From Candidatus Woesearchaeota archaeon (GTDB lineage: Archaea > Nanobdellota > Nanobdellia > Woesearchaeales > ARS49): DNA of 64,000 nucleotides. Of the stretch, positions 1 to 64,000 are shown one piece after another; within the stretch, counting starts at the first letter, position 1; the number at the start of each line of letters is the position of its first letter. A program made the position numbers and the translations under genes. The notes under the pieces are model-generated. The model did not search any database, was not told the origin of the DNA, and worked only from the letters and a program-made list of their open reading frames with translations. The stretch spans positions 160,001 to 224,000 of the forward strand of contig JAWADY010000001.1 of assembly GCA_038891615.1 (NCBI GenBank), read 5' to 3'.

Positions 1-104
1 TTTATCTTTGCAAGCCCTTTTAACAACGCAAATTTTTAAATCCATCGATAACAAAAGAGAATGCAAAATGTTTATCATGCCTGCAAAACAAACAAAAAAG
101 AAAA

Positions 105-1262
105 ATGATATACGAACCTCGTGAGGATAGCTTTTTATTACAGGAATGGGTTAGAAAGTTTGCGAGAGGAGTTGTGCTTGATGTTGGCACAGGCTCTGGA
201 ATTCAGGCAGTGACAGCAGCTAAAAAGAGAACAGTAAAAAAGGTTGTTGCAATTGATATTTCAAAGGAAGCAGTTGCACAGTGCAAGAAAGCCATCAGAA
301 ACAAAAAAATTACATTTCTACAGAGCGACCTCTTTTCAAATGTTAAAGGGTCATTTGATACAATAATCTTCAACCCTCCTTATCTTCCAACAGAGCCTGG
401 AATACCCAAGGATGTTAGTGTTGAAGGCGGTAGAAAAGGCTACGAAACCCTAGTGCGTTTTCTCGAAGGAGCAAGCAGGTATCTTAAGCAGGACGGAATA
501 ATACTTATCGTTTTTTCTTCACTTACAAAAAAAGCAAAGGTCGATGAAGCGTTAAAAAACTACATGTTTGAACACAAAACACTTGCAACGCGAAAGTTAG
601 CCTTTGAAGAGCTTTATGTTTATCTCATCACTAAAAGCCAACTGATGAGGACTCTTGAGAAAAAAGGTATTTCAGACATAAGATATTTTGCAAAAGGAAA
701 AAGAGGAGTTATCTACACAGGCATAATGCATGGAAAAAAGGTTGCGATAAAGGTAAAAAGAATGGAGAGTCTTGCACTTGGGCGGATAAGAAATGAAGCA
801 AAAACGCTAAAGATAGTAAACAGACTCGGAATTGGTCCAAAGCTGCTTTTAGCAGGTCCCGGTTTTGTTGTTTATGAGTTTGTTGAAGGAGAATATTTGA
901 AAGACTGGATTGTTGATGCACGACAAGACCAGGTAAAAAAAGTTTTCAATAGCCTTTTTCAGCAAGCGTATAGGCTTGATAAGATATGTCTAAACAAAGA
1001 GGAAATGCACAGACCATTCAAGCATGCAATTGTAGGTAAAAATGAAAAGGTCACATTGATTGATTTTGAACGCGCAAGAAAGGTCAAAGCAAACAAGGTA
1101 AAAAATGTAACACAGTTGTGCCAATTTGTTTTTTCATTACAAAAGCTGCTCGAGAAAAAAGGGCTGAAGATTGATAAGAAAAATCTTTTGTCATTAGCAA
1201 AGTCGTACAAGGCAGAACCTTCAGAAGAAAGACTTAAAGCAATTATTAGGCAGATTGGGTAG
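105..1262 (+). CDS. HemK2/PrmC-like SAM-dependent methyltransferase fused to a C-terminal archaeal Ser/Thr kinase-like (COG2112-type) domain
   Basis: N-half: YEPREDS, VLDVGTGSG, NPPY. C-half: FAKGKRGVIY Gly-loop, VAIK, EEMHRPFKH, IDFE. Confidence 0.85.
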   Translation: MIYEPREDSFLLQEWVRKFARGVVLDVGTGSGIQAVTAAKKRTVKKVVAIDISKEAVAQCKKAIRNKKITFLQSDLFSNVKGSFDTIIFNPPYLPTEPGIPKDVSVEGGRKGYETLVRFLEGASRYLKQDGIILIVFSSLTKKAKVDEALKNYMFEHKTLATRKLAFEELYVYLITKSQLMRTLEKKGISDIRYFAKGKRGVIYTGIMHGKKVAIKVKRMESLALGRIRNEAKTLKIVNRLGIGPKLLLAGPGFVVYEFVEGEYLKDWIVDARQDQVKKVFNSLFQQAYRLDKICLNKEEMHRPFKHAIVGKNEKVTLIDFERARKVKANKVKNVTQLCQFVFSLQKLLEKKGLKIDKKNLLSLAKSYKAEPSEERLKAIIRQIG

Positions 1263-1296
1263 TTAACTATCTAAATGCTGAGAGAATTGAATGGGC

Positions 1297-1812
1297 TCAA
1301 ACAAAAACTTTGTAGCCACCAAGCACTTCTAAACCATACTTTTCCTTGATTTCTTTTAACTTTTCGTCACTGCAACTATCAAGCTTTATAGCTATTCTTT
1401 CTCCTATTTTCATCAGCATCACTTCCTTTAACTTTGAACCATCTTCTTTTAGCAACCATTGTTCAAATTCTATGAGATTTTCCAACTTCGACTCTAGCAT
1501 GAGCTTATTCAGCCCCTTATCCGTTTCTTCAACTAGCTTCTTTGCATTTTGATAGATTCTTGTGAACGCCTTCCCTATCCTTGCAGGATCGCATTGGTCA
1601 AGTGGAATCCTGTTATCCTTACCTGGACCATTTAGATGCGTGTACATGATTCGCAAGAGCGCACGCTTTGACTGGATGTCAGCAGAAAAGTTATCAACAC
1701 GCACTCCAACTTCAGAGCACTTCTCAATAAAGCATTTCGCTCTTTCGTATTCACTCCAGCTTTTGTTGGCATAAAAGTAGAGGTTATCAAACATAACGGT
1801 TTGATGGTTCAT
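1297..1812 (-). CDS. hypothetical protein
   Basis: 171-aa ORF starting 8 bp after the tfb stop on the same strand; no recognisable motif. Confidence 0.6.
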   Translation of the reverse strand: MNHQTVMFDNLYFYANKSWSEYERAKCFIEKCSEVGVRVDNFSADIQSKRALLRIMYTHLNGPGKDNRIPLDQCDPARIGKAFTRIYQNAKKLVEETDKGLNKLMLESKLENLIEFEQWLLKEDGSKLKEVMLMKIGERIAIKLDSCSDEKLKEIKEKYGLEVLGGYKVFV

Positions 1813-1820
1813 TTTAAATC

Positions 1821-2747
1821 CTATTTACCTTTTTTCTTCTGTTGCTTTTTAAGCTCTTTTTCAAGCTTCAGTTTTTCAAGAAGTTCCTTGTACCTATTTC
1901 TGATTGTAACCTCAGTAACACCTGCAACATCAGCAACTTCCCGTTGGGTACGCTTTTCTCCGTGCATTAGAGCAGAAACATAGAGCGCGGCTGCTGCAAT
2001 ACCAGTCGGTCCTCTCCCCGAGGTTAACTCTTCTGCCTGTGCCCGTTCGAGTATTTCGACAGCTTTTGTCTGAACTTCCGGACTCAGCTTGAGCGAGCTT
2101 GCAAACCTTGCAATATAATCAGCTGGATTACTCGGGAGTATGCTTATTCCCAGTTCACGAGTGATAAAACGATATGTTCTACCAATTTCTTTTTTATCTA
2201 TTGCAGAAGCTTCAGAGAGTTCGTCAAGAGTCCTTGGAACCTCATGGCGTCTACAGGCTGCATACAACGCACCGGCTATAACCGATTCCATTGACCTTCC
2301 CCTAACAAGCCCACGTTGAACTGCTTGCGTGTAAATCATTGCAGCTTCTTCATCAACCGACTTTGGAAGTTTTAGAAAGCTTGAAACCCTTTTCAGCTCA
2401 GCAAGTGCGAGCTTGAGGTTTCTTTCAAGTGCAGTTGAAATTCTGTATTGCCATTTCCTCAAGCGAAAAAACTTGTTCCTATCCTTTGAGCCAAGCGCGA
2501 GAAGGTCTGACTTTTGACCAACTTCAGTGCCTATTCCCTGATCAAACTGTGTATAGGTAAGAGGCGCACCTGCTCTTGCTTTACTTTCACTGCCAGCTTC
2601 TGACTCAAAGTCGCGCCATTCTTGACCAAACTCAACCATCTTATCTTCAACAACAAGCCCGCAATCACGACAGATAATCTCGCCTTTATCGCGGTTAACA
2701 AAAAGATTTATGCTTTTGCATTCAGGACATTTTTTAATGTAATACAT
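1821..2747 (-). CDS. tfb: transcription initiation factor IIB
   Basis: CPEC...CRDCG Zn ribbon, EWRDF B-reader, two cyclin repeats (GRSMESV, GRGPTG), TQREVA..AGVTEVTIRNRYKE. Confidence 0.98.
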   Translation of the reverse strand: MYYIKKCPECKSINLFVNRDKGEIICRDCGLVVEDKMVEFGQEWRDFESEAGSESKARAGAPLTYTQFDQGIGTEVGQKSDLLALGSKDRNKFFRLRKWQYRISTALERNLKLALAELKRVSSFLKLPKSVDEEAAMIYTQAVQRGLVRGRSMESVIAGALYAACRRHEVPRTLDELSEASAIDKKEIGRTYRFITRELGISILPSNPADYIARFASSLKLSPEVQTKAVEILERAQAEELTSGRGPTGIAAAALYVSALMHGEKRTQREVADVAGVTEVTIRNRYKELLEKLKLEKELKKQQKKKGK

Positions 2748-2932
2748 TCTATTTCACCCCTTATTTCAAAAATTTTGTCTTTTGCGATAGGGCAACATAC
2801 AAATTATAAAATATATAACCCATCACAGTTAATTTTATAAATGATTTCGAAAAACAGTATATAAATCTTTCGGTTTTTGAGATATAAAGTAAAAGTCACT
2901 CAAGGTACAGGCTTACGAAACAATACCAAAAA

Positions 2933-3550
2933 TTAACAACCAAATTCGTTATCTATCTGACAAGCTGTAGAATTTACTTTTATTTTTGGAGTTCCCGGCT
3001 CTTTGCCCGTTGCAATATAATTTTCAACACTTGTTGTATTCCATTCATGTTCATGATTCCATAAGTTCCAGAAATACCGCCATTCATTCCAGCCTATTCC
3101 AAGATGTTTTACATAAATACCATTTTCAGCAAGCATCTTACCAATCTTTCTACCACTCATGCATGAAATGCTGTAACAGTAAACAACAATATCTTTATTT
3201 GGATTTTTTGCCCTCAGTTCTTTGAATGAGCTAACAATTCTCTTAACATCAACATAAGCGGGTGTGTTAGGGTCTTTGTAAGCAGGGATACTGACTGCTC
3301 CAACAATATGTCCCTTTTCATATTCTTCTTGGCTTCTTAAATCAACTAGAATAAAATTATCATCCCCTTTGTCCATGGCCTTTCTTATAGAATGTGGACT
3401 TACATGAACAGCGTTTTCAGTCAGATAAAAATCTTTTATTAGGTCTTCTTGGGTTGGGGTTTGTAGATTTAACACTAGAAATGTGGATAGAATTCCTGCT
3501 AATGAACCAAAAACAATTGCTAAAATTATTATTTTAAGCGATGATTTCAT
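2933..3550 (-). CDS. membrane-anchored rhodanese-domain protein
   Basis: N-terminal TM helix; LVDLRSQEEYEKGHIVGA and IVVYC rhodanese motifs. Confidence 0.85.
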   Translation of the reverse strand: MKSSLKIIILAIVFGSLAGILSTFLVLNLQTPTQEDLIKDFYLTENAVHVSPHSIRKAMDKGDDNFILVDLRSQEEYEKGHIVGAVSIPAYKDPNTPAYVDVKRIVSSFKELRAKNPNKDIVVYCYSISCMSGRKIGKMLAENGIYVKHLGIGWNEWRYFWNLWNHEHEWNTTSVENYIATGKEPGTPKIKVNSTACQIDNEFGC

Positions 3551-3808
3551 ATTTCATCTCTCCAATTTGAAATTAATGTACCTGGCTATTTTTAAATATT
3601 TTCTTTTTATGAAGGTAGAATCTTTAATAAAATTCAACGTATCTGCTACTTAGCTTAATCGCAACCAGCCACCTGTTTCTCCCCCCGCTGTTTCGCAAGG
3701 AATCGCCAAACTTGTTAGAATAAAGAATCCTCATAGAGGAGAACCAGATTTAAAATGAACAGAAAAGCCTAAGAAAATTTATATTTATCAAGCACTTTGA
3801 AAACCACA

Positions 3809-4915
3809 ATGAAAACAGGAATTGCATATCTTCCTTTGCATGGTGGGAGCTGCCCGGTATGGCTTTTTTCAAAAATGAAAGCCCTTTGCGGGGCCATTTC
3901 TGAAATAATCATAGAGGAATATGGCTTATCAGAGTTCTTGAAAAGGCTCTCAAATCCTTTTTTCTTTCAGTCGCTGGGTTGCGCACTAGGTTTTGACTGG
4001 CACTCCTCAGGCATTACAACAACAGTATGCGGCGCGCTGAAAGAAGCGCTTAATGAGAAAGAGCTGGGAATCAAAGTTGCAGGAGGAAAAGGAAAGACTT
4101 CAAGAAAAACGCCTACAGAGGTTAAATATTTCTCAGATAAGTTTAATCTTTCAAGCTCAAAATGCGAGGACCTGATTAGGGCATCGAGGCTCTCTGCAAA
4201 AGTGGACAACGCTCTTGTTCAGGACAACTACCAACTTTATCATCACACATTTATTTTGACAGAGAAAGGAGAATGGGCAGTAATTCAGCAAGGGATGAAT
4301 CCAGTTTGTGGCTTTGCTAGAAGGTATCATTGGTTGTCAAATTCAGTTACTGATTTTGTGGAAGAACCACATTCTGCTATATGTTGCCAAAGAAAAGAAA
4401 CAAATGTTTTGGATATAACCTCAAGAAATAGCAGGGAAGTCAGAAAGCTCTCATTAGATTTGGTAAAAGATGGTGAAGCAATTAAGTTTGTAGACAGGCC
4501 GCTAAACATTCAAAATCTCAAAAGCCGCTTGCCAGGCCTGCTAAAGATGCCAGCAAATCACTGGATAAAAAATGAACTTAAAATGAACGAAGAAACATTA
4601 AAAAGAGCTTCAGACATCCAACCATCAACATACGAAGAGCTCATCCTGGTTAAAGGTTTTGGCCCGCGACACGTAAGAGCGCTTGCACTGATATCCGAGC
4701 TTATATATGGTGCAAGCGCAAGTTGGAAAGACCCTGTAAATTTTAGTTTTGCACTCGGAGGAAAGGACGGCACGCCATATCCAGTGGATAAAAGGATTTA
4801 CGAAGACACAATCACAATTTTAGGAGAGGCTTTGCACAAAGCAAAGCTTGGACAAAATGAAAAGCTTCAAGCATTTGCACGATTGGGAAGGGCCTTTAAG
4901 GTGGAGCTACCTTAA
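3809..4915 (+). CDS. DUF763 family protein
   Basis: LPLHGG, DWHSSGITT, SAKVD, QQGM, ARRYHW, HhH-like VKGFGP, GGKDG.PYPVD. ATG at 3809 preferred over the TTG start. Confidence 0.9.
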   Translation: MKTGIAYLPLHGGSCPVWLFSKMKALCGAISEIIIEEYGLSEFLKRLSNPFFFQSLGCALGFDWHSSGITTTVCGALKEALNEKELGIKVAGGKGKTSRKTPTEVKYFSDKFNLSSSKCEDLIRASRLSAKVDNALVQDNYQLYHHTFILTEKGEWAVIQQGMNPVCGFARRYHWLSNSVTDFVEEPHSAICCQRKETNVLDITSRNSREVRKLSLDLVKDGEAIKFVDRPLNIQNLKSRLPGLLKMPANHWIKNELKMNEETLKRASDIQPSTYEELILVKGFGPRHVRALALISELIYGASASWKDPVNFSFALGGKDGTPYPVDKRIYEDTITILGEALHKAKLGQNEKLQAFARLGRAFKVELP

Positions 4916-4937
4916 GCTATAAAAAAGAAAAAAAGTT

Positions 4938-5927
4938 TTATTTAATCAGCCTTGAAGCTTTTTCTCGCAAAAGCCTTATCCTGCTGGCAATGTCGTTTGT
5001 TGAGGTGTTTTGAACCTCAGGCGTCCATTCGCCAACTCCATTCTCAACCAGCTTTGCAGAATGTTCCATCCCTTGCCTCTCAAACTCGTATAGCTCTTTA
5101 ACAATGCGCACAATTTCATCTGCTTGTTGGAACCTCTTTTTGAAATCCTCAAAACTTCCAAACTTGTTGTATTCTTGAACGAAAAGCCCGAGTTGTTCAG
5201 AATAAACCTTAGCTGCTAGCAAAAGCTCAGTATATTTGGCTAGCAACCCTTCAACAGCTCCGGCTCTAGCTTTATAGAATGCAAGTTTTGAAATTGCGAA
5301 CTCGGCATCATTTATGCGTTCCTTTGAAAAAGTATCCAGCCGTCGAAGATTGCTTCTCAGTTCAAATACCTCATCAGCCAGTCCTGGAATGTTCTCGTTT
5401 ATTGGATTTTTCTCAAGCAACTTTTTTCTTTCAGAACATTTGTATTCTAACATTGTTTGCAACTCTTCTCCTTTTTTTTGGGAAAGCTCTGCGCTATGGA
5501 TGTTTATATAAACGGCTCTTTCCAAAGCATCAATTGACTTGTTATAAAGCTGAAGGGTTTCTGTTGCGTTTCGGCAAAGCTCCTCAAGGTTTTTTGAAAA
5601 GGTAGAATAAAGTTCCCTTTTTTCAGCAGCTCTTTTTGTCTCAACACGCCTGCTTACATTTTCTTTTATTTCAGCGGCTTTTTTCGGACTTACTGCTTTC
5701 AAAATAAAGAGTTGAATTTTTTCAAGCAAAGTGTAATCTTTTTCCAACGGCGTATTTCCCCTACAGATTATTTCATAGAATTGCTTAAAGCGTTCAGATG
5801 AAGTATTGATTTTATCGTCAGGCACAAGCCTTGAGATTTCTGGAATTTTGGTTACATAAGTATTTAGTAACTGGTTAACACACTCACAAATCTCCTTAAC
5901 ATCTCCATTCTGAGTGTATGTCGGCAT
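4938..5927 (-). CDS. hypothetical coiled-coil protein
   Basis: Long helical E/K/L-rich ORF; GGAGGTG ribosome-binding site before the ATG at 5927. Confidence 0.7.
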   Translation of the reverse strand: MPTYTQNGDVKEICECVNQLLNTYVTKIPEISRLVPDDKINTSSERFKQFYEIICRGNTPLEKDYTLLEKIQLFILKAVSPKKAAEIKENVSRRVETKRAAEKRELYSTFSKNLEELCRNATETLQLYNKSIDALERAVYINIHSAELSQKKGEELQTMLEYKCSERKKLLEKNPINENIPGLADEVFELRSNLRRLDTFSKERINDAEFAISKLAFYKARAGAVEGLLAKYTELLLAAKVYSEQLGLFVQEYNKFGSFEDFKKRFQQADEIVRIVKELYEFERQGMEHSAKLVENGVGEWTPEVQNTSTNDIASRIRLLREKASRLIK

Positions 5928-5969
5928 GACACGCACCTCCTTTTATTTAAATTGAGCTTCTCATGAACC

Positions 5970-6314
5970 TTACTTGTTTTGGGTTAGCAGGTTCACAATC
6001 TCTTGCTCGGTGAACTCGCGCTTCTTTAACACAAACTCCTTTTCACGAACCAGATCGTCAAGTGATTTTTTCACATCCTCTCTAAACTCTAGCGCCTTTG
6101 CATAAATTTTGTTCATGTCATCATAGCTTTTGTTTGCTATGCGCTCAATTTCAATATTTTTAATCTGCTCGCAGTGCGCATAACCTTTTCTAAAACCGAT
6201 GAGTTGTCCTTTGTCAATTCCTTTGCCGTAATATAAGCACCCACCAACACCAAAACCTATCCCTCCATAAAAAGCAAGTCTTGCCAAAAACCCAACAAAT
6301 TGAGCTATTGCCAC
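5970..6314 (-). CDS. hypothetical protein with N-terminal Gly-rich membrane helix and coiled coil
   Basis: LAFYGGIGFGVGGCLYYG hydrophobic segment; AAGGAGGTG RBS before a GTG start. Confidence 0.7.
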   Translation of the reverse strand: MAIAQFVGFLARLAFYGGIGFGVGGCLYYGKGIDKGQLIGFRKGYAHCEQIKNIEIERIANKSYDDMNKIYAKALEFREDVKKSLDDLVREKEFVLKKREFTEQEIVNLLTQNK

Positions 6315-6495
6315 TTGTCACACCTCCTTTGAGATTGTCATTAAATTTTTTAATTTGTTGATTATTGCTTATGAAGCAGTTTTAATATTACTTACTGAGA
6401 GAAATTCGGAAAATGTTCGAATTAAACAAAATTTTTACCTAATGGATATAACTTTTTTGTTAGAAATGCAAACAAGAAAAAAACTTCCACAACAC

Positions 6496-6807
6496 TTATC
6501 GTTTTCCCAAGTCTGTTTTTGGGTTTTCCATAGGGTCAAGAGAATAGTGCTTAGATTTTTCAACAGATACGCTTGGGTCAAGTTGTGTAAGTGCTTTCTC
6601 CAGCTCTGAAAAGCTATTTTCAGATATATCCTTTGTTGATTTTCCAACAATCCAGTCTTTTAATTTTTCAGAATCAAAATAAGAGACTGTAAGACCACGC
6701 TTCTCAAGCTCTGCAGTAATGCTTTCTCTCAGGCCTCTAATGTTTGCGTTGTAATGTATCTTCAAATATTGTTCGCGCTGTTCTTCAAAAATGTCTTGTT
6801 CTGCCAT
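6496..6807 (-). CDS. hypothetical protein
   Basis: Start directly abuts the subtilase stop (translational coupling). Confidence 0.65.
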   Translation of the reverse strand: MAEQDIFEEQREQYLKIHYNANIRGLRESITAELEKRGLTVSYFDSEKLKDWIVGKSTKDISENSFSELEKALTQLDPSVSVEKSKHYSLDPMENPKTDLGKR

Positions 6808-8136
6808 TTAATCCACCAAGAGCTTAATCATCTTTTTAAAAATTTTGTATCCAATCACTTCACTGTGCTCTTCGGAGAGCGTTTGTGCAATCCCTACGGC
6901 AATGTCTGCCCTCACAAGGCCAGCACCATATTTTTCTTTTCTAAAGAATTCACCGGCACCAAGCGGAAGGCAACTATCTTTCAATAATTGCTCATAATAC
7001 TCTGGTCTTAAGCCCGGCTTCAAGCTTATAAGTAGCGCTCCAACACCTGCAGCGAGAGGAGCTGACATTGATGTTCCAGAATACTTTGCATAACGATTTG
7101 CAGGAATTGAAGATAAAATATCAACACCTGGAGCAGACAAATCGACACTTTCATCAATGTTACTGAATTCAGCATGTTTGTTTTCACTATCAACAGCCGC
7201 AACAGAAATCACTCCTTGATAAGCTGCAGGATAGCTTTTGCCCCAGCCAAAATTTCCTGATGCGGCAAAAACAAGGATGCCTCTTAAAACTGCTTCCTTA
7301 ATGATTTCTTCTTCAAGTTCTGAATACAAGGTAGAACCTATCGACATAGACATCACATTAACCTTTTTATTAATTCCCCATTCAATGGCACGAACAATAT
7401 CCACCTCGCTACCATAGCCATAACTGTTAAGGACTTTTGCTGAATAAAGGTCACAAAGAGTTGCGACGCCTGTATTTAAACCAGCCAATAGACCCGTGAC
7501 ATGCGTTCCGTGACCATTATCATCAAAAGGGTCATTGCTGTTATGTACAAAGTTATACCCCTTTTCAGGCTTGGCGAAGAGCTTGCACAACTCCTTATGG
7601 TTATAGTCAACCCCAGTATCAAGCACAAGCACTTTCGTTCCTTCCCCTTTTGTTACCTTCTGAGCTTCCTTTGCACCAATCTGCTCAAGATGACCAAAGC
7701 TGTTTGGTGATGAAAGCTCTTGTTTTGAAAAGCGCTCTGATAAAAGCAGTTCTGGAAGGAAAAAATTGTAAGCAAGCCTTGCATCAAAGCCCTTAGAGCA
7801 AAGCCTGTCGCGAATTTCTACAGCCTCTACCGCAGGCACCTGCATTGCTGCATAACCAATGCTTGAAAAGCAATAAAGCTGAAAACCAAATTCTTTTGCT
7901 AAAGAAGATACAAGCTCGTCGAGGCATTGGCCTCTTCCAACTTTTATTATAACTTCATGGAACTTTCTTCTCTTGTTTATTGCAGAATCAAGGATCTGCT
8001 TTCGTGCTTCTATTCCAAGCTGTTCTACAGGAATCCCAAGCTCTTTTGCTACAAACTTGTAAAGCTCAGAAAGCTCTGAAAAAAAAGATTTAAATTCCTC
8101 TCCAAGCCCTCTTTTTAGTTCATCAAAAACAGACAT
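6808..8136 (-). CDS. S8 (subtilisin-like) serine peptidase without an obvious signal peptide
   Basis: VLDTGVD, HGTHVTG and GTSMSAP catalytic triad motifs; AASGN oxyanion-hole motif. Confidence 0.95.
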   Translation of the reverse strand: MSVFDELKRGLGEEFKSFFSELSELYKFVAKELGIPVEQLGIEARKQILDSAINKRRKFHEVIIKVGRGQCLDELVSSLAKEFGFQLYCFSSIGYAAMQVPAVEAVEIRDRLCSKGFDARLAYNFFLPELLLSERFSKQELSSPNSFGHLEQIGAKEAQKVTKGEGTKVLVLDTGVDYNHKELCKLFAKPEKGYNFVHNSNDPFDDNGHGTHVTGLLAGLNTGVATLCDLYSAKVLNSYGYGSEVDIVRAIEWGINKKVNVMSMSIGSTLYSELEEEIIKEAVLRGILVFAASGNFGWGKSYPAAYQGVISVAAVDSENKHAEFSNIDESVDLSAPGVDILSSIPANRYAKYSGTSMSAPLAAGVGALLISLKPGLRPEYYEQLLKDSCLPLGAGEFFRKEKYGAGLVRADIAVGIAQTLSEEHSEVIGYKIFKKMIKLLVD

Positions 8137-8281
8137 GTCGTGGCTTTTGTTTTCGCTTAAGAAATTGATTTCCTACAAAAAATCGAAAAATATTTATCAC
8201 ATATGAATAAAATCTTTGCCCTTTGTAAAAAAGTTAAAATAGGGCTCGCACCATCAAAAGATTTTCAAAAAAAGCAAAAAT

Positions 8282-8509
8282 TTAGTCAGCGACTATCATC
8301 GTTGAAGTGAGCTTCACTCCCTTTATTCCACGAATCGTGTTCAGAACAAAAGGTCCAAGGGCTTCAGCATTTGGAACCTCTGCCTTTACGATAACATCCC
8401 ATTCTCCAAAAAGCATATGCGCGTCTTTTACTCCACTAGTTGCTTTTAATTGCTCAAACACGGTTTTTTCATGACCTGCATCAACTGCAATAAGCACATA
8501 AGCTAACAT
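8282..8509 (-). CDS. stand-alone Lrp/AsnC ligand-binding (RAM) domain protein
   Basis: AYVLI, LFGEWDVIVK, IRGIKGV..TSTMI; no HTH domain. Confidence 0.9.
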   Translation of the reverse strand: MLAYVLIAVDAGHEKTVFEQLKATSGVKDAHMLFGEWDVIVKAEVPNAEALGPFVLNTIRGIKGVKLTSTMIVAD

Positions 8510-8598
8510 TTTAACCCCCTTTAGTCTTCTAAGCGGTTAAACTATTTAAATATTTGCCTAAAAAAATTTTTATATGGTTTGATGAAAGGAATGCAAAT

Positions 8599-8693
8599 GC
8601 CCCTGTAGCATAGAAGCTATTGCGCAGCCTTGGTATCAACAAATTTGCTGCCAACGCAGGCTGAGGTCGCGGGTGCAACTCCCGCCAGGGGCT
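8599..8693 (+). tRNA. tRNA-Thr(GGT) with 22-nt intron (8636-8657) at position 37/38
   Basis: Acceptor GCCCCTG/CAGGGGC + T73; anticodon stem CAGCC/GGCTG; T-arm GCGGG-TGCAACT-CCCGC; relaxed BHB. Confidence 0.85.
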
Positions 8694-8818
8694 TACAAAA
8701 CAAAAATGTTGCAGCAATTCAGCATCCTAGCAAAATCAACGCTTTAAAAGAACCAAAATGTTTAAATAATGAAAATATTCCGACTTTACCTAAAATCGTC
8801 GATAGTGAGGTGGGGATT

Positions 8819-9583
8819 ATGTACAATGAAGTTGCAAAAGAATCTGAACTCTGGTTAAATCATGCAGAACAAATGCATGTCTGGTCATTGACTGGCTCGC
8901 TTGAATACGTTGTTGAAAGAGTAAAATCCTTAGAAAAAGAAACAGCGCCATGGTTAGGAAAAGATGCTGATTTCACAAAACTTGAGCTGGCATCGGCTTA
9001 TGATATCGCACAACTTAGGCTTGCATCAAATGAGTTGTACATAAACAATAGATCTGTTTGGATTTCAGAAAACATAAATTATTTTCCAAAAGAGAAAAAG
9101 GTTGTTATTGCAGCTAAAAGAAATAACCCAATTCTAAAGGGTTCAAATCCAGCCCTTGCAACTTATTGTCATAGGCAAGGAAGAGAGCTTGAGCTCGAAG
9201 AAAACATTGCCAAATCCCTTTACGATCTTGCAGAGAAAGATATTGCAAAGGCAAAAAGGAGTGGTGCATTACTCCTTTCGGAAATTCCATCATTTATTCC
9301 TTCAAACAGACTATCAGAAGAAGCCATCAGCATATTCCTTTTTGGAGACCTAGCAAAAGAATATGGCCTTTTCTTAAAAAAGCATGGCATCAAGAGCGTT
9401 CCTATTCATGTTCTAAAAAGAGAAGCATTCTGCACAGTTGATAAACCATTTGCTAAGCCTTTTCTGCTAACAGGATTGAAAGAGGGGTCGGCAATCGTCG
9501 GTGATAACGGAAATCTCTGCAGCATAGCCAGCCTCTTTTATGCAGTTCGCCGCATTTATTTCAACGGCCATGGAAATGTTTGA
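8819..9583 (+). CDS. hypothetical protein
   Basis: GAGGTGGGG RBS before the ATG at 8819; the longer ORF start overlaps the tRNA. Confidence 0.65.
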   Translation: MYNEVAKESELWLNHAEQMHVWSLTGSLEYVVERVKSLEKETAPWLGKDADFTKLELASAYDIAQLRLASNELYINNRSVWISENINYFPKEKKVVIAAKRNNPILKGSNPALATYCHRQGRELELEENIAKSLYDLAEKDIAKAKRSGALLLSEIPSFIPSNRLSEEAISIFLFGDLAKEYGLFLKKHGIKSVPIHVLKREAFCTVDKPFAKPFLLTGLKEGSAIVGDNGNLCSIASLFYAVRRIYFNGHGNV

Positions 9584-9647
9584 TTAAAGGTAGAAAACAA
9601 GAAAGCTTTAAATAATGCTTCTCGGTTATTTGACAAGAGGTGATATT

Positions 9648-9800
9648 ATGGCAACAAAAACACTTGGAGCAGTCATGTTGATCGGCGCGATTGTAGCAGG
9701 ATGGATTGCTTTGCGCGCTCAAAGATGGGATTCTGTTTTGCTTGCGCTTGTACTTTTTGTGATGTCAATTCACCATCTAACCACAAGAAAACATAAATAA
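9648..9800 (+). CDS. small two-TM membrane protein
   Basis: GAGGTGA RBS, upstream TTTAAATA box, two hydrophobic helices. Confidence 0.65.
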   Translation: MATKTLGAVMLIGAIVAGWIALRAQRWDSVLLALVLFVMSIHHLTTRKHK

Positions 9801-9820
9801 AATAATTCAAGCAAAGGGCC

Positions 9821-9938
9821 GGGCCCATGGTCTAGTGGTTATGACGTCTGCTTGACGACGCGCTTTTGCTCAAAAGATAAAAAGGCAAAGAGCGTGCCAA
9901 AATGCAGGAGGTCGCCGGTTCGAATCCGGCTGGGCCCA
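9821..9938 (+). tRNA. tRNA-Val(GAC) with 45-nt intron (9858-9902)
   Basis: GGGCCCA/TGGGCCC + A73; anticodon stem TCTGC/GCAGG; GGTTCGAATCC; hairpin intron. Confidence 0.9.
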
Positions 9939-10043
9939 TTAAAAGACTGCGATTCTTTTACGAGATGTTGAGCGCAAAAACCCAGTGGCAATATTTTTAA
10001 AGCAATCTTTATATAGTATGTCACAAAAAGAGGAAAAAACAGA

Positions 10044-11105
10044 ATGCCTCCAAGAGATAAGAAGCCAATCGCGGACTATCTTAAATATTTTTTCCTCGCT
10101 CTCTTCTTCTTTGTCATTTATATTACTTATCTTTTTGTTAAGCCATTTATTGTCACAACTGTGTCTGGAGCACTGATAGCATTTGCCTTTTATCCTTTGT
10201 ACAAGTGGCTGCACAGAAAAATAACAAGCAAGTCAATTTCTGCATTAATTGTTTCACTTATCATTCTCCTTTTAATGCTTTTACCTGTAGTGCTTCTGGC
10301 AGATGATGTTGCCAAGGAATCAAGATTCATATACCTCCGGGTTAAACAGCGCCTTGCTTCTGAAAACGTACTTGGCCTAAAGTGCGATACTGATGAAGGG
10401 CTCCTTTGTTCTCTAAATCGTCTCCTTGGAGAGCCTGAAGTAAAAGCGTACGTGCAAGAAATAATAGGAAAGGGTGCAAGCTATGTTGTCATAAATATGT
10501 CGAAGCTTATCCTTTCACTGCCGCAGATATTTTTGCAGCTTTTTGTGCTATTTTTTGTTGTCTTTTATTTCTTGGTTGAAGGAGATGTTTTTATTGAAAA
10601 GCTTAAAAAAATTTTGCCATTGGCAAGACATCATAGAGAGCAAATTTTTGAAAAGATAAGTTCAATGACTTCTGCTGTGTTGTATGGAAGCATAGTTGTC
10701 GCGCTATTACAAGGTCTACTTGGGGGAATTGGTTTTCTTATCTTTAAAGCAGGCTCACCAATAATCTGGGGACTTGTAATGACAATATTTTCACTAGTTC
10801 CATTTGTTGGAACAGCAGCAATTTGGGTCCCTGCTGGAATAAATCTTATAGTCTCTGGCAATCAAGCAAATGGAATTGGCTTGCTAATCTATGGTACACT
10901 TATTATTTCGTCACTAGATAACTTGCTAAGACCAAAACTGATAGGGGGCAAGGCAAAAGTTCATCCGGTGCTTGTGCTGCTAGGTGCGCTTGGCGGTATA
11001 GCATTCATAGGTCCTGTTGGTTTCTTGATAGGCCCAATTGTTACTGCGCTGCTTAAGGCATTTGTTGACATTTACGAGACAGAACACGTAGCGGGTCATA
11101 TGTAA
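10044..11105 (+). CDS. AI-2E family (PerM/UPF0118) transporter
   Basis: Multiple TM segments; DNLLRPKLIG, HP.LVLLG.LGG, G.LIGP motifs. Confidence 0.92.
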   Translation: MPPRDKKPIADYLKYFFLALFFFVIYITYLFVKPFIVTTVSGALIAFAFYPLYKWLHRKITSKSISALIVSLIILLLMLLPVVLLADDVAKESRFIYLRVKQRLASENVLGLKCDTDEGLLCSLNRLLGEPEVKAYVQEIIGKGASYVVINMSKLILSLPQIFLQLFVLFFVVFYFLVEGDVFIEKLKKILPLARHHREQIFEKISSMTSAVLYGSIVVALLQGLLGGIGFLIFKAGSPIIWGLVMTIFSLVPFVGTAAIWVPAGINLIVSGNQANGIGLLIYGTLIISSLDNLLRPKLIGGKAKVHPVLVLLGALGGIAFIGPVGFLIGPIVTALLKAFVDIYETEHVAGHM

Positions 11106-11136
11106 GTCTGAAGAAGAAAGCCAGCAAAGATATAAA

Positions 11137-12630
11137 ATGAAACTTATTGTAAAGGATATGGACATAGCAACTGGTGGAACGCAGATAGTAATCCTAAATA
11201 AGGCTGATGCAGAAGCACTTGACCTACATCCAATGGACAGACTTCTTGTTAGAAAGGGAAATAAGAAGACCATAAGTGTCCTTGACATTGCTGAAAGTGA
11301 AAAGGCTGTTCCAAGAGGGAAAATTGGTCTTTTTGAAGAAGTGCTGGATGCGCTAGGCGCTGTTGAAGGAGACATTGTTCAAATATCTTTTGAAAAAAAG
11401 CCAGAATCTGTTGGTTATATAAAAGAGAAACTTGATGGGAAAGAATTGAGCTATGATAAAATATACGAAATAGTAAAGGACATTGTAGATAATAAGCTTA
11501 CCGACATTGAACTTAGCAGCTATATAACTGCGAATTATACAAGAGGGATGACTACAAAAGAGATTGTCGCACTTACAAAGGCGATGATTGCAACCGGTTC
11601 TGTGCTGAAACTAAAAGAAAGACCAATTGTTGACCTACATTCAATAGGCGGCGTACCAGGCAACAGGACAACGCTAATAGTTGTACCGATTCTTGTAGCT
11701 GCAGGCTTGAAAGTTCCAAAGACATCAAGCAGGGCAATAACATCTCCTGCAGGAACAGCAGATACGATGGAGGTTTTTTGTAATGTCATGTTGCCAATGA
11801 AAAAGCTGGAGCAGATTGTAAAGAAGGTTGGAGGTTTTATTGTGTGGGGAGGCTCTGTTAACCTTGCGCCGGCAGACGATAGGATAATAAAGGTTGAATA
11901 TCCCCTTGCGCTTGATGCAGAAGGTCAAATGCTTGCATCAATATTGGCAAAAAAGCTTTCAGTGAATGCAACAAACCTTCTTGTTGAAATTCCGGTTGGA
12001 AAGGGCGCAAAGGTTGAAAGCTTAGAGAGGGCCTTGCATCTTAAGCATCATTTTGAACTTCTGTCAAAAGAGCTTTGGATTTCAACAAAGGTCATGATAA
12101 CAGATGGTTCTCAGCCGGTTGGAAGAGGGATAGGACCTGCTCTTGAGGCAAGAGATTGCCTTTGGGTGCTGATGAATGACCCTCGCGGGCCAAAAGACCT
12201 AAAACAAAAATCTATCGAAATGGCTGGCGAGCTACTTGAATTTTCAGGTAAGGTAGCAAAAGGAAAGGGAAAAGAATTTGCAGCAACGCTTCTTGAAAAT
12301 GGAAGTGCTTACAAAAAATTTTCCGAAATAATATCAGCACAGGAAGGAAAGCTCACATTGCCTGACGATATACTTCTGGGCAACAATGTGTATGAGGTTC
12401 GGTCAGAAACGAAGGGAATTGTCAAAAGGATCGAAAATGCTGTTGTGACAAAGATAGCAAGGCTGGCTGGCGCGCCAATTGACAAGAGGGCAGGTTTATA
12501 TCTTCACAAAAAGTCAGGAGAATCGGTTTCAAAAGGTGAGATTTTGTTTACAATTTACGCAGAAAGTGCGGAAAAGCTTAAATATGCTGTTGATGTTGCA
12601 AAAAAGATGCCTGCATTTGTTATCGAATAA
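11137..12630 (+). CDS. AMP phosphorylase (thymidine phosphorylase family)
   Basis: N-terminal beta-barrel, HSIGGVPGN, KTSSRAITSPAGTADTME, QPVGRGIGPALEA. Confidence 0.93.
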   Translation: MKLIVKDMDIATGGTQIVILNKADAEALDLHPMDRLLVRKGNKKTISVLDIAESEKAVPRGKIGLFEEVLDALGAVEGDIVQISFEKKPESVGYIKEKLDGKELSYDKIYEIVKDIVDNKLTDIELSSYITANYTRGMTTKEIVALTKAMIATGSVLKLKERPIVDLHSIGGVPGNRTTLIVVPILVAAGLKVPKTSSRAITSPAGTADTMEVFCNVMLPMKKLEQIVKKVGGFIVWGGSVNLAPADDRIIKVEYPLALDAEGQMLASILAKKLSVNATNLLVEIPVGKGAKVESLERALHLKHHFELLSKELWISTKVMITDGSQPVGRGIGPALEARDCLWVLMNDPRGPKDLKQKSIEMAGELLEFSGKVAKGKGKEFAATLLENGSAYKKFSEIISAQEGKLTLPDDILLGNNVYEVRSETKGIVKRIENAVVTKIARLAGAPIDKRAGLYLHKKSGESVSKGEILFTIYAESAEKLKYAVDVAKKMPAFVIE

Positions 12631-12673
12631 AAAAGAAAAATAAAAAATTTGTAGGACTTAAAAAGGGGTTAGT

Positions 12674-13129
12674 GTGGCAAGAATTTTCGGCTACGAAATA
12701 ACAGATACAGACAAGGCATACCTGCTCATACTAGTTTATTTTGTAGGAGTTATACTTATATGGCGAGGGATATGGGAAATAAATGACCGCATTCCAATTC
12801 TTAAAAGCCCTTATGTCTCACTCTTTTTGGGACTTCTTATTCTGACACTTACGGGTTACATATTTAGAGAATTTGACCCACTAGCACAACGGCTCAATAG
12901 ACTAACAAGGATAGTTCATACAGTTGTTAGCGACATAAAGCGGGGAGCTCTTGCGACAATACATTATTATGATGAGGTGCACAAGAAGCACAAAAAAATT
13001 GACCCAAAATCAATAATGCGGGTAGAGCATGGTTATATCGTTACAAAAGACAAATGTGGTGAACACTTTGTCCCAATGCACAGGGTGACCAGGATACACC
13101 ACAAAGGCAAAATCATTTGGCGCAAATAG
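12674..13129 (+). CDS. two-TM membrane protein with C-terminal MJ1316/DUF504-like domain
   Basis: Two TM helices; C-terminal VPMHRVTRI...GKIIW resembles the DUF504 IP.HR.......G...W motif. Confidence 0.55.
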   Translation: MARIFGYEITDTDKAYLLILVYFVGVILIWRGIWEINDRIPILKSPYVSLFLGLLILTLTGYIFREFDPLAQRLNRLTRIVHTVVSDIKRGALATIHYYDEVHKKHKKIDPKSIMRVEHGYIVTKDKCGEHFVPMHRVTRIHHKGKIIWRK

Positions 13130-13342
13130 TCACAAGACAAAATTCTATTAAAATTAAGCAAGAATTAGATTGAGATAGCAATCTAGCAATCAAATGTTAG
13201 CCATAATCGCTGTTCTGCGTACTGGAAGAAGGAAATGGCTGAAAAGCGAAAAACGATGAACTTAGGTTTTTCGCTAAACAAGCATCGCTAACTTTACAAC
13301 TTAGAGCTAGAGAGACTTATCTGTTCAAACTGTAATGATTCA

Positions 13343-14626
13343 TTATGAAAAACTGTTTAATGATGTTTGAGAATCCGAGAAAATGGCTTTTTGATTGCTT
13401 TTACTAGTTTGTTCTTTCGAAACTCTGATTTGAATAGCGTCAAGGATTGGTTTTCCATATTCACCATCAAAGCCAGGTTTAAAAGTAATCCTTTGCTCAC
13501 GGTTGGCAAGAATTGCATTGACGATTTTCTCGTCAACAAGAGCCGTAAGTTCCTCTGGTCTGGCGCTGATTAAAACTGCAAACTCTGTACCAAAGCGCTC
13601 AATGAGTTTGTTGTAAATTTGCCAAACCTTTTTGGAATAAACAGCAGAGCCCATAATTCCTGCAATTAGCTCAGATAAGGGGATTAGCTTCTTATAGTCA
13701 GCTGCACCATCTGGCTTGTAGCCTTCAGGTCTGTCTGCAAGCTCTTCGACTCTGTGCGCGACTCCAATTGTGACTGGTTTGGCGCATTTTGGACAAATCT
13801 TTTTGAGTGCGGCCGTTTCTTTAGGTGAAAGACAGACTCCACAATTCCTGTGACCATCATAGTGATACTTTCCTTCTTCTGGAAAGAATTCGATAGTTTC
13901 TATAACTTTTTTGCAGCGAATCGCCTTAATAAGCTCATCATAACTTATCTCATTAACATCAAAAACAGTCACCTCGCGACCTATTCTCCATGGCCAATAG
14001 CTGTGGCTGTCGGAGAAAGAGAGGATAGAAACGTTGTCAAGCTGTGAGATCCTCCAATTCATTGCAGGATCAGAACTCAAGCCCGTCTCGATGGCATGTA
14101 TATCTTTTGTTCTATCCTCAAAGCATTCCTTTAATGAGTCAAATCCCGACATTGAGCCAAAAAGGCTAAACCACGGGGTCCAGGCATGAGCTGGAATTAT
14201 CTCAATCCTATCATCAATTTCCTTCATTAGCTCAACAAAGCTTGGACAAGAAATGCCAAACATTGGTCTCCCATCATAATCAAGCCTTCCTTTCTTCGAT
14301 AATTGGACATTTATTTCTTCAACTACTCTAAAACTTGGAGCAAGAACGATGTTATGAATGCGCCTGCCCTTTCCCTTCTGGTTATAGATAAGTGAAATTT
14401 CGGTTTGAAGAACAAAAGGCATACCAGACTTTGTCCTTAGAATGCCATTTTCTTCGACAAGACTTTCTTTGAGCTCTTTAAGCCAGAGGGGGTGAGTAAA
14501 ATCGCCAGTGCCCAATAGCCCTATTCCTTTAATTCTTGCCCATTTTTCAAGATTAGGAATGGTCAAATCTTTGCTTGTTGCCCTTGCATATCTTCCATGA
14601 ATGTGTAAGTCAGCTACGAGTCTCAT
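13343..14626 (-). CDS. endonuclease Q family protein (PHP domain + Zn finger)
   Basis: DLHIH, GTGDFTHP, PAHAWTPW, ETGLSSD, SDSHS, GKYHYDGHRNC, CPKC, PGFDGEYG. Confidence 0.93.
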   Translation of the reverse strand: MRLVADLHIHGRYARATSKDLTIPNLEKWARIKGIGLLGTGDFTHPLWLKELKESLVEENGILRTKSGMPFVLQTEISLIYNQKGKGRRIHNIVLAPSFRVVEEINVQLSKKGRLDYDGRPMFGISCPSFVELMKEIDDRIEIIPAHAWTPWFSLFGSMSGFDSLKECFEDRTKDIHAIETGLSSDPAMNWRISQLDNVSILSFSDSHSYWPWRIGREVTVFDVNEISYDELIKAIRCKKVIETIEFFPEEGKYHYDGHRNCGVCLSPKETAALKKICPKCAKPVTIGVAHRVEELADRPEGYKPDGAADYKKLIPLSELIAGIMGSAVYSKKVWQIYNKLIERFGTEFAVLISARPEELTALVDEKIVNAILANREQRITFKPGFDGEYGKPILDAIQIRVSKEQTSKSNQKAIFSDSQTSLNSFS

Positions 14627-14644
14627 GTTTGCACGGGAAATTAG

Positions 14645-15613
14645 TTACGAAGCAATTACCCCTTTAAGGATTAGCTCAACAATTACAAAAAGGACATAAA
14701 GCATTAATAAAGCTATTCCCAAGTGCAAATCAAGCTTCCTTGCAGAGTGAATGAATGCTGTAAAAACAATCGCGACAGCCATCATAAATACTGCACTTGC
14801 AAGAAAAAGAACAAGATTCCCAATGATTGGATAGATGAGTGCTGTTACTCCAAGGACAGCTGTTGAATTCATCACAACAGAACCAAGCAAATCGCCCAGC
14901 GCCATTTCAGGATGATGCTTCAGAACGGCAGTTGTTTCAAAAATTAGCTCTGGAAAGGATGTTCCAATAGCTATGAAAAAAAGGCCTACTAGTATTGTAG
15001 GAATCCGAAGGTCAAGCGCCAATGCCGAACCATATCGTACAACATATTCTGCACTATAAAAAAGGAGAAACAATCCGAAAATAAAAACAAGGGGAGAAAG
15101 AACTACCTCCCATTTTGGAAAGCTGTTTTCAATTCTCCCATGCATCTTTGGTCTTTGCTTTACAAGCGTAGAAAGGTAAAAGAGAAAAACAGCTACTAAT
15201 ATAAAACCATCAAACCGTGAAAGCTCGCCATCAATAAACATGAGAACTACAGGGAGTGCAGAAATCAGCACCATCCAAAACGCCTGTTTTTTTATTTGAG
15301 CACCTTCAGCACCCTTTAGTGCAATTTTTCTGCCAATCAAAGAAATTATTCCGCCAACGAACGCAATATCAGCTATGTTTGAACCAATAACATTTCCAAG
15401 GGAAAGAGCTGGTTTCGCTGCAAGCGCAGAGGCAATGCCAACAAAAAGCTCTGGCAATGATGTTGAAAAAGCCATCAAAATAAAAGCAGTAACAAACTCG
15501 CTAAGCCTAAGAAAGGACGCCATCCTTGAGACTGCACGGACAAGCAGAGAGCCGGCAAACACTAGCACAAGACAAAAAATTATGAATACAAGAAGATTCT
15601 GCAACAAGGCCAT
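14645..15613 (-). CDS. Na+/Ca2+ (CaCA family) antiporter
   Basis: Two alpha repeats: STSLPE...GNVIGSN and GTSFPE...GDLLGS. Confidence 0.93.
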   Translation of the reverse strand: MALLQNLLVFIIFCLVLVFAGSLLVRAVSRMASFLRLSEFVTAFILMAFSTSLPELFVGIASALAAKPALSLGNVIGSNIADIAFVGGIISLIGRKIALKGAEGAQIKKQAFWMVLISALPVVLMFIDGELSRFDGFILVAVFLFYLSTLVKQRPKMHGRIENSFPKWEVVLSPLVFIFGLFLLFYSAEYVVRYGSALALDLRIPTILVGLFFIAIGTSFPELIFETTAVLKHHPEMALGDLLGSVVMNSTAVLGVTALIYPIIGNLVLFLASAVFMMAVAIVFTAFIHSARKLDLHLGIALLMLYVLFVIVELILKGVIAS

Positions 15614-15705
15614 TTTAAAAACAAACAAATAATAGTTTTTATAGTTTTCTATGAACGGTATCAAAATTCGCAAAAAATATAAACTTATTGCATTTTAATA
15701 AAAAA

Positions 15706-16659
15706 ATGGCGAGCGTTCATATAGAAAAAACTGCAACTAACTATGTGCTTACGCTGGTTAATACTTTTGAATGTCTTGAGTCCTTAAAGAAAAAATATGA
15801 AATTGCGCAGAAGAACATTAGCGAACTAGAAAGGCTTGTTTTGCAACCATTTAAGGAAGCGTTGGTGAGAGATCTTCTAAAAGATAAGTCAGTGGGTTGG
15901 ATGGGTAGTGAAAAGAGGGTTAGCTGTATCAAAAAAAAGGTTTACGAGTACAGCGATTGGTATGCAGAGGTTAAAATCGTAAAACAGCAGAAAAAACATG
16001 CCTATAAACAATACATTGATGAATTTCTGAGATATACCAGCAATGTTGAGCATGATGTTAGGATTGGAAACAGGCTACCTTATGCAGAGCTTGAGAAAGA
16101 AAGCGTTTACATATTGGCTAAGCATTTGAACACGAAGCTTCAGTGGTATTTTGACCGAGAGACAGAAAAAGAAAATAAGGCAAGCATAAAGTTTGGTTCA
16201 AAAAAGCCATTGAATATCAGTGAGATAACTTTGTTCCCATGTGAAGATTATTCAAAATTAAACGAAAGGAATTTTGAAATTGCGGTAAAGGCTGATTATT
16301 TTGTTGGGCGAGAGAAAGAGGTCGTCAAACAATATGAAGAAAAGGTCAAAGAAAGAATTGCAGAGAGTGCTGCAATAAAACCTGAAGAAGGGAAATTTCC
16401 TCAAAAATCAGTAGCAATTGAAAGTGAAGGATACGAGGTTGAAATCGAACCAAGAACGAGCGTAAGTTATGCAGATGTTTTTAATTCGGTAAAAAATGAT
16501 TTACTTGAGATATCAAAAGGGAATTACGAAGGTAGAGAAGCTTATTCCCCTAGAAAGTTGAAAGGAAAGCATTTTGTGGAAGCTGAAAAAACGATAATAC
16601 ATGTTAATATGCTTTGCAATAATTGGGGAGTAAAGAAAATTGCTTACTATTTCTACTGA
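15706..16659 (+). CDS. hypothetical protein
   Basis: Long E/K-rich ORF; no recognisable motif. Confidence 0.65.
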   Translation: MASVHIEKTATNYVLTLVNTFECLESLKKKYEIAQKNISELERLVLQPFKEALVRDLLKDKSVGWMGSEKRVSCIKKKVYEYSDWYAEVKIVKQQKKHAYKQYIDEFLRYTSNVEHDVRIGNRLPYAELEKESVYILAKHLNTKLQWYFDRETEKENKASIKFGSKKPLNISEITLFPCEDYSKLNERNFEIAVKADYFVGREKEVVKQYEEKVKERIAESAAIKPEEGKFPQKSVAIESEGYEVEIEPRTSVSYADVFNSVKNDLLEISKGNYEGREAYSPRKLKGKHFVEAEKTIIHVNMLCNNWGVKKIAYYFY

Positions 16660-16740
16660 AATAATTTTTGCAAAAATGATACAGTCATTACGGTGCAATC
16701 AAACAAAACATTTATTAATATTAATCAGATGATGCCAATT

Positions 16741-17289
16741 ATGGAAACAGGGTACAAAGTTTGTGATGCAATGACAGAGCAGCCTGTCACCATAAGTCCC
16801 GATGCAACTCTGCAGCAGTGCGCCTTGCTAATGTCAAAGGAACATGTCGGAGCCCTGCTCGTAAAAGAAGGAGAGAAGATTGTTGGCATATTGACAGAAC
16901 GGGACATTGTCAGAAAGGCTGTTGCCAAAAATGTAAGTCCGTCTTCAAAAAAGGCTCGCGACATAATGGAAACCGCACTAAAAACAATAAGCCCAGAAAA
17001 GGATATTCTTGAAGCGTTAAAAATAATGCGTGACTATAACATAAGGCATCTTCCGGTTATTGACAGAGGAAAATTTCTTGGAGTTATAACACTAAAAGAC
17101 ATATTGAAAATACATCCAGAACTATTTGAGATAATGGTTGAGAAAATAGAAATAAGGGAGGCAGAGCGCAAGCTCGCAATCAAAGGAAAAGTGCGTGAAG
17201 GGATTTGTCAGAATTGCGGAAAGTATTCTGATGATTTAAGGTATGTTGAAGGGCAGATGATGTGCCCTGACTGCAGGGAAGAATGGTAG
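16741..17289 (+). CDS. CBS-pair protein with C-terminal Zn ribbon
   Basis: GILTERDI, IRHLPV, GVITLKDI; CQNC...CPDC. Start chosen downstream of a TATA-like box at ~16711. Confidence 0.9.
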   Translation: METGYKVCDAMTEQPVTISPDATLQQCALLMSKEHVGALLVKEGEKIVGILTERDIVRKAVAKNVSPSSKKARDIMETALKTISPEKDILEALKIMRDYNIRHLPVIDRGKFLGVITLKDILKIHPELFEIMVEKIEIREAERKLAIKGKVREGICQNCGKYSDDLRYVEGQMMCPDCREEW

Positions 17290-17339
17290 CCGAATGAGAC
17301 TTGTGCTCACACCTTTTCTTAAAACAATTTAAGCAAAAA

Positions 17340-17630
17340 ATGCAACAAAAAGAAAAAAGCATAGGACTGCGCATATTAATAAGAGGGAAAGTTCAAGGGG
17401 TATTTTTCAGAGACTTTGTGAAAAGGAGCGCTGACGCTCTAGGGCTAACAGGCTGGGTGCGGAATGTTTCAGATGGTTCTGTGGAAGTTTTTGCAGAAGG
17501 AGAGAGAAGCAAACTCCTAGACCTTCTAGAAAAATGCAAAAGAGGACCTCAATTTGCCGTTGTAGAAGCTATTGAAACAGAATGGTTCGAAGCAAAAAAG
17601 AAGGACAAAGGATTTAAAATAATTTACTAA
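17340..17630 (+). CDS. acyP: acylphosphatase
   Basis: GKVQGVFFR, GWVRN.SDGSVE, GP.FA.V. Confidence 0.95.
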   Translation: MQQKEKSIGLRILIRGKVQGVFFRDFVKRSADALGLTGWVRNVSDGSVEVFAEGERSKLLDLLEKCKRGPQFAVVEAIETEWFEAKKKDKGFKIIY

Positions 17631-18070
17631 AACTTAGGCGGATTGCGGGAAAGGTCTGTGATATCGCTCTCGTTTTCTTTTCCCTTTCTTCTAGATAGAA
17701 GATAGGCATAAAAGCAGTTAAGAAAACTATATAAAGAAAAAGCAAAAGAAACGCCTGCTATTGTTGATTTCTTTTCAATATCTTTAAAACTAAGAACCAT
17801 TACTGGATTACTCCTAAGATAGCTGAGCTCATTTACTTTTTCAATATAGAGCATTTTCACTTTGCCTTCTAAAGCAGCCAAGTCGTACAAAGTCACCTTT
17901 TTTAATTCGTCCTCAAGAAATTTAATCCGTGTTGCGGCCTTCACTGCAGGACTCTGATACGTTAGGTCATAGAGCGCGTTGAATCCAATCGCTCCAAACC
18001 CGATTCCACAAGTCAAAAAAATTTCGGCAGCAAACTTTTTTGCAATTTCAACCAAACCCATCCATCCCAC
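17627..18070 (-). CDS. hypothetical two-TM membrane protein
   Basis: Hydrophobic segments near both ends; convergent 4-bp overlap with acyP. Confidence 0.55.
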   Translation of the reverse strand: MGWMGLVEIAKKFAAEIFLTCGIGFGAIGFNALYDLTYQSPAVKAATRIKFLEDELKKVTLYDLAALEGKVKMLYIEKVNELSYLRSNPVMVLSFKDIEKKSTIAGVSFAFSLYSFLNCFYAYLLSRRKGKENESDITDLSRNPPKF

Positions 18071-18201
18071 CCCATTTTATTTGAACTTCAAGCTCTTATT
18101 AAAGCTTTCTAAAATATTCATAGATGCGGAAACTGGATGACATAAAAGCTAAATGAAATGAGCCAATAACCTTTAAATATGCACTTTTCAACTTTTTCTT
18201 T

Positions 18202-18286
18202 GCGACGGTGCCAGAGTCTGGAAAATGGGCGGGACTTAAGATCCCGTGGCTTAGTGCCTACGCAGGTTCAAATCCTGCCCGTCGCA
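18202..18286 (+). tRNA. tRNA-Leu(TAA), no intron
   Basis: GCGACGG/CCGTCGC + A73; CGGGA-CT-TAA-GA-TCCCG; long variable arm; GGTTCAAATCC. Confidence 0.95.
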
Positions 18287-18366
18287 TGTCTTCCAAAAGC
18301 ATTAGATTTTGTGTTCAACTCAACCATAGCACAACCTTTTTAAACATAAAGCCTGTCGATGTGTTT

Positions 18367-19842
18367 ATGCCTAAAAGTGAAGCTGCAAAAGAAAGAAAAA
18401 CAGACGAAGGAATAACCGCAAATAAAGAAAAGGATTTCTCAGAGTGGTATCAACAAGTGCTCATAAAAGGAGAGTTGATTGATTATTCTCCTGTTTCTGG
18501 ATGCTATGTCATGAGGCCAACTTCTTACGCTATTTGGGAGCGCATCCAAAGTTTGATGGATGAGAAATTTAAAGAGATGGGTGTAAGGAATGTTTACTTT
18601 CCAATGTTAATACCAGAATCTTTGCTGAAAAAAGAATCAGAACATGTCGCAGGCTTTTCACCAGAAGTTGCCTGGGTTACGCAAGGAGGCGATAAGCAGC
18701 TTCCAGAACGCCTTGCAATTAGGCCAACTTCAGAAACGATAATGTATGCACTTTTTGCAAAATGGATACGCTCGCATAGAGACTTACCACTGAAGATAAA
18801 TCAGTGGTGCAACATCGTGCGTTGGGAGTTTAGAGACCCTGTGCCTTTTTTGCGAGCAAGGGAGTTTTTGTGGCAAGAGGGCCACACAGTATTTGCAACA
18901 AAAGAAGAAGCAGAAAAAGAAACCTTTCAAATTCTTCAGCTCTATCGCACTATTTTGGAAGATTTTTTTTCAATTCCTGTTATTGCTGGTCGAAAATCCG
19001 AAAAAGAAAAATTTGCAGGTGCAGAATACACCCTAAGCCTCGAGACCTTCTTGCCTAATGGAAAGGCAATTCAATGCTGCACTTCGCATCACCTAGGCCA
19101 GCGCTTTGGAAAGGCATTTGGGATAGAATTTTTTGATGCTGATGGAAACAAAAAGTATCCTTGGCAAAATAGTTGGGGTTTATCGACACGAACAATAGGG
19201 ATAATGGTAATGATGCATTCAGACAATAAGGGGCTTGTGATACCTCCAAAACTTTCACCCTTGCATGCTGTCATCGTACCAATCTACTATGCTGATTCAA
19301 AAAAGAGTGTTCTTTCAGAAGCAAAAATGATTGCGGAAGACTTGAAAAAAGCAGGGTTCAATATTTTAGTGGATGAACGCGAGGAATATACGCCTGGATG
19401 GAAATTCAATGAATGGGAATTGCATGGCGTTCCCCTAAGGTTAGAGATTGGACCAAAGGATGTCGAAAAGAAGCAAGTTGTGATTGTGCGCAGGGATAAC
19501 GGAGAAAGAGAAGCTGTGAAGGTTACAGAGCTTCGGCAAAAAGTTACCCAGCTTCTGGAGACAATACAAAAGGCCCTCTTTGAAAAAGCAAAAAGCACTC
19601 TCACTGCTTCGATATTTGAAGCAAAAGACTGGAATGAGTTTGTGGCAGCGATAGAAGGAAAAAAGCTTGTTCGTGCAGCCTGGTGTGAAAAGGTTGAGTG
19701 TGAAGAACAAATAAAGACAAAAACAGGTGGCGCAAAATCGGTTTGTATACCTCTTGAACAACCAAACAATATTCCAAACAAGAAGTGCATCCATTGCGAA
19801 AACAGAGCTACGGTTGTTGCCTTTTTTGCGAAGAGCTATTAA
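18367..19842 (+). CDS. proS: proline--tRNA ligase (archaeal/eukaryote type)
   Basis: FSEWY, RPTSET, PFLRAREFLWQEGHT, QNSWG, PGWKFNEWE, C-terminal Zn motif. Confidence 0.98.
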   Translation: MPKSEAAKERKTDEGITANKEKDFSEWYQQVLIKGELIDYSPVSGCYVMRPTSYAIWERIQSLMDEKFKEMGVRNVYFPMLIPESLLKKESEHVAGFSPEVAWVTQGGDKQLPERLAIRPTSETIMYALFAKWIRSHRDLPLKINQWCNIVRWEFRDPVPFLRAREFLWQEGHTVFATKEEAEKETFQILQLYRTILEDFFSIPVIAGRKSEKEKFAGAEYTLSLETFLPNGKAIQCCTSHHLGQRFGKAFGIEFFDADGNKKYPWQNSWGLSTRTIGIMVMMHSDNKGLVIPPKLSPLHAVIVPIYYADSKKSVLSEAKMIAEDLKKAGFNILVDEREEYTPGWKFNEWELHGVPLRLEIGPKDVEKKQVVIVRRDNGEREAVKVTELRQKVTQLLETIQKALFEKAKSTLTASIFEAKDWNEFVAAIEGKKLVRAAWCEKVECEEQIKTKTGGAKSVCIPLEQPNNIPNKKCIHCENRATVVAFFAKSY

Positions 19843-20042
19843 AGATAAAAGTAATTGTTTTAATCAAACTACAGCAATATTGTGTACCTTAAGGGTTCAG
19901 AAGCTGTAAAGACAATACAAGGTGGAGCAGTTGTTGCAGCAAACAAATCCCTAAGAATAACTAATTAGTGGCTGGAAAGATTTATAAAGAAGATAGGATA
20001 TGCCTTAATTAGGAAAGGTATAAATAATTTTTAAATTGGGGG

Positions 20043-20423
20043 TTGATTGTTGTGGCAAGAAAAAAGATGGCTACAAAAGTACGGAAAAAACCAGCAAAAA
20101 AAACTGTTAAAAAAACTCCTGCTAAAAAAAGGGCGGGTCGAGCAGTAGCTGTTAAAAAAGTTGTTGCAGGCGTGCCAGAAAAGAGGCTTGTTGGAAAGAT
20201 AACTCATTTCTATGACAGGATATCAGTTGCAGTTGTTGATGTCCTTGACACGCTTGCGATTGGTGATAAGATACAGATCGAAGGACATGGAAGGAGCTTC
20301 CAGCAAACTGTTGACTCAATGCAAATAGAGCACAAACCTGTCAAAACAGCAAAGAAAGGACAAAGTATCGGGCTAAAGGTTGTGCAATCAGTAAAAGAAG
20401 GCGACCTGGTATTTAAGGTTTAG
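20043..20423 (+). CDS. small translation-factor domain II-like beta-barrel protein with Lys/Ala-rich N-terminus
   Basis: VGKITHFYDRISVAVV, QTVDSMQIEH, KGQSIGLKV. Start uncertain (20043-20067). Confidence 0.75.
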   Translation: MIVVARKKMATKVRKKPAKKTVKKTPAKKRAGRAVAVKKVVAGVPEKRLVGKITHFYDRISVAVVDVLDTLAIGDKIQIEGHGRSFQQTVDSMQIEHKPVKTAKKGQSIGLKVVQSVKEGDLVFKV

Positions 20424-20521
20424 AGAGACAACCGCGAGCAATAGAAAACTTTAAATAGTAGTAGTGGCGAAAGAAAAGAAGATTTTCTTAAAAATTAATT
20501 ATAATTATAACGAGTGTTTGA

Positions 20522-21169
20522 ATGATGGAAAGCGACAAAGAGGTCAAAACGCTAAAAGGAACAACCACTGTTGGCATTGTCTGCAGGGATGGAGTTGTTC
20601 TTGCTGCTGACAAGCGAGCAACTGCTGGCCTTGTTTTTAGCAAAAAAGAGAAAAAAATTCATCCAATAGCAGACAACATGGTTGTTGCAATGGCAGGTTT
20701 GGTATCAGACGCACAACTTCTGATAAAGTTGATAAAGGCTGAACTAAAGCTCAAAGACCTTCAAACAGGAAGATATTCAAATGTAAAAGAGGCTGCAAAT
20801 CTTCTAGCAGGAATGCTTTATATGAACATAAGAAAGATGACAATGGTGCCTGGAATTGTGGCTTTCTTGCTAGCAGGAAAGGATAATGAAGGATTCCACC
20901 TCTATAACCTTGGTATCGATGGTTCGATAACAAAATTTGATGATTATACTTCTGAAGGTTCTGGCTCTGTTTTTGCTCTTGGCGTGCTTGAAGCGAACTA
21001 CAAGAAGGGGATAGGTATTGATGAAGGGATAAAGCTGGCTGTTCGCACGGTGAATGCTGCGCTGCAAAGAGACCCAAACACTGGTAATGGCATCGACGTG
21101 GTGACTGTAACCGACGAAGGGATAAAGACAGTGCTTGAGAAGGAGCTTGTGGAGCGGCTGGAAGCTTAA
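20522..21169 (+). CDS. psmB: proteasome subunit beta
   Basis: Propeptide followed by KG|TTTVG, AADKRAT, GSGS.FA.GVLE, RD..TGNG. Confidence 0.97.
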   Translation: MMESDKEVKTLKGTTTVGIVCRDGVVLAADKRATAGLVFSKKEKKIHPIADNMVVAMAGLVSDAQLLIKLIKAELKLKDLQTGRYSNVKEAANLLAGMLYMNIRKMTMVPGIVAFLLAGKDNEGFHLYNLGIDGSITKFDDYTSEGSGSVFALGVLEANYKKGIGIDEGIKLAVRTVNAALQRDPNTGNGIDVVTVTDEGIKTVLEKELVERLEA

Positions 21170-21259
21170 AGTTCCAAAAATCAGAAAGGCAACTCACAAA
21201 AGCATTCTGGACTTAAGAAGATAATAGGTAGAGTTAAGCTTAAGTAAAATGCTAGAAAA

Positions 21260-23149
21260 ATGGCAGAGATAATTAAGGAAATCCTAAAGATGCTCCCTTC
21301 GGGAGTCATCTCTGATAGCGCATTTGAGGGAGCGAATATTGTATTTTATACAAAGGACAAGGATTTTTTCCTTAACCCTGGAGAGAGCATCAAAAAGGCT
21401 GTCGATGAATTCAAAAAAAGGATAGAGTTAAGACCAGACCCAAGCATCACGCTTGAGCCTGAAAATGCGGAAAAAGAAATAAAAAATATCCTACCTGAAG
21501 AGGCAGGAATTGGCCAGATTCTTTTTGACCCTCAAAGAAGTATTGTTGTTATTGAAACAGAAAAACCAGGCCTTGCGATTGGCAAACAAGGAGCGCTGCT
21601 GCATGAGATAAAAAAGAGAACATTCTGGGTTCCAGTTATGAGAAGAATGCCTACAATCCGTTCCCAAATATTGGAGAACATACGTGGTGTTCTTTATCAA
21701 TACTCAGATTACAGAAGAAAGTTTCTTGACAGGGTTGGCCACAGGATTTATGACGGTTGGCGACGGGAAAAGAAAGAGGAATGGATAAGGGTTAGCTTCC
21801 TCGGCGGAGCAAGACATGTTGGAAGGAGTTGCATGTTTTTGCAAACACAGGAATCTAGAATTCTTCTCGATTGCGGGATAAATGTTGCTTCAGAAACCGA
21901 GGCATTTCCATCCCTTGATGCACCTGAGTTCAACATAAAAGACCTTGATGCGGTCGTTGTCACACACAGTCATCTTGACCACATCGGCTTTGTACCTTAC
22001 CTTTTCAAATACGGCTATGAGGGCCCTGTTTATTGTACCGAACCTGTTAGAGACATCGGCTCTTTGCTTCTAATTGACTACATCAAAATAATGAAGTCAG
22101 AAAACAAACCTTTAGTTTATGATGTGGAGGATGTGAAAGAAATGGTCAAGCACACCATCACCCTAAACTATGGAGAGGTGAGCGACATAACTCCTGATGT
22201 CAGGCTGACACTGTACAATGCAGGCCATATTCTTGGAAGCGCAATGGCACATCTTCATATTGGAAATGGCTTGCATAACATTCTTTACACAGGCGATATG
22301 AAGTTTGGAAGGATGCAACTCCTTGAGCCAGCAGAGTATAGGTTCCCAAGGCTTGAAACGGTTATTATTGAAAGCACTTACGGAGGTAAAGCAAATGTTC
22401 TTCCACCATTTCAGGAGCAAAACGAATATCTAAAAAGAATTATAAAAGAAACCGTTAAGCGTGGGGGCAAGGTGCTGATGCCGGTCCTTGGTTCAGGAAG
22501 AGCACAGGACATGATAGTCATGCTTGATGGAATGGTAAGAGCAGGCGAGCTTGAGCCTGTACCAGTCTATATCGATGGTCTTGTTTGGGATATCACAGCA
22601 ATACATACTGCTTATCCTGAATTTATGTCGGTTCAGATAAGAAAGCAAATCATCCACAAGGATCAAAATCCTTTCTTAAATGAGATATTCAAACGCATTG
22701 GGAGTCAAAAGGAAAGAATGGAAGTTATCGAAGAAAAAGGGCCGGGAGTTATACTTGCAACTTCTGGCATGCTTGTTGGAGGGCCCTCAGTCGAATACCT
22801 AAAGCATCTTGCAGACAATCCAAGAAACAGCCTTGTCTTTTCATGCTATCAGGCTGAAGGCTCCCTTGGTTACAGAATTCAGCATGGTGAAACAGAGCTA
22901 GTTTTCCGCGATGGTAAAAAGGAAGAAATTTGCCCATTAAAGATGGAAGTACACAAACTTGAGATAACTGACCACTCAGATAGAAAACAGCTAATGAACT
23001 TTATCTACAAAGTGACGCCAACACCAAAGAAGGTCATTGTTGTGCATGGAGAAAACTCGCGGTGCCTTGACTTAGCAAGTTCAATTCACAAACAACTAAA
23101 GATTGAAACTGTTGCACCACGCGTTCTTGAAGCAATAAGATTAAAATGA
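21260..23149 (+). CDS. beta-CASP ribonuclease aCPSF1 (FttA)
   Basis: N-terminal KH domains (PGLAIGKQG), THSHLDH, NAGHILGS, YTGD, ESTYG, VHGE; follows psmB as in the usual archaeal arrangement. Confidence 0.96.
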   Translation: MAEIIKEILKMLPSGVISDSAFEGANIVFYTKDKDFFLNPGESIKKAVDEFKKRIELRPDPSITLEPENAEKEIKNILPEEAGIGQILFDPQRSIVVIETEKPGLAIGKQGALLHEIKKRTFWVPVMRRMPTIRSQILENIRGVLYQYSDYRRKFLDRVGHRIYDGWRREKKEEWIRVSFLGGARHVGRSCMFLQTQESRILLDCGINVASETEAFPSLDAPEFNIKDLDAVVVTHSHLDHIGFVPYLFKYGYEGPVYCTEPVRDIGSLLLIDYIKIMKSENKPLVYDVEDVKEMVKHTITLNYGEVSDITPDVRLTLYNAGHILGSAMAHLHIGNGLHNILYTGDMKFGRMQLLEPAEYRFPRLETVIIESTYGGKANVLPPFQEQNEYLKRIIKETVKRGGKVLMPVLGSGRAQDMIVMLDGMVRAGELEPVPVYIDGLVWDITAIHTAYPEFMSVQIRKQIIHKDQNPFLNEIFKRIGSQKERMEVIEEKGPGVILATSGMLVGGPSVEYLKHLADNPRNSLVFSCYQAEGSLGYRIQHGETELVFRDGKKEEICPLKMEVHKLEITDHSDRKQLMNFIYKVTPTPKKVIVVHGENSRCLDLASSIHKQLKIETVAPRVLEAIRLK

Positions 23150-23184
23150 GCTACTAGAAATTAACCTAGTTAAACGCTTTTTGA

Positions 23185-23257
23185 CGCCCCTGCCGGGAAT
23201 CGAACCCGGGTCGCAGGCTCCGGAGGCCCGCATCCTATCCAACTGAACGACAGGGGC
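23185..23257 (-). tRNA. tRNA-Arg(CCG), no intron
   Basis: Reverse strand GCCCCTG...CGGGC-CT-CCG-GA-GCCTG...GGTTCGATTCC...CAGGGGCG. Confidence 0.95.
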
Positions 23258-23484
23258 AGAGCTGATTTGTCTTCGAGACTTAAAAAGCCTTCGAGGCAAG
23301 GGGAAAAAGCTTTTAAAAAATAAGATTTATTGTGGAGTTGAAGGCTTAAAAAGCATGCAAAAAAGCATTTTGATGACAAACAGATTGCTGATTAAGCCCG
23401 TGCGCATTAGTCATAAAGTCTACATTTGGTGACAGAAGATGCCAATTGAGAATGCATGAATGCAAGAAAAGAGGTTGATGAAGA

Positions 23485-24177
23485 ATGAAAGAGGGTCCAA
23501 CAAAAGAATCGTTAAGAATGACACCTGAAGAAAGGCTTGCAAAACAACTGCCGATTCTCAAAAAACTCTATCCTAAAGCTGAAACAGCCCTTGTACATGA
23601 CACTCCTTGGGAGCTTCTCGTTGCAACAATTCTCTCTGCTCAGTGCACCGACAAAGTGACCAACAAGGTAACGAAAGAGCTTTTCCAGCGATTCAAAACA
23701 CCGCAAGATTTTGCAAAACTTACTCCTGAACAACTTCAACCACACATAAAGAGCATTACTTTCTTTAGAAACAAAAGTAAAAATATCATTGCCTGTGCCA
23801 GAATGATTGTTGAAAAATTTGGTGGAGAGGTGCCGACTCGCATGGAAGAACTTCTTCAGTTGCCAGGAGTTGCAAGGAAAACAGCGAACATAGTTCTTGC
23901 TTCAGGCTTTGGCAAAGCTGAAGGAATTGCCGTTGATACCCATGTAAAGCGAGTTGCATTTAGACTAGGACTGACAAAAAATACATCCCCTGAAAAAATA
24001 GAACAAGACCTCATGCGTATTGTGCCAAAAAACGAATGGAGAGCATTCAGTTATCGCATAATAGACCATGGCAGAGCAATATGCCAAGCAAAAAAAGCGC
24101 GTTGTGATATCTGTCCATTAAATAAAGTCTGTCCTTCTGCATTTAGAGTGAGTGGTTGGAATAGCTACAAAGGATAG
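23485..24177 (+). CDS. nth: endonuclease III
   Basis: LVATILSAQCTD, HhH LPGVARKTAN, AVDTHV, C-x6-CxxC-x5-C Fe-S motif. Confidence 0.97.
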   Translation: MKEGPTKESLRMTPEERLAKQLPILKKLYPKAETALVHDTPWELLVATILSAQCTDKVTNKVTKELFQRFKTPQDFAKLTPEQLQPHIKSITFFRNKSKNIIACARMIVEKFGGEVPTRMEELLQLPGVARKTANIVLASGFGKAEGIAVDTHVKRVAFRLGLTKNTSPEKIEQDLMRIVPKNEWRAFSYRIIDHGRAICQAKKARCDICPLNKVCPSAFRVSGWNSYKG

Positions 24178-24200
24178 ATTTACCAGTTTTAGTTTCTTTA

Positions 24201-24965
24201 TCAAATACTGAATGCCTTTCTCGCCTCTTCCAGTTGCTCAAGTGTTCCAATGTCAAACCACATACCCTCAAAAACATAGCCGTAAACAGGCTGCCGTTCA
24301 CAAAGCCAAGAAAGAAAGTCTCCAGTGTTATCGCTTTTATGACCGTATGAATGATAAATGATTAACCAATCAACTGCGTATTTTGGGAAGATATAGCAAG
24401 CAGTACTAACAAGACTCGTTTTTGGCACTTTTGGCTTCTCTTCGAAACTAATTATCCTCTTATCTGAATCCAGTTCAACAACACCGTATTTTCCTGCCGC
24501 TTTTGCGCAATCCTTTATGTCATAGATGGCAACAGAAGCACCGCTTTTTGAATAATAGAAACTTATGAAGTCTTCTAGTGAAAAGTCAAAAAGGTTGTCG
24601 CCTCCAATAATGAGCAAGTCTTTGTTGAGAAGGGCCTTTTTCTTTACAGCAAAAGTTATGTCGCCAATCGCACCAAGCCTATCATAATGAGATGTTGCAC
24701 CGTCATCAACAATCTCAATTTTGTCTTTGCTTTTGCAGGCAATCATGCTTTTGCTTGCGTAACAATCCAACCACTTTGTAAAATCGTCTTTGAAACGCAA
24801 ATTTGTAACAATGAAGATTTTATCAAAATCTTTAATGCTTAAAATTTTTTCAACAATGTGCTCTAGAATTGGTTTTTCACCCACTTCGAGAAGAGGTTTT
24901 GGAGTTTTTTGTGTAAGTGGATACAACCTTGTTCCATAGCCTGCTGCAAGTATTATTGAATCCAT
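24201..24965 (-). CDS. sugar-phosphate nucleotidyltransferase family protein
   Basis: ILAAGYGTRL.P.T..PKPLL, GDN, EEKP, WFDIG. Confidence 0.92.
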   Translation of the reverse strand: MDSIILAAGYGTRLYPLTQKTPKPLLEVGEKPILEHIVEKILSIKDFDKIFIVTNLRFKDDFTKWLDCYASKSMIACKSKDKIEIVDDGATSHYDRLGAIGDITFAVKKKALLNKDLLIIGGDNLFDFSLEDFISFYYSKSGASVAIYDIKDCAKAAGKYGVVELDSDKRIISFEEKPKVPKTSLVSTACYIFPKYAVDWLIIYHSYGHKSDNTGDFLSWLCERQPVYGYVFEGMWFDIGTLEQLEEARKAFSI

Positions 24966-25098
24966 ATCGATGCATTTATGCAGCCATGGTTAATAAAACT
25001 TCTGAAACAAACAGATATAAACAATTCGTCGGAACTGAGCGAAAGATTTAAATATTAAAAGAGGAAAGCTTAAGAAAAAACAATGAGGTGATTGAACA

Positions 25099-25269
25099 AT
25101 GGTTTTTCCAGAAAAACTGCCAGGTTGGCTAAATTGGATAGTGTTGCTAATAGGCCTTTTGTACCTGCTAAAAGATTTGAATGTGGCAGGGTTTGGATGG
25201 TGGAGCCTTAATTGGTGGACAGTTCTATTCTTGGTTTGGGGATTAGCAAAGGCATTCAACCTTAAGTAA
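25099..25269 (+). CDS. small Trp-rich two-TM membrane protein (56 aa, not in ORF track)
   Basis: TTTAAATA box, GAGGTGA RBS, MVFPEKLPGWLNWIVLLIGLLYLLKDL...WWTVLFLVWGLAK, downstream T-tract. Confidence 0.7.
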   Translation: MVFPEKLPGWLNWIVLLIGLLYLLKDLNVAGFGWWSLNWWTVLFLVWGLAKAFNLK

Positions 25270-25423
25270 AGAGTTTGTTTGCTTTTTCTTTTTGTTTTCA
25301 TTTTTATTGTTTGTAGCTTTATACAAAAAATTCTATAATAGAAGAAACACAAAAGGCAATAAGCCATACAAAACGTAATATTTATATAGTAATTTTACTA
25401 CCAATAGGTAAATACATCTACTG

Positions 25424-25969
25424 ATGAATGTAATTAAGATGACTAAATCATGGTTGGTGGCGGCATTTGCGTTTGTTTTTGTAGTCGGACTCATTTTTGG
25501 AAAATTTGCTAGTGCAACAAAAATTGATTCTGTTTTGAAGGAACGTTCTGAACTGCAGAATGAGTCAACAAAAGGCTACATTGTTGAAAAGGGCACAAAC
25601 GAGCGCCCTTCGCCGTTTGATTGGATAAAAGAGGGTCAGATAGAGTTTAACAAGAATGGTGTTTTAATCAAAGTTCCTAACGCTGTCTGGGCAAAAGTTA
25701 TTGACACAAACTCAATGGACCCTGTGATTGATGCTGAAGTGGATCTCATTGAGATAGTTCCGGCGTCTCCAGAAAACATACATGTTGGGGACATTGTAAG
25801 TTATGAATCAAAAAGTGTAGAAGCAACGATTGTCCACAGGGTTGTAGAGACCGGCTATGATGAAAATGGTTGGTATGCAATAATGAAAGGCGACAACAAT
25901 CCAAATGAAGACCCTGAAAAGGTACGCTGGGAACAAATAAAGAGGATAGTTGTTGCGATAATTTATTGA
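25424..25969 (+). CDS. S26 signal peptidase I-like (Sec11 type)
   Basis: N-terminal TM, TNSMDP (Ser), VGDIV, IVHRV (His), KGDNN..ED. Confidence 0.88.
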   Translation: MNVIKMTKSWLVAAFAFVFVVGLIFGKFASATKIDSVLKERSELQNESTKGYIVEKGTNERPSPFDWIKEGQIEFNKNGVLIKVPNAVWAKVIDTNSMDPVIDAEVDLIEIVPASPENIHVGDIVSYESKSVEATIVHRVVETGYDENGWYAIMKGDNNPNEDPEKVRWEQIKRIVVAIIY

Positions 25970-25977
25970 GGTGGAAA

Positions 25978-26244
25978 ATGAAAGAGAAAACCAATCTTGA
26001 AATGCTCTTGAAGGAAATCGCCAAAAAGGCAACAAGTCTTGCTTTGATCGGAGGCTTGCTTCTTGGCTCTTATGGCTGTAGGGGTCTGACAGAAGTCCGC
26101 ATATTAAAATATACAATTAATAGAGAAGATAATGCAAAACCAGCTTACTGCCCAAGTCAACCAGCCACAAACATTTACAATAGCCCTGCAATGCAGCCAA
26201 AGAAATCCCCAAACTGTATTTTTGAGTTAGAGATAAGATATTGA
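25978..26244 (+). CDS. hypothetical (lipoprotein-like) protein
   Basis: GAGGTGG RBS; hydrophobic stretch ending in SYGC. Confidence 0.5.
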   Translation: MKEKTNLEMLLKEIAKKATSLALIGGLLLGSYGCRGLTEVRILKYTINREDNAKPAYCPSQPATNIYNSPAMQPKKSPNCIFELEIRY

Positions 26245-26325
26245 TATTAAGGCTCTCACATCAAATAGACAGGAAAAGGATTTGATGCAGTTAAGCTTAA
26301 ATATTTCTTTTTTAAGATTCTGCAA

Positions 26326-27213
26326 ATGAATAATTCAGAGCTTGAAAAGTGGCACGAGGCTGGCAGGATTGCTGCCAAAGCACTCGAATATGGCACGAGC
26401 CTCATAAAAAAAGGCGCTGTTGTTCGGGAGGTTTGTGACCTTATTGACCAAAAAATTGTTGAGCTTGGAGCAAAGCCAGCATGGCCAAGCCAAGTGAGCA
26501 TAAACCATATTGCAGCCCATTTTACTCCTGATGAGGATGATGGCTCTGTTTTTGGTGAAGACCTTGTAAGCCTTGATGTCGGAGCTTCTGTAGATGGATA
26601 CATTGGTGACACCGCCTCAACTATAGACCTAAGTGGAAAATGGACTACGCTTGTGAGAACTGCTTTAAAGGCGCTGGAGGAAGCAGTAAAAGAAGTGAAG
26701 CATGGTGCAAGATTGAGCGACATAGGGACGAGAATACAAGAGACAATCACTGCGGGCGGGTTTTCACCAATAAAAAATCTCTCAGGACATGGAATTTCAA
26801 GATTTGTGATACACGACAGACCGATTGTTCCAAATCACACCACTGGAAGCCCAGAAAGACTAGTTGAAGGGCAGGTCATAGCAATTGAACCTTTCGCAAC
26901 AACCGGCAGGGGAATGGTCCGCGAAGCTGAATCCTGCAACATTTTTTCCTTAGAAAAGCACAGGCCAGTGAGAAGCCCTTTTGCAAGGGAAATACAAGAT
27001 TTCATTGAGGATAATTATGGACCATTGCCTTTTACAACGAGATGGATTGCAAAGCGTTTTGGCGCAGGAAAGGCAAAGCTTGGACTGCGCGAGCTTATGG
27101 CAGTAGGGGCTCTTCACAAATACCCACCACTTATTGAAGCGAGTAATGGCATGGTTGCTGTTTTTGAGAAAACCCTCCTCGTAACCCAAAATGGATGTGA
27201 AATTCTAACATAG
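26326..27213 (+). CDS. map: methionine aminopeptidase type II
   Basis: AAHFTP, DVG...DG.I.DTA, NLSGH, AIEPFAT, YPPL. Confidence 0.96.
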   Translation: MNNSELEKWHEAGRIAAKALEYGTSLIKKGAVVREVCDLIDQKIVELGAKPAWPSQVSINHIAAHFTPDEDDGSVFGEDLVSLDVGASVDGYIGDTASTIDLSGKWTTLVRTALKALEEAVKEVKHGARLSDIGTRIQETITAGGFSPIKNLSGHGISRFVIHDRPIVPNHTTGSPERLVEGQVIAIEPFATTGRGMVREAESCNIFSLEKHRPVRSPFAREIQDFIEDNYGPLPFTTRWIAKRFGAGKAKLGLRELMAVGALHKYPPLIEASNGMVAVFEKTLLVTQNGCEILT

Positions 27214-27273
27214 CTTGAAAAATTTAATAGCAAATAATTTTAAATAGTTGGAGGAGAAGTTAGACTTGGGGCT

Positions 27274-29343
27274 ATGATAATTAATTCAATAAATCTCAGA
27301 AACATCAGGAGTTATGTTAATGAGCGCATAAATTTTCCAGAAGGTAGTATCCTTCTTTCTGGAGATGTTGGAGCAGGCAAAACAACAATTCTTCTAGCAA
27401 TCGAGTTTGCACTTTTTGGAATTCTTCGTGGAGAGGTTTCCGGTAGCTCTCTTCTCAGGAATGGTACGGAGAGTGGTTATGTTGAGCTTAGCCTTGAGCT
27501 TGGTGGAAAGCCAATCGTAATAAAGAGAACGCTAAGGCGTTCAAAAGGCAGCGTTGAGCAAGAATCTGGTGAAATATCAATCGATGGAATGCGACAGGTA
27601 CTAACGGCTACAGAGCTGAAGTCAAGAATTTTGTCGCTAATGGGATACCCCTTAGAGCTTGCAAGCAAGAGCAAGTCACTAATATACAGATACACAGTCT
27701 ACACCCCTCAAGATGAAATGAAAAGAATACTTTTTGAGGACAAAGAAAGTAGGCTAGACATATTAAGAAGGGTTTTCTTTATTGACAAATATAGAAGGAT
27801 AAAAGACAACACCACGATTTTTATAAGGCAACTACGCGAGCAACTACGCGAACTTGAGGGCGAGACTGCGGACTTGGATTATAAAACAAAAAGGTTGAAT
27901 GAAAAGAAGGATGAGCTTGCTGCAATTGAGATAAAACTGGTTAATGCATCATCTATCCTAAAGACTGCAAAAGAGTTTGTTGAAGTCGTCAGGAAGAAGT
28001 GCGCCGAGGCTGAGGCTATCTTGATAAAAGCGAACGAACTGAAAAGGAGCTTTGATGTTTTAAAAGCAGAGCTGGAGGGGGTGAATGAGCAAAAAGAAAG
28101 AACTCTTAAGGAGGCTGAGCTGCTAAAAAAACAAATCGGCGAGCTTGATGCGTTACTTGGAGAAGGGAGAAGTGAAGCGCATAAGGAAGTTATTTCAGAA
28201 CTTATCTCTAAAAAAAACCAAGAGCTTGATAGGTGTGAAAAGGAGATTCTGACCCAGAGGGAACATGTTGCATCGCTGAAAAACCAAAAAAGGCTTTCGG
28301 AAGATACAATATTAAAAATCTCAAAGCTAGAAAGTTGTCCTTTGTGTCTGCAAAAAGTTTCGGAAGAGCACAAGAAAAAAATAATGAGCAGAGAGGAAAC
28401 AGCTCTATCAAAGCTGGAAAAAGAGCTGGAAGAGCATCTTAAAATGATTGAAAATCTTGAGAAACAAAAAAGAGAAATAAAAGCAGAACTTGAGGCATTG
28501 AAAAAGAAAGAAGAAGAAGCTTTTGCAATTAAGCTTAAAGCTGAAAGCCTTATTGAAAAACGGCAACAGCTTTCTTCAAGACTTACTATTATTAAATCAC
28601 TCGAAGAGCGCGCAAGGAATCTAAGCAAAAAAATATCCGAGAATGAAGTCGTGCTTAAAACCCTTCAAACAGCTAGAGAGGATTATGAAAAGGCCCGCAA
28701 AGAACTGGACTTTGCCTTGGAAAAAGAAAAATGGGCAGAAGTTGAGTATGGAAAACTTCTGAAAGAAAAGGAAAGCCTTGTTTATGTTGTAAAGGAACTT
28801 GAAGCTGAGGTCCAAAAAAAGCTAAATGCTAAAGCAAAAATCGAACAAACAAAGCAATTGATTTCTTGGCTTGGAGAAAACTTTATTTCAATGATTGAAG
28901 CAATGGAAAAGGCAGTGATGGCTCGTGTGCATTCGCAGTTTAACGAACTTTTTACAAGGTGGTTCAACCTTCTCGTTGATGATGAACTAATCGCAGCAAG
29001 ACTTGATGAAGAATTCAGCCCAGTGCTCGAACAGAACGGCTATGAAACACCTGTAGAAAGCCTTAGCGGAGGTGAAAAGACCGCCTGCGCCCTCGCCTAC
29101 AGGCTTGCCTTAAACAAGGTCATAAACGACCTTATACACGGAATCCAGACAAAAGATGTGATAATTCTAGACGAACCAACAGACGGTTTCAGCAACAATC
29201 AGCTTGACCGCATGCGTGATGTTCTAAACCAGTTAGGCTTAAGACAAATAATCCTCGTTAGTCATGAAGAAAAGATAGAAAGCTTTGTAGAGCATGTCAT
29301 TAAGATATCAAAGAATGAGCATGTGAGTCAGGTTTGTGTATAA
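27274..29343 (+). CDS. Rad50/SbcC-like SMC ATPase
   Basis: GDVGAGKT Walker A, Q-loop, coiled coil with CPLC zinc hook, LSGGE, ILDEPT, SH. Confidence 0.9.
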   Translation: MIINSINLRNIRSYVNERINFPEGSILLSGDVGAGKTTILLAIEFALFGILRGEVSGSSLLRNGTESGYVELSLELGGKPIVIKRTLRRSKGSVEQESGEISIDGMRQVLTATELKSRILSLMGYPLELASKSKSLIYRYTVYTPQDEMKRILFEDKESRLDILRRVFFIDKYRRIKDNTTIFIRQLREQLRELEGETADLDYKTKRLNEKKDELAAIEIKLVNASSILKTAKEFVEVVRKKCAEAEAILIKANELKRSFDVLKAELEGVNEQKERTLKEAELLKKQIGELDALLGEGRSEAHKEVISELISKKNQELDRCEKEILTQREHVASLKNQKRLSEDTILKISKLESCPLCLQKVSEEHKKKIMSREETALSKLEKELEEHLKMIENLEKQKREIKAELEALKKKEEEAFAIKLKAESLIEKRQQLSSRLTIIKSLEERARNLSKKISENEVVLKTLQTAREDYEKARKELDFALEKEKWAEVEYGKLLKEKESLVYVVKELEAEVQKKLNAKAKIEQTKQLISWLGENFISMIEAMEKAVMARVHSQFNELFTRWFNLLVDDELIAARLDEEFSPVLEQNGYETPVESLSGGEKTACALAYRLALNKVINDLIHGIQTKDVIILDEPTDGFSNNQLDRMRDVLNQLGLRQIILVSHEEKIESFVEHVIKISKNEHVSQVCV

Positions 29344-29436
29344 ATGATTGTCAAGAAATGTCTTTGAAAAAGGACCAATGGCTACAAAAGCTTGAGCTTG
29401 CGCAAACTTTATAAATAAGATGAATTAAGTTTGTTT

Positions 29437-30888
29437 ATGCAAAAAAAGAGCGTACTTCTCGGATTTGTTTCAGTAACCCTTCTGACACTTTTAGCGAGCA
29501 TTGCTTTGGCATCTTTTGAATTTAATGTTGATGTAGCTCCTGAAGGAGCAGTCATAAAAATGAATGACAGTGCAGAGTTCACTCTAAGCGTTAGTCACAA
29601 TTCGCGAAATGTCGAATCTTTTGAAATATACTCTCCAGAAGTACAGTGGGATATACGAACAGAACCGCCAGGGCTATTAAAAGTTGCTCCAGGTGAAAAG
29701 GGAGAAACAAAACTTGTAATAAGGCCAGTATACATATCAAACCCAGGCTACTATTATGTTGTTATTCATGTGAGACCAATCGGCCGCGACATTCTTGTCA
29801 GAAAAGCTTTTGTGGTTGGAGTTCTACCAGCCTATCAAATACCTGGAGAGTATTCGCCTTCAATAAAGCTTTCCCCGAGCGTTGAAAAACTAATAGACCC
29901 AAGGGCTGAAAGCGTTGTGAAATTAACAGTAGAAAACCTGAACAGACGTGAGCTTGGTCAAATCGCAATCAGGCTTAGAAGCAATACAATAAATAAAGAT
30001 ATCTCATCATCACTTGGGCCTTTCGAGAGGAAATCATTTGATTTTAAAGTCTTTTTAGACCCACTAACTCCCCCACAGAAGGATGTGTTGACCGCCACCG
30101 TTTTCCTGCAACTGCCAGAAGGAACATATCAAATTGAGGCGGAACCTATCCCGTTTGAAATTTTGGCTTATGGCGAAATAACCGAGCAAACAGATGTCTC
30201 AAAGGGATTCTTAAAAACAACTAAAACAATCACATTTACCAATACAGGCAACTCACGTCAGAAAAAGGAATTTCTAGAGAAAAAGGCATTTTTCAAAAGT
30301 TGGTTTACTTCTTTCAATGAAGACTATGACAGAATTAAGGTCGTAGACAGGACTAATTACTACTCATGGAATATTGAGCTTGGTGTTGGCGAAAAGAAAG
30401 TTTTGATAATTACAACAAACTATAACCCACCTGCTTATCTCGCACTTGCTGTAATTGCTGGACTGCTCTTGTATTACCTTTTAAGGAGTCCTCTTGTATT
30501 AGTAAAATCAGCAACAATCCTAACCGCGCGTGAGGGCGGAGTATCTGAGTTCAAGATTCTGTTGAGGGTAAAAAACAGAAGTTCGAGAGCGCTGAAAAAT
30601 GTTTCAATACTTGACAGCATTCCAAGAATCGCAGATATTGTTCGCGACTTTGAGCTTGGAACCACAAAGCCTGAAAAAATATTAAGACACGAAAGCCGCG
30701 GCACAATGTTGAAGTGGCGTTTCAGCGAACTTGAACCATCTGAAGAAAGGCTCATAACGTATAGGATTTCTTCAAAGCTAAACATAATAGGCGGTGTCAC
30801 ATTGCCGGTTGCTGTTGCAAAGTTTGAGGTAAGAGATGGTGTTGAGCGAGTTACAAGAAGCAATGCGCCAGTTGTTGGGCTGATGTAA
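29437..30888 (+). CDS. secreted/membrane Ig-like multidomain protein
   Basis: Signal peptide, beta-rich repeats, internal TM (YLALAVIAGLLLYYLL), then a further beta-sandwich domain. Confidence 0.7.
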   Translation: MQKKSVLLGFVSVTLLTLLASIALASFEFNVDVAPEGAVIKMNDSAEFTLSVSHNSRNVESFEIYSPEVQWDIRTEPPGLLKVAPGEKGETKLVIRPVYISNPGYYYVVIHVRPIGRDILVRKAFVVGVLPAYQIPGEYSPSIKLSPSVEKLIDPRAESVVKLTVENLNRRELGQIAIRLRSNTINKDISSSLGPFERKSFDFKVFLDPLTPPQKDVLTATVFLQLPEGTYQIEAEPIPFEILAYGEITEQTDVSKGFLKTTKTITFTNTGNSRQKKEFLEKKAFFKSWFTSFNEDYDRIKVVDRTNYYSWNIELGVGEKKVLIITTNYNPPAYLALAVIAGLLLYYLLRSPLVLVKSATILTAREGGVSEFKILLRVKNRSSRALKNVSILDSIPRIADIVRDFELGTTKPEKILRHESRGTMLKWRFSELEPSEERLITYRISSKLNIIGGVTLPVAVAKFEVRDGVERVTRSNAPVVGLM

Positions 30889-31115
30889 TTAATAATAAAA
30901 AGGAAATTTTTTGTTTACTTGCCTTTTCTCCTTCAAGAAAAAAATCTAAATTTTGTTGAGAAGGAGTTTGTTCATCTCAAATTTAGGCACAAAGGTTTTT
31001 GGGCGAATATTTTAAAAATAGTCGGCTTCCCTTTTTTTAAGGTGCTCAGGAATGATTTAATGAGAAATAAAGGTCGTAGTTAAATTTTTAAACAGTTACG
31101 ACTGCTTAAAAACAT

Positions 31116-31242
31116 CCCCGCGTAGCTCAACGGTGGAGCGTCCGGCTGTAGCTGAAAAGCGCCCGTAGACAAGGTATTTGCCATGGATGACAACGGGTCA
31201 GCCGAACCCGGAAGGCTGCTGGTTCGAATCCGGCCGCGGGGA
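31116..31242 (+). tRNA. tRNA-Tyr(GTA) with 55-nt intron (31152-31206)
   Basis: CCCCGCG/CGCGGGG + A73 (C1:G72 archaeal Tyr identity); TCCGG-CT-GTA-G...C-CCGGA; GGTTCGAATCC. Confidence 0.9.
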
Positions 31243-31314
31243 CTCCTTGCTATGGCTAGGAAAACAAAAATTTTAGTCGCTTAAGAAAAACGAAATCAGC
31301 CTAAAGCTTATTGT

Positions 31315-31962
31315 TCATTTTTTTAATATTTTCTTTATATAACCGAACTGATCATGGAATATGTGAGCACTTGTGGAAAATGTTGTTATAGAGCCTGCGT
31401 CACAGCCAAGTTTTTTTCTTACATAATCTTGCAACACATATATCTGATAAATGTTAGCAGGCCATCCAAAGAAAAAGTCGTTTGACCTTATCACTGCGGT
31501 AAGGTTGAGTCTGTTCTCTCTCAACTTTAAATCGATCATCACAAGTCCTGGGATGTCACGTTTCATCACATTGCTGTCCTCTTTTGGGTCCCAAAGTGAG
31601 AGAACAGCTCTTCTGGAATTTGGAATCTCTTTTAGTAAAGGAATTATGAAATCGTTTATCTGATTTATTTTGCCTTGAAAATTAAATAACCTGGGTCCAT
31701 AGCTATATGAATAATCCGGCGCAAGCTTATTGGCAAGCATAACCTTTGCAATCTCATCAAACGGAGGATATTTCCAATTACCAAAAGTGTTTAAAAGCTG
31801 CATTGGTCTTGTTATGTCTTGTTCTGGATTTTTTATTTGCACCCCAAAGTTAAGCAATTCTCTGCACATCCTGTTGTTCTCGTCCATGAAATCCATTCCT
31901 CTTTTGAGTATCGTGGCAAGGCTTTGTTTCCATGCTTCCAATGCTGTTCTTGTGATTATCAT
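31315..31962 (-). CDS. thymidylate synthase-fold protein lacking the catalytic Cys
   Basis: YSYGPRL, NSRRA, RSND...G.PAN, SAHIF retained; the PC motif reads DIPGL. Confidence 0.85.
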   Translation of the reverse strand: MIITRTALEAWKQSLATILKRGMDFMDENNRMCRELLNFGVQIKNPEQDITRPMQLLNTFGNWKYPPFDEIAKVMLANKLAPDYSYSYGPRLFNFQGKINQINDFIIPLLKEIPNSRRAVLSLWDPKEDSNVMKRDIPGLVMIDLKLRENRLNLTAVIRSNDFFFGWPANIYQIYVLQDYVRKKLGCDAGSITTFSTSAHIFHDQFGYIKKILKK

Positions 31963-31964
31963 CT

Positions 31965-33563
31965 TCAGGTCAAAAACTGCTCCAATCTTACATTTAATTC
32001 TAAAGCACCTGAAAAAGAATATCTAAAAAATGGTAGTCTATAGGTGTTAAGTATGAAGCCCATCTCCCTTAGTACATCCTTGGGCTGCATTGGCCCTTTC
32101 TTATAAAAGCTTATCATATCTCCTCCATCAAAAACCTCGAACAATTTTTCCTTTGTTTCCATTACCTGTTTTAACTCGTCATTGTAAAGGTCGCTCAAAC
32201 CTCTTACAAAATAGCGCTTGTATGAAGGCTTTGTAAAGATGTCGCGTACAAAATCATCAAATGCGCATGAAAAAGCTACCCTAAATCTCGTAGGCATTCC
32301 ACAACTTTTGTATATCGTATCCTCAGCAATGCAAAAATCATCAACTGCCTTTTTGCTTTCCTTGAGATAACTAAGCAAGAACTCTATGCTAAACTGAGAA
32401 TTTTTCCAGCCGTAGTTCCAAAATCTCACATAATTTTTTCCAAACATAAAAAAATTTTTTGCATGGCTGGGGTCTAGTGCTATCAGGCTTCCAAAAAGCT
32501 CATCTGAGCGTTGCCGCTGAAGGGAATTGGCAAGCAGCAGAGAATCCGCAATTTTTAGTACAAAACGCTTGAACTGCTCTATTGCTTTTTCCTGATTCTG
32601 AAAGAACCTCTCTACATCGACCATTATTGTTGATTGACCACAAATGAGCCCAGGAATGTGTCCCTGCATTTCTTTCTCATAGAGTAACCATTCGTTTTCA
32701 GAAAAGGTGTACGGTCCAGCCTTGCCAACAAAATATGGCGCCTGATAGCAGTTTTGGTTCTTTATGTAAAGGCTTTCATTGTGTCTGGAGTAAAGCTGCA
32801 CAAGCTTTTCGAAAAAATCAGAATGCTCATAAAATTCCTTTAGTTGGGTGTCAAAAACAAAGGTTATGTTTCTATTTTTCTGTTGAAGAAGCAAAGAAAT
32901 AAGTTTAAGTATTGGCTCGCCCTTTGTCACATTTGTCATGTCGATAATGTAGCATATCTTTTTACCATAGTCATCACATTTTGCATTGAGCTTTGTCACA
33001 AACGGTGCAAGCAATTGGGTCTCTGATTTTTGGACCATGACTTCAAAATCGTTTACTGCAATAACATCATTGACAACACCAAAACATCCATTGATGGCAT
33101 GCCATAGCCCTTTAGGGCTCTTGAATAGCGATGCCTCAAGCAGAACACTGTTTAGCCTATCAATCCACGTTGTTGCCTCTAATTTATATATAATTCCCTT
33201 TTGTTCATAGCCTTCTACTGGCATGGGAGGAGTTATTGGTCGGGTGACAGTAATGTTATCAAAGTGTGGCACCTCTACCCCAGCCACAATTGCAAAGCTT
33301 TTTTCTTTGTTTTTACCTTCCTTTGTTATCCTTATGTAGCCTTCAAGAACAAGTTTGTTAAGATAGTAAAGAATGCGCCTGTGCAATTGTGCCTTACGTC
33401 TTTTTGCTTGCTTTTGTCTTTCAACATCACTAGAAATAAGCAATCTTTCAATCTCGTCATATCCTGGGGTTAGCTTCTCTACAATCTCTGTTGTAGAGAA
33501 TTCCTTTTCAGGATTCTTTGCTAAAAGTTCTAATATTGATGTTTCAAAATCTCCTTTACGCAT
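31965..33563 (-). CDS. large protein with N-terminal winged-helix domain and unknown alpha/beta C-terminal region
   Basis: ILELLA...FSTTEIVEKL...LHRRILYYLNKLV.EGYI plus wing; stop lies 2 bp before the TS-like start. Confidence 0.7.
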   Translation of the reverse strand: MRKGDFETSILELLAKNPEKEFSTTEIVEKLTPGYDEIERLLISSDVERQKQAKRRKAQLHRRILYYLNKLVLEGYIRITKEGKNKEKSFAIVAGVEVPHFDNITVTRPITPPMPVEGYEQKGIIYKLEATTWIDRLNSVLLEASLFKSPKGLWHAINGCFGVVNDVIAVNDFEVMVQKSETQLLAPFVTKLNAKCDDYGKKICYIIDMTNVTKGEPILKLISLLLQQKNRNITFVFDTQLKEFYEHSDFFEKLVQLYSRHNESLYIKNQNCYQAPYFVGKAGPYTFSENEWLLYEKEMQGHIPGLICGQSTIMVDVERFFQNQEKAIEQFKRFVLKIADSLLLANSLQRQRSDELFGSLIALDPSHAKNFFMFGKNYVRFWNYGWKNSQFSIEFLLSYLKESKKAVDDFCIAEDTIYKSCGMPTRFRVAFSCAFDDFVRDIFTKPSYKRYFVRGLSDLYNDELKQVMETKEKLFEVFDGGDMISFYKKGPMQPKDVLREMGFILNTYRLPFFRYSFSGALELNVRLEQFLT

Positions 33564-33628
33564 TAGCCACCCCTAAAAACTGTCTAAAACAGTCTATTAT
33601 ATAAAATTTATCATATTTCAGGAAATTT

Positions 33629-33647
33629 TATTGAAACGGTTTCAATA
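33629..33647. promoter_or_regulatory. perfect 19-bp palindrome TATTGAAAC-G-GTTTCAATA (candidate operator)
   Basis: Lies in the divergent intergenic region just upstream of a TATA-like box (~33596-33605) of the wHTH gene. Confidence 0.55.
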
Positions 33648-33825
33648 GTTTCAGAAGAATAATTTATATTTCAAAAAATAATTCTTATTTCAAATGCATA
33701 AAAAAAGGGATTCCTGAAACAAAAATTACACACAGGCCGAAAACCCGCCAATTTCGTTAAATCACAACAAGTAGAGCTCATTGGAGCTCCAGGAATCCCT
33801 GATTTAAGAAAGATTAGAAAATAAA

Positions 33826-34122
33826 ATGGCAGATTGTTTCATATGTGGCAAAAAATTGGTGAGAGTAAATCTTGATTTCATAATTAGTGGAATTGGGTAT
33901 AGATGTCTTAATTGTATGGGTATAAGTGTAAAAAGCCCTGCAAAGGCAGAAAAAATGGCTGCTCTTATAAGCTTGCTTGCAAGGGACTGCAGCACAAAAC
34001 TTCGCGAACTGAGTTCTACGCTAGGAGTGCCAAAGTCAACTCTGCATGATTATATTCGAGAGATAAAAAAAGGCTGCAAATTCACTTTTAGACTGAACAG
34101 GAGAAATTTAGATACTGTTTAG
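33826..34122 (+). CDS. small Zn-ribbon + HTH protein
   Basis: CFIC...CLNC; LRELSSTLGVPKSTLHDYI HTH. Confidence 0.65.
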   Translation: MADCFICGKKLVRVNLDFIISGIGYRCLNCMGISVKSPAKAEKMAALISLLARDCSTKLRELSSTLGVPKSTLHDYIREIKKGCKFTFRLNRRNLDTV

Positions 34123-34244
34123 TTTATAGGATATGACTTTTTGTTGGTGGTTTGCCAATAACTTAAATCCTCTTTAAAAGAGGGATTTCCAAACCATTTT
34201 AGAAGCAAAACATTTTAAAATAGTTCTTTATTTATCCTACACAA

Positions 34245-34386
34245 GCCTCGGTAGTCTAATGGCTAGGATAGAGCCCTGTCGACGCCAAATCCAAATTGGC
34301 CAATGGCTTTTGATGGACTAGCCTGACGCGTGGTTACGCGTTGCGACAGACCGGCTCTGATGCGGGTTCGAATCCCGCCCGGGGCG
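34245..34386 (+). tRNA. tRNA-Asp(GTC) with 70-nt intron (34282-34351)
   Basis: GCCTCGG/CCGGGGC + G73; GAGCC-CT-GTC-G...C-GGCTC; strict BHB (CTGT/ACAG helix, CGA and ACC bulges). Confidence 0.93.
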
Positions 34387-34460
34387 TTCGAACTTCCAGA
34401 GTTAAGCCTGCTCGGGCAACGAAATGGAGTGAAAGTTTGCACAAAAGAGAGGTGAAAAAA

Positions 34461-34676
34461 ATGGAAAACTGCAACTATAACAAAACGAGGTTGCTTGCTG
34501 AAATTTTGTCAACCCTCTGGCGTCTAGAAAGAGGTGTTTACGCCGAGGATGCCAAAAAGGCGGGCCATCCTCTTTGTGGCAAGCTTTACGAGGATCTTGC
34601 CAAAGACCTGAGAAAATACAAAGAAAAGCTGATAGCTGCGATTGAAGGACTATCAAAAGAAGGAAAGTTCAAATAA
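34461..34676 (+). CDS. small helical protein (possible half-ferritin-like)
   Basis: GAGGTGA RBS; NYNK..LL...W....Y.EDA.K.GH..C..L two-helix pattern. Confidence 0.6.
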   Translation: MENCNYNKTRLLAEILSTLWRLERGVYAEDAKKAGHPLCGKLYEDLAKDLRKYKEKLIAAIEGLSKEGKFK

Positions 34677-34764
34677 AACAGACTAAAATTCGGTAAGCAA
34701 ACCAATTGCTTATTAGAAAGGTTTAGATTGTCAATGTAATCAAAAGGCTATCGGCTGTTTATTT

Positions 34765-35196
34765 TCATGGCAGCTTACAGCCGCTTTTGGAAGCCAATTG
34801 AGCAAAGGTTTGCTCACCACTAACCCTGCTACCATCCCCAAACACCCAAGTTGGATAAGCCATTATTCCAGCTTTGGTACATTCTTTTGTCTGACCTCTT
34901 TCGTTAGGAATTGCGCACTCGACATAGTTAATATATTTCCAGCTCTCACCAAACATTGCTTTTTGGTTCTGGCAATGGGGGCACCAATAAGCGCCATACA
35001 TTTTTACACCAGAATCTGTCAAGCATTTTGCAAAGATGTCAAGCGGTGACATGCTTGTTTCGCCTACGACAGCTCCTCCAGTAGCAGTGCTTCTTGCACA
35101 ACCAACAAGGATAAACGCAGCTAAAAGAGTAATAAAAACAAACACAAATAGGGTTGGATAAACACGATAAGTTCTTTTTTGAAGAGTTGATTCCAT
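34765..35196 (-). CDS. membrane-anchored thioredoxin-like protein (VKOR-associated Trx type)
   Basis: MYGAYWCPHC..QK.MFG, YVEC, YPTW. Confidence 0.88.
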   Translation of the reverse strand: MESTLQKRTYRVYPTLFVFVFITLLAAFILVGCARSTATGGAVVGETSMSPLDIFAKCLTDSGVKMYGAYWCPHCQNQKAMFGESWKYINYVECAIPNERGQTKECTKAGIMAYPTWVFGDGSRVSGEQTFAQLASKSGCKLP

Positions 35197-35322
35197 ATCT
35201 TCACCTCTAATCAGACCTTTGTATATTGTTAGATTGTTGTTTATGTATTCCCCTTATTTTTAGCAGGTAATGTAACATTTAATAATTTTTCGCTTGCATG
35301 ATGTACAAATCAAATTTTAAAT

Positions 35323-35466
35323 TTAAACAAATTTTAAATTTAAATATATCAATATTGCCACAAAGATTATGATGACAAACAAAATTCGCAAAGTTGGGTT
35401 GCGACTTTGAAATTTATCTTTCATTTGCTTTTCACTAACGCCTTTATGACCTGCACAACAATCCAT
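35323..35466 (-). CDS. 47-aa MDCC..H membrane micro-protein (not in ORF track)
   Basis: GGAGAGGTG RBS; MDCCAGHKG...LRILFVIIIFVAILIYLNLKFV. Confidence 0.6.
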   Translation of the reverse strand: MDCCAGHKGVSEKQMKDKFQSRNPTLRILFVIIIFVAILIYLNLKFV

Positions 35467-35512
35467 CTTGGCACCTCTCCTTCATTTTATTTAAAATTGT
35501 TCTTTGCGGACC

Positions 35513-35605
35513 TTATTGCTCAAAACAACATTCCAAAACCTCTTTAAGGGTTTTCTTAACTTTTTTCTTCAAACCACCAAGCTTTTTTGCAAGCTCTTCA
35601 ATCAC
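35513..35605 (-). CDS. 30-aa peptide ending ECCFEQ, or frameshifted tail of the upstream gene
   Basis: GAGGT RBS + GTG start 2 nt after the upstream stop; MIEELAKKLGGLKKKVKKTLKEVLECCFEQ. Confidence 0.45.
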   Translation of the reverse strand: MIEELAKKLGGLKKKVKKTLKEVLECCFEQ

Positions 35606-35607
35606 TT

Positions 35608-36039
35608 TTAGACCTCGCTTGAAACTTTTTCATCCAATGATTGAAGCAGCCAGAAAAGACCGTAAAGGTCAAAAGCTGCCCGCTCGAATTCATAAGCAGT
35701 GTCATTGGACTTTCCAATGTATTTTGTAGCAACTTCCATCAATCTCATTGTTGCTGCAAGCAGGTGCTTGCTAATGCACCATAGCTCACCCTCACGATTA
35801 TGAACCAATTCACCGAGCATCTTTATCCTAAGTTTGCGGACAGCAGCGAGAATTTCAAGGTAATGCTTTCTCTTTGTCTTCATTGCAGTAAAGGCAAGAT
35901 GTTCTTCGAGGCTTATCAAGTTCATCACAGCTATTGAAAGATCTTGACGATGAGTCAAGTCGGCCTTTTCGATATCGGCTTTCTTTTTCCTGCCTTGAGC
36001 CGAGGCTACTTTTGTCCTTTGTGTCATCCTTTGTATCAT
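35608..36039 (-). CDS. hypothetical helical protein
   Basis: DLSIAVMNLISLEEH, WCISKHLL, AFDLYGLFW; ATGA overlap with the upstream gene. Confidence 0.7.
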   Translation of the reverse strand: MIQRMTQRTKVASAQGRKKKADIEKADLTHRQDLSIAVMNLISLEEHLAFTAMKTKRKHYLEILAAVRKLRIKMLGELVHNREGELWCISKHLLAATMRLMEVATKYIGKSNDTAYEFERAAFDLYGLFWLLQSLDEKVSSEV

Positions 36040-36545
36040 GCTGCCACCCCGAATAGACGTAAAGCTAAGACAGTTACGAGCAGCGCCGTTAGCATAAAGG
36101 CAAGCCCTTGCAACGGCATAAAATTCTTACCCCTGTTAAGTCTGCGCACAACATGATGTAGCCAAAACGCACCACTGGTTGTTGCAGAACCAATGACAAC
36201 CCCTGCTAGCAGGTAAGGCATTCCAAAGAGGGTTCCTGAAGAGTTGAAGAGCTTTGCAAAATGCAAGGTTAGTGTTGTCAAAAGAATGCTTAAAAGTGTC
36301 AAAATAGCTGACTGAAAAGGAATGTTCCAACCACGCTTTTTCATTGCATTGCTTGTCCAGAGCCCAATAGATACTGCAAGAGCTCCGATAAAAACGCCAA
36401 AAATGCTGTCATGTATTCCATAAAATCTTGCAGTAGTTACAGCGCCAACTGCTGCCACAGCACATAAAGGGCAATGTGCAAAAGCCGAAGGGACGGTTGC
36501 CAGGACCATGGATGCACCAATTATGGCAATCCTGCTTATGTTCAT
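36036..36545 (-). CDS. multi-TM protein with N-terminal HCPLC motif
   Basis: Signal-like AFA|HCPLC followed by 4-5 TM helices. Confidence 0.75.
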   Translation of the reverse strand: MNISRIAIIGASMVLATVPSAFAHCPLCAVAAVGAVTTARFYGIHDSIFGVFIGALAVSIGLWTSNAMKKRGWNIPFQSAILTLLSILLTTLTLHFAKLFNSSGTLFGMPYLLAGVVIGSATTSGAFWLHHVVRRLNRGKNFMPLQGLAFMLTALLVTVLALRLFGVAA

Positions 36546-36547
36546 TC

Positions 36548-37126
36548 TCAGCATCCTCCTGTTCCTGAATCAGCTCCGCCTGGATAGAATACCTCCTTCC
36601 ACTTGTTTATCTCAGCCTGTATTTGTTCACGAGTGTAGCCCTTTGTAACAAGCAACTTTGCAAGGCCGTAAAGTGCAACGTGATGACCACATTCACAGTT
36701 GTTGCTTGCCTGCAGTGTTGTAAAGCCGCAGCAAGGAAGTCTCACATCAAGCCCAACAATTTTCTTTGTCTGTTCAGAGTTCAACTTTATGCTTTTCGCA
36801 TAATCAATAAGCTTAGCGTATCCTGCTGAATCATAGCTTATTCCATATTCTGACATCTCACCAGAACCTTGTGGAGAAGCATCATGCGATGTTGGCTCAA
36901 TCCCACATCCACCAACACCCGTCGTAGCACCTGTTGAAACAGAAGCTGCGGAATTAGCCGATTTTCCATGATGGACTTCCATCATTTCTTCATATGAAGA
37001 ATAACCGTGGTAAAGCCCAGAAGCGCTGCTTCCAGATTTGGTTGATTTGCTAATCCAGACAACTGTTCCAAAAAGCGCTATTGCTAGGAGAAGGACTATC
37101 AACACTCCAATTGTTTTGTTAGACAT
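36548..37126 (-). CDS. membrane-anchored Cys/His/Met-rich putative metal-binding protein
   Basis: N-terminal TM; MMEVHH, GGC, PCCG, CECGHH, C-terminal GGC. Confidence 0.75.
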   Translation of the reverse strand: MSNKTIGVLIVLLLAIALFGTVVWISKSTKSGSSASGLYHGYSSYEEMMEVHHGKSANSAASVSTGATTGVGGCGIEPTSHDASPQGSGEMSEYGISYDSAGYAKLIDYAKSIKLNSEQTKKIVGLDVRLPCCGFTTLQASNNCECGHHVALYGLAKLLVTKGYTREQIQAEINKWKEVFYPGGADSGTGGC

Positions 37127-37253
37127 TTTTATTTTACATTACACCTCCGAGCTAAATAATCTGAAAAGGCAAAGGATTGAAACACCATATATTAATTTCG
37201 GTGAAACTAGTTTCAAAGGAATTTTAAGTTTCTAAGCTTTATAACAGGCAAAT

Positions 37254-37766
37254 TTAGAAGCTTTGGACTTGATGTTTCAATATAACAACATTGGTCATCC
37301 CCCTACGCCTTCGCTCGACAAGCCCCTTTGCCTCAAGCTTATCAAGAAGCCTAGTAATCTTCACCTTTGACATCTGCAGCTTGTCAACAAGTTCGTTCTG
37401 GAAGAGCATTCCATTCGAATCTTTAAGAAGGTTGTAAAGTGCCAGCTCATCGCCACCAAGCTCCTTTGCAGCATTTCTTGCACTTGCCGCAACAATCTCT
37501 TCAGGTCTCTTTTTAAAGAAGAGATACATCCCTATGCTAAAAAAAACAACAAGTACGAATGAACCTAGGTATTTAGGCAGCGAGAGTCTATTTATTTGTT
37601 CATAAGGGCATATTGTGTTAGGCTCATGAATGCAATTGCCCTGCTCATCAAATCTTGCCTGCGAAAGAATAAAGGATTCTGTCTGCTTGACGTAGACCCC
37701 TCCAACTACCATAGTAATGAGTGAAAAAAGCATTATTACAAACCCCAACTGCTTATATCCTAGCAT
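37254..37766 (-). CDS. membrane-bound wHTH regulator (COG2512-like)
   Basis: Two TMs enclosing a CIH...CPY loop; FQNELV...SKVKITRLLDKLE.KGLVERRRRGMTN. Confidence 0.85.
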   Translation of the reverse strand: MLGYKQLGFVIMLFSLITMVVGGVYVKQTESFILSQARFDEQGNCIHEPNTICPYEQINRLSLPKYLGSFVLVVFFSIGMYLFFKKRPEEIVAASARNAAKELGGDELALYNLLKDSNGMLFQNELVDKLQMSKVKITRLLDKLEAKGLVERRRRGMTNVVILKHQVQSF

Positions 37767-37809
37767 GCATTTATATTACGAATGACGATTTTTAAAGGTT
37801 GCTGTTCAT

Positions 37810-37827
37810 CCCTTTTTGCAAAAAGGG
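37810..37827. promoter_or_regulatory. perfect 18-bp palindrome CCCTTTTTGCAAAAAGGG
   Basis: Upstream of the TATA-like box (~37790-37797) of the wHTH gene, at the R-M island edge; operator or terminator. Confidence 0.45.
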
Positions 37828-37829
37828 GT

Positions 37830-37958
37830 GATCCTGATAAAGAAATCTAGGTTGAATTTTGCCCAAACTTGATGAGAACCTTTACGATATGTATACGGAA
37901 CATCATAAAATCCTCTGTCAACAGACTTAATCCAAGCATCTATTTTTTGTGCATATTC
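37830..37958 (-). pseudogene. fragment resembling the C-terminal nuclease region of a type III restriction Res subunit
   Basis: Start-less frame [43 protein letters not shown] directly after hsdR. Confidence 0.55.
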
Positions 37959-40900
37959 ACACAGTAACTAAATTTCCAGCAACTAACTCTGCTTGTTTTA
38001 AAACGGTTTCTGTTGCTTTTTTTTCTTTATCAGGCGGATAGCCATATTTTCTCAGTATTTTCTTTACTTTGAGGCGCAACTCTGCTTGAACACTTTCTCT
38101 TTGTGTCCAGTCTATTGTAACACTTTTTCTTATCATTTGTGTTAGTTCGAGTGCTATTTTTCTTAAGGTTTCGTCACCAAGTATTTTAACTGCGCTATCA
38201 TTGGCTTCAAGTGCATCATAAAATGCAAGTTCATCTTCACTCATTCCAAGCTCTTTTCCCCTGTTTTTTTCTTCTCTAACTTTTCGTGCTAACTCTATTA
38301 ATTCTTCTACAGCTTGCGCAGCCTCTATAGTCCTATTTGTATATTTCTTTATTGTTTTATCCAGCATCTCCATGAAAGATTTGCCTCGAACAAGGTTTCT
38401 TTTTGAAATTATTTTAATCTCATCATTCAATAATTTTTTAAGAGCTTCAAACGCGAGGTTTTTCTGAGGCATATCTCTTACTTCAGCTAGAAAACGCTCT
38501 GATAAAATTGAAAGTTCTGGTTTTTTAATTCCAGCAGCCTCAAATATATCTATAATTCTATCAGAGATTACTGCCTTTGAAATAATCTGTTTGATTGCTG
38601 TTTCATATTCTTCTATTACATCTTTTTTGGTTTCGAGTTTTTTTGACATTGTTAATTTTAATGTCTGAAAAAAGCCAACTTCTTCCTTAATCTTCATGGC
38701 TTTTTCATGAGGAAATGACAAAGATAATGCTTTTACAAGAGCTGTTGCTTCTTTTCTAAATCTTTCTTTTTTCCCTGGCTCTTTTAGTATGTATTCCATT
38801 GCATTTAGCATGAAAGGAAATTTTTCTTTTGGCGAAAGCTCGAAAAATTTCTTGTAATTAAAACCATAAAACATATCTTTAACTATCTCATATTTTTCTA
38901 ACATTAATTTGACAGCCTCTTCTTGGTCCAATATTGGCTTTCCTTTACCGCCACTTAGTGTATAATCCATAAGTGCTTTTTTAAGTTCAGCTCCAACACC
39001 CATATAGTCGACAATCAGACCACCTTCCTTTCCAGGATAAACCCGATTCACTCTTGCTATTGCCTGCATTAGAGTATGACCTTTTATTGGCTTATCAAGA
39101 TACATTGTATGCAGAGATGGCGCATCGAACCCTGTCAAGAACATATCTCTTACGATAAGGAGTTTGATTTCATGTTTTGGGTCCCTAAAATTATCCCCTA
39201 TTCTCTTTCTTCTTTCTTTGTTTCTTATATGCTGCTGCCATTCTTTCGGGTCAGAAGCAGAGCCTGTTATTACGACTTTAATAAATCCTTTATCATCGTC
39301 ATCATTATGCCACTCTGGCCTTAGTTTTATTATCTCGTTATAAAGGTCAATGCATATTCTTCTCGACATACAAACAATCATTCCTTTTCCATCAAGGACA
39401 GAAAGCCTTTGCTCAAAATGATTTACAATGTCTTCTGCAATCCTTCTTATTCTTTTAGGAGCGCCCGCAACCTTTTCAAGACTTGCCCATTTACTTTTAA
39501 GTTTTTCTTTATGCTCTACCTCTTCGCCTTCTGTTACCTCCTCGAACTCTGGATCAATCTTTGGTCTTTCTTCTGGTTTTAACTCCAGCTTTGCTAATCT
39601 GCTTTCGTAAAATATTCCTACAGTAGCACCATCATTAATAGCTTGTTCAATATCATAAATATCAACATATTTTCCAAATACAGCAGGGGTTGATCTATCC
39701 TCTTTTTCTATTGGCGTTCCAGTAAAGCCAATGAATGACGCATTGGGCAAAGCATCTCTTAAGTACTTTGCATAACCATATGTTATAAGCACCTTATCTT
39801 CTTTTTTCAGTATTCTTGCAGGAAAACCATATTGGCTTCTATGAGCTTCATCCGCTATTACAATAATATTGTCTCGCTCTGATAGAGTAGGATACTTTTC
39901 TCTATCATCTTTTGTTTCTGGAAAGAATTTTTGTATAGTAGTAAAAATAATTCCGCCAGAAGCAACTTTAAGTAATTCCATCAGTTCTTTTCTTGTGCTT
40001 GCTTGAACTGGTTCTTGTCTTAATATGTCTTGACACTTGATAAAAGTTCCAAATAATTGGTCATCAAGGTCATTTCTGTCTGTAAGAACAACAATCGTAG
40101 GATTATCCAGTTGTCTAATAATTTTTCCAGCGTAAAAAATCATTGTCAAACTTTTTCCAGAACCCTGAGTGTGCCACACAATACCTGCCTTTTTATTTGT
40201 CCTTCTTGCCTGCAAGGTTGATTCTACTGCTTTATTTGCAGCCCAATACTGGTGATATGCTGCTAATTTCTTTTTTGTTTCTTTATCTTTTTCAAAAACA
40301 ATAAAGTTTCTTACGATATCTAAAAGCTTGTCTTTGTCAAGCATGCCTCTAAGCAAGATTTCTATTTCTGATAGCCCTTTCATCGGTTTTTCTCCTTCTA
40401 TTGTTTTCCACTGCATAAACCTCTCTGGCTCAGAAGTAATCGTGCCTGCTCTTGCATCCATGCCATCGCTAATAACTAAAATTTCGTTATATTTGAACAA
40501 AGAAGGTATCTGTTCTTTATATGTTTGAAATTGATTATATGCTGTCCAGATTGTTGCATCTTTATCTGCAGGGTTTTTTAACTCTATAACAACCAAAGGC
40601 AAGCCATTAACAAACAACACAATATCTGGCCTTCTTTCAGCATTGTTTTCTATTACTGTAAACTGGTTGACTGCAAGAAAATCATTATTTTTTATATCTT
40701 CAAAATCGAACAAATTAATCAAAACGTGCCTTTCTTCACCTGCTTTTGCTATAGGAATGCTGATACCATCTGTAAGCATCCTATGAAAGGTTTCATTGTC
40801 AACAAGCAACTTTTGGCTTCCTATTCTCAAGACTTCCTTTATAGCCTGCTCTCTCACCTCTTCTGAAACCTGCGGATTAATCCTTCTCAAAGCTTCTCTT

Positions 40901-41061
40901 AATCTATCAACAAGCACAACATCTTCATATCTCTGCCTTAGAGCATATTTTCCACCTGGTAAGTAATCCTCATTATTTCCCCTGATTACTTCATAGCCAA
41001 GGCTGCCCAAAACTGACAAAGCAAATTCTTCAACATCCGATTCATGGATTGCTTTTATCAT
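37957..41061 (-). CDS. hsdR: type I restriction endonuclease subunit R
   Basis: RPD..LFVNG...[41 protein letters not shown]. Confidence 0.98.
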
Positions 41062-41462
41062 TTCATCATCTTCTTAAATTTCAAGATTAAATTTTTCAAT
41101 TGTTCCACAACAACCTCTGCTTCTTCCTTTTCAAGCTTTTTTCCATAATAATTTACAGCGTTTCTAGTTTTTCTTAAATTATCAAAAATGTCAGCTTCCC
41201 TAGATAAATTTAATATTTCTTTTAGAAAAGCTGTGTAGCATTCATGATTATAAATTTTGAATCCTTTTTTAATAGGCAATGCTTCTAAAATCTCCCTTAA
41301 TGAATCGTACAATAAAGAAATTTTGCTTATAAGAAATTCATCAGCCAAAGAATCAGTAGAGTTAAATTTTATTTCTGCTGTTTCTAATAAAGATATTATC
41401 ATATTTTTATCCTCTTTCGTCTCTTTTGCAATTCTTTGTTTTAAGCATTCTCTCCAGTCCAT
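41058..41462 (-). CDS. HEPN-domain protein (RxxxxY variant)
   Basis: [25 protein letters not shown]; coupled to the upstream MNT gene. Confidence 0.8.
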
Positions 41463-41463
41463 C

Positions 41464-41976
41464 TTACCAGTTCCCTTTTATTTTGAAACCATTTAATATA
41501 TTTTTAAGCAAATTTTCACTTTTTACATCTTCAATTCCTCTAAAAACAAAAATCTGTATTCTCCTTTTTAGCAATTTTTCAAATTTCTCAAGATTAATTT
41601 CTTTTTTCGTTGGTGTAAAAATTGCAAGATCAATATCAGAATCAATCTTTGCTTCTCCTTTTGACAAAGAGCCAAAAAGATAAACTATTGGAGTTAATAA
41701 ATTCTTTTCCAATTCTTTCAATAAGCCGGAATCTTCTAATATTTTTTTCCAATAAATTCTTGATAACTCTACGAAAAGCTCAGAATCCTTATTTACAAAA
41801 TAATAATTATAAATCTTCTCTTTTTCTTTTTTGAGCAAGCCTTCTTTATACAAGTTTTCAAGAATCTTTGAAGCTGTCGGCGGGCTTATTTTTTGAATTC
41901 TTGCATACTCGCGAACATTAATCCGACTATAGCAATCTTCAAAGAAAGGCTTCAAAGTGTTAAATATTTCTAACAT
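41464..41976 (-). CDS. HTH-minimal nucleotidyltransferase (MNT antitoxin-like)
   Basis: INVREYAR..KISPPTASK.L HTH; LFGSLSKGE...DSDIDL (GS-x10-DxD). Confidence 0.9.
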   Translation of the reverse strand: MLEIFNTLKPFFEDCYSRINVREYARIQKISPPTASKILENLYKEGLLKKEKEKIYNYYFVNKDSELFVELSRIYWKKILEDSGLLKELEKNLLTPIVYLFGSLSKGEAKIDSDIDLAIFTPTKKEINLEKFEKLLKRRIQIFVFRGIEDVKSENLLKNILNGFKIKGNW

Positions 41977-42073
41977 ATGTTAAAAATAATTAACATTTCT
42001 ATTTAAATCTTTTGAAAAATAAACCTCAAAATATATGTTAAAAATAATTAACAAGTGTTAAAAAATATTAACA
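41958..42073. promoter_or_regulatory. four 18-bp palindromic operators TGTTAA-N6-TTAACA flanking the MNT promoter
   Basis: Copies at 41958-41975, 41978-41995, 42036-42053 and 42056-42073; minus-strand TTTAAATA box at ~42000-42007 between the pairs. Confidence 0.8.
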
Positions 42074-42081
42074 TTTTTGTA

Positions 42082-43461
42082 TTAAGCAGATTTTTTAATC
42101 TCCCTTTCCATCTCTTTTATCATCTCAGCAGGCACTCTAATTTTGCCAGACATAAGTTTAGGAAGGAGAGAATCGCGAAGTTGGGAGAAGGTGAGGGATT
42201 CTTTTAAGTTATTATAAATTCGATTATAGATAATAGTTAATATATTTTCAAAAATATCTAAAACTTTTTTTTCAGGTATTAAAATTTTTGTTGATTTAAT
42301 GTGATTTAAATTAATTATTGGCATAGTGCTTCCTGAAGATATTCTTTCCCAATATTTCTCTTCGGATAGTCTTTTAAGGAAGATAAATAAATAGAATCTT
42401 CCTATTTTGTTTTCGTCTATTGTTATTTTTGCTAAACGACTTACTATTACAGCCTTATCATAAATATCAGTCATAATCCCTAGTAATCCTAGAGTCCCCG
42501 TTTTTGATATAATTATATCTCCTTTTTTAACAGAACTCCTTTTAACTTCTTGAAATTTTTTTTCTGATATAAAATGCTTAAATGGCTTATATAAAGGATA
42601 ACCTTCCAAGTATTCCATTTCGATAATAGGAATTCCAGAATTTTGATATTCTGTTATTTTCATTTGTGTTCCGAATGGTCCATCGACTATTGAATTTTTC
42701 TCATCAGAGGATATATCTTCGATTTTCCCAACCCTCCACCCCTTAGGTATCTCTTTGCCGAGCTCTTCATTATAAACCATTTCTCCGCCAGAGCTTTTGT
42801 AAGGCTTACCCTCTTCATTCGGAAACTCAAAATCAACAAACCAGTGCTTGAAAATTGCCTGGCCAATTGCCTCAAGGGTTTTGTTCATTCGCTGGTTGAG
42901 TTCGATCTTATCATCAAATGCCGAAAGAACTTTAGCAATGGCGCGTTGCTCGGGGAGGGGCGGGATAGGAAGTTCTACATCCTTAAAAGTGTTTGTAGTT
43001 ATGGTTTCAAAAACAGTTCCATAAGATACAGATCTAATCTTATTTATCGAGTTTTTAATCGAATAATAGAGGTATATTACATCATATTCTTTTTTTGGTT
43101 GTAAACCATAACATGTCTGATTAAAAGTCATCGGCTCTGGTAATAATGCTATTGCACCGACAGTCCCTCTCGAAGTAATTACAATTGTATTTTTTGGATG
43201 GATTTTTGCATTGCTATTCTTTACTCCCTCTTCGGTTATTGTTCTTTCTGTAACTGTTACATATCGCGACTTAACATTTGCAATATCCCTTGCAGTTGCC
43301 CATTTAAATTTTCCATCCCAAAAATATTTAATTTCTGTTTTAGGGGTTCCCCCTAATGAAATATCGCATGTTTCACTAATAGATTTAACCTCCCAATCCT
43401 CAGGGATCATTCCGATTTCAGTTTGTTTGAATTTGGGTTTATTTTGGGTTTGAGGGTTCAT
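42082..43461 (-). CDS. hsdS: type I R-M specificity subunit
   Basis: FKQTEIG.IPEDW, PPLPEQ.AI, central conserved region to EIPKGW, LRDSLLPKLMSG; two TRDs. Confidence 0.96.
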   Translation of the reverse strand: MNPQTQNKPKFKQTEIGMIPEDWEVKSISETCDISLGGTPKTEIKYFWDGKFKWATARDIANVKSRYVTVTERTITEEGVKNSNAKIHPKNTIVITSRGTVGAIALLPEPMTFNQTCYGLQPKKEYDVIYLYYSIKNSINKIRSVSYGTVFETITTNTFKDVELPIPPLPEQRAIAKVLSAFDDKIELNQRMNKTLEAIGQAIFKHWFVDFEFPNEEGKPYKSSGGEMVYNEELGKEIPKGWRVGKIEDISSDEKNSIVDGPFGTQMKITEYQNSGIPIIEMEYLEGYPLYKPFKHFISEKKFQEVKRSSVKKGDIIISKTGTLGLLGIMTDIYDKAVIVSRLAKITIDENKIGRFYLFIFLKRLSEEKYWERISSGSTMPIINLNHIKSTKILIPEKKVLDIFENILTIIYNRIYNNLKESLTFSQLRDSLLPKLMSGKIRVPAEMIKEMEREIKKSA

Positions 43462-45031
43462 TTTTAACCACCATAAGTAATATACAGTTGTTATTGTTGT
43501 CTGGCACTTTGATAATCTCAATATTTGGCATTTTTGTCCTTTCTTGAAGTGATTTAACAATTGTTTTTATTCTATCATCATCAAACTTAGAAATAGGAAT
43601 AGGTTCAAATTGTTTTGTTTTTTCATTTGCACCAATGATATATACCTTTATATTAGACTCCTTCACCTTTTTACTAAGGTCGCTAGCAAAATAAGAAACT
43701 ATTTCATCGTTACTACCTGAAAAAACATCCGAAGATTTCAATTCTAGTATTTCGTTTTCAGTATTTACAAAACTAATGTCAAAAGTTGAATTTTCAAATA
43801 TCTTTTTAGATAGGCAATTTAAAAAATAACAAATAGGTTTATCTTCATTCTCTATGGCTAATAATTTTAAAATAGAGCCCAATAAAATACTATTAAATGA
43901 GTCTCTTATTTGCATTTTTTCATAATAATCTAAAAGTATTTTACTTAATTCTTTCTGTAGCTCGTTATAAATCTCCATGTTTTTTATTTTAATTGAGTTT
44001 GCGGATATTCTACAGCCTGCATGATAAACTCTGAAAGATTCGTTATTCAATAATTTAGTTTTAATTTCTTCTAAGAAACTTCCCCGAATTTCTATGCTAT
44101 TGTCTGAAAATAGTATTAGGAAGTTAGGATTTGTCTTTTTAATTATCACGTTGCCGTCTTGTTTTACAACATTATTCTTATCATCAAATATTTTTTCCTG
44201 ATATGGAATGATAGAATTTTTTAACTTTATGTATTCTTCATTATAATAACTCAGATTATATCGTTTTGCTAAAAAATCTTGTACAAAATCATCATAATTT
44301 GTATATGGCTTCCTACCAACTTTGACTAATGACAACGGTATTCTTTCTATCGGAGCAGGTAAAATTATTTGTTTGTCCTTGACCTTAAACGCTTTTTCTT
44401 CTATAAACTTTTTCTCGAAATCGTCATCACTTAATTCTAAAGAAAAAGGAACCCCGCTTACTTCACCACAAAATTTATTTTTACCGCCCAAATATTCAAA
44501 TGCCACTTTTTGAGGTATACCTAACCAGTTAGCAAAGAACACAGAAGGATTAGTTTCATAAAAAATAACATCAATACTATCTTTCTCATTTTTAAAGTAA
44601 ACAAATCTCAGGATATTATCTTTATCAAGCATTCTGTCTATAACCTCCCATTTGGGTGTAATGGTTTCCTCACCAAAGAGGCTATGACAAAGTATGACAA
44701 ATTCGGATGTGACTATACAAATCGCATATTTCTCTTCCATCCTCATTCTGGTGTTCATTTCGTCGCTAAAATCGTTAAGTAATTCTTTTGCGTCTCTGTC
44801 ATCTATTAAAGGATAAGAGGAAATCAAATTTTTAATCCAAATTTGACAATTCTCCTTTAATTGAATTTCATCAAATTTTTTTCTTTTACCTAAATTTAAT
44901 AACGAATTAACAACCTTCGTTATTTTATCTTTATCTACTTTTCTGGTTATTTTATCTTGGTTAATATCATTCTCAATTACTTTCTTTGAATATACGAATG
45001 TTGGCTCTCCCTTATTTTGATTTGTAATCAT
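43439..45031 (-). CDS. uncharacterised protein with C-terminal Schlafen/AlbA_2-like domain, inserted between hsdM and hsdS
   Basis: C-terminal ENEILELKSS...VYIIGANE...IEIIKV...ILLMVV; very AT-rich; coupled to both neighbours. Confidence 0.6.
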   Translation of the reverse strand: MITNQNKGEPTFVYSKKVIENDINQDKITRKVDKDKITKVVNSLLNLGKRKKFDEIQLKENCQIWIKNLISSYPLIDDRDAKELLNDFSDEMNTRMRMEEKYAICIVTSEFVILCHSLFGEETITPKWEVIDRMLDKDNILRFVYFKNEKDSIDVIFYETNPSVFFANWLGIPQKVAFEYLGGKNKFCGEVSGVPFSLELSDDDFEKKFIEEKAFKVKDKQIILPAPIERIPLSLVKVGRKPYTNYDDFVQDFLAKRYNLSYYNEEYIKLKNSIIPYQEKIFDDKNNVVKQDGNVIIKKTNPNFLILFSDNSIEIRGSFLEEIKTKLLNNESFRVYHAGCRISANSIKIKNMEIYNELQKELSKILLDYYEKMQIRDSFNSILLGSILKLLAIENEDKPICYFLNCLSKKIFENSTFDISFVNTENEILELKSSDVFSGSNDEIVSYFASDLSKKVKESNIKVYIIGANEKTKQFEPIPISKFDDDRIKTIVKSLQERTKMPNIEIIKVPDNNNNCILLMVVKNEPSNPK

Positions 45032-45033
45032 TA

Positions 45034-46557
45034 TTACACACTCCACCCCAGCATCTCCAAATTTCTTTTTATTTCTTCATCTAGCTTTTTGCTCTCTTCC
45101 ATTTGCTGTTTGAGTTCTGCTGTGAGTTTTTTCATTTTTTCTTCAAAAACTTCTTCTGGCTCTTCTTGTTCTTCAAAGCCGACATAACGGCCTGGTGTTA
45201 AAATGAAATTATTTTTTTCAACTTCTTGTAATGAAGCAGATTTGCAAAAACCAGGGATGTCTTTATATCCAAGTTTGTTTTCTCCTCTCCATGCATGGTA
45301 AGTATCGGCAATTTTCTTTATTTCATCATCAGTTAATTCTCTATGTCTTCTATCAATCATTACGCCCATTTTTCTGGCATCGATAAACAGAATCTTTCCT
45401 CGTCTATCTTTGAACTTGTTATCTTTTTTATCACGAGCAATAAACCATAAACAAGCTGGAATCATTGTGTTGTAGAACAGCTGCGATGGCAAAGCGACAA
45501 TACAATCTACGAGGTCTGCTTTGATAATATTTTTTCTTATTTCTCCTTCGTTAGAAGTCATTGAGCTTAAAGAGCCGTTAGCAAGAACAAAACCAGCAAT
45601 TCCTGTTGGTGATAAATGATGGATAAAATGCTGTACCCATGCAAAATTGGCATTTCCTTTTGGTGGAACACCAAACTTCCACCTAACATCTTCTTGTAAT
45701 AACTCGCCGCCCCAGTCTGAATCATTAAAAGGAGGATTTGCTAGGATAAAATCAGCCTTCAAATCCTTGAATTGGTCGTCATGAAAAGAATCACCCCACT
45801 TAATGTTTGCGTCAATTCTTCTTATCGCAAGGTTCATTTTGCACAGACGCCACGTTGTCTGGTTGCTTTCTTGACCATAAATTGAAATATCTCCAATCTT
45901 TCCACCATGAGCTTCAACAAATTTTTCTGATTGAACAAACATTCCTCCTGAACCACAACAAGGGTCAAATATTCTTCCTTTGTATGGTTCAAGCATTTCA
46001 ACAAGCAATTTTACAATGCATCTCGGTGTGTAGAACTGACCGCCTTTTTTGCCTTCTGCAGATGCAAATTGTCCAAGAAAATATTCGTAAACTCTTCCAA
46101 GAATGTCTTTGCTTTTGTTTTCTTTATCACCTAGCCCAATCGTGCCAATTAAATCTATTAGTTCTCCTAGGCGCTGCTTGCTTAATGCTGGCCTTGCATA
46201 AATCTTTGGGAGAACACCTTTTAATGAGGGATTATCCCTTTCGATATCCTCCATTGCATGGTCTATGAGTTCTCCAATTTCTGGCTTTTTTGCATTAGCC
46301 TGCAAATACTCCCATCGCGCTTCTTTTGGAACCCAGAAAACTCTTCTTGCAAGATATTCGTCAACATCTTCTGGATCAGCTTCTGGGTCTTTTTTTAATT
46401 CTTCATAAACTTCTTTAAAAGAGTCGGAAATGTATTTTAAGAATATTAAACCTAAAACAACATGCTTGTATTCTGCAGCATCCATATTGCTTCTCAACTT
46501 GTCTGCAGCCTGCCAGAGCTTCTCTTCGAAACCTAAATTCGCACTATTAGTTTTCAT
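45034..46557 (-). CDS. hsdM: type I R-M m6A methyltransferase subunit
   Basis: [34 protein letters not shown]. Confidence 0.98.
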
Positions 46558-46650
46558 CTTATTTCACCTTTTTTCTTTCTCGGAGTATTCCAATAAGGGC
46601 TTTTGCACTTAGGACATACTTTTGGCTCTTTGGTTGTTGAATCTGGGAGA
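46554..46650 (-). pseudogene. C-terminal half of a small Zn-ribbon protein (CPKCKSPYW)
   Basis: EPKVCPKCKSPYWNTPRKK ends in an ATGA overlap with hsdM; no first CxxC knuckle or credible start upstream. Confidence 0.5.
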
Positions 46651-46779
46651 GTTTCAGATAAAAATCTTTCTCTTGCTCGCAAGATTAGATGGGCTTTTAA
46701 AATGACCTTTAATATGAGCGTGGTAACAAAGTATAAATACAAAAGATTTATAAGGCTTAAAACAAAAAAGGTGAAAAAA

Positions 46780-46989
46780 ATGGCAAAAGAGACAAAGGAT
46801 AGGTTGTTGCGGGGCATTGTTGGAGCAGTTCTGCTTTTTTACTCGCTGCCAGGACTGTTCATTTCAGGCTTTTATGGCGGAATGATGATGGGCAGAATGT
46901 TTTTGGGAACAGGAGGCAGCTTTTTTGTTTCCATTCTGCTAGCACTAATTGGTGTTTGGCTGCTTTATGATGCTATAAAGCCACAGTAG
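46780..46989 (+). CDS. small two-TM protein with GGMMMG loop
   Basis: AGGTGA RBS; two hydrophobic helices. Confidence 0.65.
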   Translation: MAKETKDRLLRGIVGAVLLFYSLPGLFISGFYGGMMMGRMFLGTGGSFFVSILLALIGVWLLYDAIKPQ

Positions 46990-47040
46990 AAGAGCAGTAA
47001 AAGAGAAAAATTTTTAATCGCCTTTCATAAATTTTTGTAA

Positions 47041-48333
47041 GTGGTAGGGGTACACTTTAAGACTTTTGGATGCACTGCAAACTTTTCAGATAGCGAGATA
47101 ATGAAGGGGCTCTTAAAAAGTGCTTCTTACGAGGTTGTCGACAATGCGGAAAATGCAAGCGTCATTGTGGTAAATGTTTGCACTGTAAAAGGAGACCAGC
47201 ATGCGCTTGCAGAAATTAAAAAGACTTCACTGGAAAATCCAGGAAAAAAATTGATTATTGCTGGTTGCGTGACTAAAAGCTTGCTAGAAAGGGTAAAGGC
47301 TGAAATTCCTGATGTCAGCTTTCTTAATACTCACAACATAAAAAAAATTGATTTTGTTGTAAACAGCACGCTTTCAGACAGGCCGGTTAGTCTTATATCA
47401 GGCTCTAATGAACCAAAAACAGGTCTTCCAAAGGTTAGAAAGAATCCTGTTGTTGGCATAATACAAATCGCAACTGGTTGTGATAGTTTCTGCTCTTTTT
47501 GCAGCACAAAGCTAATCAAAGGAAGGCTACAATCTTATTCGCCCTCATCAATCGTGCAAGAGGCTGCTGAATGTATTAAAGAAGGATGTAAAGAAATATG
47601 GCTGACTGCAACCGATACCAGCTGCTATGGCCTTGACATTGGTACAAACCTTCCAAAACTTGTAAAGGTATTGACAAGGCTTGATGGCGAATTCATGATT
47701 AGGATTGGCATGGCAAATCCAAAACACGTCCTGCGTTATCAGGATGAGCTAATAGAAGCTATATCTAATCCAAAAGTTTTCAAGTTTTTACATCTCCCTG
47801 TACAATCTGGCAATGACAGAGTGTTGAAAGCCATGAAAAGAGAATATACAGTGGAAGAGTATAAAAAATTGGTGTCCAGAATAAAAAAAGAAATTCCAGA
47901 GATTACAATTGCCACGGACATAATTGTAGGATTTCCTGGAGAAACCTTCGAAGAATTCATTGACTCTGTTAGATTGGTGGAAGAAACCAGGCCAGATGTG
48001 TTGAACATATCGCGATTTGTGCCAAGAGGTGGGACTCAAGCAATTAGGATGCCGAATCAGGTTCCAGAAATTGAGAAAAAGATGCGTAGCAGACTGCTTA
48101 CACGGGTTTATTGGAATGTTGCGCTTGAGCAAAACCTCCGATGGCTGGGCTGGAAAGGGTTGTGCATCATCGATGAGGTTGGAAAGCATGGCACATTGAT
48201 TGGGCGAAATTTTGCCTACAAACCAATCGTTTTACGGGGCACTCACAAGCTAGGAAGCATTGTTGAAGTAGAAATTTTAGCTGCTGAAAAATTCAACTTA
48301 AGAGATAAATCAGCAATAAAGGCTGAGGTTTAG
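47041..48333 (+). CDS. tRNA t6A37 methylthiotransferase (archaeal MtaB/CDKAL1 type)
   Basis: TFGCTAN, NVCTVK, AGC, CDSFCSFC radical SAM motif, RIGMANP, HLPVQSG, TDIIVGFPGE, TRAM domain. Confidence 0.92.
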   Translation: MVGVHFKTFGCTANFSDSEIMKGLLKSASYEVVDNAENASVIVVNVCTVKGDQHALAEIKKTSLENPGKKLIIAGCVTKSLLERVKAEIPDVSFLNTHNIKKIDFVVNSTLSDRPVSLISGSNEPKTGLPKVRKNPVVGIIQIATGCDSFCSFCSTKLIKGRLQSYSPSSIVQEAAECIKEGCKEIWLTATDTSCYGLDIGTNLPKLVKVLTRLDGEFMIRIGMANPKHVLRYQDELIEAISNPKVFKFLHLPVQSGNDRVLKAMKREYTVEEYKKLVSRIKKEIPEITIATDIIVGFPGETFEEFIDSVRLVEETRPDVLNISRFVPRGGTQAIRMPNQVPEIEKKMRSRLLTRVYWNVALEQNLRWLGWKGLCIIDEVGKHGTLIGRNFAYKPIVLRGTHKLGSIVEVEILAAEKFNLRDKSAIKAEV

Positions 48334-48343
48334 CTTAAGCAAA

Positions 48344-49024
48344 ATGAAGATAGAATATGTTTGTCAAAGAAACATCGTCCGCAGCCCAACTTTTGAGGCA
48401 GTTAGTAAGTATTTTATTGCAAAAAAAAATCTGGAAGAACTGATTGAGATTTCTTCTTCAGGAATTGATGTTGATAGATTCAACAGAGGCCAGCTTAGGC
48501 CAGATGAGGTGTACAAGACTTTTGGATATTTAATTGAAGCCCAAAAGAAAAAAAAGCTGGCTGATGAGAATTTAATGCAAAAAGTTATTATAGAATACAC
48601 GAATAGAATAATAAATTCGGATACAATTCTCCTTGCAAAAAAAGCCTTGACTCTGTTTGAAGCGTATTGCGGCGAGATGCGAGATATTGCCCTTTTACAA
48701 AAGGGTATACCACTTCTGAAAGATTGGCGTTATCCCGAATCGCTAAAACAAACAAAGGAAGGTGATGCAAAGATAATAGTTGTATTGGCAAAGGAATATA
48801 TCGACTTTGTAAAAAAAATTTATTCTAACAGAAAGTCTAATGAGAAGCCAAAAATCCTTTCAATTACAGATTTTGGTGAAGAGCCAAAGGCTTATGGCTT
48901 TGAAGTAGCCGATTTTGGCGCAATTGTCGAGATTGCCTTGAAAAGCGTTCCAAATCTCATTGATTATTGCTGTACAAAAGGATATGTGCGTTTGGTAAAG
49001 CCAAATCAACTAATAGACTCTTGA
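48344..49024 (+). CDS. low-molecular-weight protein tyrosine phosphatase/arsenate reductase-like protein with helical insert
   Basis: YVCQRNIVRSP (CX5RS), SSSGI. Confidence 0.65.
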   Translation: MKIEYVCQRNIVRSPTFEAVSKYFIAKKNLEELIEISSSGIDVDRFNRGQLRPDEVYKTFGYLIEAQKKKKLADENLMQKVIIEYTNRIINSDTILLAKKALTLFEAYCGEMRDIALLQKGIPLLKDWRYPESLKQTKEGDAKIIVVLAKEYIDFVKKIYSNRKSNEKPKILSITDFGEEPKAYGFEVADFGAIVEIALKSVPNLIDYCCTKGYVRLVKPNQLIDS

Positions 49025-49215
49025 TTTCAACGAAAGCTTTATAAATGGATGCTTAACAATCTCAATTCTCAGAGCAGTCCCAAATGGTTCCAAATGCTTT
49101 CAAAAAATTCTCAACATAAAAAATGTTTCCACAAGCACATAGCCAACACAGTCAAAGTCATAAAATTAAATTAAAATTAAATAGAAGGATGAAAGTGAGT
49201 GAAGCGTCAAAAGCC

Positions 49216-49328
49216 GGGCCGGTAGCTCAACCCGGTAGAGCAGCGGACTTTTAGCGCAAATAGCATGTTACTTAAAGTGCAAAGTGTAAGCAATCCGTTG
49301 GTTGCGGGTTCAAATCCCGTCCGGCCCG
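49216..49328 (+). tRNA. tRNA-Lys(TTT) with 39-nt intron (49254-49292)
   Basis: GGGCCGG/CCGGCCC + G73; GCGGA-CT-TTT-A...A-TCCGT; GGTTCAAATCC. Confidence 0.92.
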
Positions 49329-49465
49329 TTTCACCGAACGCCAGCGAGGAGCGTCGCAGCAAGGGAACGAAGTGACCGTTGGCGAGACGCCCGCAGCAAG
49401 TGAGGTGAAACCACCGAACGCTAGGGAGCGTCGCAGCAAGGGAACGAAGTGACCCTAGTGCGACC
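49329..49465. repeat. GC-rich duplicated palindromic (REP-like) element
   Basis: Identical 30-mer GGAGCGTCGCAGCAAGGGAACGAAGTGACC at 49348-49377 and 49425-49454; CACCGAACGC at 49332 and 49412. Confidence 0.85.
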
Positions 49466-49501
49466 TGAGAATCAAAAATATTAAAAGGAAAGATGGTTAA
49501 A

Positions 49502-49747
49502 ATGGCTACACCAAAGTTTGATGTAACAAAACACTTTCTTGTACCCAAGCACATTAAGGTGAGTGAAAAGGAGCTAAAAGAGTTAACTGAAAAGTTCGCA
49601 CTCGCTCCAGATTCCTTCCCGAAAATACTTGCAAGCGACCCTGCGATTGAGCACCTCAAAGCAAAAGAAGGTGATGTGATAAAAATCATTCGATGGTCCC
49701 CAACAGCTGGCGAGGCGGTGTATTACAGGCAGGTGATTAAGGGCTAA
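49502..49747 (+). CDS. rpoH: RNA polymerase subunit H (Rpo5)
   Basis: HFLVPKH, PKI..SDP, GDVIKI.R.SPTAG..YYR. Confidence 0.97.
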   Translation: MATPKFDVTKHFLVPKHIKVSEKELKELTEKFALAPDSFPKILASDPAIEHLKAKEGDVIKIIRWSPTAGEAVYYRQVIKG

Positions 49748-49748
49748 A

Positions 49749-51254
49749 ATGTCTGCTGAAACAAGGATACTCCTCAAAAAATATTTTGAAGAAAACTCAT
49801 TTGTACGCTCGGATATAGAATCCTTTAATGATTTCGTTGACCGAGAGCTGCATAATATTGTTGAAGAAAACAAAATAATAGAACCAACAATTATCCCTCC
49901 AAATGTTGAAAAATTCCAGATAAGGCTAGACGGGATATCTGTTGAGAAGCCAGAAATTATTGAAGCAGATGGCAGCAGGAGACCCATTTATCCGACTGAG
50001 GCAAGACTAAGAAAAATAACCTACGCAGCTCCTATTTACTTAGACATCAGTTCGCACATAAATGATGTTCAGCGCGAAAGCTTCACTCCACAAATAGGAA
50101 ACCTACCAATAATGCTGAAGTCAAAATACTGCCATCTTAATGGCCTTAGCGAAGAACAGCTTGTGGAAAAAGGCGAAGACCCATACGACCCAGGAGGTTA
50201 TTTCATCATAAATGGCACTGAGCGCATACTTGTTCATGTAGAAGACCTTGCTGCAAACAGGTTTATCGTTGAAAAAACAGGGGGTGTCAGCGAGTATACT
50301 GGAAGAATTTTCTCTGAATGGGGAAGTTACAAAATTCCGCACACTTTAGAAATGCTAAAAGACGGGCTTTTATACCTTAGCTTTAGCGGAAGAGCAAAGC
50401 GCATACCTCTCATAGTTGTCATAAAGGCTCTTGGCCTTATTAAGGATGAGGAAATTGTTAATTTTGTATCGCGTGAAAGGCAGTACGATGAAGTGCTTAT
50501 AAACCTTTTTGAATATTCCGGCATTAAAACATCAGAGGACGCAATGGAATGGATTGCAAAAGAGATTGGTATAACACAAGCAAAGGAAGTCAGACTTGAA
50601 AGGGTTTCTGAAATTTTGGACCGATTTCTTTTGCCACACATCGGTGTATCACAACATGCAAGAATAGCAAAGGCGTGGAACCTGTGCAAAATGATAAGAA
50701 AATATCTGGCAGTCGCCAATGGTGAAATAGAACCAGACGATAAAGATCACTATATGAACAAGCGCCTTAAGATGGCTGGCGACCTTCTAGCAGATCTCTT
50801 TAGGGTCAATCTTAAAATAATGATAAATGACCTTCTTTACAATTTCCAACGAAGTGTTAAGCGTGGCAAGTTTCCTTCAATAAAAACCCTTGTGAGGGAG
50901 AAGCTACTAACTTCAAGGATTTATAGCGCGATGGCAACTGGCAACTGGGTTGGTGGGCGAAAGGGAATATCTCAGAGGATTCAAAGATTAAACAACCTGA
51001 ATACTTTGAGTCATCTACAAAGGGTTGTTTCACCCTTATCCTCAACGCAAGAGAACTTCGAAGCAAGAGCGCTTCACCCAACACACTTAGGAAGACTTTG
51101 CCCAGTTGAAACCCCTGAAGGAATTCCGATTGGTTTGAGAAAAAATCTTTCACTACTTGCTTCGGTTTCACTCGAGTCGCCTGAAGAAGAAATACTTAAG
51201 GTCCTGAGGTCTGCAGGCCTCAAAGAGCTCCAGCTAGAGCGACCTGGAAAGTAA
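49749..51254 (+). CDS. rpoB2: RNA polymerase subunit B'' (Rpo2N)
   Basis: ARLRKITY, DPGGYFIING.E, DDKDHY.NKR, CPVETPEG...GL.KNL. Confidence 0.97.
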   Translation: MSAETRILLKKYFEENSFVRSDIESFNDFVDRELHNIVEENKIIEPTIIPPNVEKFQIRLDGISVEKPEIIEADGSRRPIYPTEARLRKITYAAPIYLDISSHINDVQRESFTPQIGNLPIMLKSKYCHLNGLSEEQLVEKGEDPYDPGGYFIINGTERILVHVEDLAANRFIVEKTGGVSEYTGRIFSEWGSYKIPHTLEMLKDGLLYLSFSGRAKRIPLIVVIKALGLIKDEEIVNFVSRERQYDEVLINLFEYSGIKTSEDAMEWIAKEIGITQAKEVRLERVSEILDRFLLPHIGVSQHARIAKAWNLCKMIRKYLAVANGEIEPDDKDHYMNKRLKMAGDLLADLFRVNLKIMINDLLYNFQRSVKRGKFPSIKTLVREKLLTSRIYSAMATGNWVGGRKGISQRIQRLNNLNTLSHLQRVVSPLSSTQENFEARALHPTHLGRLCPVETPEGIPIGLRKNLSLLASVSLESPEEEILKVLRSAGLKELQLERPGK

Positions 51255-51258
51255 CAAA

Positions 51259-53061
51259 ATGACAGAAGTTTATCTTAATGGCAAGTTTGTCGGCGATGTT
51301 GAAAGTCCTGAAGATTTCATTAGACACATAAAAAGTGAAAGAAGGAAAGGATTGATAACCCAGAATCTTAATGTCTATTATGACAAAAGGCTCGAGAGGA
51401 TTGAAGTTGAAGCAGGTCATGGAAGGGTTAGACGACCATTGATAGTTGTGCGCGATGGCCAACCTCTTCTAACAGAAAAGCACATCAAACAACTTGAAGC
51501 AGGAGAAATAAAGTGGAGCGATCTTATCAGACAGGGAGTGATAGAGTATCTTGACGCGTCTGAAGAAGAAGATGCGCTTGTTGCATTTTCTCCAAAAGAG
51601 CTAACGCCAGAACACACTCATCTCGAGATTACCCCACTTGCAATGCTTGGCCTTGTAACAAGCCTTGTACCATATGCAAACTTCATCATGCCAGTTAGAT
51701 TGATAATCGGTTCAAAAAATCTCCGACAATCAATAGGTTTTTACACAGCGAATTATCCGTTGCGGATGGATATGGACATAGGTCTGTTGCACTATCCACA
51801 AGTTCCAATTGTAAAAACAGCCATGCATGACATTTCACACTATGAACGCTATCCAGCGGGCCAAAACATTGTTATTGCTGTGATTGGGTATGAAGGCTAT
51901 AATATGGAAGATGCAATAGTCATTAACAAAGGTAGCATCCAACGCGGTTTTGGAAGGTCGACCTATTTCCGTCCTGTCATAAGCGAAGAGTTACGCTATT
52001 CAGGAGGTCTAATGGATAGGATCTGCATACCTGATAAAGATGTCAAGGGCTATAGATCTGAAAAAGATTACAGATTTCTTGAAGATGATGGAATTGTTTA
52101 TCCAGAAGCCAGGGTAAAAGAAGGAGACGTCGTCATTGGAAAAACCTCCCCACCAAGGTTCTTAAGCGCATTTGAGGAGTATGGGCTGGCTGCAAACATA
52201 AGAAGGGAAAGCTCAGAAGTGCTAAAGCATGGCGAGGGAGGGATTGTTGATTTTGTACTAATTACTGAAAACGAGGAAGGCAACAAATCAGTGCAGGTGA
52301 GAATAAGGGATCAAATGATACCTGAAATTGGGGATAAATTCATTTCAAGACATTCCCAAAAAGGTGTTGTTGGATTAATTGTTCCGGAGAGCGACATGCC
52401 CTTTACCGCTTCAGGAATCAGGCCTGACATACTTTTTAGTCCACATTCGATACCTTCAAGAATGACTATATCGCATCTCCTTGAGCTTATTGGAGCAAAG
52501 GTTGGCGCGCTTGCCGGAAGGGAAGTAGATGCAACAGCCTTTGAAGGCGAGCCGGAAGAAGCGCTGAGACAGGAACTTCTTAGATTAGGTTTCAACGAGA
52601 AAGGTATTGAGACGATGTATAATGGAATTACCGGCGAACAATACAAAGTAAAAATATTCGTTGGCCCTATGTACTACTTGAAACTTAAGCATCTTGTTGC
52701 CAACAAGATACAGTCCAGGGCACGTGGGCCAATCCAGTTGCTTACAAGGCAGCCAACTGAAGGGCGGGCAAAAGAGGGAGGGCTGAGACTTGGAGAGATG
52801 GAAAAGGACACCTTTGTGGCGCACGGGGCTGCACTCCTGCTAAAAGAGCGTTTTGATTCTGATAAGACGGTAGTTCCAGTGTGTGAAAATTGCGGGCTAA
52901 TTGCCATCCACGACAGCTATAAGAAAAAACGCTATTGCCTGGTTTGTGGTGAAAATGTTGAGATAAATGATATTGAAATTAGCTATGCTTTCAAACTTAT
53001 GCTTGACGAACTAAAAGCTATGGGAATTTATCCGAAAATGAGTCTTAAAACAAAATACTGA
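51259..53061 (+). CDS. rpoB1: RNA polymerase subunit B' (Rpo2C)
   Basis: GYNMEDA, GDKF.SRH.QKG, PSRMT, RQPTEGR..EGGLRLGEME, Zn finger. Confidence 0.97.
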   Translation: MTEVYLNGKFVGDVESPEDFIRHIKSERRKGLITQNLNVYYDKRLERIEVEAGHGRVRRPLIVVRDGQPLLTEKHIKQLEAGEIKWSDLIRQGVIEYLDASEEEDALVAFSPKELTPEHTHLEITPLAMLGLVTSLVPYANFIMPVRLIIGSKNLRQSIGFYTANYPLRMDMDIGLLHYPQVPIVKTAMHDISHYERYPAGQNIVIAVIGYEGYNMEDAIVINKGSIQRGFGRSTYFRPVISEELRYSGGLMDRICIPDKDVKGYRSEKDYRFLEDDGIVYPEARVKEGDVVIGKTSPPRFLSAFEEYGLAANIRRESSEVLKHGEGGIVDFVLITENEEGNKSVQVRIRDQMIPEIGDKFISRHSQKGVVGLIVPESDMPFTASGIRPDILFSPHSIPSRMTISHLLELIGAKVGALAGREVDATAFEGEPEEALRQELLRLGFNEKGIETMYNGITGEQYKVKIFVGPMYYLKLKHLVANKIQSRARGPIQLLTRQPTEGRAKEGGLRLGEMEKDTFVAHGAALLLKERFDSDKTVVPVCENCGLIAIHDSYKKKRYCLVCGENVEINDIEISYAFKLMLDELKAMGIYPKMSLKTKY

Positions 53062-53090
53062 AAAGGCACAAAAAATAAAATAACAGCAAA

Positions 53091-55874
53091 ATGCCAAAAG
53101 CAAATCAGGAAGAATCAAGAAGGATTATCAAAGAAGAGGTTGTCTCTGAAGCACCAAAAAATGTTGCTGCTGAAGGGGCGAGTGAAAAGGCTATGGAAAA
53201 GGTTACAGAAGAAGCAGTCCGACTAGAGGGACAAGCAGTTAAGCCCGATGAGGGAGCAGCAAAAGAAGCTGTTGCAGAGGCGGAGAAAAAGCCAACGGAG
53301 GAGTTCTACGAAGAACACATCTTCAAGAAAATAGATATGCTACAATTTGGGATGTTATCACCAAAGATGATAAAAAAGATGGCGGCTGCTAAAATAGTAA
53401 CACCCGAGCTTTACGACAAAGAGGGCTATCCTGTTGATGGAGGGCTAATGGATGTCCGATTAGGCGTTATTGATCCAGGCTTGCGCTGCAAGACTTGTGG
53501 CTCAAAGTTGAAGGACTGTGTTGGGCACTTCGGCTACATCGAACTTGCCAGACCAGTCATACATGTGAAATTTGTTCCAATCATTGATATTCTTCTTAAG
53601 TCCGTATGCAAGGAATGTAGTAGGGTTTTGATACCAGAGCCAAAGCTTGAAAGTGCACGCGGTTATCTCAACAATGTTGAAGAGCGCGAAGGTATTGAAG
53701 CCAGGATGATGGCGGCAAAAGAGCTTATCACAAGATTGAAAATAAAAGTTTGCCCTTATTGCAAGAAGAAGATAGGAAAGATAACCCTTGAAAAACCAAC
53801 CACATTTATTGAAGGAGAAAAAAGGCTTTCTCCGATTGAGATAAGGGCAATATTTGAAAACATGAAGGATGAGGATTTGGAACTTCTTGGCTTGGATCCT
53901 AAAAGTGCAAGGCCTGAGTGGATGATACTGACAGTTCTTCCTGTTCCTCCTGTGACAATGAGGCCAAGCATAACGCTTGAATCTGGAGAACGCTCAGAAG
54001 ACGACCTCACCCACAAGCTAGGAGATATTGTCAGGATAAATCAGAGACTTTTTGAGAACATAAACGCAGGAGCTCCAGAAGTTATCATCGAAGACCTATG
54101 GGATTTGTTGCAATACCACATCACGACATATTTTGACAATTCAATACCACAACTTCCACCAGCAAGGCATAGGTCCGGTCAGCCTCTCAAGACGCTTACT
54201 GAGAGGATAAAATCAAAAGAGGGAAGGATAAGGCATAATCTCGCTGGAAAGAGGACAAACTTTTGTGCAAGGACGGTCATAAGCCCCGATCCCTTGCTTG
54301 AAATTGACGAGGTTGGAGTGCCCATAACGGTTGCACTAAAGGTGACAGTTGCTGAAACCGTTCAACCGTGGAATATTGATTATCTGAAAAAGTTTGTAGA
54401 AAGAGGACCAAGAGAATATCCAGGCGCCAACTATGTCATAAGGCCTGATGGAAAGAGAAAAAAGATAACCGATGAAACAAAACAGGCCCTTCTTGAAGAA
54501 CTTGCACCTGGTTATGTTGTTGAAAGACACCTTATTGACGGAGACATTGGTGTCTTGAACAGACAGCCATCCTTGCACAAAATGTCAATGATGTGCCATA
54601 GGATAAAGGTATTGCCCTACAGAACATTTAGAATAAATCCATGTGTATGCGCGCCATATGCAGCAGACTTTGATGGTGATGAAATGAATCTCCATGTACC
54701 TCAAACAGAGGAAAGCCGCGCAGAGGCCGAGTTGCTGATGCAAGTACAAACACAAGTGATAAGCCCAAGGTATGGTCTATCAATCATCGGCTGCATACAG
54801 GACGCAATAACAGGAAATTATCTTCTTACAAGTTCAAAGGAACCATTTTCCATTGAAGAAGCGGCATCGCTTCTTATTTCTGTTGGTGTGACCGACTTCT
54901 CAAGGTTGCCTAATAAAAAATCTGTAACTGGCAAAGAGATTTTTAGCGTCCTTCTGCCAAAGGATCTTGATTTTGTGGGGAAGTCAAAAAAGGGTGAAAA
55001 CGTTGTAATAAAAAATGGATGGCTGGTAGAAGGAACTATCGATGTTGCAACTATTGGAGGAGAAGGAGAAGGGATTCTCCTTAGAACGCTACACCAAAAA
55101 TATGGTGCAAAAAACGCTATTGAGATTCTTCACAAGATATTCATGCTTGGAAATGAATACCTTATGCGTAGAGGTTTCACTACAGGAATTGCTGATACCG
55201 ACCTTACGGAAGTTGGCAAAGAAGCGATAATGACTCTGCTAAGCGAGGCTGAATTGGATGTGCAAAAGCTCATCCAAATCTATGCCGAAGGTAAGCTCGA
55301 AGCGTTCCCAGGCCGTACACTTGAAGAAACGCTAGAACTCAAGATACTTGAACTTTTGAACAGGGTGAGAAATAAGTGTGGGCTTGTCGTAAGTGAGATA
55401 ACTCCGTCGGATAACGCAACAAAGATAATGGCAGACTCAGGTGCGCGAGGAAGCTTGCTTAATCTTACAATGATGGCTGCTTGTGTTGGACAGCAGGCTC
55501 TGCGCGGAAAAAGAATAAGTTATGGTTATAAGGGCAGAACTCTATCGACTTTTAAGCGCGGAGACCTTGGACCTGACGCAAGAGGCTTCATAAGGTCGAG
55601 CTACAAATCAGGGTTAAATCCAAAAGAATTCTTTTTTGGAGCAATCACCGGCAGGGATAGCCTTATGGACACCGCGCTAAGAACCCCTAAGTCAGGATAC
55701 CTTTACAGACGCCTTGCAAACGCCCTTCAAGATATCAAGGTAGAATATGATGGTACTGTAAGGGATGCTACTGGCAGAATAATCCAATTTGAGTATGGTG
55801 AAGATGGTCTTGACGTCTCAAAAACAGAACAAGGAAAAATAAATGTGGATAGGATAATTGCGATACTTGGTTGA
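53091..55874 (+). CDS. rpoA1: RNA polymerase subunit A' (Rpo1N)
   Basis: CKTC..C.GHFG, NRQPSLH, (A)ADFDGDEMN, DTALRT..SGY..RRL. Confidence 0.98.
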   Translation: MPKANQEESRRIIKEEVVSEAPKNVAAEGASEKAMEKVTEEAVRLEGQAVKPDEGAAKEAVAEAEKKPTEEFYEEHIFKKIDMLQFGMLSPKMIKKMAAAKIVTPELYDKEGYPVDGGLMDVRLGVIDPGLRCKTCGSKLKDCVGHFGYIELARPVIHVKFVPIIDILLKSVCKECSRVLIPEPKLESARGYLNNVEEREGIEARMMAAKELITRLKIKVCPYCKKKIGKITLEKPTTFIEGEKRLSPIEIRAIFENMKDEDLELLGLDPKSARPEWMILTVLPVPPVTMRPSITLESGERSEDDLTHKLGDIVRINQRLFENINAGAPEVIIEDLWDLLQYHITTYFDNSIPQLPPARHRSGQPLKTLTERIKSKEGRIRHNLAGKRTNFCARTVISPDPLLEIDEVGVPITVALKVTVAETVQPWNIDYLKKFVERGPREYPGANYVIRPDGKRKKITDETKQALLEELAPGYVVERHLIDGDIGVLNRQPSLHKMSMMCHRIKVLPYRTFRINPCVCAPYAADFDGDEMNLHVPQTEESRAEAELLMQVQTQVISPRYGLSIIGCIQDAITGNYLLTSSKEPFSIEEAASLLISVGVTDFSRLPNKKSVTGKEIFSVLLPKDLDFVGKSKKGENVVIKNGWLVEGTIDVATIGGEGEGILLRTLHQKYGAKNAIEILHKIFMLGNEYLMRRGFTTGIADTDLTEVGKEAIMTLLSEAELDVQKLIQIYAEGKLEAFPGRTLEETLELKILELLNRVRNKCGLVVSEITPSDNATKIMADSGARGSLLNLTMMAACVGQQALRGKRISYGYKGRTLSTFKRGDLGPDARGFIRSSYKSGLNPKEFFFGAITGRDSLMDTALRTPKSGYLYRRLANALQDIKVEYDGTVRDATGRIIQFEYGEDGLDVSKTEQGKINVDRIIAILG

Positions 55875-55881
55875 GGTGAAA

Positions 55882-57042
55882 ATGCATCCAGAACTAGAAA
55901 AATACAAGGGCCTGATGCCTCCTTCCATTCTTGCCGAAATCGAAGAGAAGTGTCCAGCAAGCAAAATAAAAAAGGTTGCGGAGAAGGTTTATGAAGAATA
56001 CAAAAGTGCAAGGATTGATGCAGGGGAAGCGATTGGCATTGTGACAGCAGAATCACTTGGAGAGCCAGGCACCCAGATGACTTTGAATGTTTTCCACTTC
56101 GCAGGAGTTTCTGAAATGAATGTTACAATGGGCTTGCCAAGACTTATAGAGATATTTGACGGTAGAAAAACACCAACCACACCAATGATGGAAATATATT
56201 TGAAAAGTCCTTACAATAGCGGCAAGAACATTCGTGAGCTTGCGCTTTCAATCAAAGAAACAAAACTTGGGGAACTTGTGCCGGAGTTTGTCATGAACAT
56301 AGTCGATATGACAATCGAGGTCTCTCCGAATCCTGAAAAGCTAAAAAGCAGAGGACTGACTCTTGCACAGGTTGCAAAAGCTATAGAGACAGGGGTGCGC
56401 GAGGCAAGCACAAAGCTAAAGGAGGGCGTGATTATCATAAAGCCAAAGAAGTCTGAAGAGCAGACGCTGAATGCTTTGTACAGACTCAGGGAAAAACTCA
56501 AGGAAGTTTACGTCCACGGCGTGAAAGGAATAAACCAGGTCCTTCCTGTGAAAAGAAAGGATGAGTATGTTATAATCACTTCAGGCTCAAATCTTAGGAA
56601 GATTCTTGAGCTCGACTTTGTGGACCAAACAAGAACAACCACCAACGACATCTTTGAGATAGCTGAAGTACTTGGAATTGAAGCGGCCCGCAGAGCAATC
56701 CTCGAAGAGGTAAACAAAGTCGTTGCAGCGCAAGGACTTAATGTTGATATCCGTCACATCATGCTTGTTGCAGATACGATGTGTGCGGGCGGAACAATAA
56801 AAGGTGTAACACGCTATGGGGTTGTAAGTGAGAAAGCAAGTGTTCTTGCGAGAGCTTCCTTCGAAACTCCAATAAAGCACATCATCGATGCGTCGCTCAT
56901 TGGTGAGGTGGATGAGCTGAATTCTATTGTTGAAAATGTTATGATTAACCAGCCAATGCCTGTTGGCACGGGCCTTCCAAGTCTTGTCACAAAAATAATA
57001 AAGGAAGCTATGGCAAAGCCTGAAGGAAAGGAGAAAGAGTGA
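55882..57042 (+). CDS. rpoA2: RNA polymerase subunit A'' (Rpo1C)
   Basis: GEPGTQMTL..FHFAG, GLPRL.E, LGIEAAR, RASFE; GAGGTGA RBS. Confidence 0.97.
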   Translation: MHPELEKYKGLMPPSILAEIEEKCPASKIKKVAEKVYEEYKSARIDAGEAIGIVTAESLGEPGTQMTLNVFHFAGVSEMNVTMGLPRLIEIFDGRKTPTTPMMEIYLKSPYNSGKNIRELALSIKETKLGELVPEFVMNIVDMTIEVSPNPEKLKSRGLTLAQVAKAIETGVREASTKLKEGVIIIKPKKSEEQTLNALYRLREKLKEVYVHGVKGINQVLPVKRKDEYVIITSGSNLRKILELDFVDQTRTTTNDIFEIAEVLGIEAARRAILEEVNKVVAAQGLNVDIRHIMLVADTMCAGGTIKGVTRYGVVSEKASVLARASFETPIKHIIDASLIGEVDELNSIVENVMINQPMPVGTGLPSLVTKIIKEAMAKPEGKEKE

Positions 57043-57318
57043 ATGGCAGAGGATGTCATTTCTGAAATAAAAAAAGCTGTCGAAACAGGAAAAGCAATTA
57101 TCGGCAAAAAGGCAACTTTGAAAGCTCTCAGAGCTGGAAGGCTTTCTAAAGTTTTCATCACTTCGAACTGTCCAAAAGATTTAAAGGAAACTATCGAAAG
57201 ATATAGCTTAGTTGCAAAGACTGAGATTATTCGACTTCCTTTTCCAAACACGGAGCTTGGGACTGTTTGTAGAAAACCTTTTTCTGTTTCAGTGATTGGT
57301 TACAGGCGGGAGAAATGA
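57043..57318 (+). CDS. rpl30e: 50S ribosomal protein L30e
   Basis: TGK..IG, NCP, ELG..C.KPF; conserved position after rpoA2. Confidence 0.95.
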   Translation: MAEDVISEIKKAVETGKAIIGKKATLKALRAGRLSKVFITSNCPKDLKETIERYSLVAKTEIIRLPFPNTELGTVCRKPFSVSVIGYRREK

Positions 57319-57353
57319 TAGTTTTAGGAGAGCTTGAAAAATAGCAAGAAAAA

Positions 57354-57767
57354 ATGAGAATAAAATACGGCGCAAAAGAAATAGGTTACATGTCAGTTTT
57401 TGAAGGAACAACTGGCGCAAAAGCGATTGATTGCATCGTAATCAAAGATATGGCATTTTTTGTTGTGAAAAGCGAAGAGGTTTCAAAAGCCATCGGGAAG
57501 GGTGGTGAGAACATACACCTTCTTGAGAGACTGCTTAGAAAACGTGTCAAGGTTGCACCACTCTATGACGATGTGGCAAGATTTATAAAGGGACTTGTTT
57601 CGCCATTAAAAATAGCCCAATTCAGGATGGAGGGTAACATTGCGGTCATCACCCCTCCTGATCTAAAAACAAGGGGCTTTTTGATAGGAAGAGCAGCAAC
57701 AAACCTTCGCATGCTGGAAGCTGTTGTCAAAAGGCACTTCAAGATAGAAGAAATAAAGGTTGAATAA
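57354..57767 (+). CDS. nusA: archaeal NusA-like KH protein
   Basis: AIGKGGENI and LIGRAA.N KH motifs; conserved position. Confidence 0.92.
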   Translation: MRIKYGAKEIGYMSVFEGTTGAKAIDCIVIKDMAFFVVKSEEVSKAIGKGGENIHLLERLLRKRVKVAPLYDDVARFIKGLVSPLKIAQFRMEGNIAVITPPDLKTRGFLIGRAATNLRMLEAVVKRHFKIEEIKVE

Positions 57768-57806
57768 AAAACGCATTGTCTCGCGTGAAAATTTCCAACA
57801 AAAACA

Positions 57807-58235
57807 ATGGGAAACGGACTTGGAGCAGGAAGGTATCTGAAGAAGAGGCGATATTTAGATAGGCTGCACTCTAAACGATTTATCAGAAGGCTTTTTGCAC
57901 TCAAAAAGAAATCAGACCCTCTTGAAGGCGCAAGCCAAGCAAAAGGAATTGTTATCGAAAAGGTTCAGCTCGAAGCAAAGCAGCCAAATTCAGCAATGAG
58001 AAAGTGTGTAAGGGTGCAACTCATAAAGAATGGCCGCCAGGTGACTGCGTTTCTACCAAAGGATGGTGCGCAAAAAATGGTTGATGAACATGATGAAGTA
58101 ATAATAGAATGCATCGGCGGAGCAATGGGAAAGTCAAAGGGGGATATTCCTGGTGTGCGATGGGCTGTCATCAAGGTAAATGGGCAGTCGCTTGATGCAT
58201 TGTTAAAAGGTAAAATAGAAAAGGCAAGGAAGTAA
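57807..58235 (+). CDS. rps12: 30S ribosomal protein S12 (uS12)
   Basis: [27 protein letters not shown]. Confidence 0.98.
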
Positions 58236-58243
58236 AGGTTAAA

Positions 58244-58840
58244 ATGGAAATAAAAGCACTTGGCAGATGGTCTGTTAGCGGCATAGTGGTTGAGGACCCT
58301 GGATTGAAGCGTTACATATCCCTCAATCCAACAATTTTTCCGAAAACCGGGGCAAGATATGCAGGCAAGCGTTTTTACAAATCAAAAACATTTATTGTTG
58401 AAAGACTGATAAATAGGATGATGGTGACTGGTCACAAGGCAAAGAAGCATTTTATAACCTCGGGAAGATTTGGTGGCAAAGCAGCCACAATCACAAAGAT
58501 TGTTACAAACGCGCTTGCGCTTGTTGAGCAGCGTCTTAAGGAGAATCCAGTCAAGGTGCTTGTTAAGGTCATAGAGAATGCTGCCCCGCGCGAAGAGATT
58601 GTTGCAATAGAATACGGAGGCGCACGTTATCCCAAAGCAGTTGATTGCGCTCCACAAAGACGGATTGATGTTGCTCTGAAAAATATTGTTCAAGGTGCGT
58701 ACTGGAAGGCATTCAACAATAAGAAAAGGATTGCAGAGGCGCTTGCTGATGAGCTAATTGCAGCGTATCGTCTTGATGCAAAGTCAAATGCCATTGCAAA
58801 AAAATACGAGCTAGAACGACAGGCAGACAGCGCTAGATAG
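58244..58840 (+). CDS. rps7: 30S ribosomal protein S7 (uS7)
   Basis: IVERLIN, ENAAPREE, AVD.APQRR.D, ERQA.SAR. Confidence 0.98.
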   Translation: MEIKALGRWSVSGIVVEDPGLKRYISLNPTIFPKTGARYAGKRFYKSKTFIVERLINRMMVTGHKAKKHFITSGRFGGKAATITKIVTNALALVEQRLKENPVKVLVKVIENAAPREEIVAIEYGGARYPKAVDCAPQRRIDVALKNIVQGAYWKAFNNKKRIAEALADELIAAYRLDAKSNAIAKKYELERQADSAR

Positions 58841-58984
58841 TTAATTCTCAAGCTTTCAAAAATAAAAAGCATATTCTGGAGTATACAAATCTTTTTAAAG
58901 CAGTAGCTACTTCAGAGGCGTAACGAGAGGAAGCCTTATGGGCTTCCCTCTGTTGCAAATCTAAAATAAAGTGGGGGATTGGAA

Positions 58985-60391
58985 ATGTTCAAGATGTCAA
59001 AAGGGCTCATTTTTGTGCTACTTGCAATAATCTTTGCAACATCAGTCTATGCCACGGCTTCTCTTAACTTTCCTACTGTTGCACTTGGAGGGCCATCACA
59101 AGAACGCAATAAAAATGCTTCCACTTCTGTTACAATAACAAACACTGGAGATGTAACACTCAGCAATTTGACATTTTCAACAAATGCTGACGCAAAGTAT
59201 GGTGTGACATTTTCAGGAAGCTGTATAAATGCACAATTGGCATCAGGCGGAACATGCACACTGACAACATCTGCTAGCGTCCCAAAAGATTTTGATGCGG
59301 TTGATTCTTCAAGCCTTCAAGAAAAGGCATTTCTGATAGGTACAATAACCGCATCGGCTAATTATTCCTCTGGAAATGGCTCGGTAATAATAACGACAAC
59401 AACAAACCTGACACTGCAAGCAGAGAATCAACTTGAACTTCGCAAAGTCAAGGTAATTGTTAATGGCATTGAGGATTCTGTCAGCGACGGCGATACTGTT
59501 AGAAAAATAAAGCCGGGTGATGAAATAGATATCGAGATAACCGTAAAAAATAACTTTGACGATTCAAAAAACGATGTGACCATAGAGAATGTTGAGGTTA
59601 AGGCAAAAGTTGATGATAATGACCTTGATATAGATGAGTCTGAAGATATAGGCGATTTAGATGCTGACGACTCTGATACAATCAGCTTCAACAACCTTCT
59701 TGTTGACGAGGAGGCTGACGGAACTTATGACCTAGTCATAAGCGCAACAGGAAGGGATGAAAATGGCGCACTTCACGCTGACAAGATGACTGTAAAGCTA
59801 AAGGTTGAGCGCGAAACACATGAAATCAAAATAACAAAGGCATTACTTACAAACAGCAAGCTTGCATGTGTAGAAGGCAGCATTACGGACACAACCGCAA
59901 GGATAAGCTTTGTAAACATTGGCAAACGCGATGAAAAAGAAGTTGCCATTTCTGCATCAATCGACAAGCTTGGCATTACAGCAAGAAAAGATGGCATAGA
60001 GCTTGAAAAGGACGACAGCTCGAGTATAAGCCTTTTACTTGACATTCCGGATAGCGCAAAAGCTGGAACATATGATGTTACAGTGACAAGTTATTATAAC
60101 AATGATGTGCCATCAGACACAAAGACAATCCCACTGCAGATAGAAAAGTGTGAGCAGCCACAAAACGCTTCTACGACCACAACAGCAACACCAACCACCC
60201 CAACAGCACCAACTACAACAGCGACAACTCAAGCCATAACAACACCAACCATCAGGCTTACAGAAAAAGCACAAAAGAGCACTCCATTTACAGAGACCCC
60301 AGCATATCTCTGGCTGCTGGGTGGAATAAGCGCAGGGATTGTGATTGTTATATTCCAACTCATCAGCAAGCTGCTGCTGGTGAGGAAGTAG
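58985..60391 (+). CDS. S-layer-like cell-surface glycoprotein
   Basis: Signal peptide, acidic Ig-like domains, several N-x-S/T sequons, Thr/Pro-rich linker, C-terminal TM + basic tail. Confidence 0.75.
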   Translation: MFKMSKGLIFVLLAIIFATSVYATASLNFPTVALGGPSQERNKNASTSVTITNTGDVTLSNLTFSTNADAKYGVTFSGSCINAQLASGGTCTLTTSASVPKDFDAVDSSSLQEKAFLIGTITASANYSSGNGSVIITTTTNLTLQAENQLELRKVKVIVNGIEDSVSDGDTVRKIKPGDEIDIEITVKNNFDDSKNDVTIENVEVKAKVDDNDLDIDESEDIGDLDADDSDTISFNNLLVDEEADGTYDLVISATGRDENGALHADKMTVKLKVERETHEIKITKALLTNSKLACVEGSITDTTARISFVNIGKRDEKEVAISASIDKLGITARKDGIELEKDDSSSISLLLDIPDSAKAGTYDVTVTSYYNNDVPSDTKTIPLQIEKCEQPQNASTTTTATPTTPTAPTTTATTQAITTPTIRLTEKAQKSTPFTETPAYLWLLGGISAGIVIVIFQLISKLLLVRK

Positions 60392-60602
60392 AAGAGAGGA
60401 AATTGAGAGAAGCGCTGGTTTTAATTTTTTCTTAATTTATTTTCACTTTTTTCATTTTTGAACGATAAAAAGGTCAAAGCAAGGGTTTTTTACGGCTGAA
60501 AGCATCAACTTTTCACTGTTGGTGTAAAGGTTACGACTTTTTCTGAGAAATGCAAATTAAGACTGCTTTGATGCCCTCTTGAAAACAGGAGGGAAGCGCT
60601 AA

Positions 60603-61886
60603 ATGAAACCAACTGCCTTCTTTTTTGCATTATTTGCCATGATATTTCTCATTCAAATAGGCTCAGTTGGCTTCGCTAAAATAGAAATAAGGCAAGTGCT
60701 TTATGATCCTATTTCTTCTGAAAATGGTGGCGAGGCAGTTCAACTTCATAACCCAGAGGACGAAGATGTAGATATCAGCGGCTGGGCGCTCTCAACCGAA
60801 GCAAGCAAGTATGACGCAAGGTTGCCTGAAGGTTCTGTTATTCCAGCCGGAGGTTATTTTCTTATTGCAGATACTGGCTGGTCTAGCGCTAAAGATGACC
60901 CAAACTGGCCTGAGGCTGATTATGAAGAATCGATAAATTTGTACAACAGCAACTCCGGAGTTGCCCTTCTCAAGGCAGACGGCACGGTTGTAGATGCGGT
61001 TGGATGGGGCGAGCTAAGCCAGATAAAGGCAGGTCTTTGGACAGGACGACCTGCAAAAGAGGTTAGTGAAGGCAAGGTTCTGTTAAGGACAAAAAGCACA
61101 GAAGATAATGCTGTTGATTTTGTGGAAGCAGATGCGGACTTTGGAACAATTCCACAAAATATAACAAAGCTAGAGCTAAGTATGGATATTGAAGGAGGAA
61201 TTTTGATAGAAGAAATTGAAATTAGCCCAGATGAACTAGATAAACCAGGTGTTCAGATTTACCCTCTAGCAGGCGGAACCAAGAATCTGACAATAAAAGT
61301 TAAAGTTGCAGCCAGCCAAACAGAAATTGAAAGGCTGACCCTAACAGCGGCCCTTGCAAACAAGACTATAGCATTGCATATGATGGCCCAACAAAATGAA
61401 ACAATAGCTTTATACGAAGGCACAATTCCAATAGAATTCACAAAAAAGCCATCCAATTATAGCATCACAATAAATTCGTTTATAGACCTCATTCAAATTG
61501 GAGAAGCCACAACGAGTTTTGAATGGATGCCGCTTGCGTCTTTTAAAATAATCGGCGAAAACAAAAAGATTAAGATAAGCGCGGCGCCCGGTGAACTGAA
61601 GAACATGCCTAATGCACTTGAAATAATAAATAATGGAAATGTTCCTATAGACATAGCTGCTTCGAGTACAGGGTTTGTGATGCAAGGAACAAACCAAACA
61701 CAAAAAGTTGCCGCGACCAACATAAGAATAAACTCAAAAGGCCTTGCCAACACCCCAAGAACAATACCCCTTGCAATTGCACCTGGCGATGTCGCAAGGC
61801 TAAATCTCAGCATAAATATTCCGCAAAAGGCAAAAAAAGGGAGCTACATTGGAGAGATAAAGTTATGGACAATACCAACGAAATGA
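60603..61886 (+). CDS. secreted lamin-tail-domain protein
   Basis: Signal peptide; I.QVLYDP...E.VQL.NP...DISGW.L, YFLIAD, VDAVGWG. Confidence 0.8.
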   Translation: MKPTAFFFALFAMIFLIQIGSVGFAKIEIRQVLYDPISSENGGEAVQLHNPEDEDVDISGWALSTEASKYDARLPEGSVIPAGGYFLIADTGWSSAKDDPNWPEADYEESINLYNSNSGVALLKADGTVVDAVGWGELSQIKAGLWTGRPAKEVSEGKVLLRTKSTEDNAVDFVEADADFGTIPQNITKLELSMDIEGGILIEEIEISPDELDKPGVQIYPLAGGTKNLTIKVKVAASQTEIERLTLTAALANKTIALHMMAQQNETIALYEGTIPIEFTKKPSNYSITINSFIDLIQIGEATTSFEWMPLASFKIIGENKKIKISAAPGELKNMPNALEIINNGNVPIDIAASSTGFVMQGTNQTQKVAATNIRINSKGLANTPRTIPLAIAPGDVARLNLSINIPQKAKKGSYIGEIKLWTIPTK

Positions 61887-61898
61887 GTCGTGAGAAGC

Positions 61899-62027
61899 CT
61901 ATTTTCCTTTGTTTCTAAATTTCATGTAGCAGCTGTTCTTTATCCAGCAATTCTTACACTCTTCAAGCTGCTCATGCTTCTTCCCAAAACAAGCATCATC
62001 AGAATATTTTAGGAACTTTACAGCCAT
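61899..62027 (-). CDS. 42-aa four-Cys micro-protein (not in ORF track)
   Basis: MAVKFLKYSDDACFGKKHEQLEECKNCWIKNSCYMKFRNKGK; TTTAAATA box ~25 nt upstream. Confidence 0.65.
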   Translation of the reverse strand: MAVKFLKYSDDACFGKKHEQLEECKNCWIKNSCYMKFRNKGK

Positions 62028-62229
62028 TTGATGCAAGATGTTAGGGCAGTATTTAAAGATTGCTGCGCTAAAAGGCAACGAGTCACAAAAACTGATAACC
62101 AGAACCTTAATGCGACCTTGTGAAAACCAAACATTTATAAAGCCAAAAAAATAGGTTAGAATGCGTGAAAGCTCTACTTCTAGTAGAACTTACGCATAAC
62201 TAAAACTAACAAAGGTGTAAAACAAGAAA

Positions 62230-62382
62230 ATGGCATATGGATTCGGGGGAAGTTTTGGCCCTAGACAAATGCACAAGGCTACTTGCTCCGAGTGTGGTAA
62301 GGACTGTGAAGTTCCTTTTAAGCCACGCGAGGATAGACCGGTCTATTGTAGGGACTGCTTCCAGAAGCACAGGAAGTTCTGA
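62230..62382 (+). CDS. CxxC-x17-CxxC zinc-ribbon protein (not in ORF track)
   Basis: MHKATCSECGKDCEVPFKPREDRPVYCRDCF. Confidence 0.92.
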   Translation: MAYGFGGSFGPRQMHKATCSECGKDCEVPFKPREDRPVYCRDCFQKHRKF

Positions 62383-62496
62383 AAAGAGCAAAGGTTCAAA
62401 ACGCAGAAATTTTCACAATAAAGATTTTAGGCTGTTTTTAGCCATGCTTGGTGACGCATCTGATTTAGTCATAGAACTTTTTAGCAAGCGAATTGT

Positions 62497-63315
62497 TTAG
62501 CGATAGGATGGGCGGATTTTTTCAACAATTCCACGCATAGTTGCAATAAAATCTTCTGCGTCTTTTAGATAGCGTGCGTAGTCATTGCCACTTATTTCTT
62601 TTAACTCACGATGGGTTATCTGCTTCTGGAGCTTATAGAAATTTGCCATAATTTCTGCGTAACGCTTTGAAACAATCCCCTTCTTTACAAGCTTCTCATA
62701 AATCATCTCAGCAACATGCGCAGGGCTTGGTGGAATCTCTCCAAGATGCATGAGTGCCGCATGCGCAGAGTCAATAACAGCCCAATAAAGGTCTAGGGTC
62801 GCTTGAAGGATATGCCATTTTGAATTGCTTATGGTATAGGGTGCGCGCACAAGGTAATTCCAAACAGATTCCTTTGAAGGCCTTATTCTTCCCTGCCTTA
62901 AAAGCAACTGGAGTGGGTCAAAAAAGCCAGAGTCTATCAACGCCACGCCATCGCGAAGTATGTTTATGATGACAGGGTCGCCTGCCCGAACATATTCCCA
63001 AAATGTTGTAAGTTTTAGAGACATCACATGAAGCTTAGGACTTGTCTCTCCAATTGCCTTTTCAACGATTATCCTGTAGGTTTGCACAAGCTCAGGAGAA
63101 AGCACAATTGAAACATCGTCAACAACAATGAGAATGTCTATGTCGTGTTCCTTGCCTGTTCTACGTGCCGCCTCTCCAAAAAGGATAATAGCCTTTATGA
63201 AATTTCCGAACTCTGCATATACCTTTTTGGCAAACTTTCGTGCAAGCTCAAGGTTTTCGGTTGGATATGTTCCAACGGTCGGAGGAAGTCTGTGTGTTAT
63301 CTCAAATCTTGCCAT
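62497..63315 (-). CDS. fused nucleotidyltransferase-HEPN protein
   Basis: ILFGEAAR...DIDILIVVDD; HEPN-like LYWAVIDSAHAALM..G..PPSP...KQITH. Confidence 0.8.
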   Translation of the reverse strand: MARFEITHRLPPTVGTYPTENLELARKFAKKVYAEFGNFIKAIILFGEAARRTGKEHDIDILIVVDDVSIVLSPELVQTYRIIVEKAIGETSPKLHVMSLKLTTFWEYVRAGDPVIINILRDGVALIDSGFFDPLQLLLRQGRIRPSKESVWNYLVRAPYTISNSKWHILQATLDLYWAVIDSAHAALMHLGEIPPSPAHVAEMIYEKLVKKGIVSKRYAEIMANFYKLQKQITHRELKEISGNDYARYLKDAEDFIATMRGIVEKIRPSYR

Positions 63316-63375
63316 CTTCCCTCTTTTTAAAAGTTAGCTCTTTGATGAGATTTAAAAATTTATTGCTTTTTCTGA

Positions 63376-63999
63376 CTATTCAAACGGAATTCCAAAGTAT
63401 GACATTTGCCATTCCCTCTGCACTGGAAGAAACTCACCCGTAGCAAAATATGGTGGTTGTGTTCTGCCAAAATAGCTGTGCTCTATGTCTGCCCAATTAC
63501 CAATGCCATAGACCTGGCCACCAAAGCTCCGTAGCGCAGCATGCCAAGCCCTTATGTCGTGATGAGCAGGCTCAACAATTGGCTTTATCTCAACCTTTGC
63601 CTTTTTCATTTCCTCGAGAAATTCTTTTATTGGAGCCTTGCCGCTGCCAGGAGGCAAATGCTCATCATAATAGCCAAAGTTATCACTCATCTGGACATGA
63701 CCTATTATTCCTTTTTTGAAAAGCTCTCTGACAGAGTCTATTAACCATTTGTTGAAGCGTTTATCGGCTTGTTCAAATGTTTCTCCTGGTTTTGGTTCGA
63801 AAAACTTTCTCCAAGTATATGCATGACCAATGTCAAAGGTTGCTCCTATATGCTTCTCAGCTATTTTCAGCGCTTCGCTTTTTGAAATACCTCTCTCTTT
63901 TGCAAGTAACTGGGCCATCTTTTCTCTTGACTTCTGAATCAGCTCGGCGAGCTCGCTTGGATGGCTGCCATAATATTCTGGGAGCCATGGTTCAGGTGA
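63376..63999 (-). CDS. xylose isomerase-like TIM-barrel protein (5' partial)
   Basis: ATFDIGH, GHVQMSDNFGYYDEHLPPG.G; frame stays open to the window edge. Confidence 0.8.
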   Translation of the reverse strand, partial: SPEPWLPEYYGSHPSELAELIQKSREKMAQLLAKERGISKSEALKIAEKHIGATFDIGHAYTWRKFFEPKPGETFEQADKRFNKWLIDSVRELFKKGIIGHVQMSDNFGYYDEHLPPGSGKAPIKEFLEEMKKAKVEIKPIVEPAHHDIRAWHAALRSFGGQVYGIGNWADIEHSYFGRTQPPYFATGEFLPVQREWQMSYFGIPFE

Positions 64000-64000
64000 G

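Follow-up and report, generated by a model that had tools for sequence, protein, structure and literature searches.

Thymidylate synthase (ThyA) and ribonucleotide reductase (RNR) are among the best-studied enzymes, and a catalytic cysteine defines both. Nucleotide sensors derived from enzymes are also known, such as NrdR with its ATP-cone, the phosphoribosyltransferase homologue PyrR, and BirA, in which a ligase is joined to a winged helix; archaea, to our knowledge, lack NrdR. Pseudoenzymes offer another precedent: with the trypanosomatid AdoMetDC 'prozyme' and a dead paralogue of deoxyhypusine synthase, the cited sections describe a non-catalytic protein that is selected for complex formation and activates a live subunit of the same family (PMC6221367, PMC3663545). 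For thymidylate synthases, the nucleophilic cysteine (E. coli Cys146) is needed for ThyA catalysis, and all superfamily activities described in the cited portions depend on it (PMC6514825, PMC13326640). The role of Tyr209 in E. coli ThyA and the cofactor contact made by Asp169 are covered in the cited part of PMC6514825.

The two genes studied here lie in a 64,000-nucleotide stretch of DNA (the window) from a tiny hot-spring archaeon of the order Woesearchaeales (Table 1). They appear to encode disabled relatives of two central deoxynucleotide-synthesis enzymes, which would be subunits of one complex. The larger protein seems to be a reductase barrel that has shed its radical machinery and acquired a winged helix; its gene is an obligate companion of that for a Cys-less ThyA, to which the protein is predicted to bind. 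With NrdR, PyrR and BirA the pair would share the idea of a borrowed nucleotide-metabolism domain that reads a pool and drives a nucleic-acid-binding module (predicted here); however, those systems contain no ThyA or RNR catalytic barrel and are not two-protein complexes of two dead enzymes. The prozyme-type systems, as described in the cited sections, resemble the pair in their selection for complex formation, but here both partners appear dead and come from two families. The features of the pair go far beyond chance and recur in every orthologue examined, and it probably senses or handles nucleotides in a manner not yet described. No description of such a Cys-less ThyA/NrdD-like pair was found in the main texts of the literature searched, on TS pseudoenzymes, archaeal TS-like, NrdD-like and winged-helix RNR proteins, DUF7347 and DPANN ThyX.

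Table 1. Features of the two-gene locus (positions are those of the window)
Feature	Position	Strand	Basis
215-aa ThyA-fold protein without nucleophilic Cys (small subunit)	31315..31962	-	ORF; PF00303; TIGR03283
Gly139, codon GGA, at ThyA nucleophile position	31546..31548	-	HMMER alignments to solved structures
Phe202, codon TTC, at HIY Tyr (E. coli Tyr209 equivalent)	31357..31359	-	
532-aa protein, winged helix and NrdD-like barrel (large subunit)	31965..33563	-	ORF; AF2 model; Foldseek; Atlas
Predicted winged-helix domain, residues 1-95, conserved LHR(K/R)xLYYLNKL helix and KGEK wing	33279..33563	-	Model topology
Predicted 5+5-stranded alpha/beta barrel of RNR/glycyl-radical-enzyme type, residues ~125-532	31968..33191	-	DSSP strands; fold matches
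Beta hairpin PYFVGKAGPYT, residues 276-286, joining barrel halves; presumed finger loop	32706..32738	-	Topology, spacing
Most conserved loop TIYKSCGMPT, residues 416-425; predicted insertion into ThyA-like cleft	32289..32318	-	Conservation; co-fold
Promoter region of the pair	33564..33825	.	
TATA-like TTTATATA (operon sense)	33598-33605		
CTGAAAC-type heptamers	33648-33654 and 33714-33720		
CTGAAAT	33615-33621		
Palindrome TTGAAACCGTTTCAA	33631-33645		

The small subunit belongs to the ThyA fold by several measures: it matches PF00303 of Pfam (E 2.9e-17, 63.1 bits against a cut-off of 24.3), the PHROG thymidylate synthase families (E 2e-29) and, over its whole length, the methanogen-type ThyA model TIGR03283 of NCBIfam, with 141.6 bits where the equivalog cut-off is 174.55. 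Its closest known counterparts are the short TIGR03283-type ThyA and the MtrA-like-TS-PterinBD(DUF4346) fusions of the order, which have the same fold and length class and the SRR, RS.D, P.N and SAH motifs in common with it. It differs from them in its sub-cut-off score, in having Gly, Ser or Ala in place of the Cys and Phe in place of the HIY Tyr, in its constant pairing with an NrdD-like gene, and in not being the synthase of its genome. An earlier sequence-only reading had described a TS-like ORF placed 2 bp downstream of a 532-aa ORF, with the catalytic Cys changed to Gly, the HIY Tyr changed to Phe and the nucleotide-binding motifs kept, and these descriptions hold throughout. HMMER alignments place the Gly of DIPGLV in the column that holds Cys in B. 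subtilis ThyA (1bko) and in MilA (5b6d), and the Gly codon is two changes away from TGT or TGC; YGPR starts at residue 88, SRR at 116, RSND at 159, PAN at 168 and SAH at 198, and the chain ends 13 residues past Phe202. Equivalence with E. coli residues was assigned from shared motifs and from the shift of +7 between the aligned ranges, so that the Arg, Ser and Asn positions presumably correspond to R126', R127', R166, S167 and N177.

The loss of the Cys is widespread among relatives of the small subunit. The nucleophile column holds Gly in 92, Ser in 22, Ala in 6 and Cys in none of 120 database relatives, and Gly in 17, Ser in 12 and Ala in 1 of 30 loci; that only small residues occur there fits a pocket that is still occupied. 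Phe is found at the HIY Tyr position in 115 of the 120 and Tyr in 4. The nucleotide-contacting residues are kept almost without exception (R117 119/120, R118 111/120, R159 120/120, S160 120/120, N170 115/120, H200 120/120); R31 and D162 fall in the same range, 111-120 of 120. Judged from the aligned sequences, the ThyA-like protein is unable to use the Cys-dependent mechanism, and the loss of the Cys is a conserved trait and not decay. The closest paralogues, the MtrA-like-TS-PterinBD fusions, keep PC and HIY in eight of eight cases. PC is also retained in a divergent branch of two genomes (G046 and G161) in which the gene is still paired with the large-subunit gene, which suggests that the Cys was lost after the pair had formed. 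A tree of 47 TS-type rows (30 + 6 + 2 paired, eight fusion domains and one solo, with canonical ThyAs of ~290 aa left out) sets the fusions apart (100/99); the position of the two Cys-keeping paired rows is not settled in it, and a single loss of the Cys is thus neither shown nor excluded.

The pairing itself is strict. A match was found in 52 of the 201 genomes of the order, 51 of which hold the barrel protein, and the ThyA-like gene is directly downstream of the large-subunit gene in all 51; at the junction of the two genes, the spacing varies between -20 and +39 bp over 21 loci. The sequence-only reading had taken close homologues that keep PC and are unlinked to the wHTH gene as the mark of simple decay, and what the relatives display instead is Cys absence together with linkage. 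The small protein's name in public records is 'thymidylate synthase', and seven of the 51 pair-holding genomes (completeness 89-100%) yielded no other ThyA or ThyX with the queries used, both of which would suit the notion that it is the cell's thymidylate synthase, possibly a folate-independent one. That notion, together with the view of the pair as a decaying remnant, is nevertheless very improbable. The nucleophile is missing in all 120 relatives, and another ThyA or ThyX is present in 44 of the 51 genomes; one of the remaining seven (G093) has a second PF00303 match just under the cut-off. The absence of a synthase is not special to the pair, as neither ThyA nor ThyX was found in 15 of the 150 genomes that do not carry the pair. 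In the window's own genome the separate synthase that the earlier reading suggested looking for is a ThyX, accompanied elsewhere by two PF02867 reductases; a search of this genome for the NrdD family found none. Decay is contradicted by intact frames, by sequence identities of 42-64% among 30 loci that span many families, by conserved motifs in both proteins, and by retention of the pair in a genome of 661 kb. The public label inflates the apparent capacity for dTMP synthesis in metabolic reconstructions of these symbiotic archaea.

For the large subunit, the sequence-only reading of a winged helix attached to a large unknown alpha/beta region stands in its first half and not in its second, since the supposed unknown region of a simple regulator is modelled as an NrdD-like barrel that has lost its radical machinery. 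The AF2 model (pLDDT 84.9, pTM 0.75) has an H-H-H-H-beta-beta winged-helix topology at the N-terminus (pLDDT 84.6 for residues 1-110). Matches to this domain are weak: DUF6293_C in Pfam (E 0.0045 with the entire protein as query and 0.00034 with its first 110 aa), a CARF-associated winged helix in PADLOC (E 2.7e-4), and PadR, Fur, ArsR/SqrR and RosR in Foldseek (TM 0.41-0.51, E 8.5e-3 to 0.15), where no fold match reaches E <= 1e-3 and protein-binding winged helices are included. The domain nevertheless carries some of the most conserved residues of the family, with R62 in 97% and L65 in 98% of 205 large-subunit sequences. A Walker-B-like VIAVNDFE element had also been proposed; in the model, residues 164-174 instead form the second barrel strand, whose conserved residues are N165 and D166, and no Walker A was seen; the Walker-B assignment no longer stands. 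The label 'DisA' on one JGI homologue record was set aside, as nothing in the analysis supports it.

The ten barrel strands assigned by DSSP are residues 137-143, 164-171, 202-208, 233-239, 265-269, 305-316, 376-382, 429-433, 484-488 and 512-516. The best Foldseek matches are all class III RNRs (E 8e-8 to 1e-6), and ranks 1-47 among the matches listed are RNRs of classes III, Id, Ib, II and Ia (E up to 1.7e-4); the Atlas comparison with NRDD clusters gave TM 0.72-0.81. The likeness to NrdD, which in the model extends to the ten strands and a central hairpin, is seen by fold only. There is no PF13597 (NrdD) match at E <= 1, Pfam and NCBIfam gave chance-level matches only, and an hmmsearch of PDB gave none; hhalign returned Prob 0.4% with the class II-type RNR of the same genome, a weak collinear match of the last two strands with 14 NrdDs of the order (Prob 2.9%, E 0.016), and no global alignment with NrdD. 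A profile search of 1.84 billion representatives found 239 matches at E <= 0.001, and the 150 listed of these (all E <= 1e-55) are full-length or fragment members of the same family, which comprises about 240 clusters at 50% identity.

In contrast to the order's NrdDs, the large subunit is about 200 residues shorter and terminates at residue 532, 16 residues past the last barrel strand; those 14 enzymes have ~75 residues more, with a C..H..C..C zinc site and RVVGY. They also have an invariant M-C-C at the finger loop, whereas the hairpin that topology and spacing suggest as the finger loop of the large subunit has no conserved Cys in the 205 sequences, despite the near-constancy of G280 (205/205), G283 (203/205) and Y285 (198/205). 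Neither a glycyl-radical motif nor a zinc site, an ATP-cone or a Cys on the finger loop was found, and none of the catalytic elements recognised in RNRs is present in the barrel. The archaeal DUF7347/ATP-cone-NrdD proteins likewise carry an additional helix-type domain at the N-terminus, and the archaeal NrdD clusters with N-terminal DUF7347 in the Atlas suggest that such a combination is an archaeal theme. The Atlas neighbours among these clusters carry the automatic name of ArsR regulators.

Co-folding of the two proteins, a check that had been proposed for the pair, supports their binding. With custom alignments as input, three ipSAE values of 0.71, 0.71 and 0.74 were obtained against 0.00 for the best of three controls, with contact agreement of at least 91% and partner pLDDT of at least 89; this mark is attained by 58 of 80 solved complexes, as against 2 of 110 pairs that were mismatched. 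The predicted interface sets residues 416-425 of the large subunit against 138-140, 161-162, 165-167 and 169-170 of the small one, and the lowest-error contacts involve residues 417-422. At its centre is the loop of C421, which touches residues 65, 66, 71, 74, 166, 169 and 173 of the partner. In ThyA the folate site is open and becomes covered by the C-terminus of the enzyme itself. In the predicted complex, the near-invariant IYKSCGMP loop (C421 198/205, G422 203/205, P424 196/205) enters the ThyA-like cleft from the folate side and fills the region around D162, G166 and A169.

It is plausible, and our tentative preference, that two pseudoenzymes here form a complex which binds nucleotides and has a regulatory output. 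The small subunit would retain the pocket in which ThyA holds a 5'-mononucleotide of uracil or thymine type, including the phosphate-binding Arg and Ser residues, the base-reading Asn and the sugar-contacting His; with Gly, Ser or Ala at the nucleophile site it would bind and perform no ThyA chemistry. The NrdD-derived barrel would shut this pocket with its IYKSCGMP loop on the folate side of ThyA, by which we propose that pocket occupancy, and perhaps the C5 substituent that distinguishes dUMP from dTMP, is coupled to the large subunit. The output would pass through the strongly conserved N-terminal winged helix to DNA or another partner, making the pair a sensor of the pyrimidine-nucleotide pool and not a synthase. 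That a ligand binds, which ligand it is, that its binding is coupled to the large subunit and that the output is regulatory are all inferred here. If the pair is a sensor, it would offer archaea a new means of reading their pyrimidine pool.

Several observations run against such a sensing role. A hint of chemistry comes from Cys421, almost invariant and placed at the predicted interface, and from residues E35 (109/120) and Y88 (116/120) of the small subunit, which we take to be equivalents of catalytic, non-binding ThyA residues; the weakness of the winged-helix fold matches, with protein-binding domains among them, and the two paired orthologues that keep the ThyA Cys also count against a sensor. 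The main rival is a functional enzyme whose two subunits together build the active site, which we regard as unlikely but deserving serious weight. In one version the ThyA-like subunit would position a pyrimidine nucleotide, and groups for catalysis, among them Cys421 and Tyr418, would reach it from the NrdD-like subunit on the folate side; in another, a non-radical reaction on a nucleotide would take place within the barrel. Autoregulation or assembly would then be the task of the winged helix, with BirA, a bifunctional enzyme-repressor, as a model. Conservation of the C421 loop and its central place in the interface are in keeping with an enzyme, as is the presence of D166, D316 and R380 in at least 97% of the 205 sequences, and the Cys-bearing small subunits of G046 and G161 suggest an enzymatic ancestor. 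However, C421 is missing from seven of the 205 large subunits, the barrel is stripped of the known RNR elements, no candidate reaction can be named, and the superfamily activities in the cited portions depend on Cys146 (PMC6514825, PMC13326640). The two Cys positions also show no covariation, with neither subunit bearing a Cys in G087 and G091 and both bearing one in G046 and G161, and compensation by a Cys in trans was rejected on this basis.

A live folate-independent enzyme of two subunits, in which the ThyA-like one would hold a pyrimidine nucleotide and the near-invariant Cys421 loop of the other would occupy the place of folate and deliver a reactive thiol in trans, appears improbable. 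Were it real, it would represent pyrimidine C5/C6 chemistry of a kind new to both superfamilies, and an enzyme of either sort would mean new chemistry. The host organisms are thought to depend on scavenged nucleotides.

The genomic surroundings bear on a further possibility, an antiviral or stress sensor in which the dead ThyA pocket would read a virus-made pyrimidine nucleotide, for example 5-substituted dUMP or dCMP, or a pool imbalance and trigger a response. The distribution of the pair is patchy, with a match in 52 of 201 genomes of the order and the pair present in only 2 of 19 further genomes of the window's own family; a putative restriction-modification operon lies ~10 kb away in a low-GC stretch, and, in the cited part of PMC13326640, variant TS-family products come mainly from viruses. 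We nonetheless consider this possibility very unlikely. Across 21 loci the genes next to the pair serve housekeeping (an arginyl-tRNA synthetase, a GTPase, Lrp/AsnC) and not defence; no effector domain is present, and N170 (115/120) is the uracil-type reader. The small subunit has no PADLOC match and that of the large subunit is weak; membership of a defence family was discarded for want of a convincing match to either. By the clusters scanned, none of the conserved neighbours of the 21 loci is a radical-SAM gene, the class to which NrdG, the activating enzyme of NrdD, belongs.

The promoter region holds a conserved operator in many of the related loci. The palindrome GTTTCAG-N7-CTGAAAC, with at most two mismatches, occurs in 17 of 25 upstream regions, while its 13-bp form CTGAA-N3-TTCAG occurs in only 13 of the 25; the N7 palindrome is absent from the window's own genome. 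In five genomes searched for a regulon, the best palindrome is at the pair's operon, the three other matches with 0-1 mismatches fall within ORFs or a tRNA-like stretch, and matches with two mismatches are no commoner than those to a reversed-pattern control. The only conserved operator found is in the pair's own promoter. This speaks against a sensor, for which a dedicated regulator of its own would be unusual. In 16 of 21 loci an Lrp/AsnC gene sits next to the pair; together with the dedicated promoter element, this is an arrangement that metabolic operons typically show, and it would favour the composite enzyme. In the window's own genome the Lrp/AsnC orthologue is at C2:76895-77386. The operator is found in 15 of 16 loci with the Lrp/AsnC gene and in one of four without it, tracking this gene at least as well as the winged helix, and it may therefore belong to the Lrp/AsnC regulator.

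The 661-kb genome that carries the window is 97.9% complete, and relatives of the window are labelled Woesearchaeota in public records, where the 215-aa ThyA-like product (the small protein) is named 'thymidylate synthase' and the 532-aa product of the gene directly upstream (the large protein) 'hypothetical'. The small protein matches Pfam Thymidylat_synt (E 2.9e-17), and the methanogen-type ThyA model TIGR03283 spans its full length with 141.6 bits, under the cut-off of 174.55. Its Gly139 aligns opposite the catalytic Cys of the solved ThyA and MilA chains, and residue 202 is Phe (TTC). These two residues, the GGA codon of Gly139, the YGPR, SRR, RSND, PAN and SAH motifs and the 2 bp that separate the genes had been described in the sequence-only reading, and all hold on re-reading, which also confirmed where the motifs lie. 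P0347, a close relative encoded on a 3.3-kb contig, bears the label 'Leptospiraceae bacterium'; every other named relative of the small protein comes from a DPANN archaeon, and this label is probably a binning error.

Location of the features discussed (window positions unless a genome or contig is named)
Feature	Position	Strand	Remarks
Small protein	31315-31962	-	ORF, 215 aa
Gly139 of small protein	31546-31548	-	codon GGA
Large protein	31965-33563	-	ORF, 532 aa
CTGAAAC / GTTTCAG elements	33564-33825 and upstream regions of loci L034-L065		conserved
98-aa ORF	33826-34122	+	two CxxC pairs, AsnC/IclR-type HTH; weak Pfam matches, E 0.0015-0.0067
689-aa coiled-coil ORF	27274-29343	+	starts with P-loop-like GDVGAGKT; central CPLC motif
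485-aa protein	29431-30888	+	follows the 689-aa ORF; N- and C-terminal hydrophobic stretches, no Pfam family
ThyX	G000:C1:25951-27327 (genome of the window, outside it; loci L002, L003)		two Thy1 domains, 579-aa frame
Lrp/AsnC orthologue	C2:76895-77386 (genome of the window)		unlinked to the pair
MtrA-like + TS + PterinBD-DUF4346 fusions	L054-L059, L067, L068 (elsewhere in the order)		catalytic Cys intact
Perfect GTTTCAG-N7-CTGAAAC match	L074, G016:C1:841554-841574 (another genome)		just before tRNA T-arm-like sequence

Close full-length relatives of the small protein, 33-64% identical and encoded by frames some 215-250 aa long, were identified in 48 of the 201 genomes of the window's order that were searched. 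At the nucleophile column, the position of E. coli ThyA Cys146, the 30 best loci have Gly (17), Ser (12) or Ala (1) and no Cys, and six more distant orthologues have Ser (4), Ala (1) or Gly (1). The Cys loss is also seen throughout 120 database relatives, with Gly in 92, Ser in 22, Ala in six and Cys in none; in these, P138, R159, S160, G166 and H200 never vary, and R117, D162 and N170 hardly do. The gene pairing is conserved too: the large-protein profile matches 52/201 genomes of the order, one match (G047) being a winged-helix piece of 96 residues, and in the other 51/51 genomes the coordinates place a ThyA-like gene directly downstream on the same strand, three cases being cut by contig ends. 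Gene junctions of -20 to +39 bp in 21 loci suggest translational coupling. In a phylum sample of 201 genomes all 39 matches fall within the window's own order, and two of 19 further genomes of its own family have the gene; the unit is therefore lineage-restricted and patchy. Three unpublished genomes contribute one row each, G112 to the 30/30 and 51/51 counts and to the seven genomes without another synthase (see below), G183 to the 132/201 TS tally and G132 to the 96/201 ThyX tally, and the conclusions are independent of them.

The small protein is not the cell's thymidylate synthase. A separate synthase is present elsewhere in the window's genome, namely a ThyX with both Thy1 domains in a single frame, and no second PF00303 gene was found there. 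Among the 51 genomes that hold the pair, ThyX occurs in 30, the protein query gives a further ThyA-type match in another 12, and Pfam search a canonical ThyA in two more. For the other seven, searches for ThyX and, by protein and Pfam, for ThyA found no other synthase, one of them (G093) having a second PF00303 match just below the cut-off; 15/150 genomes without the pair likewise have neither ThyA nor ThyX. That the pair is a true synthase, or a decaying remnant, appears very improbable. In many genomes of the order a single frame of about 430-670 aa contains two Thy1 matches, and tandem-fused ThyX seems to be common in the order.

Within the order, the closest TS-type proteins apart from the paired ones are fusions of 470-660 aa (MtrA-like, TS and PterinBD-DUF4346), and PC and SAH-I/L-Y are kept in 8/8 of those examined. 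In G051 (contig C160) and G078 (contig C5) such a fusion gene and a genuine NrdD gene share a strand, no more than about 1 kb apart, and these neighbours may be a counterpart of the dead pair that is still intact. The solitary 210-aa TS of G004, where the partner gene is absent, keeps PC. Because the paired small subunits of G046 and G161, two genomes of one family, also keep PC, the ThyA-like protein had its Cys when the pair formed and lost it afterwards, the tree being compatible with one loss or several. Their partner proteins keep the C-G motif; in the G087 and G091 lineages, Cys is missing from these positions in both proteins.

By sequence, no Pfam family was found for the large protein; its relatives comprise 114 matches, each annotated as 'hypothetical' and each belonging to Woese-, Pace- or Nanoarchaeota. 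In a search of 1.84 billion representatives 239 match at E <= 0.001, and the 150 listed are of the same family, with none from outside it among these listed matches. All structural statements here describe predicted models. The AlphaFold2 model built from 20 orthologues (pLDDT 84.9, pTM 0.75) shows a winged-helix head (residues 1-95) that a disordered linker joins to two sets of five beta-alpha units, and a hairpin lies between the two sets. Ranks 1-47 of the printed Foldseek list against the PDB are ribonucleotide reductases, with class III (NrdD) at the top (E 8e-8 to 1e-6; TM 0.40-0.47 by whole-query length), classes Id, Ib, II and Ia next, and the structural-genomics protein 2ha9 at rank 48. 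A structure search of the ESM Atlas with only the barrel gave TM 0.72-0.81 to archaeal PF13597 clusters, several of which are ArsR regulators by automatic naming, with an N-terminal DUF7347 and ATP-cone, and the feature search gave YjjI-type glycyl-radical enzymes (0.93). The sole sequence trace of NrdD, an hhalign match that is collinear for 55 columns and covers the last two strands (Prob 2.9%, E 0.016), is not evidence alone. Of the winged-helix protein with an unknown alpha/beta region that the sequence-only reading had described, the head is thus retained in the model, the second part becomes an NrdD-like barrel by fold, and the supposed 'Walker-B-like' strand is modelled as a barrel strand. 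Modelled alone (pLDDT 84.6), the head has weak fold matches to both DNA-binding and protein-binding winged helices (best E 8.5e-3, none <= 1e-3).

Genuine NrdDs, present in 40/101 genomes of the order including pair-holding ones, share RVVGY, a Cys/His zinc site and a strictly conserved M-C-C in the finger loop, none of which was found in the large protein. Its hairpin, PYFVGKAGPYT, would by topology be the finger loop; G280 is present in 205/205 sequences, which have no conserved Cys there, and the chain stops 16 residues past the last strand. Two canonical reductases (PF02867) are encoded in the window's genome, where no NrdD was found. As modelled, the large protein would be a winged helix joined to a radical-less NrdD-like barrel, lacking everything that makes a reductase a reductase, though the barrel with its conserved polar residues (D166, N269, D316, R350, R380, N383) is kept.

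Co-folding of the pair gave ipSAE values of 0.71, 0.71 and 0.74, and the best of three controls scored 0.00. The mark of the pair is reached by 58/80 solved complexes and 2/110 mismatched pairs, this calibration being only rough here because own alignments were used. Contact agreement between runs was at least 91% and partner pLDDT at least 89, and the model supports binding of the two proteins. Residue numbers of the small protein are presumably transferable to E. coli ThyA through motif identity and aligned ranges. On the large protein the predicted interface comprises helices 336-372 and loop 409-425, and on the small protein it comprises residues 61-67, 81-88, 136-140, 161-170, 173 and 204. 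The lowest-error contacts are predicted at I417, Y418, S420, C421 and G422, within the most conserved motif of the family (C421 198/205, G422 203/205), and the residues contacted on the small protein include D162, G166, N170 and the neighbours of Gly139. According to PMC6514825, in E. coli ThyA Asp169 binds the cofactor pteridine, Asn177 orients uracil, Tyr209 and His207 hold the sugar hydroxyl, and Cys146 is the nucleophile. Since the contacted D162 and N170 would correspond to Asp169 and Asn177, the loop is predicted to sit on the cofactor side of the pocket.

Position 139 interchanges Gly, Ser and Ala even among close relatives, the ligand-contacting residues are fixed, and Cys and non-Cys branches coexist; the selected function of the pair therefore appears to need an occupied pocket and the partner, and no nucleophile. 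For these reasons, and because the large protein lacks the features of a reductase, we tentatively favour a nucleotide-binding complex of two pseudoenzymes, in which two disabled enzyme relatives would bind nucleotide together and the output would be regulatory, acting via the winged helix. The near-invariant Cys421 and a putative dedicated Lrp-type control would also suit a composite enzyme, which ranks second and which we consider less likely; a role in defence sensing is improbable. No description of the pair was found in the literature searched (supplements not covered).

CTGAAAC-type elements are common to the upstream regions of the pair, and the inverted repeat GTTTCAG-N7-CTGAAAC, with at most two mismatches, occurs in 17/25 of them. 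Exact heptamers in 20 loci number 83 in 299,563 bases, 35 of them within 5,757 upstream bases. In each of five genomes searched the best genome-wide match is at this operon, two-mismatch matches are as frequent as those to a reversed control pattern, and the three other matches with 0-1 mismatches lie in a tRNA-like stretch or inside ORFs; the elements are specific to the pair operon in these five genomes. The match at locus L074, judged from its adjoining sequence, probably belongs to a tRNA gene rather than being an operator.

Palindromes of the TGAAA/TTTCA type are recognised by archaeal Lrp-type regulators. A divergent Lrp/AsnC-type gene (PF01037, E 6e-6) lies beside the pair in 16/21 loci, and the inverted repeat is present in 15/16 loci with this gene versus 1/4 without it, one of the four ending at a contig edge. 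No N7 repeat was found in the window itself, where the promoter region has two exact heptamers, CTGAAAT beside a TATA-like box and a TTGAAACCGTTTCAA palindrome, and where the divergent neighbour is a 98-aa zinc-ribbon/HTH ORF in place of Lrp/AsnC.

Directly downstream of the pair, on the opposite strand, lie the 689-aa and 485-aa ORFs, the former a putative Rad50/SMC-type ATPase as read from its sequence. GC falls to 0.31-0.35 at 38001-46000 versus 0.37-0.43 elsewhere, and this stretch may be an acquired island.

Follow-up and report, generated by a model that had tools for sequence, protein, structure and literature searches.

Gene X and the operon around it

The window, the whole 64,000-nucleotide stretch of archaeal DNA analysed here, contains a type I restriction-modification (R-M) operon on the minus strand. 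A gene that we call X lies between hsdM and hsdS in this operon, whose features are listed in the order of transcription.

46554..46817, minus strand: leader region with a possible mini-ORF of uncertain coding status; its translation ends in a zinc-ribbon-like CPKC...W..PR motif
45034..46557, minus strand: hsdM, type I methyltransferase subunit (N6_Mtase 4.5e-115, HsdM_N 5.1e-27)
43439..45031, minus strand: gene X, 530 aa, an N-module followed by a Schlafen/AlbA_2-type nuclease domain (ORF and translation)
42082..43461, minus strand: hsdS, specificity subunit, its start overlapping the end of X (Methylase_S 1.9e-43, two stretches)
41464..41976, minus strand: winged helix-turn-helix plus nucleotidyltransferase, MNT (NTP_transf_2 1.7e-9; PADLOC PDC-M05A 1.4e-14; GC 27.9%)
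41058..41462, minus strand: HEPN-like partner of the MNT (PADLOC PDC-M05B 1.5e-7; GC 27.2%)
37957..41061, minus strand: hsdR, restriction/translocase subunit (HSDR_N, SWI2_SNF2, T1RH-like_C)

The ORF carrying X spans 43439..45046 on the minus strand, and the ATG at 45031 is a plausible start; it lies 2 nt past the hsdM stop codon (TAA, 45036-45034) and has a GGTGGAG stretch upstream. The stop codon of X (43441-43439) falls 20 nt within hsdS, whose likely start is the ATG at 43461. The GC content of X is 28.4%, compared with 37.6% for hsdM, 33.7% for hsdS, 35.2% for hsdR and 39.2% for the whole window. The preliminary description of this DNA had reported an AT-rich gene of about 530 aa starting 2 bp after the hsdM stop and overlapping the hsdS start, and the ORF, the codons and the GC content confirmed this layout. 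The HEPN-MNT genes are a second cargo set of the same operon.

A regular-expression search for the CPxC...W..PR mini-ORF gave a match in the window only; in another locus carrying X (L001), a similar mini-ORF in a slightly different version terminates immediately before X. Six sequencing runs contain this DNA, all of them DNA runs from hot-spring metagenomes, with no RNA runs listed.

At E<=1e-3 the homologues of X form 166 representative clusters (50% identity), among which archaea predominate. Searches of X against Pfam, NCBIfam and PADLOC gave no matches of any kind, the protein alone had none among PDB sequences at E<=10, and tblastn against a phage collection found none either. When all 86 full-length members of the family were run through PADLOC, scattered single matches only were obtained. 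The AF2 model of full-length X had a pLDDT of 84.2.

The nuclease domain and the N-module

Three features can be distinguished within X.

43769..45031, minus strand: N-module, residues 1-421, putative sensor or regulatory unit (AF2, null fold and domain searches, colinearity with protein P0058)
43442..43768, minus strand: divergent AlbA_2/Schlafen nuclease domain, residues 422-530 (Foldseek, profile against PDB, hhalign)
43736..43759, minus strand: catalytic motif E425-x4-E430-x-K432 (alignment with SLFN13); the third acidic residue, E470, is encoded at 43622-43624

When the full-length model was searched with Foldseek, the chains returned at prob 0.97-1.00 were exclusively those of Schlafen and SAMD9 proteins. 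The top chain was SLFN13 (5yd0_B, E 2e-3, prob 1.00); SLFN11, 14, 5 and 12 and the SAMD9 tRNase domain (9o0d_D) were also matched, with E values from 2e-3 to 7e-2 and none at E<=1e-3, and the SAMD9 DBD with DNA (7ksp_A) was among the fold matches too. These matches are local, covering about 125 columns, with TM-scores of 0.25-0.36 by target and an rmsd of 3-5 A for the best. A profile of the family ranked SLFN13 (5yd0_A) first among PDB sequences (E 0.049), the motifs of the two lining up, and E425, E430, K432 and E470 aligned with E205, E210, K and D248 of rat SLFN13, in which E205/E210/D248 form the catalytic triad (PMC5862951).

At the level of profiles, the relationship of the family to AlbA_2 domains is modest. 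With hhalign, the family profile aligned with one built from 30 bona fide AlbA_2 domains at E 7.7e-5 (Prob 62%, 83 columns) with the motifs in register; a single AlbA_2 protein as the target was uninformative. The AlbA_2 HMM scored above 5 bits in 9/86 members and in 0-1/86 of the shuffled or reversed controls. At E<=10, the Pfam model SLFN_AlbA_2 (PF04326) matched neither X nor anything else that the genome encodes; at E<=0.01 it recognised two of the 86 members, the best at 0.0027.

Conservation of the site is clear. Of 86 full-length relatives, 82 retain E425, 83 retain E430, all 86 retain K432 and G467, and 81 have E or D at position 470; the motif is present in its strict form in 77 of 92 full-length relatives. 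Because it is kept across the 86 relatives, the motif is not a chance resemblance. The fold matches and the alignments thus support the assignment of the C-terminal ~105 residues as a divergent AlbA_2/Schlafen nuclease domain with an intact catalytic site. The preliminary description had proposed such a C-terminus from an E-x4-E-x-K-S-S motif, a following hhIG and a terminal beta hairpin. These elements were all found, as E425-x4-E430-x-K432-S-S and YIIG467 in the translation and as strands 503-510 and 515-523 in the AF2 model, and the fold search agreed with the proposal.

The N-module was modelled with high confidence on its own (pLDDT 92.9, pTM 0.82), yet its fold search found no match at E<=1e-3 in the PDB or BFVD, and searches of Pfam, NCBIfam and PADLOC found nothing. 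In the ESM Atlas, residues 1-280 gave no usable feature match, and the Atlas's own model was poor (pTM 0.30). Its conserved polar residues are H116, R133, D136, N139, E159, D283, K299, H337 and N356; by eye, the ExK element needed to read them as a PD-(D/E)xK site is absent. Mean identity within the family is 40% over residues 101-215, compared with 32% for the nuclease. We also considered residues 281-418 as an internal second Schlafen lobe and dropped the idea, since the N-module searched alone gave no Schlafen match.

The boundary between the two parts is placed at about residue 421 because a protein of the Asgard archaeon Promethearchaeum syntrophicum (P0058) joins the N-module to a different effector. 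It is colinear with X over residues 13-423 (33% identity, E 1e-72), and behind this region a PRTase-CE domain (E 1.5e-46) replaces the nuclease. The N-module thus appears to be a conserved, previously undescribed unit without known relatives, putatively a sensor or regulator.

A weak likeness to YejK/NdpA nucleoid-associated proteins, suggested earlier for the segment ending in SVFFANWLGI (residues 163-172 of the translation), could not be reproduced. The NA37 family (PF04245) was matched by nothing in the genome at E<=10 and by none of the 86 family members at E<=0.01, and the hhalign comparison with NA37 gave E 0.13 and Prob 0.4%. The NA37 profile was built from diverse NA37 proteins of Bacteroidota genomes, a search for YejK homologues having returned only enterobacterial proteins more than 80% identical. 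When the N-module was searched with Foldseek, YejK itself (9BE2) did not rank in the top 50. The sole fold match with prob >0.5 was KwaB (9mtn_B, prob 0.57, 171 columns, E 0.08), the kinetochore CCAN chain 7qoo_L being listed at prob 0.13, and TM-scores of the N-module matches were 0.19-0.24. KwaB/DUF4868 (Kiwa; PF16162) was likewise unmatched in the genome at E<=10, hhalign against nine KwaB proteins gave E 0.34, and with both the NA37 and the KwaB HMMs the family scored no higher than shuffled controls.

Genomic linkage and mobility of X

We collected 27 distinct loci carrying X, of which 25 were informative. Including the window, 12 of the 27 have X inside a type I operon, and the slot between hsdM and hsdS is identical in 12/12, with overlapping or nearly abutting stop and start codons at the borders of X. 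Two further loci adjoin type I genes and four sit in other methylase systems; in two other kinds of system X lies directly behind Eco57I/MmeI-type methylase genes. X is found preferentially right behind a gene for an N6-adenine methyltransferase, and the linkage to R-M genes is strong, with 18/25 informative loci. Seven loci had no recognised R-M gene in the flanks examined; among the loci outside R-M systems, X had AlbA_2/DUF262 genes, a STAND-like ATPase or integrases as neighbours. X and the type I genes lie on opposite strands at L001 and L004.

The mobility of the cassette can be seen in two type I loci (L034 and L035), where the X proteins are 87% identical, whereas HsdM, HsdR and HsdS are 31%, 27% and 25% identical, respectively. 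Nucleotide similarity between these loci runs from the start of X to about 58 nt into hsdS. Distances between X proteins did not correlate with those between the HsdM proteins (rho -0.09), in contrast to the distances of HsdM and HsdR, which correlated with each other (rho 0.65). In the window, the GC content of X is 9 points below that of hsdM. X was present in 4/401 sampled genomes of the phylum and in 0/28 of the same family. Near-identical copies in unrelated type I operons, the seven loci without R-M genes and the effector-swapped form in P0058 argue for an autonomous portable cassette rather than a partner adapted to a single R-M complex.

Possible function and relation to known systems

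Prokaryotic Schlafens (pSlfns), in which the nuclease is fused to varied sensors, have been described as phage defence proteins that cleave tRNA (Perez Taboada et al., Nat Microbiol 2026, PMC13056530), and CRISPR-associated Schlafens called Cash are also on record (PMC13462974). We give somewhat better than an even chance to X being a single-protein mobile defence cassette of the pSlfn kind. By analogy with characterised Schlafens, its nuclease domain would most likely cut tRNA or other RNA, and the cleavage would shut down translation in the infected cell. The N-module would hold the nuclease silent until a trigger is encountered. The cassette is mobile and lodges by preference behind a methylase gene, in type I operons always between hsdM and hsdS, where it would be co-expressed with the methylase genes and add a second layer of defence to restriction.

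Autonomy by itself does not account for the strict hsdM-hsdS slot (12/12), and this slot, with its overlapping or near-abutting codons, speaks for a guard in the manner of PrrC (PMC3632139), as the preliminary description had suggested. X would then be bound and held inactive by the type I complex, and a viral anti-restriction factor that knocks out this complex would set off the nuclease of X. In two other kinds of system X immediately follows a methylase gene of the Eco57I/MmeI type, which would suit this too, and the N-module is conserved in the manner of a partner-binding unit. Conservation above that of the nuclease is unlike fast-evolving sensors of phage proteins and would match a cellular partner or ligand that is itself conserved, and the guard idea thus keeps some weight. 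We nevertheless consider it unlikely, since 87% identical copies of X serve operons whose HsdM, HsdS and HsdR are only 25-31% identical, seven loci have no R-M gene in the flanks examined, L001 and L004 have X and the type I genes on opposite strands, and the PrrC domains are all missing from X. A complex prediction of HsdM (residues 8-470) with X (residues 8-530) scored 0.00 and was uninformative in either direction. A broader form, which we regard as rather speculative, would make the N-module a portable plug-in sensor, of a fold absent from the PDB, that reads a feature common to N6-adenine methyltransferase-based machines (type I and Eco57I/MmeI-type) or their DNA and drives interchangeable effectors, the Schlafen nuclease in most members and PRTase-CE in the Asgard protein, so that a generic guard could transfer between unrelated R-M systems.

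Alternatively, the N-module could be a YejK/KwaB-like DNA clamp. It would sense the condition of DNA (foreign origin, breakage, or nucleoid loss of the kind known from PANGU systems) and thereby activate the fused nuclease. The KwaB and CCAN fold matches point in this direction, the YejK N-domain is described as weakly resembling CENP-N and RdgC (PMC11229321), and YejK-like sensors with separate toxins have been described (10.64898/2026.04.06.716658). The low TM-scores, the hhalign E values, the HMM scores at the shuffled level, the rank of YejK outside the 50 best and the absence of NA37 and KwaB matches from the genome make this improbable. It is also conceivable that X is not an RNase suicide effector at all, and instead either cuts DNA or, without catalysis of its own, binds nucleic acids as an accessory of the R-M system in restriction, specificity or regulation. 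AlbA_2 domains bind DNA too, the SAMD9 DBD-DNA structure is among the fold matches, and X is located between the methylase and specificity genes. We consider this quite improbable, because the acidic triad for Schlafen RNase activity is kept in 81-83/86 members, characterised prokaryotic Schlafens are reported to cleave tRNA (PMC13056530), X exists without R-M genes and the swap to a PRTase-CE effector is known.

As a candidate member of the pSlfn group, X shares with described pSlfns, such as RorSlfn5 with an Ig-like sensor and EcoSlfn7 with DUF262 (PMC13056530), a single protein combining a Schlafen-type nuclease with an Ex4(E/D)xK site and a separate putative sensor, as well as linkage to defence islands and a patchy distribution. 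It differs in that its nuclease is C-terminal and undetected by the Pfam model used in the pSlfn classification, its partner module of 420 aa has no Pfam or PDB match, its family is mostly archaeal and it occupies a fixed slot in type I operons. The pSlfn study lists 558 clusters of unannotated fusions (PMC13056530), and the X family is possibly among them. X adds a sizeable, mostly archaeal family to these recently recognised proteins; published Schlafen censuses built on standard domain models may undercount, because such models miss the family. The catalytic-lobe fold and the acidic triad are also shared with eukaryotic Schlafens and SAMD9 (SLFN13 5yd0, SLFN11, SLFN14, SAMD9 9o0d), although X is single-lobed, whereas the eukaryotic Schlafen core is two-lobed, and X has no helicase or other eukaryotic domains. 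The N-module has a confident model, nine polar residues that are conserved, and two or more alternative effectors, which makes it a concrete target in the search for a new trigger-sensing mechanism.

Like X, PrrC of the EcoprrI type IC locus is encoded inside a type I R-M operon; it is a latent effector that targets RNA, as X is predicted to be, and X could in the same way provide a second defence line. PrrC consists of an ABC-ATPase and a HEPN domain and is encoded between hsdS and hsdR, whereas X has neither domain and its gene separates hsdM from hsdS. The R-M complex is documented to control PrrC physically; for X, such control is hypothetical. X loci offer a test case for guarded restriction systems in archaea, and the strict slot together with transfer between unrelated operons makes them a clean case for how defence cargo picks its slots. 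Such cargo is known from 'guilt-by-embedding' work, in which defence genes are nested in type I, BREX, DISARM or Hma systems (Payne et al., 10.1101/2024.01.29.577857), and from TgvAB, embedded in a type I cluster of Vibrio cholerae (PMC11411939). X matches no PADLOC-DB v2 model and, as far as these models show, lies outside the catalogued embedded candidates. The preliminary description had called it a candidate new effector; 'new' is overstated in kind, since defence proteins that join a sensor to a Schlafen, and genes nested in type I operons, have both been published before (PMC13056530; 10.1101/2024.01.29.577857). The HEPN-MNT pair of the same operon matches the guilt-by-embedding models PDC-M05A/B.

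Gene X and its operon

Gene X, which encodes a protein of 530 aa, lies in the window in a single minus-strand operon with the following composition:

46554-46817 (-), leader or mini-ORF
45034-46557 (-), hsdM (N6_Mtase, 4.5e-115)
43439-45031 (-), gene X
42082-43461 (-), hsdS (Methylase_S, 1.9e-43)
41464-41976 (-), wHTH-nucleotidyltransferase (match to PADLOC candidate PDC-M05A)
41058-41462 (-), HEPN-like gene (match to PADLOC candidate PDC-M05B)
37957-41061 (-), hsdR

X starts with the ATG at 45031, the hsdM stop lying 2 nt before it, and its own stop falls inside hsdS, by 20 nt. The GC content is 28.4% in X, 27-28% in the HEPN-MNT pair, 34-38% in the three hsd genes and 39% in the whole window. 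Translation and the AF2 model showed the preliminary description of the X sequence to be right in all checkable points. The wHTH-nucleotidyltransferase/HEPN-like pair (41058-41976, -) between hsdS and hsdR is a second, separate cargo set of the operon. No tRNA gene was found by ARAGORN between positions 30000 and 55000 of the window.

The 87-codon frame upstream of hsdM (46554-46817, -) ends in KVCPKCKSPYWNTPRKK. In archaeon HR04 (locus L001, 7655-7801, +), a mini-ORF of ~48 codons with LCEGYGHIW...CPKCKDLCWNIPRR ends just upstream of the X homologue. The two mini-ORFs may encode a candidate small zinc-ribbon regulator; in the frame ahead of hsdM, however, the hydrophobic first half, which overlaps a TATA-like AT-rich sequence, may be non-coding.

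The probable C-terminal nuclease domain

When X was compared with Pfam, NCBIfam, PADLOC and PDB sequences, no match was obtained, even at E ≤ 10. It has 20 close relatives of 515-560 aa, and its family numbers 166 representative clusters when the cut-off is E ≤ 1e-3, 131 when it is ≤ 1e-10 and 78 when it is ≤ 1e-30. An AF2 model of X was built from 20 sequences (pLDDT 84.2) and compared with the PDB using Foldseek. Nothing was found at E ≤ 1e-3, and every match with a probability of 0.97-1.00 was a Schlafen or SAMD9 chain; the top match was SLFN13 (5yd0_B, E 2e-3), followed by SLFN11, 14, 5 and 12 and the DNA-binding and tRNase domains of SAMD9, over ~125 columns. SLFN13 was also the top match of the 86-member full-length family profile against PDB sequences (5yd0_A, E 0.049). 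This alignment places the X residues E425, E430, K432, G467 and E470 in register with residues of SLFN13; once the numbering is corrected for the crystallised construct, which is offset by 13 residues, the counterparts in the SLFN13 triad are E205, E210 and D248, which are reported to be essential (PMC5862951).

An independent AlbA_2 profile was made from 30 domains picked with the Pfam model from genomes of the same phylum. The X family aligned with it in the same register (hhalign E 7.7e-5, probability 62%, 83 columns), and an HMM of the 30 domains scored above 5 bits in 9 of the 86 family members, compared with none of 86 shuffled and one of 86 reversed sequences. The Pfam AlbA_2 model itself reached E ≤ 0.01 in only two of the 86 members. 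The site is well conserved among the 86: E425 is present in 82, E430 in 83, K432 and G467 in all, and position 470 is acidic in 81. The strict Ex4(E/D)xK motif occurs in the last 150 residues of 77 of 92 full-length relatives (at least 480 aa), a further 13 have a form that differs in spacing or by an E/Q change and ends in E-[FY]-K, as judged by eye from the tails, and the motif is absent from two. The fold search, the profile alignment and the conserved catalytic site all agree with the Schlafen/AlbA-type C-terminus originally suggested, and residues 422-530 very probably form a divergent Schlafen/AlbA_2 nuclease domain that is predicted to be catalytically competent.

The N-terminal module

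Residues 1-418 were modelled with AF2 using 86 sequences (pLDDT 92.9, pTM 0.82). The model gave no match at E ≤ 1e-3 among PDB and BFVD structures. The sole PDB match above a probability of 0.5 was KwaB (9mtn_B, E 0.081, probability 0.57, TM 0.19/0.24, 171 columns), and a CCAN kinetochore chain (7qoo_L) appeared among the fold matches with a probability of 0.13. A YejK-like fold could account for such weak similarity, because the N-domain of YejK is described as weakly resembling RdgC and CENP-N (PMC11229321).

A YejK/NdpA-like segment had been proposed for this region, and both YejK and KwaB were tried as relatives. The NA37 and KwaB Pfam models had no match in the host genome at E ≤ 10 and none among the 86 family members at E ≤ 0.01, and HMMs of both scored the X family no higher than shuffled sequences. 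Alignment by hhalign gave E 0.13 with an NA37 profile of 20 sequences and, for nine KwaB proteins, E 0.34, and YejK (9BE2) was absent among the 50 best fold matches. The YejK/NdpA likeness thus found no support in the Pfam, hhalign and HMM tests, and the fold search gave only the weak KwaB and CCAN matches.

The N-terminal module (residues 1-421) is the best-conserved part of X; the mean identity of relatives to X is 40% over residues 101-215 as against 32% in the nuclease domain. Several of its polar residues are conserved in most of the 86 members (H116 in 84, N139 in 83, N356 in 82, H337 in 80, R133 in 76, D136 in 76, E159 in 74, K299 in 73; position 283, D in X, acidic in all 86), a pattern suggestive of a pocket for ligand binding or catalysis.

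Promethearchaeum syntrophicum has a protein of 738 aa (DSAG12_00611, record P0058) that is colinear with residues 9-421 of X (33% identity, E 1e-72, two gaps) and carries, where X has the nuclease, a PRTase-CE domain (PF24390, E 1.5e-46). PRTase-CE is given as the commonest accessory domain in several type III-A retron groups (PMC13712802). Because one effector is swapped for the other, the module appears to act as a unit paired with different defence-type effectors, and such pairing would be the signature of a sensor or regulator. This 420-aa module is of real interest.

Genomic context and mobility of X

The sample comprised 36 records with an X homologue (the window, six records from species genomes, 23 from metagenomes, three found among 401 sampled genomes of the phylum, and three archaeal plasmids), which were reduced to 27 distinct loci by merging near-identical copies; genome-sample and plasmid loci were called distinct only from their much lower identity to X, without mutual alignment. 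Type I linkage was scored by tblastn with the Hsd proteins of the window and from ORF maps. Two loci, L027 and L029, were too short to judge and were left out.

Arrangement of X homologues at the informative loci

Co-directional inside a type I operon, 12 loci:
hsdM-X-hsdS: window, L005, L007, L008, L018, L020, L023, L034, L035
X-hsdS-hsdR, upstream side cut: L021, L024
hsdM-X, downstream side cut: L028
Type I genes close by on the opposite strand: L001, L004
Other methylase-based systems, 4 loci:
L026/L010: Eco57I+TaqI_C methylase, 420-aa unknown, X
Thermococcus profundus plasmid: Eco57I/MmeI-type methylase, X 7 nt on, AbiEii gene, PLD-SNF2 helicase-nuclease
L013, L015: divergent DUF499 and DUF1156-methylase genes, which we take to be an Hma system
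No recognised R-M gene in the flanks examined (tblastn; Pfam or deposited annotation for some neighbours only), 7 loci:
L002, L003, L036
L011: HNH and integrase alongside
L025: 1815-aa ATPase_2 protein alongside
DL31 megaplasmid: canonical AlbA_2 gene, DUF262 and transposase alongside
Actinarchaeum plasmid: recombinases alongside

R-M-type systems therefore contain or adjoin X in 18 of the 25 informative loci, which bears out the expected linkage to hsd and R-M genes. In the 12 type I loci X was never seen between hsdS and hsdR, an interval that holds other cargo in the window, L024 and L034.

Several loci have features of their own. In L005 (5116-7917, uncultured archaeon) two genes, one of AlbA_2+HTH and one of RiboL-PSP HEPN type, intervene between hsdM and X, so that one operon holds two Schlafen-type genes, the canonical AlbA_2+HTH gene and X; its hsdM consists of two overlapping ORFs (5116-5685, 5673-6641), suggesting a frameshift. 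The DPANN operon L034 (11010-13719) has three additional genes (281, 163 and 387 aa) between hsdS and hsdR. HsdM of L035 (9656-12064, -) has 802 aa; its Pfam domains stop at about residue 450, and the C-terminal extension of ~350 aa had no family match. In the R-M-like operon of the T. profundus plasmid (L108, NZ_CP014863.1, 7865-18411) the X homologue has 601 aa and is followed by a 207-aa unknown, which precedes the AbiEii-family gene. On the plasmid of the halophilic archaeon DL31 (L107, CP002989.1, 6125-12668) the homologue is followed by the canonical AlbA_2 gene (E 4.1e-18), with an ISH6 transposase and genes for DUF262 and DUF2081 proteins close by; the region resembles a defence island, but one that lacks type I genes.

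In seven complete operons the identities of HsdM and HsdR were correlated (Spearman 0.65), whereas those of X and HsdM were not (rho -0.09). Between L034 and L035, X is 87% identical, while HsdM, HsdR and HsdS are only 31%, 27% and 25% identical; at the DNA level 78.7% identity extends over 1717 nt, a stretch that begins with the first X codon and stops ~58 nt inside hsdS, and outside it the two have nothing else notable in common. X has thus moved between unrelated type I operons, arriving at the same position each time and bringing the first hsdS codons along.

The data fit a reading in which X would be a prokaryotic Schlafen that unites sensor and effector in one self-contained cassette. 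It had been suggested that X may be a back-up defence protein analogous to PrrC, a tRNA anticodon nuclease of type I R-M loci that fires on inhibition of R-M; in such a guard model the R-M complex would keep X silent until restriction is disabled. The fixed slot and the conserved N-terminal module do speak for a functional connection of some sort with the methylase, but the model is lowered by the portability of X from one operon to another, unrelated one, by the loci that lack R-M genes and by the PRTase-CE swap in P0058, and we consider it unlikely. The observation made in the preliminary description holds, and its interpretation is supported only in part. As for the cassette reading, prokaryotic Schlafens were reported in 2025-2026 to act in bacterial defence and tRNA cleavage, and 55 annotated domain compositions are listed for their nuclease fusions, with 17.2% fused to unannotated domains (PMC13056530). 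Looking inside type I, BREX, DISARM and Hma systems for nested genes is a published discovery principle (10.1101/2024.01.29.577857), and TgvAB of Vibrio is described as a tested example (PMC11411939). No account of the X architecture was found in literature listings on Schlafens, anticodon nucleases and type I restriction; X is a cryptic, new addition to an already known kind of protein, the prokaryotic Schlafens.

X is rare and patchy: of the 401 genomes sampled across the phylum, four contain it, none of 28 from the same family does, and it was not found in phage records. The host genome (661 kb, 97.9% complete) has one copy. Two protein records, P0005 (316 aa) and P0022 (219 aa), are 100% identical to residues 1-316 and 312-530 of X, and the contigs that carry them measure 41.8 and 26 kb; the full 530-aa form is also recorded (P0291), and another public assembly of the host organism apparently breaks inside X.
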